The notes under the pieces are model-generated. The model saw only the letters and a program-made list of their open reading frames with translations, searched no databases and was not told the DNA's origin. A DNA stretch of 64,000 nt from Tubiluchus corallicola. Lineage: Eukaryota; Animalia; Priapulida. A program made the translations under genes and the position numbers. The stretch lies in assembly GCA_030141605.1 (NCBI GenBank), contig JAQGDQ010000043.1:372001-436000 (forward strand), in the 5' to 3' direction. Positions 1-64,000 of this stretch are shown one piece after another; within the stretch, counting starts at the first letter, position 1, and the number at the start of each line of letters is the position of its first letter.

Positions 1-10
1 TTATTTCAAG

Positions 11-3000
11 GGAACAGCTGTTATGAGAATTGAAGCCATTGATGGTGACCAGGGGGCACCACGTCCAATTGAGTATGAGCTTCTCGTGAACCCCAATGAT
101 TACTTTACACTTGATGAGAAAGGAGTGCTCCGCACAGCTAAACCAATCAACCGGGAAGATATAAAGCAGATATCTGGAACACTGAAATTGACTGTGATGG
201 TATGCTTATTATACTATTTAGCACAAATATAAGTAACGCGTAGCAAATACAACAAAACAAACAACAATGAGCAAAATGGTTGTACAACCTTGGAAAAACC
301 TAGATTATTTTTAATTAATTTTCTAGTTGAAATAAATTAAATTTATTACTCTTAAATGTTGTATGATTGATATCTCTGATATTAACTAGCGTATCAAACA
401 AATTGAAACAGTAAGGTCATGTAGCATTTCAAAAGTTATACACAGTTCTGGCTAAGTCTTTGATTTATTTATACTGCTCATATCAGTCATTTATGCAAAC
501 TAAGTTTATATATCATATATGTGACCATACGAGGAACTGCTCTCACTAAATAATAAGTCCATCAATCAAAAAGCTTAGATCTGTATATATTTTGTTATAA
601 TTATGTGTATGCTGTGTTTTCTTATGCATGCATTAATTATTTTTAATAGGCAAGAGAAGTCATAGATGTCACAACTGTTGATTCGTCAGAAATGAGTAAG
701 GCAACAGATATCATGATATCTGTTATGGATGTCAATGATGTTCCACCACACTTTAATCATGACAAGTTTTATGTCACTATAATGGAAAATATCGGTGACC
801 GTACTCCTCTGCCAGATCTAGATATGTACGTGGTTGACAGAGACAGTGTAAGTGTAGTGATAGTGAAATGTTTATCCTTAATAGTAGATCTTCTGTAGCT
901 CATACTGTTTTTTCCCTCTCTCTCTATCTTATCCATTTTCTCCTCTTTTGTCTTTCCCTCTCTCTCTGTCTCTCTCTCTCTCTCTCTCTCGTCTCTCTCT
1001 GACTCTCTGTTTTCTCATCCCTCTCTTTCTCACGCCCTCTCTCCATCCCTCTGTCTTTTTCATCTCTCTCACATCTCTCCTCAGATGTTTTTCACTTTGC
1101 CACATATCAAAAATTTTGCTTTGTTTCATTTTTATGTATTTTCAGGGTATCAATTCTGTATTTGAAATATTTCTTGTGGGAGGAGACAACATTTTTAGTG
1201 TTATTCCACGCATAGCAACAGGTTCAGCTTCTGTTAGTATTCGTGTTGATAACTCTTCACGCCTAGATTATGAGCAGCTGGATAACAATGTGTTTACACT
1301 CCAGGTATAACTTGGTTTAATTCAGTAAATATGTCATAGTTCAGAATTTGTAAAAAGAAGTGTCTGGTTCAGTTTGTATTTAGTAGTTTCCTGTTACTGT
1401 TGTGTCAAATAAAATTACTGTTAACATTTGTACTTAATTATTTGCCTGGACTCAGTAACGAAGGCATTTGGCTTTTTTCATGGTAATAAAGAACTTTTTT
1501 ATGTGAACTGCAGTTGAAGATATGAGTGCTACCGATTAATTGGAAGGTGGACCGAATACAAACTTCTTTCCAGAATGAAAATTAATACTTAACATTCGGA
1601 GACAAATCTTATCTGATTGCAAGATTCAGACTGTAGAATAAATTGATGTTAAATATCAAGAACTTGAACTATCAACATTTTTAAAAAATGTCTTAAGACA
1701 TTCCTTTTTAAGTGTGGTTGTTTTAGCGGTTCTTATATACGCAGGGCTGGAAGTAGCTGCAGTGATTCTATGTATTGTAATTAAACAGTTATGTGTGATC
1801 ACTGCTGTACATTTCTAAACAGTTTTATGTCTTTTATTTTAAAAATGTGATAATACTTTTTAACCTACTAGAGTGACTTAAATGTATTATTAATAGCTAG
1901 TTATAAATGTATCAATTTATCTAAATATTTCAGTACAACTTTCAGTTTGTTTATTACTGAATATGCTAGGTTGTGGTATTTTGTTACCTGATTTTACACT
2001 ACTTAAGCTAACTTATTAATAATGGTCTGTAGTGCTGAAACAGGTAGTATGAGTAAAACTAATAACTATATTTCTGATTTCTTAGCAAGTCAACAACAAC
2101 CTCAATTGTCTACGTCCAGGAATCTCAAACCTTTTTAGAATACTTACCTGCATATGTTTGTTTAGGTTTATGCAAGAGAGACGTCGACAGCAGAAAAACT
2201 AAACAGTTCAGCTTTGGTGGAAGTTACTGTCATTGATGTCAATGATAACAAGCCAGTTTTTGATTTACACGAGGAGGAGCTCATAGCTGAAGTTCCAGAA
2301 GATGCCCAAGTTGGTTATCCTGTACTAGCTGTGAAGGTATGTTATAATTACATGATCTTTCACAAGCTGATTTACTTCTTCTATCAGGGATTTATATGAA
2401 TTCCTGTTTTCATTACTAGCAAAACCTGGTGAGCTTCGCTTTTGCTTTGTTGTGTGGAGATTTCTATCACTTTCATTTTTATTTTGAATGCAATCATATA
2501 TTTAATTACTGTCAATATGCTTTTAGAGCCTAGCACATTACTACTATTGCCTTGATTTCTATCACAGACAGCATTTTATCTTCTATGGATAAATTAGAAA
2601 TATCTCTGTTTACTATGCCTGAGCTATATCTCTTAGCCAATGCTTTGATATTGTTGACCACAGTATGTTACTAAATAAACTGCAACAATATCAAATTGCT
2701 CCCGGATGGTTTCAAAGTTATCTCACCATGCACGCACAATGCGATAATGATATAGAAATATTTCAAGGGAGCTGTCTAGGCCCCTATTATTCAACATATT
2801 TAGCAACGATTTTAGTACTTATGTGCCAACTAAAATAAATAGCTTTGAAACCTGTTAAGTACAATTTGCAGATGATTCCTAGGCTGCTACATCTACACCG
2901 AATCTAAGATTAATGAAACAGTGAATAATTTCACAGATGTGCTAACCACCATGCACATTTGGTACCTCAATAATGGAATAAAACTTAATGCTGAAAAAAT

Positions 3001-6000
3001 GGAATTGATGTTCATTGGCATCAGGCAAAATTTGCAGACTTGTGCTACAGATTTAGTGACATTAGATTTTTTGGACAACAAAATTCAACCGTCTGCTAAT
3101 GCACGCAATTTGCGAGTCATCTTTGATTAGAATTTAAACTGGGCTGAGCATATAAACTCTGTCTCTGATGAATGTACGGGATTACTTCTTGGTATTAATA
3201 ATATTAAAAATTGTATACCACATCATTTGTTGATGTAAATTATAAATAGTCTTGTATTTTCACATGTGCTTTACTGTTTATCTGTATATAGTAATACTGC
3301 AGATATTCACTTAAACAAAATTTGCAGCTAGGGTGATGTCTAACCGGTGAAAATACGACCACATATCTGATGTCATTATAAATTTGAAACTTTTATTTGT
3401 TAAATAATTAGCTAAATTTGCAGATGTTTGCTTGCTCCACAAACTGTTGCTCTATAAACATCAACTTACATCTATAATCAGCTAAATTTCAACTGTAATA
3501 TGATTTCTCAGTCCACTAGACAATCAAATTTACTTTTTATTCCTGCTGCAAAATCAAATTCTGGTACAGGTCTGTTCACAGTCAGGGCAAGCAAGCATTA
3601 CAATCAGTATGCTATAAGGAATTACTTATAAATAGTCGTTAGTTACAATATATTTTATTTTCTTTTAACTGTAATCAAGTTTTACAACCGTGCTTTTGTG
3701 TAATATTAATTAGGTGTTCTTTATTTTTATATTGATTATTTTATATTTTTTACTTCTACGTAAAAGAAAACCTCATTTATGGGGACTGTAATGTAAAAAT
3801 AAATAAATAAATAAATTTTTCATTTTCTCTCCTCTCTCTTCTCTCTCTTTCTCTCTCTTGCCTTTATTTAGTTTTTATCCTATAAGGTTTATTATTAAAC
3901 TACAAAACTAGTTTAAATCATCTGCATGTGATTAGAATTCTACATTTATATTTACATCATGTTGACATCATATCGCTCAAAGAGCTTTGCCATTGAAACA
4001 ATACTTAACCATCGACAAAATCAGTCATATCTCGAAAGGAAATAAATTTTCCGAAAAACGAATGTCTAGTACCCACCCTCTGGACGTGATGATCAAGAAA
4101 ACACAAAAAAAACTCGAGTAGACATAGCACTGATCTCGAGATCTAGCATGGATACACACATACATGCTGTTACATACGTATGTACATATCTTTACTCCGT
4201 TATGGATAGATATATTTTATATAGTTGTAGAAGAGTGTTATTTTTGGTGTTCAATGTTTATTTGTTTACATGTTTTCAGATTTTGTTCATTACTATTCAT
4301 TACTTTGTGTTTTTATTTTTATTAGGCAACTGACATAGACAGCAAAGATTATGGAACTGCTGGAATTCGTTACAAACTGTTTGGTAATGGTGTTGATAGG
4401 TAATTAAAATTATAATATAATTTGTTAGTAATTATTATGTTAATTATGCTAGTTAAATCTTTAGAGTTTGTTGTGAACTTGACCAAGTTCACAAGTCACA
4501 CATGGTTAGCCATGTGGTCACTTTGGTATATAACATGTTAAACATGCGTGAAAATGGAAGAAGTTGGTGTTGAGTGTGTGTTAAAATAAAAACTGCCGTA
4601 GTGTGTTATATAGTGTGTTACAGTGTGTTATATAGTAGCTTAATTTACGTTAACATTAATCATAAAATATGTTTAACTGAAATCCTGTGAAGAAAAGAAA
4701 ATTCACGACATGGAGGCACCACCCGGATAGATTGTTTACACGGATGAAAAGAAAACCGTAAGTTGGATCTGCCATTTACCTTTTTACCTAGATTTATCTG
4801 ATAAGTTTACTTCTACAAGTCTAGTGGCTTCGCACCTGTATAAACTGTATCGTTTACCGTCTATTTAACTGCATGAGCAGAAAATGCTATGGTTTTAAAC
4901 GGCAAGTTCAGAAATTCACATTTGTATCGGAATGAAGTGAAATGTACGTGACTGCAGAAATAGCGAAAATAGTAGCTGTATAAATTACTGGAAGTGGAGA
5001 CAATACAAATTGTTATAAAACCTAGAAATGAACTGAATTAAAATTCTTGGAAAACGGCTGTTCCCGCTAATAAATATTAATCACGGGCAAGTGAAAACAA
5101 ATTGAAAGATACGGCGGCACTCTCGCCTGTGAAGATTTTATATAGAGATATTGCTGGAAATAAACATTGTAGAAACTGCAGAAAATATATGTGAAAAAAC
5201 CGAGGAAGTCACAGCAAAATACAACTGGTAAGACAGGCTGTTCCTGTACATCAAATCTGATCTAAAATGTGGAGTAATTAAAAAGGCTGATCCTGTATGT
5301 AAATTAATTCTGCAAAAATAGTCTTGAAAAAATTAAATGACATACTGAAAAACAAATTTTTGGAAAAAAACGGAGATCAGATAAATAGTTAAAAAATTCA
5401 AAAGGTCATGGCGGCAAAACTACGTCAAAGAATTGGACCACAAATTTCATTTTTGAAAAAGACGGTTAACGAAGCCAATGAATTATTGGGTTGTGAATTA
5501 CGAGGAACTGATGAAGAGTGTCTCCTTCAATTCAGACATAAAGCTACAGCTTTGCAGAAACGTGTCAAACAGAACTTACAAAAAACTGAGGAATACATTG
5601 AAAAATATGAACAGTACTTAGAAAAACCATAGTGTGTTATATAGTAGCTTAATTAACGTTAACATTAATCATAAAACATGTTTAACTGAAATCCCGTGAA
5701 GAAAAGGAAATTCACAACAGAGTTATGGTTGAGTTATGCACTTAACACAGGTATACTTGTAGTCATGTTTTTGTTTGTATGTTTGCATCTCATTTCTGAA
5801 AATCAACAAAATATTGAACATATTGCAATGTTATATTTTCCTGTTACTTTTTACTAGTTCCCAGTTAATTTTTTCCAGTTGTTCTTCATGTTAACTGCAG
5901 GGTATTTTACTTGTAATAATCACTTCCACGAGTAGCTGATATGCTGAATTAACTTGTGTTTCTGTTTTTTGCCTCTTCCGTGTGCATTGTTATTTTTAGA

Positions 6001-9000
6001 GAATTTTTGCTTGTATTACTCCTATCACATGTTTGGAGAAAGAAAGCTGAAATCTGCTCTGTGACAAGCAGTCATATTTCTTAACTAAATTATTTAAATT
6101 ATTTAGTCTAAGTTTTAATTATTTAAACAGTCTATTTTGAATGTGAAATCCACTTGTACAACCATCTGAGTAAATAGGTTGAATAGGATGTATATCAGGC
6201 AAAATTTTTCTAACACTTAATAACACTTCTATTAGTAATTGTGACAGGCCCATATTTACTTATCAGCTGTACTGGCTTACTGAAAGGGAAAACCATCTAC
6301 CTGATTTTTTGTACGAAGAAATTCATCAGATTTTGTATTACATTCGAACTAACCGATGTAAATATTACTAACAAATATTTATGAATTGCACTGTTATAAT
6401 ATGTAATATGTGCAAATAAAATCCTATGTATATTATTCAGAAAATTTTGATGTAAACCAATGATAATTAGAAATTGATTGAGAATCTGTCATTTAGGTTA
6501 TTTTGATCATTATCAAACACTACTAGCAGTACTCTCAATTTTTTCTACGTCAATAGAAATTTTTTGAAGATAGTTTAAACTACTGGTATGATTTAGCTTC
6601 ATTAGAGCATTCTCTTTAAAGTACATGTGAAAGCTATAGTATTAGAAAATGAACAACAACAATTATGAACAGTGTTCGTATTTCACCTACATTAACAAAG
6701 TATGTACAATGCAGTATTTGTCACTATTGTTTTGTTCAGCTTGCAGACAGTGATATCTAGTTTTTTAAAAATCTACAAATTTTGTACTCTGCATTTGTAT
6801 TTGTATAATTGTCCTGTACAATTGAATGAAGTCATTATATTCTCTGTTTAGGTTTTACATCAATGAAACAACTGGAGACATTATCGTTGCAGAGTGTGAG
6901 TCTCCTGGATCTGGAAACTGCATTGATTTTGAAGGAAGTTCGGCATATTATCTCACAGTTTCTGCTACTGATAATTTTGGAGACGGGCAGACAACAACTG
7001 TTGGCTTGCGCATAATACTGGCAGGTATGTAGCTTCTTTGTATGGATTTAATTCAGTCATGTCCAAACAGTAAAACTTTGTAGTGGTTCCTGCATTTTTT
7101 AAAATCATTATAAATTGTTTGTTTCACTGTGTTGTAACTATAAAATTAAAGATAAGTAATATGTGTGTCATATATGTGTATGTAGTTTACTACATGCAAC
7201 ATGCACCCTTTCATCAGAACTATTATACTTGTTATTTACTGAATACAGACAACCGTTTCGGTATTAGATATGGAAAATACTGGCAGTACTGTGTAACATT
7301 GTAGTCAGCTGACGTGTTTTATGTATTTTTTGCATAATTACTATTTTGTAAAAATATATAAGCTGTTAGCTGGTCATGACCTGCTGGCTGATGTTAGAAG
7401 TTTATGATAGTACTACAGCTTGGTGATCATTGAAGCATAGACTGGAGATTTACCACCATTATTAATTATTAATTAATGCTAAATTCCATGGTTGATCTTG
7501 GTCTCCATGTTCTGTTCCCTGTAGTACCATCAGCCATAATGCTCTTGGCATGAGGATTGAGGATTTTCAACCTTTCATTCAATTTCAAATCATGTTCAAT
7601 TATAATTTACGTATTTCTAGTGAAGTTTTGCTCAAAACCACAGCTATGTTGTTACAAACATCAAAAGCATGAAAGAAACAGCTTCTTGCAATCAGTATGT
7701 TATTTATTGAGCACACACTGTTTGACCGTTTATTGATAGTTTTGGTGTTAAATAAGATTTTCAGTGCTAAAAATTAAGAACTATTATAATTTACTAATGG
7801 ATACTAATGCACAAACAAATAAGCAAAAACATTTTTTGTCCAAAGTCTGTTTTTGTACTAACTGTCTAATATTTCTTAAATACTAAATACTAAAGTCATT
7901 TTAAGCTTTTCTGATTTCTTATTAATAAATCCATTTGCTTAGGGTGATGTAGAAATTACAAATTTGATAGAAGTATTTAGTAGCAATGAGTTTATTGCTC
8001 ACATAAAAAGCTTTGCATTTGCAGACAGTGACATTATACTGTAGTTTCTTTTTTTGACATAAATGATCTGGAAAAATCTAGCTTTTTGCAATTTATTGTT
8101 TACTTTTCAGATGTTGATGATAATCGTCCGCGGTTTAGGCAACAGAACTACACAGCAAGCATTTCAGAAGGCACCCAAGAGTTTAGCCCTCCTCTCATTA
8201 TCATGGTTAGTAATGCAAATTTTCATGCAAGTGTAATATAGACAGTTTAGTTTTTATTGTTTTATTCTATGAGTTTAATAATAATGTTAATTTTGAATCT
8301 GAGTGTTTTGCAATATCAGTGTTTGCTAGTTTGATTGTTGTTTTCTAGGCTGATGACCGGGACAACATTTCAACCATATTGTATTCCATAATATCAGGAA
8401 ATGATGAAGGTGTATTTCAAGTAGATAGTCGGTCTGGCTTAGTTACAGTTGTACGTCCTAATCTATTAGACATTGATCATCTGGGAACATCCATGTATGT
8501 AGGCTTTGAAATTCACTTAAAAGTACCACAGATATTATCATTTATTATATTAGACATGTTTTTATCACTGTAGTTTGCCTTAGTCTGTGGATTAATTTGA
8601 TGTTGAACATTTGTAGGCATTTTGGATGTGAGAAAATGTGTATGGCTAATTTCAAAAAACTTTGAATAAGTTTGTTTAAATGCTTGGAAATTTGATGTGA
8701 GCAGAATTCAATGGATAGTAATACTGACCCTTTTTTCACGGTTAAATCAGTTTGAATGTAATGAGGAAAATATCTTCTTTGTTTTAGACTCTCACTGACT
8801 GTTAGTGCAAGTGATGGTCACACAGAACCTGCAACAGCAACTGTGTTTATCTATGTCAGGGTATGCAGCATTATTTCTATTTTACTTCTAGTACTTGTTT
8901 ACCTTTTGTTTTTTTATTCCTTTTTTTGTAAGTGCTGTTTTTCAAAGTAAGTTGTCCAGCTCCTTGTCTGATTTCTAGGATATCATAGGTATTGAATGCC

Positions 9001-12000
9001 ATGTGATAGCTGTAATACCCCAGCAAAATTACTTGAACTAACCATGATATTTAAGTTCTGGTTTTCATTTATACACTTTGTTTTGCCGTTATTTTTAACT
9101 ACATTAATAAGTTGTCCAGGGTTATTTCAAAATTGACAAGCATATTTGCACTCAAGTGCTGTTCTTGACATCAAAGATGTTGCTAGAGTAGGCAATCTGT
9201 ACTCTGTATGTTAATTACCAATGGCAAAGTGCCATTTGCAAGTGCAACCATTGACTAATTTCTTTAGTTCTAGAATCACGTGAATAATTAATTGACGGAT
9301 CAAACAAACAAAGTAATGAAAAAATTATTTATTATAATAATTAAATGATTAAAATGGCCTCAGAATACATGTACTTTTTCGTTTATATGATTATCTGTAG
9401 GCTGTAGGGGAACGACCTCCTGTGTTTGATTCTGGTAGTTATGAAGCGTCTGTACTTGAATCTGCTGTTGAGGGAACCGTTGCCGTCAAGGTTTTTGCAA
9501 TCTCAAACCGCAAAGGCGACAATTTTGTTACTTACAGCCTTACCGCTGATGACGGGGATTTTTCCATAAATCATACAACAGGAGAAATCTTTGTTGCTTC
9601 TCCATTGAACTTTGATCGTAGATCAAAATATGTTTTTACAGTAAGTTCACTTTTGACGTTTTATTTTTAGTTAATGTTAGTGGCTGAAGTATTTGTTGTG
9701 CATTTCCGTTTTAATATGAGTAAGTCAAGAAATTATTTAGATTTATTTTTATTTTTTGGGGTAAAGACTCAAAGAAGTAAAGAATTAATAAGAAATTTGT
9801 ATTTCAAAGTGACAGAGATTTTGATTGAATTGCTTACACTTATTACTCAACCATTTAATGGTAAAGTTTACTAATCACAATTTTCCCCAATTATTTATAT
9901 ATCACCAATTTTTTGTTATACAATTACGAAATATAAAAATTTAAAAGAATAAGCAAGGTAGAACATGCAGCGGCAAGAACTACTATACTGTTACAATATA
10001 CATGAACTAAATAAAATGAGTTTAAAATTGAAATAAAAATCTTTTACAAGAATTTTCGCGACGAGTAAAGGTTGAAGATTAGCCAAAATTCGAGAATTTA
10101 CATAGTTTTTACTTGGAAGAATTATTTTCAATGAGCATTGTTGAACAGTTTCTATCAAATCAGAGAGATTTTGGGAGACAGGTGAGTGCCATACCTGACA
10201 AGCGTGTTCAGCAACTGGTCTAATTATGGTGCACTACATTTTTATCATATCATTAGTCCCTGCTCTTTTCGTGTTAATTGCAAAAGGTAAACTCTTTTGA
10301 ATGGTGTGAGTTACATCCACATTGATAGACCCAAGGTTGTAGTTCTGAAGTAGCATTTTAAATGATAGGTGAGACAAATTGAATATTGTGCATTTGACCA
10401 GAGATTGGTTGGCCCTTGATGCACATGGGTTAAAAGGTTAGAAGTTCCGATTTATTTTTCACTTAAACGAATACAATTCGTAGGTAATCAAGTACGGGCT
10501 TCTGGTTAAAAACTGATAAATTCCAATTTGACTGAAACTATCAGTGGCGAACGTAACAGTGCTTACTCACTATTGTTAATTATTTTGAAAAACATTTTTC
10601 TTTGTTAATGTCACACAAATGCTGTCACTTGTTACAATAGCAGAATTGTACTGCAGTTTTTGACACAGTCAAAAATGTTGTCTAGTTATGTCTTAAACAC
10701 TTGTGACATATAACTGGACTGTTACAGGTATTAGCGATGGATAGCGCTGAACCACCAAGAATTGGGACAGCTAGTATTTCCATTCAAGTTATTGACGTTG
10801 AAGACAAGCCGCCCTTTCCACCACTCATGAATAGTTTCTATGTTCCAGAAGGTATTTTGTATTTCTTTCTTGTTGCTGCATTGAGAGTTAATTTAGTGCA
10901 ACAATAAAGAATGTTTACTATTTACAAGAGCTCTATTATGTATATGAGATATAGCAATTTTTGCCTGGCCTGTAATAGAACTGGGCAGTAGTACAAACAC
11001 ACCCTGAACTTGTTTATCTGCTTTATTTTTTGTGCAACTTCTAGATTAGTCTTCATTATTTTACTATACAGATTAGTTGTACTACTAATTTGCAATTAAC
11101 CTCATGCTTAACTAAGTGACACATAATAATATCTGAAAACCCTGAAAAGTAATTAATATTAATTACATAAAAATGTAAAAGTATGCTGAGATTCTTGACG
11201 AACATTTTGTAGTACTAATTTGTATTCTTTTTGTTTATACAGATTTTAGTGTGGGCTCTTCACCTATTGCTTCTCTGCAGTCACTTATTCCAGCAGGTTA
11301 TCTTGATGATGACGACATTCAGTTACGTTATTCTATTGGAAACGTAACAGCTTTTAGTGATGGGGGTCACCCAGTATCGCCAGACCTGTTCAAATTCTCT
11401 GTTGATGAAGTGACTGGTGATGTGTTTCTTGCAAGTGCTCTTGACAGAGAGGTGGCATCTGTGATTCTCCTTGACATGGAAGTGACTGACATAGCTGCCC
11501 GAAAACAAAGAAATGGAATGGGTAAATTACATACTTTTTATTAGATGAAATGACAAATGTTCAGTTTGAGATTTGCATACTACTCTTTAAGCTTGTGTAG
11601 CTTTATGTAAAAGTATTAACTACTTGATTAAAACCAACCCTAGTTTCTCGCAATAATTATGCTGAAAACTATTATTTGGTTAGGTTAACCCGACCGGCCC
11701 TAATTTTTTACCGCCGAGTGTAAAAGTTTCATTAACGATACGATAAAAAAGAGTTATTTTCCAAATAAACAAATTATAGCACGCCCAACATTCAACAATG
11801 TAAAACAACACAAAATGATAGCTATTTAATGCTGTCGTTGTTGCCATTCCAACAAAAATCTATTCTGTTCAAATGCTTTTTATTTTGATATGCAGTCTAA
11901 ATGGTAGAAGTGTCAAATTTGTATTCAAATTCAATTGATTGCACAGATAATATCGGTTACACTTAAGTTTATTCTTCTCTGGTGGTCTGCCTATTTCTCT

Positions 12001-15000
12001 ATGGAAAGTGAAAACATGTTACACATCATTAGCATGTAGCCGTAGCAGCTAGTCGTTTGTTGATTATATTTTTCCATAATACAGTAATACTAGTTAGCAC
12101 AATATATGTCTCTGTGATTTAAGAAAATAAATCAACAGATCGAAACCTGTTTATGTTTTGACATATTTATTTATTTATTTTAGCTTTAACAAATAATAAT
12201 AACAAATAACAAGAATTCAGAAAACTGAATTCGTGGTTTTTTCACCCCTTACTAATCCAATAACAGATATCTCATTAAAGTAGGTAAAGACATTATAGAA
12301 CAAACAGACACTATCAAATTTTTAGGCGAAAGGTAAATAATAAATTAGATTGGCATAACATTTTAATCAAATCCATAAAAACTGGTAACCAGAATAACTT
12401 GCCTATGCCAAGTTAGAGATCAACTGACAAAACACACAAAAATTCTGATATATAAACAGTAGTAATTCCCCACTTTTTATATGGTTGAATGTTGCTACAA
12501 CCATATGTTAAAATTAAACCCACTTCAAAACTATGCACTAAGACTGACTTCTGGCTACTCCTATGAAGCTCCCACAAAAAAGAACTGTTCAGCAACAACT
12601 TTAAGAAGTTTGTTGTATAAATATATCAATGGTCTCAAAATCCCTTCAGAAATGACAAACATCCTTTCTTGTAAATTACTGATCGAAATTGCCATATTAA
12701 TAACCTAAAGCAAATTCAAACAAACAATAAATTTGGTAATAATTCAGTAGGCAAACAAGCCCTATCTATGAAACTCTCTGCCATCTATTATCAAACAGTC
12801 ACAATAACTGGCTATTTTTAAAAAGAACCTGAAACAATACCAACTAAGTAGATTTCAAAAACCAACTATGTCGTTAACTTCTTTAATTCAAATTTTGTAT
12901 ACCCACATCTCCAACAACTGATAGAGAATAATTATAAATTCGCAACTCATAATTAGTAAATTAAACAGCTGTCTGTAGTAATAATTTTTGTTAGGTTTTA
13001 TATACGAATGTATTGTGTGTATTGTAATAGTTGATGCAAATTTTGCTTACATTTATTATGTATTTTATTTATTATATTGTACGTATGCATTGTGTTATGT
13101 ATTATGTGTATATTGTAATGTACTTTACTAATCGTATGGCTCCTATGTGTAGTATTGTAACTATGTATGTAATTGCTTTTATTTTTAATTTTTATGCACT
13201 AGTAGTTTATGGTTTTGCACCAGATGCATTTGGCTTTCACAGTGTTTAGTACTGAAAGTATTTTTAACACAGAGGATTGTATTTTATTGTAAATTATTTT
13301 TATAGCAAATAAAGTATATGTGTTTATATAATAATAATGAAAAGATACAGCACAATAAATTGCCCGGGAGACCTGTATAAGGTGAAAAGAACACCGCATA
13401 ACATACGGGCCACTACCGACTCGTTTGATTTTTTTTAGTGTTACCCTAGCAAACTAATGCATTTTGTGCTGGTTTTTTCCAAATAATATTTGCAAAACAA
13501 AAGGTTTTGCTCTGTTACCATATTTGTTGGTATCCCATATGCAAATATGAGTTTTGTCAAAAGAGTTCAAGCCATTAATTAGCATTACTAATTATCATTA
13601 ATGACTTCAAATAATAAATTTTGGTATAAATTATTGTTATTAATTTTGAGCACATACTTCATTGTCACACAATTATGTGGATCAGTTAAATGGATTAGTA
13701 AGAAAGTGCCATTATCCAACAAATCCTAGCAACAAAAATGGGTTAGTCAAACAATAATAAAAACTTAGTAAATACATTAAAAGCAACTGTGTTTGATTTT
13801 GATGATTAAGACAGTGATAAGAGTTGAAAGATAAAAGCTGCTAATGTAACACTGTAACGAGTTTTACTAAGATATACGTTGATAAATTTGCATAAATCTT
13901 GTATGTACTATTAGTACCATGTTTGCAAATCTTGCTTATCACTTTGTCTTTTATATTATGCATGACTATGTATGTTACATAAATAAGATGAGGTGGCTAG
14001 GTTAACCTTATTTTTCTGTTTAAATTCTATTAATTTTAAGTTAAGGCCAGGTCTATCATTTTTTGCAACATTCCATTATGGTATCATTCAGAATTTCTTC
14101 TGTGGAAGCCTACATTTGCTTTAATGGGTTTAGCTTTTGTTTCTGGACATTTTATCAACTACAGTCAAAAACGTGTCATAACTGGTGTCGCTCTTTTCAG
14201 ATGATTTTTATTTGGTACTCAAGTTTAGTCCCAATAAATTCAATTGTATGATGAATAGACGGAACAAACGCACACACACTCAGTTTTTCTAGAAATGTGT
14301 GTGTTTTTTCAAACTCTAATTAATTCTCTCAAATTAGCAATTTATTGTGCGATTAAAGTATTTTATCTACAGTGGAAACACGGATGCCTCACCAGGAAGC
14401 AAGAATTGCTTTGTTGTTACTCATTAATGACACCTTTTTATGATTTTTTTTTTACAATATTTTTATGTAATTTAGGAAAGATTGTTATCCACGTTAAAGA
14501 TGTTAATGAGATTCCTCCAGTTTTCTTCCCACCGTGGACTCTGGAAAATCCCTATTATTATACAAGCGTAATGGAAGAGTCTCCTCTTGGAACAGTTGTC
14601 ATAGTGATGGCTGCCATGGATGTAGAATCTGGAATAGCTGAATATGAGTTAACATCGAACCCAAATGATTATTTTGCAATTGATTCTGAAACAGGTGAGC
14701 TTATTTTGAATTTGTTCCACCATTAGAAAACAAAACCCTTGAACTAATAAAGCACTCTTTTAAGGAACGTTTGATATGACAAATTCCTGTAGAAAAATTT
14801 ATGCAAACAGCACAGAAAGATTGAATTTGTAGAGAGCTTGAAGTATATTAGGCTGAACTTAGTGCAGAGTGTTGTAGGTTCAGTCTGGTGGTTGAAACAA
14901 AACTATGAAATTGCGTTGAACTGTGAAAGACTTTATTTCTATTTACATATTACACTATTATTTACAAGCAAGAAGACACATGGTGACCATTCGACAGCAG

Positions 15001-18000
15001 TGTTGAAGAAGAAAAACAAACCTCAGCTGGCCTTGGCAGAGCTACCCAAATCACATGCACCCACTGAGTTTACCTGATTGGCTGGTAAAACACACTAGCT
15101 ATCAACACTACCATATTTGGGAAGCCCAGCTGGTACAAGTGGTTGAGTAGCACAAACCAAGGCCACAACCTGGATTAAACTTGACTCAGTTCAATAATAA
15201 ATAATGTCAAATGTAGGTGGCAGCACATATTAAATTATTATTGTAATACTTTTAATTAAGAATTGCAAATGAAGTGGTGCTGACAAGCCACTGGCGTAGA
15301 AGTGTCTGGTTTTTAGTGCTGGATTACTGCTGCGTTTATCTGTCTGAAGCTGACAAATGTCTACAATAGACGTGATGGGCGTATGATGATGATGTTAATA
15401 CTGATGATGAAGTGTGTGTTAATTCCCACCCAAGGGTGCCAATTTTTTGCATTTTGCTGTCATTTAATACCAACTTTATCTTCCTACACTGTTTTGAATC
15501 TAAGACTTCTGTACTTAAGTTCCCAATCATTTTCAAAAGAGAAATTATAAAAAGAAAGATAATTGGATTCTAAGAAATAATGTCAATTGCTGGCAAGTCA
15601 AATTTAACCATCTTCATTTCTTACCTAATTTGTTTACCTGGCTGTATAGTAAACGTGATTAAATGTTCATTATGATGCTGATATGTTACAGGATTTCTTG
15701 CAATAGAACCCAATAAAAAATGAATATTATTTTTTGCAAGCCTGTGGTCTTTACTTTAAATAAAACGTTTTATCATATTGATTGCAAATATTTTCTCATT
15801 TTGTATACATATTTATCTTATTCATTTCATGGTATAATCTTTTTACCACCCATTAAATTGTTGAAAAGAAAATGGTTAAAAGTTGATGTCATAATTGAAT
15901 ATTATTATTATTTTGGTAAATTAAAGTTACAAATAACATTAACCATTCTTTCACTAGATGTTATCAAATTTCTGAAAAAAATTTCATTTAAGCTTAAGAG
16001 CAATATTGTCTTAATAACTACTGAAAATCTTGAAATCTTAAAACTTGACAACTTTTGGTGGAGTGGAAAGGAACAAGTTAATGAACTAGGTGACGCTTTC
16101 ACAATGTGTTTTCTTCCTTACAAAAAATTATTATTTACGAAAAAGTTTTTTTAAAATAATTTAAATTAAAATAACATAAAAATATTGAATGCCTTTTGTA
16201 GTCTCACAATAAGTTTATTTATCTCAGGAGCCTGAAATAAGTTTAGTTATTTATTTATTTTAGAAAGTTCCTTATTTTGGGACTATTAAGGGCATTTAAC
16301 ATTTTTGTGTGTTAAAGATGGAAAGTCTCAGGAGAATTGTCTCATATTTTATGTAAAATTTATGCTGAATGAAAGAATTTGCTTTTCACCTCAAATTTAC
16401 TGAAATCACCACAGACTATGATGAGACTGATTACTGAATTATGAAATTAATTATTATTTGTTTTAGGTGTTGTAACTCTGGTGAAACGATTAGATTACGA
16501 ATCTCTAGATAACAAGAATTTGACATTTGAGGTTACCGTACGTGATGGGGGAGTACCGTCACTTAGTGCAACTGCTACTGTCATTGTTACAGTAATTGAT
16601 GTAAATGATAATAGTCCTCGCTTTGGCAGGGTAATGGTTTATTTGTTTTACATTCTCATGTGATTTTCTTAACTTCACTCTATTAACATCCTCTGTAATA
16701 ATCGATAATTTGTAAAGCCTATGGCTATACTAATTTGTTTCATGTATTGAAATCAGATTTGTTTTTGTGACCTTAAACTCAGCAAACTAATTTTCTTTTA
16801 TTGGACTTTTATATTTTACCAGCAATTATAAATTTCAGAACATTTCTACAGTTAATTTTTTCCTAGGATTCATATTCTACTAGTATACTTGAAAATTCTC
16901 CGGGTAACATGTATGTCACCGAGGTACAAGTTTCAGATCCTGACACTGATGGAATTACATATAGTCTGTCTGGGCAGGATGCACGGTTATTTTTCATTGA
17001 GCAAAATGTAAGCTTTTGACATATTACTTGTTTTGCACTTGTTACAATACACTTTTTGAAGTTCTAAATGTATTCGAAAATACGGGTACAGCTGTGGTTT
17101 TATTAAGCGTTACGTTTTATTGAAACATAATTACTTTAGCTCAAACTGTAATACAGTAGCACTGTCTATTCAAATATACTGTACTGCATCCCACAATGTG
17201 CAGCTAGCTTATAAATTAACCTTTAAAACTTTGAGGATGTGATGTAGGTTTTTAACATGTTTTTTTTTCATTGTGTGTAGGGCATTATTAGAGTAAGACC
17301 AGGTGCAGAATTGGATCGTGAGTCAACACCAGTCATTGTTATACAAGTAACAGCACATGATTATGATTCAGCTGCAAACAGCAGATCAGCATCTGTACCG
17401 GTAATTGTTCTGTGTTCTGTTCACTATTAAGAAAGGTCACTGTCTTTATAACCTGCTGAGTTTTTTTAACTTTATATGTTACAGTATTCAGTCTGGGTGG
17501 TTTACAGATCAGATATTAAGCATAGGTGTTTTCTGTCTCTACTAAATAGAATATTAATTTTTATAATTAATTAGATATGTTTCTTTTGTGCCATGATGCC
17601 AGTGCAGTGTGCAATTTCATGTGTTAGCTCAATTGCTAAATACGCCCAAGATAAACATAATAATAAATGTATTATTAATTTTCTTATAAGCGATTAAGGC
17701 GACATAGAAATGAGTGGAAAAAACGAAGTTCACTTTGTGACTATCCTTTTGTTTTGAAACATATTTTAGTTAAATATTTTTGTATCCCTCACATCGACAT
17801 GTTACACAAAGTCTGTTGAAAGAAGCCGCAAAACAACTGGAGACACATTAGTTTGTATAAGAAATGAAATATTTTTTTACGTACTGATCAATTTATCAAA
17901 AATCAATTTTCTGTGTATCGCAAAAACACCACAGATTCTATAAGTGAACAAGTAATTGCATTATAGAAATAGATTAACAGTCACTTGATTATGAAAAAAA

Positions 18001-21000
18001 AGCTCTGAAGTTTTTATTTGAGATAATGTTAACATATTGTTAGAGACTTGCTGTTCATTTTAACATGCTGTTAGAAATGAAAAACAATCTGAAAATGTTC
18101 GACAACTAAAAAAGAGGTATCAGCGTTACTCGTCCCATAATGCCTATAATGCATATATTCAAGCTAAAGAAGAGTTTAAAAGCAGTTTAATTTCACAAAT
18201 AGATAACTGGATTCTCACTAACTCAGTTAATATGAACTCGTCCAAAGGAGTAAACTTTTGGAAGGCATATCATAAGGTATTTCCTAACATAAAAGACAAT
18301 CAAGTTGACATTTTAAAACATGGTAACCGTTATTATATTACTGATGAGGACAAGTGCAACTTGTTCTATGAAACCTTCTTCATGGGTAACCATTTTGACA
18401 ATGACATATTTGATAACAACTGGAAAGGGTTCGTTGATCAGTTTGTTGATTCCTTAGAATATAGTGAAGGAAACGATGACTTTCTGAATGTTCCTTTCAC
18501 GATGGACGAACTTAATAAAGGAATAAAAGGAAGTTCCTCAAATGGCAAAAGCTTTGATATGGATGGTATCCATCCTCGAATGATTAAAAGTTTAGGATTT
18601 TGGGCCAAATCTGTACTTCTGAATTTGAGTAACATATGTTTAAGCACGCAAGAATGGCCTTGGTTACAATCCAAAGTAATATTTATTAAAAAACAGGGCA
18701 AAGATAAATATGCGGATCCCAATGCATATCGTCCTTTGTCGTTGTCATCCTACATAGGCAAGCTTGTCGAGCGACTCTTTGTTAACCGATTAATTCTAAA
18801 ATGTCCAATGGAGGTATTGGACATTGTACAGGAGAGTTTTGTCGCAGGACACAGTACTGAACAATATTTGTTTCGCCTAATTAGTAAAATGCAAAGTGAC
18901 CTCATAAAGAAACATCCAGCTATCGCTGTATTTTGTGATTTTGAAAAGGCCTTTGACAGTGTGTGGGTCAAAGACCTAATCTTCAAACTGTATCAATTAG
19001 GAATTGCTGGAAAGTTTTTGGCCTTTGACCCACACACTGTCGCTCGATCATTCTCTATCAGTGTAGGAAAATTCTGTTCTCAAGAGTATAACAGTAATAT
19101 TGGCCTCCCGCAAGGCTCTGTCCTTTCACCTCTATTATTCATAATTTTCATCTCAGAAATCCTAAATGATGTAAGATCCAATAAAATGGCAGACGTCTTC
19201 AAATACGCAGACGATGGCACATTTTACGCATCTAAAACAAACTCTGATGAGTGTCGTAATACTGCGCAAATCTGTTGTAATAAGTTACATCTATGGTGTA
19301 AAAAATGGCGGCTGAAAGTCAACTGTAATAGGAATAAAACGGAAGTTATGGTCATGGGGTCTACTCAAAATATAGTAAATAATAATTTGCCTAAATTAAA
19401 AATTGGTGGTAATGAAATTGAATATGTTCAAAATAGTACAGTACTGGGTATCACTATTGATAGTAATCTGAAATTTGATTGCTATACCAATAGAGTTAGG
19501 AAAAATGCATGGCACAAATGGACACAAATTAAGCAACTGTGCTTCAAATACAGAGGAATGAGAATGGCAACTATTATACAACTGTTTAAAACATTTGTAC
19601 TACCTGTTATACTATACAGTGCCAGTGTTTGGTTAGCTAAAAAATATTCATTATTTGATGACTTGTATTATGATGTCCTCAGAACTGCAACGGGTTCATC
19701 CTTTAAACCTTGCAGGGTATTGTTAGAAATTTTATGTGGGTTGCCTCCTTTAGAAATCGAAATGAAAGCTCATAATGTAAGGTTCCTAAGTAAAATATTG
19801 CAGAATGGTGATGATGATCTAGTTAAGAAAGAACTTTTGTATGTATTTAATACTAACTTTTATCTGTCATATAACCACTTTGTAAAATATTATGCTAGAG
19901 ATTTAAGGCAATTTTTGGCTACTACTAGAGATGCAGGGCGAATTAGCAACGAAGAACTTTCTATAGTTAATTGGTCTGTTACAAAATCTGATCTGGATAT
20001 ATTCAAGCAAACTCTTTGGCACAGACAATTCAATACTTATACCTTGTTAGAAAACAGAAATGAATGGTTTGGCATAATCCCACAACTTAAGCCCTTTAAT
20101 TTACCAATTTCACTTACAAATAGAGAGCTGGAATCCATTGCTCTAAGTTTTATTCATGGACAAGGATTTTTTAAACATTTTTTATTACGATTAGGACTCA
20201 TACCTGACAATTCTTGTTTATGTGGTCTTCCTCAAACTTGCGAACATCTACTTTTCGACTGCCCTTTCGTAGACTCACAAAAGCGCATGTTTTTTAAGAA
20301 TAACATTAACACCACTAATATTGCTGTGTTAATTCAAAAGCAAAATGATAGCAGCACTTTGAGCTCATTTGTTGAAGTAATTAGGATGACTTTATTAGAC
20401 AGCAAATGTCAGGAGTATTATGATACGTGTTACTAAACTAGCGGTTGTACTATTGCCATCTTTGTAATTTTAATTAGTAATTTACAGTGTCTAGAGACAC
20501 CTTATTTTATTATTTTCTTAGAAAATTTGTAAAATTTATAATTTATACTTATGCTAATGTTGTACCTGCAAATAGAGGTTTTATTAATAAAGATTTTAAA
20601 TAAATAAATAAAAATGCTGTTAGAGACTTCCCCATTCAGCCATAATGAGCAGTTTTGTTAAAGACAGAAAACAAAATTGTGCCGTAAGTTATGGACCATA
20701 CAGTTTTCAAACAGATGTTGCTGACATTTCTGAAATAGTAAACACGGTGGCAGGTGGATATGTAGCTGTATGATCAGCTAGTAACATCAAGAACAATCAA
20801 TGACAACTTTTGGTTCGTATTTTATAGGTTTTCATTCATTTGCAAGACATAAATGATTCACCTCCAAAGTTCATGAGAACAAGCTACCATGCCATGATAG
20901 TCGAAAACATCCCACCAGATACACCAATTGTACAAGTGTCTGCTACTGATGCAGATACAGGTGTTAATTCTGACATGCGTTATTCTATAGTAGATAGTGG

Positions 21001-24000
21001 ACTGCTTCGTAGTAAGTACTGCATTTTATAAGTTGATGCACCACTCTAGAGTAGACAGTGGACTGCTTTTTAGTAAGCACTGCACTTTGTAAGTTGATGC
21101 ACCACTTTAGAGTAGATAGTGGACTCTAGAGTAGTAAGCACTGCACTTTGTAAGTTGATGCACCACTTTAGAGTAGATAGTGGACTCTAGAGTAGTAAGT
21201 ACTGCACTTTGTAAGTTGATGCACCACTTTAGAGTAGATAGTGGACTCTAGAGTAGTAAGCACTGCACTTTGTAAGTTGATGCACCACTTTAGAGTAGAT
21301 AGTGGACTCTAGAGTAGTAAGTACTGCACTTTGTAAGTTGATGCACCACTTTAGAGTAGATAGTGGATGCTAGAGTAGTAAGCACTGCACTTTGTAAGTT
21401 GATGCACCACTTTAGAGTAGAAAGTGGACTCTAGAGTAGTAAGTACTGCACTTTGTAAGTTTACACACCACTCTCGAGTAGACAGTTGTCTGCTTCGTAG
21501 TAAGTACTGCACTTTGTAAGTTTACACACCACTCTAGAGTAGGCAGTGGACTGCTTCATAGTAAGTTAATGCCCCACTCTAGAGTAGTGGACTGCTTTGT
21601 AGTAAGTACTGCACTTTGTAAGTTGATGCACCAATCTAGAGTAGACAGTGGACTGCTTTGTAGTAAGTACTGCACTTTCTAAGTTGATGCATCACTCTAG
21701 TTTACAATGTTTCAATTTCTATTGCCAACATCATTGTCATCATTTCAGACAGACTTTCTATCAACTCAAGAACTGGTGCTGTCTATAGAAATGCGGACTT
21801 TACTGGACTTGCTGGTGTTTATGAGTTCATTGTACAAGCTCAAGATGGTGCTGGTGTTGGGGAAAATGTTGTATCAGTTCCAGTAGCTATTGAGATTTTG
21901 GATATCAATGATAAACGACCACGTTTCATAGTTCCGCCTGTTGATAATACAACAGTCCATGTCCTAGAGGTGAGTAATAATGCTAGAATTTTTTTTGATG
22001 CCACAAATTAAATACTAAGTAAACTAAAGTCAATTTAGCAACTACTTTTTTGGGTATCATCTCTTTTTTATTTTGTATTAATGCACTCATTTGTTTTTTG
22101 AAATTGTATTTAAAATTGCGTAGTTATTAAATTTTTTGGAAATAGCTGAGTAGTCATAATGTTTGTGTGATGCACAGCTGGGAAGTTAAGTAACAGAGGA
22201 TCCTTTAGCACATGGATGGGTGACTCAGAAAAAAGTTTGCTGGGGCAGTTTCATTTGCCATACTGCTCAGGCTGTTTTTCTCACTCAAAAAGGATGTTTT
22301 ATCCTATTGCTACTAGGTTGCCTTTTCTACATCAGTGTCTTAATATTGAGCTAGATTCTGGTCCTTCCATGGCTGTCTAGATAATGTAGACCTTGTCGTT
22401 GAATTCTGGCTGTCTAAGCTGAACTCCTTAAATTTTTTTGTAGTTTGTCACTACAAAATAGCTTTTGCTTGATTCCATATAATGTCACTTCTTACTTTGA
22501 ATATATCTGCCTTTGACTTTTTTCAGAATCAAACTGAAGGCTACATTCTGATGGTTGTGGTTGCCAGAGATGATGATGAAGGTGACAATTCAAATGTTAA
22601 TTATGGATTTCGACATAATGGTATATTTGTTAACATGACTGAAGAGTTTGCCATAGATTCTGTGACAGGGGAATTGAAGACACGTGTGAGGTTAGATCAT
22701 GAAGAAAAACACAAATATCAGGTTTGCATAAATAATATATTTCGTTTATAATTTGCATTAAATAATAATAAGTTCTGATTTTGATATATGTAAACAGAAA
22801 ACAAGAAATTGATTGTCATAGCTTTTTTAAGTCACGAATTCTTGCATTCCGCTTGAATTTATTGATAAATGACTAAACATTTTTGTAACTAACAAGCTTT
22901 TTGATGAGCAGATGTACTTAGTTTTTAAAATTCTTTTTAATGGATTTTTGTTACCCTTATTAACAGTTTTTAATGGATTACCTATTTAGTACACTATTTT
23001 TATCAAATGCATAAATTTTTTTCCACGAACTGATTCACATTGTGTGAATTTTATAACATATTTTTGCAGCTAACATTGGTAGCCAAAGACAATGGAAATC
23101 CACCTTATGAAAGCTACCGCCTGGTCACCGTTATTGTAGATGATGTTAATGATAACAAACCTATGTTTCCAAGAACTCCTGTAAGTAATTTTTTCAAGTT
23201 TTTGGTAACCGCATATTTTCTTTCTGACATTTCCTTGCTACTTTAATATTAATTGTCTTATCACTTTCAGTACCTTTTCTAATTTGTCATGTTTTTTATG
23301 CTTTGTAGGATACAGAACCATATGTATTTACTGTAGTTGAACATAGTCATTGGCCACAGGTTATTGGTAACGTTACTGCAAATGATTTGGATTATGGAAA
23401 AAATGCAGAAATCTTTTACCATATCATTGGTAAGTGGTAGTTATACATATTTTAATGATTTACAATCATCTCATTCTTAATTAATTATTCCAACTTTTCA
23501 TTTTGAGTTTCAAAGCATTAAATGTAGTGCATTACCATTAGTTACTACTTTGAGTTTTACAAAACAGTTTAAGATGATATGTGGTTTAGGTGGAAATTCA
23601 GAAAATTTCTTTAATATAAATTCTACTACTGGTCAAATCTCTACCGTGTCTACAGTTGACCGTGAAATCAAAGATCATTATGATCTTGTCGTTATGGCAA
23701 CAAACGATGCGAACTATGGTGGTTCACAGTTTGACAGGAAGAGGTAAGTTTTAGTGTATTTTTTATTTTAACAGTTTTTGGTAATCTAAATATAGAAATT
23801 GTGTGTTAATACTTCTCGAATTCTCTGACAAAAGTCTGGTTTTAGAGTCGTAAAACACTCATTGCTTGTGGAAATAACACTTTTTTTTCAATATGCTAAA
23901 ACACTCTGTAAAAATATTTTAGTATATATTTAGACTTTCTAGTATGTTAGTTATGAATTGATGCTTGTATTTCATTTTACTTCGCAAGAAAACGCTGTTT

Positions 24001-27000
24001 CCAGCTGGGTTGATGCTGATTTAAATTTGTCCTTCAGGTCTATTAATAAGAAATATAATCCAGAGGACATGTCAATGGCACTTGTACATGTTTCTGTATC
24101 TGATGTGAATGACAACCGACCCAAATTCCTACAGGGAACCTACTATGCAGGCCTGTATTAGAACTAGTTTTCATTTCATAATTTCCATATTTTCTTATTC
24201 GCCACATTATTATCATATTTACCATAATTTTAGATTTATCACTCTTCTCCACATAAACCATAAGAAAGTAGGTATGAAGTACGAGGTCTTGGGCAAGAAA
24301 TACAAGGGTTTGAGTGTAAAATCAAATGTGAGGTTTTGAGTGAGAAACGTTTTATCTTGAATGTGAAATGTTTCATTTTGAACACGAAATGCGAGATCTT
24401 GAGTTCCAAAAATGATTTCTTGAATATGAATTGAATGTCTTAAGTTGAAATATGAGGCCTTGAATGTGAAATGTAAGGCTTTGGGTGAGACATGTGACGT
24501 CTTAAATACAAAATTTGTGCGAGGACTTAAATGTGAAATTTGAGGCTTTGAATGTGAAATGTGAGGTATTAAATGTGAAATGTGAGACTTTGAGTGAGAA
24601 ATATGTCTTGAATGTGAAATGTGAATTCATGAAATATTAATTCTTTCTGAGGTGTGATATACAAATTAGTTAATTAGTTGTGAGTACAGATACATGTTTT
24701 TGGGTGTGAATTATAAGTCCTTGCTGGGAATCATGAGTTTTTGAATTGTACCTGCTATTATTTGATATTTCAATCCCTATAATATGGAATCATAGTAATT
24801 AAAGTTTGCAAATTCTCTTTACTTTTGAAGATAATGTATATCTTATTTTCAGAGAAAAAATTTGCACATTTGCCATGAAAAATGCATACTGAAAGCTAGG
24901 AGCTTTTTGATAGTGAACAGCTGGAATTATTTTGAAAGAGAATATCTTTTCTATCACAGGTATTTCTCCACAAACTCAACAAGAAACGTTTGTGGTCAAA
25001 GTGCAAGCCATTGACGCAGATAAAATTAGGAGCATTGATTATGAAATAAAGGAGCAGATTTATTACGGCCGCAAACCGGCCTATAGGTAATGCAAATGTA
25101 TCTTTTACAAGAAATGGTTTAGTGGTAGAAACACCCAATTTTTATGTGAGAGGTGCTGTCTAAAAGTGGCCGTTGAGTTTCTCTAGATAACAAACAATCA
25201 CTGCTGTGTAGATATTGTTTGTTATTCAGACAATTAGCAATATAAGTCTTTGCACTTTCGTCAGTTTTTGTTTTTTCCTAAAAACGTTTTTTAAATGACT
25301 GTTGTAATCACATTATTATTATTACTATTATAATTTTTTTTGTTCCATGAAAGATGCTCCAACTACAGTAAATCGTTTTACATGACTATGCTTATAGAAT
25401 TGGTGATGTTATTCCAAATAGACGTTTTTCGCATCTTGAATTTAGTTGGACGTAAAGCGATTTAAGTATTTACTTCATGTTACAGCATAAAAGCGAAACT
25501 GTCTATGCAACAAATAAGTCAGTTACTTTACATATTTTTGCATTACGACGTACATAAAATTGTTATTCTATATAGGTGTTTTGCGCATGCAATTTGCATT
25601 TTATATTTAGTTTTTAATCTAGAAATTTGATAATTCTAATTTTAGTCACATACCGGCTTCTCATTTTTTTGTATCAGCTATTTGACTGCATTTGCATTTT
25701 CAAGTTTTATTGTGTTGATTATTTTTATTGTATTTTTTAGTCTGTATTTTAACCAAAATCCATTGAATTACAGGAAAGCATTTTCTATTCAACATGATGG
25801 CTCAGTATACACCGACTTGGCAACATTTGAAGATTATGCTGATGGCTATTATCAGCTGACGGTTATGGCTACAGAAAAGCATCCATCTACAGATGATCGC
25901 TGGGGAGATGAAACAAATATTCTGGTGAGGTTTGTTCATATATGCAGCAGCTATGCATGTTAGCAGTTATTATGAATCATAATGTACTGTGTAGGCATAA
26001 TACACCTTAGCTGTTATTCAGCTTCACAAATATTTTTCATACTTCTTTCGTTTGAAGTTGATGTGCAGTTAGTTTGATGCTTAATTTATTTGTTGCTTCA
26101 CTTGAACAATTTTTCTGCCAATGGTATTATGGGGTAACCAGATGTTTATTGCCAGACTTGTATTGTAAGAAGTAAACTAAAAATAGGGTCGTGTTACACA
26201 ACGTGTGAAACTATTATTATTACAAGACTTAACCAATGAATGCAATGTGACAAAAAACCCTCAGTGATACTGATGCATCAGAAAAAAACAAAGAGAATGA
26301 TAAAAACCGACAAAGCCATGAGAAAGAGCATTTAATTTTAAGTAAAGAACATTAATCTTAATATCAAGTGCTGCCAAATATCTGGCTACGATTTGGGTTG
26401 GTTTCTTAATAAAAAATGGTGTTGTGACTCATTTCTTCCATTTTTGATTTTTGACAGTAGAGAGTGGAAAAATTTTAAAAAACAGTAAATAAGAAACATT
26501 ATCATGGTTAAAATATTAAAAAATACATTTATATCTACTCATAAAAATTTTTAAGCATAGCAGGTTATCCATTATCTGACATCTGTATTTTTCTGATTAT
26601 GGAAATACTCTGTAAAATTATATTAAGTTGAATGCAGTCATGTTCGTTTTATTTATTTAATACAAGTTAAAATTGAATACATCTTTTTAGATCTGGGTTT
26701 ACGGTGACATGTCAAAAGTCAGAGTAGTTATTTCAAATAAACCTGATAATGTACGCAACGATCTGGAAAACCTGAAAATGTAAGTTCATATATTTCAGTG
26801 CATCACAATTGTCTAAAAAAATTTACATATGCTAAAGATTATAAGATAAATGCTAAGCAAGTGTTAATGAAATTGTATCAAATTTTTAATTGTTTGAATT
26901 AAAGGTTCCTAAAGTGTGTAAAAACCTGGTAAATTCAAGACAACTAAGGCTTACCTTTGAGTGTATGTCTAAATTGTGCTAATTTCTTTTTAGGGCTTTA

Positions 27001-28797
27001 CAGAATTCAACCAGAAATAAAGTGGTTATTGTTGATGATATACGTTACCATGCAGATGACAATAACAAGATCCATTACGATTGGTAGATAATTTGTTTAT
27101 ATTAACAAATACATTAATGTTCCCAAGTTGTTACAGTTTCCTGTTTTGAGTAGAATAAAATTAATATTTAATCATTGAATATTTTAATTTAGCTTTCTTA
27201 ATTCTTTTTTGAACTTTTTTGTCTGCTCATAAATGCGCACTGTCATGTATGTGCTCATGCGGTTTGTTATAGGAAAGAAGCTGTGTATGTGCTCTTGTGG
27301 TTTACTCTAGGAGAGATGTTGTGTATGTGCTCATATGGTTTGTTCTAGAAGAGATGCTGTGTATGTGCTCATGTGGTTTGTTCTAGGAGAGATGTTGTGT
27401 ATGTGCTCGTGTGGTTTGTTCTAGGAGAAATGCTGTGTTTGTGCTCGTGTGGTTTGTCTTACGAGAGATGCTGTGTATGTGCTCATATGGTTTGTTCTAG
27501 GAAAGAAGCTGTATATGTGCTGTCGTGATTTGTTCTAGGAGAGATGTTGTGTATGAGCTCGTGTGGTTGGTTCGAGGAGAAATGCTGTGTTTGTGCTTGT
27601 GTGGTTTGTTCTAGGAGAGATGTTGTGTATGTGCTCGTGTGGTTTGTTCTAGGAGAAATGCGGTGTGTGTGCTCGTACGGTTTGTTCTAGAAGAGATGCT
27701 GTGTATGTGCTCGTGTGGTTTGTTCTAGGAGAGATGCTGTGTGTGTGTGTGTGCTCATGTGTTTTGTTCTAGTATATACTCAGGCTGTATCTGGCCAAGT
27801 TTGAGGTTAGAGAAAAAGGGGCCGAAACCTGAATCTTATAATTCTATTTTTAGTCTGGTGATGACACTGGGTGTGATTGCTCTATATATGTGTGTTGTCA
27901 ATACAAGTTTTTTGTTCTTTTTGGCAGATTTAATTTGCAAAATATCAGTGGAATATTATTATAAATTATCTCCAAGTTTATAATAAATATGCACATAGCA
28001 GAACTATTTTATTTTCAGTTCATAAATTTTGGTTTTAGCAGGTCATTTCGACAGTTTTTTCTTTGCCATTCGAACATTTCAGTTTTGCTTTATCCAGCAG
28101 CATTTAATTGTATAATGAGTTATTATACCTTTTTCACATGGCAAAACGGTTTCAAAGCATTTTGAGCTCAAAAGATTTTAGTGCAAAGCAGTTCAAACTG
28201 CCTCTAAAACCGATTTGAAAATGGTTTGGCGAAAATGTTACGAAAACATTTCGAGCAGCTATGTGAATGATCACTCACAGAACTGATGCACAACGCCATC
28301 TAGTGTAAGAAATAACAATTATTGCTTAAGGAATTGTGATCACAAAAGATAATTTTGTGAATTTTACTGCAGGACTGATGTATTTATTCACGTCATTGAT
28401 CCCAGCAAGAATGAAGTTGTTCCAGTACCGGAAGTTCTAAGACTCATGGATACTGACAAGTTTTATCTGAAATATGAATATGAGCATTTTCTAGTGCACA
28501 AAGTGGAGGTAAAATTGTACTGTTAATGATGCAAAAACAGACAGTTGTCAATTTCTTGAAAGTAAATGTTTGGCTAAGTATAATTTCAAATATATACTAA
28601 TTGATGTGTCAGTTTCATCATTAATTGTTATCATTAAAAAAACAAAAAGTCAAAATGCCTTTTAAGTCTAAAAAATAATCTATATAATATAATATATATA
28701 ATCTAAATAATATAATCTAATATAATGTAAATATATAGCATATATATCTATATATACATGCATACATACATACACATATATATATATATATACATAC

Positions 28798-28866
<69 letters not shown>

Positions 28867-39578: not shown

Positions 39579-42109
39579 GTAAATTTAGGGATGATGTACA
39601 GACATAATGTGGCATTTAGTGAAACTTACAATTTCTCTACTGTCCCATGCAGGCAGTCGAACTATAGGCGCCAATCACGTTAATTAAAATAATCAATTGT
39701 AATTGTTTTGCGCGTGATTTATTCAATTAACCGCACTAACAAAAATAGTAGTAATCACTAATAGTAAAAAAGCATAAGAGATTAAGTAAATGCTGCTAAA
39801 TTTGATCATCAAAACTACGAAAAAGAGACAATTTTAGTACGCATATTAAAGAATGCAGGTTAACATTACTATAACACGTATAAGTACTGTATGGTTGGGA
39901 TACAGAAAAACCGAGAATGACATACATGCAGCAACCATATTAGGGAGTTTGGTTCATTGACCGCTCTCAGGGAAGAGTCTACTCACGGGTAAACTTTCTG
40001 CATGGGTGCGTTACTTGTGAGTTGTGAAACTTAAGTGTAGTACTGTATTCTCTTCGCACCTGTACAATGCAGGATACATGTGACTGATGAGGTTTTTAAA
40101 TAGGGCAATACATATGCACCAACAAATTTCACTAACATTTAGGTGTATCGTCTAATGATCTAAGACTAAAAGACCAATTCGTATGATATCACATTTTGTA
40201 AAGGAATAACAAAATATACACTCAGTGATACAGAGTTAATAGTTATTGCCATGTGCCTACACACACGGACGCACGCACGCACACATACACACATAGTAGC
40301 TTGCGCAGACTAAAGTTGTAAATTTGTATATTGTGTGTTTCTGCTTCTCTTAACTAGATTTTCATTTAGCCTTTTCATCAGAAATTAGCCTTTCATCTTT
40401 TTCACGTATACAGCTATTTCACTAGCTTCATCATCAAATTCACAGTCATATTCTGATCTGATTGTGAATACTTCGTTAGCGAATCTCTTTGCTGTTCAAT
40501 GTCGCCACACCCTAGCTTTTTTAATTGTCGTTCCTGTATTCAGCTTCTGAAGACTTCGATTCTTATAAGTTTATCTGCCGCAATTAGGTTAATGCTATTA
40601 GAAGAAACTTTTTTTTTATTTTGGGATGTTCATTACTATAAGTACTTAAGTTACATAGCTCTGTTGCTCTATGCGTACAATATAAAAATCGGGTAAAAGC
40701 GCGTCAGTACCGTTTATGTGAAATGACGCAATTTTAGGAAACCAGAGAAAGCTAAAATAAAAAGTGTTTTGTTGCGTGAAGAGACTTGTTAGTATTGATG
40801 AGTCATAATATTTGACAGTAAGTGATAACGTTTTGTTTAATTAAAGTGTTGTGCACTTAAGCAGTGTTATACATACCACATGTTACGTTAAATTAACTTA
40901 TGCTAAACTTGAAAATTAAAGACTTACTTCTAGAATTTGCCTCCTCCCCCTAAAATTTGCAGCGCTAGATAATTGCCTAGTTTGTCTAGCAGTAGAGCCG
41001 GTTCTGATGTTAACTCTATATTAGTTAAAAAAGCTATTTATCGATATCGAAGTTTTGTCCAGTTGTTTTTGAACGTTTTATAATTTCCTGTTTCTAATTT
41101 TCATATTTCATTTTGCTGTATTCCATTTGCAGAGTTGTAGAGTTCAATAATTACTTTATTATAACTTTTGTGTTAGCACACAAATATGTACAGTACAGGT
41201 GCTGCCCTCTATTTATAGTTAAAAATACTTAGCGGCTACTACACTCTAAAGGACGGTTAGTGTTGTACATGATTAAATTAAATTTACAGTGCCAAATATG
41301 TGATATACATAGCGCTTTACAGTTTCTATAAGTAAACAAAATTGGCCTATTTTTATCTGAAATTGTGTCTGCAGACTTCAAGTGAATATTTAAGCAGCAG
41401 CTGTGAAAGAGTCGCAATTTAGTCTTAACCTTATAGGGACTGGTGATTCTTTTTTGTGGTTGTAGTAGGACCAGAGCCATGTGCCAATTTTCAAAGATAG
41501 GCTTGCAAGAGCTTTTGAATCCGCATAAGTGAGAACACGCTTTAAAACATAAAAAAACAATGTTTATTTGCTGTTGATAAATTAACAGGCATCAATAATA
41601 TAGCATGCATGAGTATCTTACAGTTCAGATGTAACACTTTGAGCAAATAGTATAAATATTGTAATGAAGTTTTAAAAGCCTGTTATATAACATTGTACTA
41701 TACTAGCGAGAGACCAAAAACCACAAAAGTGCTTCGCGCATAATCGGTAATGCACGAATATTCTACAGAGCTTTCGATTAATGGCCGAAATCGATGATTT
41801 CGATTATTAACAGCACGTTGACAATTAACAGCTTCAAAAATTGATGAGTCGCTATACGCATGGATATTAAAAATAAGGAGGTAGTCAATCAGAACAAGAC
41901 TTATTAGTATTGACGACATTTTGGGAAACCACTGCCCCTTCATTAGGTTAGGTAAAATTAATCACATCGAATTCCAGAATGTCTATTAAACAAATTACAA
42001 TACACAAGAACATGGAATGACAGAATGGTTGCTATGAATGATAAAATTTTCAAGTACATTTTATATTTTACATTATCTTGCTTTGGAATCTTATGAACCG
42101 TTCCCGATT

Positions 42110-42560
42110 GATCATTAATATGGAGATGATATAGCTAGATTAATGTATCAAATTTTCAAACTGACACAGTAAAAAGGGATTCTCCAAAAAAACATAAAAA
42201 AGAAATCTTCAAGTAACCTTTCAAAAATAGAAGAATATAGTATTGCAAGCATCGTATTCAATCACAAAACCGTGTAAATATATGGGTATTCTTCTAAACA
42301 CCGAAGATGATATTAAAAATAGAAAACAGCAAGCAATGCATGATTTGTTTTCAATGCGAGAATGTATTAACTAGCAAGAAATAAAGTCATAACAGAAGAC
42401 TTCGATTATTTAATGCATATGTTACCGGCAACAGCGAAACAATATTTATGTACCGCAAAACTTTATCGAGTCCTCACAGACAGAAGTTTGTTAATTGCAA
42501 ACTAGTTAGAAAATGATAAAAACGAGTTTCTTTATAAAAAGAAAAACAAATTTGGGCTAG
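42110..42560 (+). mobile_element. Decayed RTE-like LINE fragment
   Basis: KIEEYSI..CKYMGILLNTEDDIKNRKQQA..RLRLFNAYV, with stops and frameshifts. Confidence 0.6.
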
Positions 42561-43103
42561 CATGAAACAAATCCAATACTAAAGCATAATTTTTGCAATT
42601 TTCCCACGTGTCTTTTATGTGTTATCATAGCAAATATTTTACTGGTTGCATTAAATGCACTTTCATATTGCGGTAGCAGGATGGCAGATCAAACTGGGAA
42701 TAATTTGCTGTGATTAACTATTTTTTAGCAATTAGAAGATGTCAGCAGCAACGTGGGACTGTGGAAATGAAAAATGGGAACTTGTCTATAGCTTGTCAAT
42801 ATAGACAGTCTGTTATTTTGCTGCTTACAGCTAAGAGACAATGTAAAAAGTTGTTCCCTTATAATTAACGAGGAATTAAGTTAAGAAGGTATTCAGCTAT
42901 TGACAATCATTAAACTTTTTCATATTTTCTTTTATGCCCGTATGAGAGCCTTCATAAACTTATTAAATTGAGGCAAAATAAAAGTAGCTGGACCGTGTTT
43001 ATGACGAAGTCATAAACTTAAGATTCTGCATTATGACCAAAACTGCAAGTGCTGACTGTTAAAAATCTTTGCTGACTTGATCTTTGACTCAAGATCATAA
43101 TTT

Positions 43104-43493
43104 TGTTATTGCTGAATTCTCCATGCTTATCTAGGAAATTTATTTTATTGCTGTTGTGGAGATTTGGAATATTCTATAGTATAGTAGAACAATCTTCTTA
43201 CCTTGTAGAAGATTCGAGAACTTTCTATACGCGATGTGCATAGTAGTTTATAGATTGTTCTCTTGCACTGATATATAAGGCGGAGCTGGCCGCTTGAGTT
43301 TATTCTCGTATTTTCATATTCTCAGATATGCACACTCTCGTTTACATGTTTCCAGATTGTCATATTGACCGTACACATTGACGTTCCTTCGTACTTTTGT
43401 GTTGTAAAATTCTCGCATAATAAACTAGTTTAATTTGACGACGTGTTTTCTGTTTTTTTTCTACGAGCCGTCCGAGAGAAACAAAACATAACA
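43104..43493 (+). mobile_element. Solo LTR (~390 bp)
   Basis: TGTTAT...ATAACA termini, internal TATATAAG (~43272) and AATAAA (~43419); flanks ATTT/ATTG (imperfect 4-bp TSD). Confidence 0.7.
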
Positions 43494-43499
43494 ATTGCA

Positions 43500-44300
43500 A
43501 CCTCATTTTAACACTTTCGCCTATGTCATGTGATCTCCACGCCCATTTTTCGAAAAATTCTTAGTACGCATCTACGCTCGACCGAAAACCCATACGTGCA
43601 ATAACATAGGCTTCTAGTCCAATACTGTAACTGGTGTTGAGCGATTAAGTCTTTCACCCCAATTTGAACATTTTGGGTCCTGCTGATGTGACCTTTGACT
43701 CAGAATTTTATCATTCTCATATCGTTTTGTGGCTACCCATATTAGCTGCTTACCTTGCAAGTTTCGTGATTTTAACTCTTATAGTTAGAGCGTCACGTGA
43801 CCTGGCCTCGCCCACTTTCCGAAATGTACTTATTGTGCATCTACACCCGTCCGGCTACCTACACATGTATTCTCTCTTAGTCCAATACTGTAAGAGGAGT
43901 TCTGTGACGAAACTGCTTGCATTACTTTTCACATTTTGACTCCTAACTCGGAACTTTCTTAGACGTCAATTTCCGAAAAATACTTAATATAGATATACCC
44001 CGTAGGACCTAAATACCAGGGAAAAAATTTGAATTTAACTCAGAGCCCTAGGAGGGGTTAAGTAATAATTGAAAAACTGACCGATGTCCTGTGTCCTTGA
44101 CCCTTTGACCCGAGGTCGCCAGTCACCATATCGCTGCTTGTCCCCCACCGTCAAGTCTTTACCCAACAAGTTTGGTGACTATAGGTACCATCGTTTTGGA
44201 GTTATTTGATATATTTGATGTGTTTATTGCGTAAATATTAGCGCAAGTTGTTGCGTCATTTACATAACACACATGCTCACAAAAATACGATTATAGCATT
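43500..44300. mobile_element. Non-autonomous interspersed element with internal diverged repeats (possibly Helentron/HINE-like)
   Basis: Three diverged copies of CGCCCA..TTTCCGAAA..T.CTTA...CATCTAC..CCG...TAGTCCAATACTGTAA plus TGACCTTTGAC motifs; classification is inference. Confidence 0.45.
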
Positions 44301-44489
44301 TATAAAAAACAAAAAAAATTTACACATTTACAAACATAAGAGGACATCACATATTGATGTATAAAACCCATATAACATAAAAATAATACAAACACAGAAT
44401 TTACATTCTTGGTGCAGCATCCCTTTAGATATTAACAATTAAATTCATAACCTTCGTAAAGCAATATTTTACATAGTTACACTCTGTAT

Positions 44490-45240
44490 TTAAACTATCC
44501 ACATCATTGGTCCCAGTTAGAAAAATCAGTTTGTTTATCTACTATTGTCTTCAGGGTCAAAATATGGTCGCTGGTACTATGTCCCCTACAGAAGCCGATT
44601 TGCGAGTTGTGAATAGTCTCATGTTTCTCTAAATAATCTTGTAATCTGTTGTTCAAGATCTTTGCAAACAGCTTACTTATGCAACTTGAAATTGCTATCC
44701 CACTATACTTATTGGGACCATTTTTATTCCCAGATTTGAATATCTGCACAATTAAACTTTCCGACGTTTCCGGGTCGTTACCATTTGGCAAAATCAAGTT
44801 AAAGATCTTGGTAATGCATGGAGCAAAAATGGGATAACTTGTTTTACTAACTAGTTGGTTATGATGTCATACATTCCTGACTTATTGTTTTTGAGACAAT
44901 TGGCTGCCTTTATCACTTCACGGAGTTTCACAGTATAGTCAACTTGAATTCTGGAAACCGATTTGTGTGTTGTTCATTGCATTCATCGTCGCAGCCTGAA
45001 AGTAAATTCTTAAAGTGATCATACATAGTTTTAGGGCTAATATTTTCGTTATTTGACTGGTTGTCAGTGTTCTGGGTCACACTTTTATTTCTTCCCAAAA
45101 TAAGTTTGATTTTCATGTTTCAGGAGATTTGTGACTAGGGAATTTTTGAATGCTCTATATTTTTGTTGTATCAGAGCTTCAAAATGCTTTTCCGCTTCGA
45201 TATGATTTTTCATATACTAACCCATTTTCAAATCCGACAA
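44490..45240 (-). mobile_element. Decayed LINE RT fragment (RTEX/CR1-like)
   Basis: IFKSGNKNGPNKYSGIAISSCISKLFAKILNNRL..QIGFCRGHSTSDHILTLKTIVDK. Confidence 0.8.
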
Positions 45241-48200
45241 AGAGCATACATTTTGACACAACTGATACTGCAAAAGCGTTTCTGATAATTAAATTATAGA
45301 TTAAAAACTTAATTAACGGCAGGCCGGCCCAACCATTGATGACACCACTGTAACGTTCATATCAGCTTCCTACATAAATAGACTCGTGTAGTAGCTTACG
45401 TCATGTGAGTGTCGTAATTGTTCAGTTAGTCTGTCAGTTGGTTGGTCAACCCAGTTGCAGATTTTGGGAAAAATGCAAACTCCGATCATTTTTGGCCCTT
45501 TTATGCTGTGCGTATCTCAATATGTATTTTATCTTTTGTTCAAATGTGGAAGTAAAAAAATTAATATTAGTATCAAAAAGGTCTTTCCTATAGCCTGTAA
45601 GCGACAATGACCATTAGCCAAGGTTAGTAATTACTGGGAAAAGAGCAGTTTAATCGCTTGAAATGATAGCTGTAGGAAGCCCGCGTATACCTATGAGTAC
45701 AACTACTACCGCATGTATCGAAAAGAGTTCAGCCAGTTTATTCCACGTATGGCATGTAGTTTGGTGTGACGTGCAAGTAACATTGTCCAAGTAGTCAGTT
45801 ATAACATATGGTGGCTTTCTCCATGAGATCTGAAATGATTGGACAACTTGAGTGGGTGGATTTTTTTGGTGGTAGATATTTCCACGAAGTTTGGTGACAA
45901 GTAAGACGTTGTCTCATTGCTGTAGTCGCATCGTTGAGAAGTGTTATGGGCAAACTGTCAAATCGCTGGGAGGCGGATCCACGTTTGAGGTGACGAGACA
46001 GCGCAGTACGGTTCAACTACCTAGAGACTGTAAGTTGCACGATTTAGTATTACCTTATCTGATGCTAGCAGTTGCGTGGAAGCTAGACTTAACATCTTTG
46101 CTGTTCAAGAAATTCGGTGGTGACGTTACTCTAAACAAATTAAACTACACATCCGACATCCGAACCACTCTGTTCAATAGAAAGGCCCCGGTAGATTGCC
46201 TATAAGTTTTACACTGTCTGGAGCTGACAGGTAGATGATTCCCCCCTTTTCTTTAGCTCGCTCAGGCCAGTCAAATTGTTATCCAGCGACTACCTTCAAC
46301 GAAACAACGTGCCCCCAATCATCAGATTGCAATCGCAAACTAACATAATTTTCAACAGCAGAAATATTCCACGAGCGTGTTGCACGCATTTGCGAAAGCG
46401 AAAATTGAAGTACAGTGCTACTGTAAGATATTCAGTGTGTTGTACTAGGCTTTAAGATAAGTTTTAAGATAAAAATTCAAAGTTCGTCACAAACTAACAC
46501 ATCTGAACTGAGAGGTACAGCACTTGTTTTTGTGCAATGCGTTTCCGAAATGCAGGTACTTGTGTCCGCCTAACTAGCGAATGGGGAAATGCATGTAACA
46601 GCGATGAACTAGTGGCGCGAACGCGAAACTAATAATTCTTTCACGTAAGTCATTTTTGAAATAATAGCACGTTTCCTTTCACTATTTTAAGGAGTAGGTT
46701 GTTTTGACTTACAGTTTAAGATTGGCTGCGGTTTTGCTTTAATAAGAGAACTTGAGCACAGTAGCATCACCACATGTAAAAAGCCATGTTAATGGTTATA
46801 AGTTGGCAAAGCGATAACCGAATTTGTTAGGTATTCAATTACAGTTCTCTACCAAAATGACACCTGGATGTAGTTTTTTATTATTTTGATAAAGGCAAAG
46901 GTTCCATATTTAACTATTACACTAATCCAACTAGAAAGAAACTTTTAACAACTTTTGATATTACAAATTCTAGCTATAGTTCAGTGTAGTGCAAGAAAAT
47001 TTCAGGATTTAACCGCAGGCAGAAGGTAGAAAGTTGTAAAAGTAGAAGTGACTAGAATCATGACACCATTTCCATTGAGAAACCAACATGGATCATATAC
47101 CTATCTATTTATGACCCTCAGCACTAGACACGGAAATAAATGTTCTTTGTTCTTTTTTCAGCATAATGAGGTCTCTTACATCTAAACTGGCGAGGTTTTT
47201 TTTAAAATAATTACGTTATCGTCTTCATCGTGTCCTTGATCGTCATCGTCGTCATCGTCACCGTCATCATTCGTCTCCCTTGTTGTTCTACCTTGTCATC
47301 ATCATCGTGTCCCTGATCACCTTCTTTGTCACCATTGGTGGCATCGTCACTATCTTCATTATTAATCATTATCATCATCGCTTGCTTTACCACTTAACAG
47401 AAAAGGCCGAATAAACGAAAACATGGATTAATGTTACAAATCAATTGTTACTGTAATTTACTTTTGAAAGCAAAATGCCGAGAAAAAAATTCGTGTATCG
47501 TTTTATGTAAACAAACAAACAAGCAACGTCGTACAAAAATACTATAAACCTTATTTGTGTGCATTACAGGAGCTGTCTAATCTAATAACAATAATAATCT
47601 AGATGTCAGTAGCTATTGAACTGATGCGTTCAATCAGTAATTAGCCAATATCTCTGCTTTCAACTTTGAATAAATAAATAAAAAAGCGTTCAAATATAAT
47701 TATTTAACATCACTTTTTTACCGAACGACATCTATTTCTACGTTATAAGAATAAACTTTCTCTTTTCAGGCGCGTGCAATGTAATAGGCTCTTAAAGGAA
47801 TACTGTAGTTCAGTGAATAAGATGTTCTAAATGCTCGTCGACCTAATTTCAAAATGGGTTTTAAAAATCTGTCGAAATTTTCTTTCAACACCCACTCTTA
47901 GATGTCGGACATACATGTCAAGAAATTTTACCTGAGCTTAGTCGAAGTTTCAAAGCGAATGATTGCATAATAAATTTTCTGTAATGTCAGTCATTAGTCG
48001 GCGTTTCTCACTCCCAACAATTAAAGCCTGTCGGTTGTATTATTTATAATGGCCGTCCAGTCATGTTTTCGCAAATAAAATTAGTTCAGCTTATGATCAT
48101 GTTAACAATAAACTTGAAGCGTTTCTAATCTTGTGCATTTTGTTTGAGTCGCTCGGTAAGCCGGCAAACGATTTTTAATTACTTTATATTTAATTGCGAA

Positions 48201-48463
48201 AAATAAACAGTTATTCGTCTGTTGTGGAATTCACGAAATGGACTATGGCAACGCTAAATGGTGTTCGAAACGACATACCCAGATAATTGGGAAGGAAAAA
48301 CTCAATAAGCGGGTAACACGACTCTTCGCATTCCGGACTAGTTTACTAAATTATGAGTATAAGTAAGTACTTGGTCTATTGAAAAGTCCAAATTGGTGAA
48401 TGAAAAATCTCATTCATACATATAATGCCTCTAATATTTGTCACATATTTGTGTTTTGGAATA

Positions 48464-48559
48464 CAAAAGGCTTCGTCAAAGTTGATATATAACTAGAATA
48501 ACTACCTTTAATAACAACATCGTATTTCTTCATGTTATCACAATTTCGCAATGCTTAGC

Positions 48560-48590
<31 letters not shown>

Positions 48591-48612
48591 TCAACTTTGA
48601 CGAAGCCTTTTG
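48464..48612. repeat. Perfect 25-bp inverted repeat enclosing (TA)n
   Basis: CAAAAGGCTTCGTCAAAGTTGATAT (48464-48488) vs its reverse complement at 48588-48612. Confidence 0.85.
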
Positions 48613-49316
48613 AAACAGATGCTGCACTCCAACTTACTAGCAATATATATATCATCTATTTACAGGTTTCCAAATTACCGTTTGAGCGAACAGCACAAGT
48701 ATTGATCAGTCTTCGACATCAATTCAACCAGGCAACTAACCATACGTCACATTGGTCAAGATAATTATATTGGTTGAAATATTCTCTTCTTTGCTAGTCA
48801 TCTAGCACAAATCCAGCATTCTATATTACTGATACGAAAATTATGCTATTTCATTAGTTTGATCGCGAGGCGTAAATTTGGCGTAACAAGTACCGTGATT
48901 GTGCATAGGAAAAGGCGTAGAAAAAGGGTGCTACTACTACTAACTGATTAAAAAAGGCGATAGAAACTAAAGTGTACGATGGAATAGATATCGAGTAGAA
49001 GTCCTAAACTTCTTTTGTATTTTACAGTATTTGCAAACTTAGCCTCCATTAGAAATGGTTTTTTTGCTTTTAATCCCCCTTATTGGTTTTCCACTCGTGT
49101 TCAGAGCAAAGTCGATTGTCAGTTTTTGGAGAGTTTGCCAACAAAAACACGTTTCCTCTCTTAGTAATTTCTACCCTCTTTCATGCAGTTTTAATCAAAC
49201 ATACCAGAGCATGGCTCGGAAATTTCAACCGTTTACAAATACGCGCATCGCGTCCTTCTCTGTAAATCTGATTCTATTTGGGGGCGAATAACTGGGGCAG
49301 AATAAGTGAAAGCGAG

Positions 49317-49402
49317 GTATAAAAGGGGAGATGAAAGCAAAGATTAGTCACTATTGCTTTTCACGTGTGGGAAACATACGCTTCCTGGGCAACACGAGCA
49401 AG
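49317..49402 (+). promoter_or_regulatory. TATA box, Inr and non-coding first exon of Gly-rich gene A
   Basis: GTATAAAAGG at 49317, TTAGTC Inr-like ~27 nt downstream, donor AAG|GTAGTT at 49403; acceptor ttctag| at 50150. Confidence 0.6.
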
Positions 49403-50151
49403 GTAGTTTTACCAAAATTTATTATTATTTTTCTTATTTCTCTTAGACGCAACTTTTTCAAAATGTCAGCGCCTTTTGACTGTATGGAATAGTTTTATTT
49501 TGGTTTAAAAAAATTCTAGGAATTTTAACAATAATATGTACAAAAAGTCCATGCTGAACATGCAGAGTAACTACTGTTTTTTCCTTTTTTTGCCGCCTCT
49601 TTCTCCCTGCTTCTTGTTTTTTAATTTCTTTCTCCACCCTTAATTCTTCCGTCATTTTTCTTTCCGTAATATTTTTTAACCGTTTTTCCTCTTTTTCTTT
49701 TCTTTTTTCTTTATTTTTGTTTTTCTTGTTCGTTCTTTCTTTATTATTCCTTTCTTGTTTCCTTTGACACTTCCTTCTTTCTCGTCTTCCTTGATTCATT
49801 TTTTCGTCTTTACGGGCTTTCTTCAAAGCTACATGTAGTTTTTATTAAATATTGATACTTGTTTGTAATCGTGACGTGCGAAGTGAACTCTTGTACTATA
49901 GTTTCAGCACAACCTTCACAGTAACAGACCTGGGTCATAGTAGCAGGTGACAGGATAAATTTTAGGCTGTATTGTAGCAGACGTCATACCAGGCTATAAA
50001 GATCGGTTTACTGTGCTAGCTATTGTGCTTTTGTGTGACGGAAAATAGGGGTAAAGAATGTATTCATTGGAATGATCGGTCGTGAAAATAATTACTATTG
50101 CTGCAATGACTATAATAAGTGCGAATCATAGTTTATTATTTTGATTCTAGG

Positions 50152-51108
50152 ATGCAGTGTTTTTCCGTAGCCGTTCTGTTAGCATGCATTGCTCATGTCA
50201 TCAGCGATGCTAATGGTCCTGAAGGTATAGCTGGTGTGCAGGGAGGAGGATATGGTCAACGCCGTAGTGGCGGTTCCACGCGGTTTGACCTAGGACAATC
50301 TGGCTTTGACTTGATGAATGTTCGTGGACGTAGTACAGGCCAGACACACGTACAACAGCCTACCCAGTTCAGTGGTTCATCACTTCAGACTCTTGGAGGA
50401 GGCAGTCGTCAAACATCTTTCCAAAGTAGAGGTTCAGGATCATTTGGTGCATCATCGTTTGGTGGGTCATCAGGTGGCAGCTTTAGTGGTTCTTCTGGAG
50501 GGTCCTTCGGTGGTTCCTCTGGTGGTTCATTTGGGGGTTCTTCAGCTTCCTCTCAATTTTCTTCTGCTGGTTTACAGGGCTTCGGCGGTGGAAACATTGA
50601 TCCCAATAACTTTGGTAATATCGACGCTGAAGCATTTGGCTTTGAAAACTTTGGCAACAACTACATCAACGTTGAGGACTTTGACTTCAATCAATGGAGA
50701 AACGATGCGGCTAACCTAGCCCCAAGAGAAGCCGTTAACGCTGCCCAATCGGAGCAGGTGGTCATTGGAACAAGGTTCCGTTCAGGGTTTGCTCGTCAGA
50801 ACGAGAAGAGTGAACAGGTCAGAGAAGGGTCTGGAAGTGGAGAAGCTGGTATTGAACTCAGTGCCTCACGGGAAGCTAGCCAGGATGCTACCCAACAATA
50901 CACACAGTCCGCTTCAGGAGAAGGTAAGACAGAACAGGGTGCAGCATACGGATACCAGAGAACGCCTAACTTGCAGTTCCAAGCTGTTCAACTTGAATCT
51001 CTTCCAGTTCACTCAGGACCCGCTAACACCCTGCCATCAAGTGCAAGAACAAGATCTTCATCTAGAACTATTGGGGGTGGAAATCAGCAGAGAGGATACG
51101 GCAATTAG
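50152..51108 (+). CDS. Secreted Gly/Ser/Gln-rich protein A (318 aa), uncharacterised; paralog of 53689-54375
   Basis: ATG directly after an acceptor; signal peptide MQCFSVAVLLACIAHVIS; (GGSSGGSF)n repeats; domain shared with protein B; GC-richer than the flanks. Confidence 0.88.
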   Translation: MQCFSVAVLLACIAHVISDANGPEGIAGVQGGGYGQRRSGGSTRFDLGQSGFDLMNVRGRSTGQTHVQQPTQFSGSSLQTLGGGSRQTSFQSRGSGSFGASSFGGSSGGSFSGSSGGSFGGSSGGSFGGSSASSQFSSAGLQGFGGGNIDPNNFGNIDAEAFGFENFGNNYINVEDFDFNQWRNDAANLAPREAVNAAQSEQVVIGTRFRSGFARQNEKSEQVREGSGSGEAGIELSASREASQDATQQYTQSASGEGKTEQGAAYGYQRTPNLQFQAVQLESLPVHSGPANTLPSSARTRSSSRTIGGGNQQRGYGN

Positions 51109-51954
51109 TTACCCTTGCGTCATTCTCAGTATTAATGGCGGCTCGTTTCTGGTGTTTTTGGAAAATCTAACAAGGACAAAATGTCTTTATGTTCATGATA
51201 ACTTCCCTCTTTTTTGAGCTTTGGGAATCACATCGCAGACTGGGACATCAAAACTTCAGTAGCTTGTTCAGCTCATGTTTGAAGATAGCTTTAGATCTGT
51301 TAATAGATAAAACGACTTAAATCAAAGAAGTTGATTTCATACGTGTATTTATATAAAGCGAAGTCAAGTGACAAATGTTGATATCATTGAGTGTATCCTT
51401 CACGTGTAAAGCAATTGTGACAAACAAGGCCATACTATGTACATATAATTATTAAAATAAATAGAAACTAATTTGCAGGAAAAATATTTTTGAGTATGAT
51501 TACGTAAGTATTGTGAAATGTTATTAGAATTTTTGCGATTTCTTCAGCAAAAGTTTCATTTGCCAAAAGGCCAAAGTTTGTTTCAGCTTTGCTGCGAAGA
51601 GACAAAAATCAGATCAATAAAATTAACCGGTAGCAGCAACATCGACGACGAAGAAGACGACAACAACAGTAAGGACAAAGACAATGACAAGAGAAAAGCA
51701 AAAACATCAATAACTACAACATCTGTAACAGCAACAACTTCAAAAGCTGCAACAACAAGTACCATAAAAATCACAACAGCAGTAGCAGCAGAAGTACCAA
51801 CAAACTGAAATGACAAAATATTATAAAACTTAATTTCTAGTAGTAATATCAATACAGCATCTTTATCACAAACACGCATTAAAAGGAAAACAGTAGGAGT
51901 GAAAAAAAGGGAAAACTGAATTATCCATATTATATATGGGCAAATAGATGCAAC

Positions 51955-52223
51955 TACATCAAAACTGAATTTATTGCCGACCGGTTGCTACTAACATGTT
52001 TGTTTGTTTGTGGAGTGTAGCATAGTTTCATAGAAATCAAAATACGTAATCTGCAAGGTAAAATGCTGAATTATCTATATAATGTTATTTCATATATCTT
52101 TTGGCTATCTAACTACTGAATTTCGACGTTGTTTCTCAATTCTGGTAAATTTCTTTCTTTTAGATGCCTTGACAATGAACAGTTTGTTCGAAACCGGATG
52201 GCAATAAATTCAATTTTGATGTA
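51955..52223. mobile_element. ~270-bp element bounded by 32-bp inverted repeats, containing a Penelope-type hammerhead-like motif
   Basis: TACATCAAAACTGAATTTATTGCCGACCGGTT vs AACCGGATGGCAATAAATTCAATTTTGATGTA (29/32 complementary). Confidence 0.7.
52165..52203 (+). ncRNA. Degenerate minimal type I hammerhead ribozyme-like motif
   Basis: TGCC-TTGACAAT-GAACA(GTT)TGTTC-GAAA-CCGG-AT-GGCA: stem I, variant core, 5-bp stem II, GAAA, palindromic stem III; the inverted copy retains the GTC triplet. Confidence 0.45.
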
Positions 52224-53688
52224 AAAAGGAAAACGTCAACTTTATTTTTTTTACACAGTTCGGAATTTACAAACTGGAAATCAGCATTCAACAGCGTGTT
52301 CTACTTAAATTACGTGATCGTGGGGAGACCGGAACCTAACTGATTGTTAAGGCTATGCTCTAAGATAAGCCACTGAATCGGCAGAACTATCTGAACCACG
52401 GAAAGGAGTAGTGTCTACAATCCTCCCTCTGCTAATTTCTTTTTCTTTTAAAATCGACGTTTATTGACACCTGTACCTAGCTTTTTACATTATCAGTTGA
52501 TCTGATTTGCAGAAAGTTAATTTGTTCACTAGTAAGAAACTTAATAGCTTTTTGAATTTATAGCAACGTTGAAAGCATTTTTAGCGTTATGCTCAAATCA
52601 TAGCTATGTCCTTACCTATTTCAATGTCTATACATTTTGTAGGCGAAAAAATATTAGTAAAGAGGTAAAGCGTGCAGAAGCTTTGGCAGTTACGTCACTG
52701 ATATCATTCTCTATGCTGCAAGCCATTTTATTGCAGCGTGGTTAAATTTTCCATTTTCTAATCATTACTGTTTTAAAACGGCTCACTGCCGCTAAAATCA
52801 TGCTTCGAACAAAGAATGATCATAATTACGTCCAAAAGATAAATTGTAACAACAAGGTGGATTCTTGAATGTGATCGACGAGAAAAGAACTGGATCACGA
52901 TGCAGCATGACAGGTAGAGTTTGTTCGCTGCATTTAACCGAGACGGTTTTGAGCCTGAGCAGACCGGGTTTTTCTCATTGTCTCTAATGTGAGAGTCGAA
53001 GTTAAAGAAACTAAAACTTTAATTTTTTTTCATGTACTCGTATTTGTAGTCACGTGTTCGTGTGCGCGTTTTTAACTAATGTTTGTGATTTGTTAACTGC
53101 ACTGGAATGTTTGTGAAATAAAACGTTTCTTTCCTATCTGAACTGAATTGGTGATACTGTAGCATTCTATTCGCTAGAGAAACCAGTGACGCCAGAGTTT
53201 ATTTTGACCCTACACATCTTTTCGTCAGCTTTTAAATATGATTTGATTAACAGCAATGTCTAAACTACATTTTGACACCAAATCATGTTTGCCTCCAGTA
53301 TTGTTTTAAGTCAGGATAACATTTTGGCATACGACGATTTTTTTATTGGACATTTGTCGTGTTTTTAAAATAGAAGAAATGTAAGGAAACAACACAGCAC
53401 AGCTTCAAAGTGCATAATTTATTAAGCATAATATATAAACATCAACAAATAAATAACAACAACAATGGCCCTAAAATTGACACAGTTGCTTAAAACGTGA
53501 GAGTCTCGGATCAAAGTAGCTGTTTTTGTTGGCACATCGGTGGAGCAAACCGGCGATTTGTCAGTCAAAATTTTGGAAATTATAACACAATCATGATGAT
53601 AACAGAAACATGTTCGTATCATGAACAGCAAGTGTTTTCTGCTGCAGAAAACAGAGGGCAGCAGTTTCCATGAATGTCACTTCAAAAT

Positions 53689-54375
53689 TTAGTGACCATA
53701 TCCTCCTCCGTAACCACCGCCTCCATGCCCATAACCTCCACCACCTCTACCTCCATAGCCTCCGCCGCCATGGCGACCTCCACCATAGCCACCTCCGTGT
53801 CCGTACCCCTTGTTGACTGGCTTCCCATATTTGACTTTTGGTTCCTTGACAGGGACTGGTTGATATCCTATTTGTGGGTATCTCTTGAATTGATAACCAG
53901 CTCCTGATCTAGTGTCACCGTGTGTCTTGGCTCCCTGGCTGTACTGTTGATTGGCATATTGTTTAGCCCATCTGGAACCTCCGACTTGTACTCCGCCAGA
54001 TCCGGATCCTTTTCCGGATCGATCCCCTGCAGATCCAGTAAACTGCCCAGCATTCCCGGATTTGTACTGACGCCCAATAACTCCAATTCTTGTTTTGGGT
54101 TTAGAGTCAGCTGGAGCATCTCGAGCTGCATCATTGCGGCCCGCTCGGAAATCGTATGCTTCTAGATCCACGTACTCTGCTCCATAGCCTCCACCGCCAA
54201 ATCCACCTAGAGTCAATTTGCTGAAAGCATTGAGATATTCATCAGTGGGAGCGTCATCTCCAAATGGAGCAAATCCACCCTTTCCACCATAGCCTCCATA
54301 GTAACCACCTCCACCACCGCAAAGAACGCCAGCAATACAGCCCAGCAATATAGACGAGACTAGGACCTTATTCAT
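53689..54375 (-). CDS. Secreted Gly/Tyr/His/Lys-rich protein B (228 aa), uncharacterised; paralog of 50152-51108
   Basis: Acceptor ttgcag| at 54387-54389, ATG at 54375; signal peptide MNKVLVSSILLGCIAGVLC; GGY/GYGH low-complexity termini; domain shared with protein A. Confidence 0.9.
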   Translation of the reverse strand: MNKVLVSSILLGCIAGVLCGGGGGYYGGYGGKGGFAPFGDDAPTDEYLNAFSKLTLGGFGGGGYGAEYVDLEAYDFRAGRNDAARDAPADSKPKTRIGVIGRQYKSGNAGQFTGSAGDRSGKGSGSGGVQVGGSRWAKQYANQQYSQGAKTHGDTRSGAGYQFKRYPQIGYQPVPVKEPKVKYGKPVNKGYGHGGGYGGGRHGGGGYGGRGGGGYGHGGGGYGGGYGH

Positions 54376-55198
54376 CTTTAATGTGCCTGCAACAGCAAGA
54401 AAAAAAATCAATATAATAAAACAGCAAGACGCCTTTATGCTTAATTAAGCAAAGTGTTGTTCTCTCTTTCAACTTTAGTCGGCTGTAGTTTGGATATTTT
54501 ATACTTATTCGGGTTGCATACTTTAGTTGTATCTCCGATAGTGCCCATACTATTACTGTTTTATATGAGTTGACAGTATGTGGATTGGTGGTAAACCGCA
54601 TGGTACATGCACCTATTAAAATCTAATACAGTGATAAAGAGAAGCATCAAAACGCTTGTTGCAAATAATAAAACTCACTGGCCCTTTTATTACTGTTGTG
54701 TTTTGCTACTGATCATGTATTACGATATTTTTTCTGCTTTATCTTTTTGTAATTTACCTAATAACATTTTTTAAATGAAATACTTTTGCATATACCCAAA
54801 TTATTCTCACAATAAAATGATGTTACTAAATTCAATTTTAGCTAATCATTTTTCAATATGAGATTATGATCAGATCTGCGCTTAATAGAATATATGTCAT
54901 TAGAAAGAGAGAGTTAATCAAAATTGTATTAAACATCATAATAATTATGATATTATTATATTATTAAACTTACATGTGACATTATATTAAACTTTTTCGA
55001 TTTTTCATTAGACGCATTTAGTCAATTAATACATTTCATACTAGCAGTTTGAAACTATTACTGTAACTATAACTTTTATATGTACTAGTTGTAAACGCTT
55101 TTCATTATATAATAATTATTACAAAGGCAAGGTATAAATAAATTCTTTAAAGACAGTAACATAATAAAGTAAAGTTAAATTGTGTAGTTAAAACTTAC

Positions 55199-55290
55199 CG
55201 GTTAGCAGTGCCAAGTCTAACCGTTGAATTGTACGACTCACACGAGTTAAGCAAAAGGTGTCTCTTACCTGCGATGGCAGACATTTTATA
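55199..55290 (-). promoter_or_regulatory. TATA box and non-coding first exon of Gly-rich gene B
   Basis: TATAAAA on the minus strand at 55284-55290; strong donor CCG|GTAAGT after 55199. Confidence 0.65.
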
Positions 55291-56374
55291 CCCGCAACCA
55301 TGCACTCTGTTCCGCATCTGATAATCAAACTGTACTAATTATAAGGTCAAACCAATCACACTGATCAGTCGTATATAGGCCTGCATAACTAAGTTTAAAC
55401 GTAACGCTTGGTTAGTACACAAATGAACGAACTGTGTGTGTGAACTGTGCAGGTCATTCCAGTATTTACAATGGAGATTAAACAATGTGAATTGAAATGG
55501 AGACTGAGACATAATCATGGCTGACCCAAACAGAAATACTATTATTCTTTTACGATTGTTTGTTTATCAACTTTGTGTTGAAAACACTGTCACGCTTTGC
55601 TACCTTTCCATATATCACACGTAAACATTGAAAATCAATCAAACAGCAGGTTATTGTTGCAAGTTTCTAATGTGTATAGTTAATAACCACTGATTTAAGA
55701 GGAGATAAAGTTGTAAAATCCCACCTCAAAGTGCTTTTTATAAGAACTAACCCTTTACTATTTAAATTCGATAAATATTGAACGTATCTTATTTAGGACC
55801 TGTTATATATAAAGTTGTGCTCTATAGACCCACTTCTGTCAGTTTAATTATATAATCTGAATAAAAACATTGCATATACGTAGCAATGCTTTATGATGAA
55901 TGCTGAAACATACGTAATGTATGTAGTATAAGTGAACGTTTGTAACACTGTATACACCAAACTATGGCGCCGTAATTAGAAAAGCAACATCTATGTTGAT
56001 TATTAGATTAAATATTCTCTCTAGCCAGTACTGTAACAGCTGAACTTTAATCTGGAGGAAGGGCTTAAAATCTGTAATAGTAGAATGTCATAACTGTACT
56101 TTACAATATCATCCACGATTATGTGCTTTCATCCACTAGACTCATAGTGCATTATAACTAGTGCATTATTTTATATCTCTTATTATTTTTAGTTTTTAAA
56201 ATTAGTTTTTTAATAACTGTTGGGTTTAATTTTTGGATTCATACGGTTTGTCATACAGTAATCTTTTCATTATTTGGTTTTCTTAATTAATTTTGCTGTA
56301 TTTTAACTTTAAATTGTAATTTTAACTTTAAGATGGCCTTGTATTTGTTATGTACTTCATAAGTACAAAATAAA

Positions 56375-56495
56375 CGGATTGGTTGGTTGATTAAATGAAT
56401 GATTGATAGATTGACTGGTTGGTTGGTTGTTTGATTGATTAATTGATTGGTTGATTGACTGATTGATTAACTGATTGATTAACTGACTGACTAAC
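56375..56495. repeat. (GATT/GGTT)n tetranucleotide microsatellite
   Basis: Directly visible. Confidence 0.85.
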
Positions 56496-57302
56496 AGATT
56501 GCTGGTGTCTCAGTTGTCTTAAACAAGACGTATTGGTCAGGCGGTCAAAACAAAAATTAATTGAGAGCATCAAATTTGTTGTAAAATCAATTTGTGGCTG
56601 TTTTAAATATTCAATTTTAAGCTTTCGTTTAATGTTTATGTTCTATTGGATACTAACTAAGTTTGCATTTCAAACACGTATCTTTTTTCTTGTGTTATGA
56701 TACTTATGATATCATTATTGACGTTTTAGCAGATAGGGTAAAATGGGCTAATGTCGGACAATGAGCTTTACTTTTTGCTTAAACCCATTAAATTACTTGC
56801 ACGTTATTTTTTCTTGTCATTGTTAATACTCACACAACATCTTTAGACTGACATATTCGCCATTGTCTAGTAGTTTCTTCTAGCAGCCATATGGCCGTGA
56901 ACATAAAGCTCGCTCAGTGAGTACGGTTATCCTTAACTGTATTAACTTTTTTTTTTACTTTCTGCTTTCATGCCACACTTTGTAGTTTTAAAGCATCATA
57001 TTTGTTTCTTTATTGTACAGCTCACTCAAACAGTGTCCGACTTTACCCAAAAGCCTAAGTTAATGTCGGAGAATTGAATTTTTGTGTCCGACTTTGTGTA
57101 AGTAAATAACATAGATTTTTGGCCATGTGAGTCTAAATGTAAAAGTAACATTTTCTTAATTGTTTTAGAAACGTCATCGAAACGCCTAGAAAGAAAAACT
57201 GCTCAAATATAAAAAACTTAAAGAATAAGAGAGGAAAAAGGGGAAAACTTCAGCAGTGCAGCTCTGATCAAATGCAATCTGCCGTCAAATCTAATGCAGT
57301 CT

Positions 57303-57413
<111 letters not shown>

Positions 57414-57427
57414 ACCACGCACGCCCA

Positions 57428-57890
57428 TATTGCACAAGCATTTTGTCGTTACTTGAGTATTATGAAAATCGATAATTTTTTATCTAAATTTTACATTAGT
57501 TAGTAATATTATTTGTCACTTTTAAAGGCAAAATTTTGTCATGTATATCTGCTACGACTGTTGTCATGGCAGAGGTTCAGCAGATTTATATCGTGGCAGT
57601 GCGTAGGGGTGTGCGTGCGCGCGCGCGCGTGCGTGCGTGCGTGCGTGCGCACGCACGCACGCACGCCCATACGCACTGCCACGTATGCATAAATCTGCTG
57701 AACCTCTGCCATACGACAACAGTCGTAGCAGAGTTTTATACATGACAAATTATGCAAGTTTTTGCCTTTTAAAAAAGTGACAAATGAAAATATTACTAAC
57801 TTAATGTAAAATTTAGATAAAAAATTATCGATTTTAAAAAACATAATAAACTCAAAGTCTATAACACAAGACAAAATGCTTGTGCAATAT
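57428..57890. repeat. ~460-bp fold-back palindrome centred on a (GCGT)n/(ACGC)n tract
   Basis: ATATTGCACAAGCATTTTGTC... left arm mirrors ...GACAAAATGCTTGTGCAATAT right arm over its length, with essentially no spacer. Confidence 0.9.
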
Positions 57891-60800
57891 AATTAAAGCA
57901 TACAGCGTTGGCGTATAAAACCTGGCCTTGCGTATAAAATGTACGTGTTAATTTGGTTTTCAATAAATAGTAAAATAGTGCTAGTTGTTAAGTTCACTTC
58001 AAGCTGTGCAAATGTCGTTAAAATATATCACGAGTAAGAAATATTAAACACGTCTGAGCCCTCCATAATTTCATTAGCTTAGGGTCCCCAAAGGTCATAA
58101 TCCGGCCCATATGATGTTTAATTTGCGCATTACGGTTTATTGTTTTTGTTGATAGAATGTCTCTGAAAGACACGTAACTGGTGAGAATATTAGGGCAATT
58201 GTTCATTTCATCATTCTTACGATAATAAAAAATATTAACAGTGGGTAGTGCAACTGTGATACAGTTCTGTTGTTATCTCGTGAACACTAGAGAGATTCTT
58301 AGATAAATCATCTATTTTTGTTTGGAAGTTTGTTGGTTGATTTTATTCAAAATACATATAACAAAGTGCATGTTACTAACCCTTTTATATAACTGTATGT
58401 ACATAAAAATGACTCTTCTAGTTGTTATATAATATGATTTTACATTACATATCACGTGTTTTATGGTTTTTTTTGCTGTGTTATCACATTTCCGTTAATC
58501 TAACTGTGTATTTAAAGAGTGCGGTCAATTGTAGACAGTAACAACTCACTAAATCACTGTAGTTCATAACAAGAAAAATTGAGTTTATCATTTTAAGAAG
58601 TTTCTTCGGGTAACATGTTGTCCCTGAAAATTTCTAAAAGCAAGACTTAGCAGTGTTGAGTTACAAATTTAGCCATTCTGTTATTTTTACCTACTGCACA
58701 CTCGGGCTTTGGAAATTCATTTACAGTCTATTTTTACTTGCAGGTAATGCTTAGAATGGATTTTGTTTACCACTACGTCGTGCCTTAGTAACTGTTGACC
58801 AAACTTGATAAGGAAGTGGGTGATTTTTATTGAATGTTTTTAAGCAAACAAAAAACAAAAAGAAAACAAGTAACAAACAAACAAGCAAGCAAGTAAACAA
58901 ACAAACAAGGAAACAAACAACAAATAATTTGACAAGTCAAGAACACAAAAATTTCCTTGTAAACAACACACTTACATGATTTTAACATACATTTTCAATG
59001 TAAAATTTAATAATTGTGCATCATCATTAAATTTTGCTTAAGATATCACGTTATAGGCTACATGTAATATCCGACATGTATTGAGAGAAAACGATGGCTT
59101 AACAGTATGTATTATTTATTATTTTGTTTGATCAGTTTGAAAAGGTAGAGCCGTAGAGTTGAATAGAATAACTATGTGATTAGACTGCAAGCCACACGGA
59201 GTAAAAACAGAATTGTTGTCCTTATGCAGTGAGTACAAATAGGATTCTAAATAGGATAGGCCTGAACATGGCAGACTTTTGGCGCCATCTGTGGTAAACA
59301 ATGTTAAATGTGAGTTAATGAATAATATTGTCGCGAAAATAAAATATAAACGGTTAAGTGGTGAAGTTGTAATACAAATTTAAACGTATTCATTTCATTT
59401 CGTAAAAAATCTCAATCACTGTTATCGCAACTATATTCTTTCGTTGTAGTAATACTTCTATGTATACATTTGTTTTAATTAGACATTTCATTTTATTTAA
59501 TTTGTGTATTACGTGTACTGTGCTACATTGAGCTAAATATATTGTTCGAAATAAATGGTATAAGTAAATATTTCAAGACCACCTATTGTTGCTCGTTCTT
59601 TGTTCGATCAAAAATACGGAGAATCGCAGCCGAAAACAGTGAAAAATGATAAGTTTGAAGAAGACCCAAAAATATAAATCAGCTTTCGAAAAAGTTAGAG
59701 AGTTGCGGTCCTGCGCCATCTGTTGCGTAGTGTGAAAACGTCATTAATTCCGTAAATATGGTAAAGAAACACTAGGACAATAATTGCTTCTTGTTTCCTA
59801 GGACACACATTAATCAATATTTAGTTATTTTAAAGACCATGAAAATCCACTCAATATTTAGTCATTTTAAAGACTATGAAAATCCACTGTACAAATATGT
59901 TTTTGTCTTTGAACCCTTTCCATGTCTTCCCAGTAACCAAATATTATCCCAGGCTTAAAAATTTATGCGAAGTTGTTCGCTTATTGAATACAAAAACGTA
60001 TTAAATACGTATTACAAAAACGCAGTCATGCAAGTACGAGGGAGGTGAGATTAGTGTGAAGAAGCAACAATTAATGCGCATTTGAAACAACCAAAAGAAT
60101 TTGCATGAATGCACTCAGGCCACAGCACAAAATCCTAAGCAAACTGGAACGACGAACAATTAGAGAGGGAACCGTCAATAAAAAAATCACTAGTGGGTCA
60201 GAGAGATGTATATTATCAACACGCTCGCGTTTTAACTTGCGCATTTTCCAGGATATTTTTCCTAAAAGCCAGGCAACCAAGACAGGATAAAAGACAGGAA
60301 GAATTATTGTAAATGACAACATGCGTTAATGAAACCGAAATGCTGACAAACGACATTTTCTACATACCAGCAATAAAGACATTATTAATTAGTTTGATTA
60401 CCCATAATTTCATATCACTTTTCCATGACAATGACAACGGGAAAGATGTAAAATTATTCTGTGATTAATCTTAATGGCTAAAACTCTTTGTTGTGTGAGA
60501 CCGCTGTTTGCATAAATGGCAAGAATTTTAAGAATGTGACCTTATCATTTTGTCAAAACTATAAATACACTCGCTCTCAGTGGTTCCCACATTCCATTCT
60601 GGGACGACAGGTTATATAGTAGCAGTGTTTTCAACCAGTTTAGCTCAGCAAATTTTTGTGTGTCAAAATAGTCCGAGCCTAAACACGGAAAGCATGTTTA
60701 GGATGTAATTGTTTATTTAGCGTGGGTGGACAAAGTGGCGGTTCTAGTGATGAAGAGTTTTTGTAAATGGTGGCACCTTGTACACTTCTATCACGTCTAA

Positions 60801-63800
60801 AATTTACTTCTTATGTTACAGGATAACATAATGTAGATTGTTTTACAAATAAATTATGTAAGCTTATAACTGTGAATTTGTGAGTTACTTGCGGGGTTTC
60901 ACTACCCATGTTTTGTTTACATGTAGAATACGATGTGGAGAACCTAATCTCCCAGTAAGAAAAACGTCGGCAAGGAAACTAAATACTGCCATGATTCATT
61001 GACAAAGCACGAAGCACGAGTTTGTGGGCTTCCCTCGCGTAAAAACCACGGAGTTGAGCGTTATAAACTGATTAGTGATTACTGCCATTGAGCATACACG
61101 TGCAATGCAATGTAGGGTATTAAAATTTTCTCCAACTTGCAAATATCCAAGAGTATAATTGATTAGTGGTAGTTTACTAAGTAGTACCTGGGTAAGTTTT
61201 TCGAGATATCCTTATATTTGATGCTGCGCGAATTTGACCCAATGTTTAACTAACGGCAATAAAGTATGTTCACAAATCTTTGTAACGCCCTACAATCGTT
61301 CTTTTCAGTCGACGTCTTGTAACGTCCTTTATACTTATAAAATTTAGAAACTATTTTCACCAAAGTTGAGAAAAAACCTGAAGCAAAATGGCTGCTTCCA
61401 TGAGCTACAATCGGAGTTAGAAAATACAAGTTCTTGTTACAACTGCGGTACTAGTTTCTAGACGGAAAAATGGGCAAGGCGTTATAAAATTAGATTTTCA
61501 GTATTTTTAGACATTTTCCTGATAATTTGATGCTAGAATATAAAATTCCAATATATTTAGTATTTGTTTTCATGAAAAATAGAAAATCGACATATGACCA
61601 AATTTTTGGTGCTTTCTACTTTAAAGCATCATAATGTAGTTTTAACTACGCCGACTTATGGATGGTTTCGATCTTCGTCAGGAAGAGTCATCTACTGGAT
61701 TTAAATGCAACTTCAATTTGCTCTTGTAACGTCCATAGTAACCACACTTTCGTGCGGTTGCTAAGTGCTTTGTAGAGACGCGACAAAAAACAATATATCG
61801 TGGAAAAATAATTTAGCTCTAGGTAAATTGTAGTCACGTAGAATCAGAAAAAGAAGAAGAAAAGGAGACAACATTTCTTTCCTTATAAAGTATTTAGTGA
61901 GACTGCCAGAAACAATACCAGTAAGATTAGCATTAAACCTTCTAAACGACGTTCTAGGCAAAATAAAAAACAACGTAGACATCAAGCATTAATAAAGATT
62001 TACAGCAGCTGAGACCAAACTTAACAATATTAACACAGGGTGAAAACAATGAAATGATCTAATCTGGGACGAAAGCTCAATGTCTGCAATAGGTGCTTAG
62101 AGCAGAAGAAGAACAAGGAGAAGAAAAAAAGAACAGTGAGTATAGAAACATATAGACCATAATTTCTATGTTTAATACTATATTTTACGTATATTCAGGG
62201 TTTGTAGATGTCGTGTAGAGGTTTCATCAATAATTTCTGCAGAAATTTCAATGAGTCGTGCACTTAATAATTAAAAACTAGTGACATGTCAAGGCTTATT
62301 ATAGCTGGTGCCGCTTGACGATGAGTTAATTTCTGAAATATCATCAGACTATAAATAGATAATGATATCAGTGTTTCATAAAAGAGTCGGTATTGTTTGT
62401 AGATACGGCTAACCTCAGCATAGGATACTAGAATGTTTTTTTTAATTAGAATAACCGACTTTAGTAATAGTTATGCCTGACTCCGTATAAATTTTACACT
62501 TTCTATAATTTAATTTTGACGTTTTGTTTTTCACTTAGCCTGCTTTATGGCTGTAGTAATGGACCACAATCAATACAGTCTCGTAATGCTAGATTAATTG
62601 GATTACTGCATAGAAAGTTGATTTTGATGCTCCATTGTCTCATTAGGCACTTGCATAATTAATTATCTCCGGGTTATTATCTTTTGCCAGTACTGTAGAA
62701 TTAATCTTATATTCGCTTTAGCGAGTTGTTGACTGTTCTGTTGTTGGTTGCCATACATTTTCATTTTAATTACCAGTTTTTGCCGAGTTTGTAATTTGCC
62801 CTTGAAAAGGACTGTTGCTTTGAGTTTGTCCACCTACGTGTACATGGTGGATCAATTAACTTAGACTGTTGTAAGTTTATTTACTTGATCTGAAGTGTTT
62901 AAATGTAGAGCTGACAAATTGTAAAATTATGACTGAGTACTTTTCTTGGAAACTTGGTGTGTTAGGCCCACATCATAAACAACCACGACACCATGCCACG
63001 CGTGGGCGCTGCAAATGGTTTTTTTATCTAAGGGGTGGGGGCACGCCGCTGCTATAATGTTAAGCCTGTAAAACCTATCGATTGAAGTTGACGGCAACTT
63101 ACCAATGTTAATCCATGTTCAATCTAGACCTAGTTGCTAGTAAATTTAGCACTGGCCACTTTACTTAAACGCCTATTAGCACATTGTACAGCAAAAATAC
63201 CACGTGTCAGTATGTTTGAGGCCTTGGCAGAACAAGATCGGAAACATTTTGCAGATGATATTCATTACTTGTTAGCAGGTACGAATACCAGTTAACAGTT
63301 AAATTCTCGTGCACTTCACATACACTAATTCGCCAATTTTGGATCAGGGCTGGGAACTCTAGCTCTAGCACGTGATTGCGTGAGTCAAGGAAAACCGCGG
63401 AGGGTCGAGGTGATTCATGGAAAGTGAACACGTGGCTACGTTCCTCCAGCGATCTGATCACACAGCTGAAATATAGTGAAAGATAAAACTGTGACTCAAC
63501 TTCACCCAAGATGCATTGATATCAAATGACATTGCAAATTAATATTACGTTCACACATTTTATTTCATTTGAACATTTACGTATTTAAACACTAAGCTCT
63601 TGTGCACTATACCAAACAAGTTCTTGTAAGTGAATCGTTGGATACAATCATCGAGTTCAAACCCACTCTGGGCGCTTTTGGCTGTCCTGGCTGTTTACCT
63701 CCTTGAGGAAGAATATATTCACACCTGAATATGGATAATGTGCTCTGTTGGTTCAGTGACTCATCTTACTTTGAGACAGGTTGAGTGAGGTTGTGGTCTT

Positions 63801-64000
63801 GCCACGAATATCAGTATTGAGTAGAACTTCTGGTAGAATGCTACATTCCAGCTGACAGAGTGCAAAATTGTATGAAAAACTAATTAGCCTGTAATAAAGA
63901 TGTGTTTAAGATGTGGTGGCATCAAAACACTGATTCAGTTACCTATCGAGATGATGGACAGGGTGACCAAGAAAGTTAAACTTCTTAGTCTGATGCTTTT

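Follow-up and report, generated by a model that had tools for sequence, protein, structure and literature searches.

Two genes in the window (the whole 64-kb stretch of DNA that was analysed), here called A and B, encode members of a new protein family without a known Pfam or PDB relative, and at the heart of these proteins lies a 67-residue core in which conservation alternates from one residue to the next, in a single phase. A and B are paralogues in this family, which is likely priapulid-specific, and both are intact and under purifying selection. On balance, we read the family as likely secreted structural proteins whose cores would form long beta-sheets of fixed length with the conserved face buried, probably in the cuticle.

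Table 1. Coordinates of the features in the window, with the basis of each assignment.
Feature	Positions	Strand	Remarks
Gene A, coding exon	50152..51108	+	318 aa; signal-like start, then an arm rich in Gly, Ser and Phe, the conserved domain and a short C-arm
Predicted signal peptide of A	50152..50205	+	From hydropathy only; the cleavage site is an estimate
Upstream motif of A, conserved, predicted short helix	50674..50724	+	AlphaFold models and conservation angle
Period-2 core of A, 67 residues, gap-free (inferred long beta element)	50761..50961	+	
C-terminal conserved motif of A	50974..51021	+	Follows a short indel-tolerant linker
TATA box at 49318, then a short non-coding first exon with its intron (49403-50150), all predicted for A	49318..50150	+	Sequence motifs only
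Gene B, coding exon	53689..54375	-	228 aa; signal-like start, arms rich in Gly and Tyr, and the conserved domain
Period-2 core of B, 67 residues, gap-free	53881..54081	-	
TATA box at 55290, then a short non-coding first exon with its intron (55198-54387), all predicted for B	54387..55290	-	Sequence motifs only
Cadherin-repeat gene, scattered exons	about 900-31245	+	Weak sub-threshold PF00028 matches at 11179-11541 and 14259-14723
Reverse-transcriptase (RVT_1) retroelement	18064-20433	+	790-codon open stretch; above cut-off
Carbohydrate sulfotransferase, large exon	32409-33386	-	Sulfotransfer_2 (PF03567), E 1.4e-49
RVT_1 short fragment	44507-44866	-	Sub-threshold
Simple repeats (TA, T-rich, four-base, CA runs)	48553-48601, 49683-49752, 56376-56498, about 57220-57470		Spurious ORFs arise there

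The two genes are convergent, with 2.6 kb between them. In each, the single coding exon directly follows a site resembling a splice acceptor; upstream lie a TATA-like box and a donor-like site. The first exons are predicted from these motifs; no spliced read supporting that of A was seen, and the TATA box of B is one of five TATA-like sites in the window, picked for the donor site behind it. The N-terminus of A reaches its top 10-residue hydropathy, 2.86, at residue 4. No third copy was found within the window, whose DNA is AT-rich (GC 0.29-0.41), and no link between the sulfotransferase exon and the family was shown. Between A and B, at 51982-52179, many contigs of run X2 join on opposite strands, which suggests a short high-copy inverted-repeat element.

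In a gap-free alignment of A (50761-50988, plus strand) with B (54081-53854, minus strand), 33 of 76 positions are identical; 24 of these are odd-numbered and 9 even-numbered (p 0.014 in a binomial test, 0.001 in Fisher's). The earlier note had drawn attention to this bias and to the absence of Pro from positions 1-68; both observations held, the first Pro standing at position 69 in A and in B, and the bias sharpens with more members while keeping one phase over 67 residues. Survival of the periodicity in added homologues had been set beforehand as a test, and the pattern came through in 18-19 members with no phase slip. The periodic block comprises positions 1-67 (50761-50961), and positions 68-76 carry indels across the family. 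Its 67 columns are contiguous and gap-free in all 18 aligned members, and the 19th fits without gaps.

Across the 18 members, weighted entropy was 0.94 bits at odd columns versus 1.98 bits at even columns (Mann-Whitney p 2e-7; none of 100,000 permutations was as extreme), and with 19 members the values were 0.93 and 1.98 bits, the difference being significant in every third of the core. The odd columns came out as the better conserved in each of 14 sliding windows (18 members), and 29 of 33 even columns were more variable than their odd neighbours (19 members), the exceptions being 8, 30, 32 and 60. Spectral power at 180 degrees reached 1217, with the next peak at 80 (18 members), and the Gly clusters at 23-27 and 53-55 stay in the odd phase. 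The motif just upstream served as an internal control and peaks at 90 degrees, as a helix would, not at 180. Odd identity exceeded even identity in all 153 pairs of members, and in all 120 when A and B were left out; among disjoint pairs, nine of nine differed less at odd sites (55 odd versus 147 even differences, p 2e-11; P0016 was unpaired). With the G/A columns removed, odd and even entropy were 1.13 and 1.97 bits (p 9e-5). A period-2 pattern in one phase is the mark of one face of a beta-strand, and the alternation of residues makes it very probable that the core is in an extended beta conformation.

The homologues of A and B number 17, giving 19 proteins in all. A search with the conserved region of B returned a single relative (P0001, 68% identical to B over the searched region and joined to it by a starred branch in the tree), a profile of the A/B domain run against 1.84 billion representatives returned 16 proteins, and a second profile made from 18 domains returned nine, one of them new. 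The weakest match in the A/B-profile search had an E of 9e-10, and the interval from there to 1e-3 was empty. Eight of the 17 homologues bear a species name, in every case Priapulus caudatus, with uninformative automatic names, so that this species has at least eight paralogues; the other nine are Logan proteins. Judging by these names, the host of A and B is probably a priapulid as well. No homologue was found among proteins of 1093-3120 residues in a weak search confined to that size range. Pfam gave no family above cut-off for any of the 18 cores or for whole A and B, only sub-threshold matches of single members, and a sequence search of the PDB gave no match at E up to 10. The shared core that the earlier note had recognised in A and B is real. 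Beyond what the note saw, the two belong to a multigene family; its proteins combine signal-like starts with low complexity, and every named member comes from a priapulid.

Each of the 19 proteins has one copy of the core, with 98-436 residues ahead of it and 4-172 behind, and the conserved domain keeps the order upstream motif, 67-residue core, indel-bearing linker and C-terminal motif. A signal-like hydrophobic start was recognised by hydropathy in 13 of the 19 and no second hydrophobic stretch in any; the six records that lack such a start are probably incomplete. The arms are low-complexity, with Gly making up 8-30% across 18 proteins, and core identity between members ranges from 25 to 88% (median 49%). 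Most members have another conserved stretch, rich in Phe, Gly and Asn, before the helix motif (50590-50665, plus strand, in A), which is not in P0014, P0015 and P0016. The family tree is poorly resolved: of its 16 branches two are starred, one joining B to P0001 and the other P0014 to P0015. The divergent pair P0014/P0015 shows joint changes on the conserved face of the core (a smaller residue at 31 with a larger one at 43; an acidic one at 17 with a basic one at 45), possibly compensations.

Evidence on selection came from run X1, which we took for RNA by guess only and used as contigs, without reading depth as expression. Its contigs include a relative of A across 50221-51165, and several further contigs match the domain at lower likeness; that X1 does not cover B is given no weight. 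In the two main pieces of this relative, 52 of 56 differences from A could be classed, and residue-changing codons made up 0 of 11 in the core, 2 of 9 in the conserved flanks and 11 of 30 in the arms. Six of the silent changes in the core lie at odd positions and five at even ones. Between A and B, 18 of 30 identical residues use different codons. Because the same residues are written with different codons and core changes are silent, constraint acts on the protein.

Structure prediction contributed less. Two AlphaFold2 monomer runs on alignments of 18 sequences placed no strand in the core (pLDDT 35-49, pTM 0.20-0.22), and both models made the upstream motif a helix (pLDDT about 70-76). Taken at face value, this check, which the earlier note had proposed, goes against a beta core; we weigh it lightly because 18 sequences and a pTM of 0.2 make for poor models. 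Atlas models of two homologues were likewise poor (pLDDT 0.36) and gave no usable feature match, a Foldseek search against the PDB returned no match for an AlphaFold2 monomer whose confidence is too low for this to be meaningful, and a four-copy complex prediction of the A domain, which scored 0.00 with its alignment unused and its fold uncertain, weighs neither for nor against. The average propensity of the core for beta is not high, at 0.93 against 1.00 for alpha.

Geometry was approached through self-similarity. A direct internal repeat in the core (family-wise p 0.40 at any offset), a palindrome or reverse similarity (p 0.64) and self-pairing by knob-into-hole volume complementarity (family-wise p 0.52) were all non-significant, and a 16-residue echo (R5/R21/R37; I31/F47/Y63; offsets 16 plus 32) was weak (family-wise p 0.085). 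Pairing near i+j 72-74, with Gly opposite Phe, Tyr or Arg, reached a z of only about -1.2 and was rejected as evidence. Since the repeat, palindrome and complementarity tests were non-significant, a hairpin, a long strand, a barrel and a serpentine are indistinguishable. The proposal of the earlier note, one constrained face of an extended beta structure, thus gains from the period-2 pattern in the homologues and nominally loses from the strandless AlphaFold monomers.

The two faces differ in composition. All 18 cores together hold no Cys and one Pro, and Ser and Thr make up 20% of the whole core. The odd, conserved face is 43% Gly and Ala, 24% Gln and Arg and 9% Phe and Tyr, with a net charge of +3 to +5 in 17 of 18 members, and it carries the conserved Arg residues at 5, 7, 21 and 37 and seven of the eight invariant columns (G3, G9, A11, G25, G27, G55 and Y63; the eighth, S8, is even). 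The even, variable face is 33% Ser and Thr and 18% Glu and Asp, its net charge runs from -7 to +4 (the latter in B), and it is the more hydrophilic (-1.2 versus -0.5). A hydrophobic patch lies at 27-35 (mean 1.96), near the middle of the core.

In the reading we favour, the protein would be secreted via its signal-like N-terminus, and the cores would align and polymerise; the product would be a sheet, a ribbon or a tube within extracellular material. It is likely that the conserved G/A/Q/R/F faces of different chains would pack against one another and be buried, with small Gly and Ala positions accommodating F, Y, R, I and L. The S/T/E face would be exposed and free to vary; the fixed core length would let different paralogues fit one lattice, and a single chain would have no fold of its own. 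In favour of this, no indel occurs in 67 columns down to 25% core identity, while flanks and arms vary. Against it, no self-pairing register was found, the face to be buried is net positive, and because the even face of B is positive as well, no simple charge pairing covers all members. The site would somewhat more plausibly be cuticle (body wall, teeth, scalids and lorica are proposed) than egg coat or adhesive; by analogy, the Gly-rich arms would serve as a soft matrix, and B-type members would be cross-linked through their Tyr-rich arms. A bolder version, which we consider doubtful, would make the core one unbroken beta-strand of about 67 residues, or a two-armed hairpin, with many paralogues co-polymerising into a sheet, ribbon or beta-barrel tube of fixed length; this would be a polymer fold new among animal materials and would make the family the counterpart, in priapulids, of the arthropod cuticle proteins. 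A beta-strand rises 3.3-3.4 Å per residue, and the core would measure about 22 nm as a single strand and about 11 nm as a two-armed hairpin.

The conserved face could also bind polysaccharide: in a role like that of the R&R domain in arthropod cuticle, the core would lie along chitin, or along an acidic glycan, in the form of an extended strand or a sheet. We regard this as unlikely, though compatible with the secreted structural reading and not exclusive of it. The face would suit such a role, with flat Gly/Ala, hydrogen-bonding Gln/Arg, the aromatics F47, Y63 and F65 and a net positive charge; no self-complementary register was found in the core, and a signal, GGX arms and a single conserved domain are the plan of a cuticle protein. 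Chitin is present in priapulid cuticle. A passage of PMC8588615 links chitin layers with the scalidophoran lorica. Against this role, PF00379 and all chitin-binding Pfam families gave no match at E up to 1, and binding to a homopolymer alone leaves the absence of two-residue indels unexplained. A further alternative, which we judge improbable, has the core as an in-register cross-beta amyloid rung or a beta-solenoid of short strands and turns, as in chorion or curli, serving in egg coat, adhesive or cuticle. Like the chorion domain, the core is rich in Gln, Ala, Gly and aromatics, Pro-free and indel-free, and the faint 16-residue echo would fit; the lack of a significant internal repeat would not. 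Turns usually shift which parity is buried, but here parity never shifts over 67 residues, both Gly clusters holding to the odd phase, and in-register stacking would pile the near-invariant R21 and R37 on one another.

Another alternative is a secreted pore-forming or antimicrobial protein whose core would refold into a giant beta-hairpin and build a membrane barrel with its S/T/E face to the lumen. In its favour one may set the length of the core (67 residues) and its Ser and Thr content (20% overall, 33% on the variable face) beside the values for aerolysin-family hairpins, and point to the hydrophobic patch near the middle. We nevertheless hold this very improbable, as the second strand of any such hairpin would be polar: in a test without a positive control, the best minimum hydropathy was -0.12 for A and 0.06 for B, stayed at or below 0.74 in 18 of the 19 proteins and reached 1.2 in P0016. 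Moreover, R37, Q41 and Q49 hardly vary on the face that would meet the lipid. According to a passage of PMC3110756, the pore region of aerolysins alternates without sequence conservation, whereas here one face is strongly conserved; aerolysin, MACPF and attacin families gave no match, and no cap or receptor domain was found. An aerolysin-type membrane hairpin failed the two-strand hydrophobicity test, and the earlier note was right in its caution against claiming one. That the pattern is an artefact, produced by descent from a hexanucleotide repeat, by the Gly content or by the profile used in the search, we find barely credible, and it is largely refuted. The profile behind most homologues was indeed made from A and B, and Gly-rich columns are often conserved, but the pattern persists when A and B are left out, when only close pairs are compared and when the G/A columns are dropped; the gap in E values marks the homologue set as not marginal, and the synonymous core changes fall on both parities.

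Among the matches listed in a search of openly accessible papers on priapulid cuticle and structural proteins, no description of priapulid cuticle proteins or of the family was found. PMC10280001 is listed with no occurrence of "cuticle", and passages of PMC8588615 and PMC11793982 provided general context only on the scalidophoran cuticle. Priapulids are an early branch of the moulting animals, and a candidate matrix family makes it testable whether they build their cuticle on a protein scaffold that shares no ancestry with the R&R proteins of arthropods or the collagens of nematodes. An indel-free, one-phase stretch of 67 residues has the length of aerolysin-type pore hairpins, yet here it belongs to a low-complexity protein of material type whose conserved face is polar, and solving the structure of the core could reveal a novel mode of beta self-assembly with uses in biomaterials.

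Fibroin is built on Gly-X alternation. With silk-like proteins, as described in passages of PMC4944945 (which make no mention of priapulids), the family is comparable in its arms and shares a Gly-rich, modular, secreted design, including Gly on one face at 23-27; unlike them, it has a single non-repetitive core domain of fixed length and no tandem repeat. The internal imperfect repeats typical of curli-type beta-solenoids were not found (p 0.40 at any offset; 0.085 for 16 plus 32). A passage of PMC4823867 gives aerolysin-family pore hairpins as 75 +/- 8 residues with 23-44% Ser and Thr, mostly lining the lumen. The core resembles these (lysenin has a 74-residue pore hairpin) in its alternating length and in having one face rich in Ser, Thr and acidic residues, and differs in the absence of a lipid-compatible two-strand tip, of the fold and of a receptor or cap domain, and in that the opposite face is conserved and polar.

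According to a passage of PMC12426002, insect cuticle proteins carry one conserved domain along with a signal peptide and GGX repeats. With the CPR, CPG and Tweedle proteins the family shares a predicted signal peptide, GGX-type arms, a single aromatic-bearing domain, many paralogues and a moulting animal as host; unlike CPR, it matched neither the R&R domain PF00379 nor other cuticle families. Moth chorion proteins, as portrayed in part of PMC13252134, have one indel-free 51-residue central domain, variable flanks and many paralogues and form cross-beta serpentine filaments; the same text describes the domain as hydrophobic, with Pro, and as disfavouring polar and aromatic residues, whereas the core of the A/B family is polar, Pro-free, 67 residues long and strictly period-2. 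No chorion Pfam family matched, and the composition of the core differs from the one given in that text. By the tests run the family is a member of none of these groups; of the systems compared, it would work most like the moth chorion proteins, sharing with Lepidopteran chorion A/B a multigene organisation, a single indel-free Gly-rich central domain and variable flanks, here together with signal-like starts.
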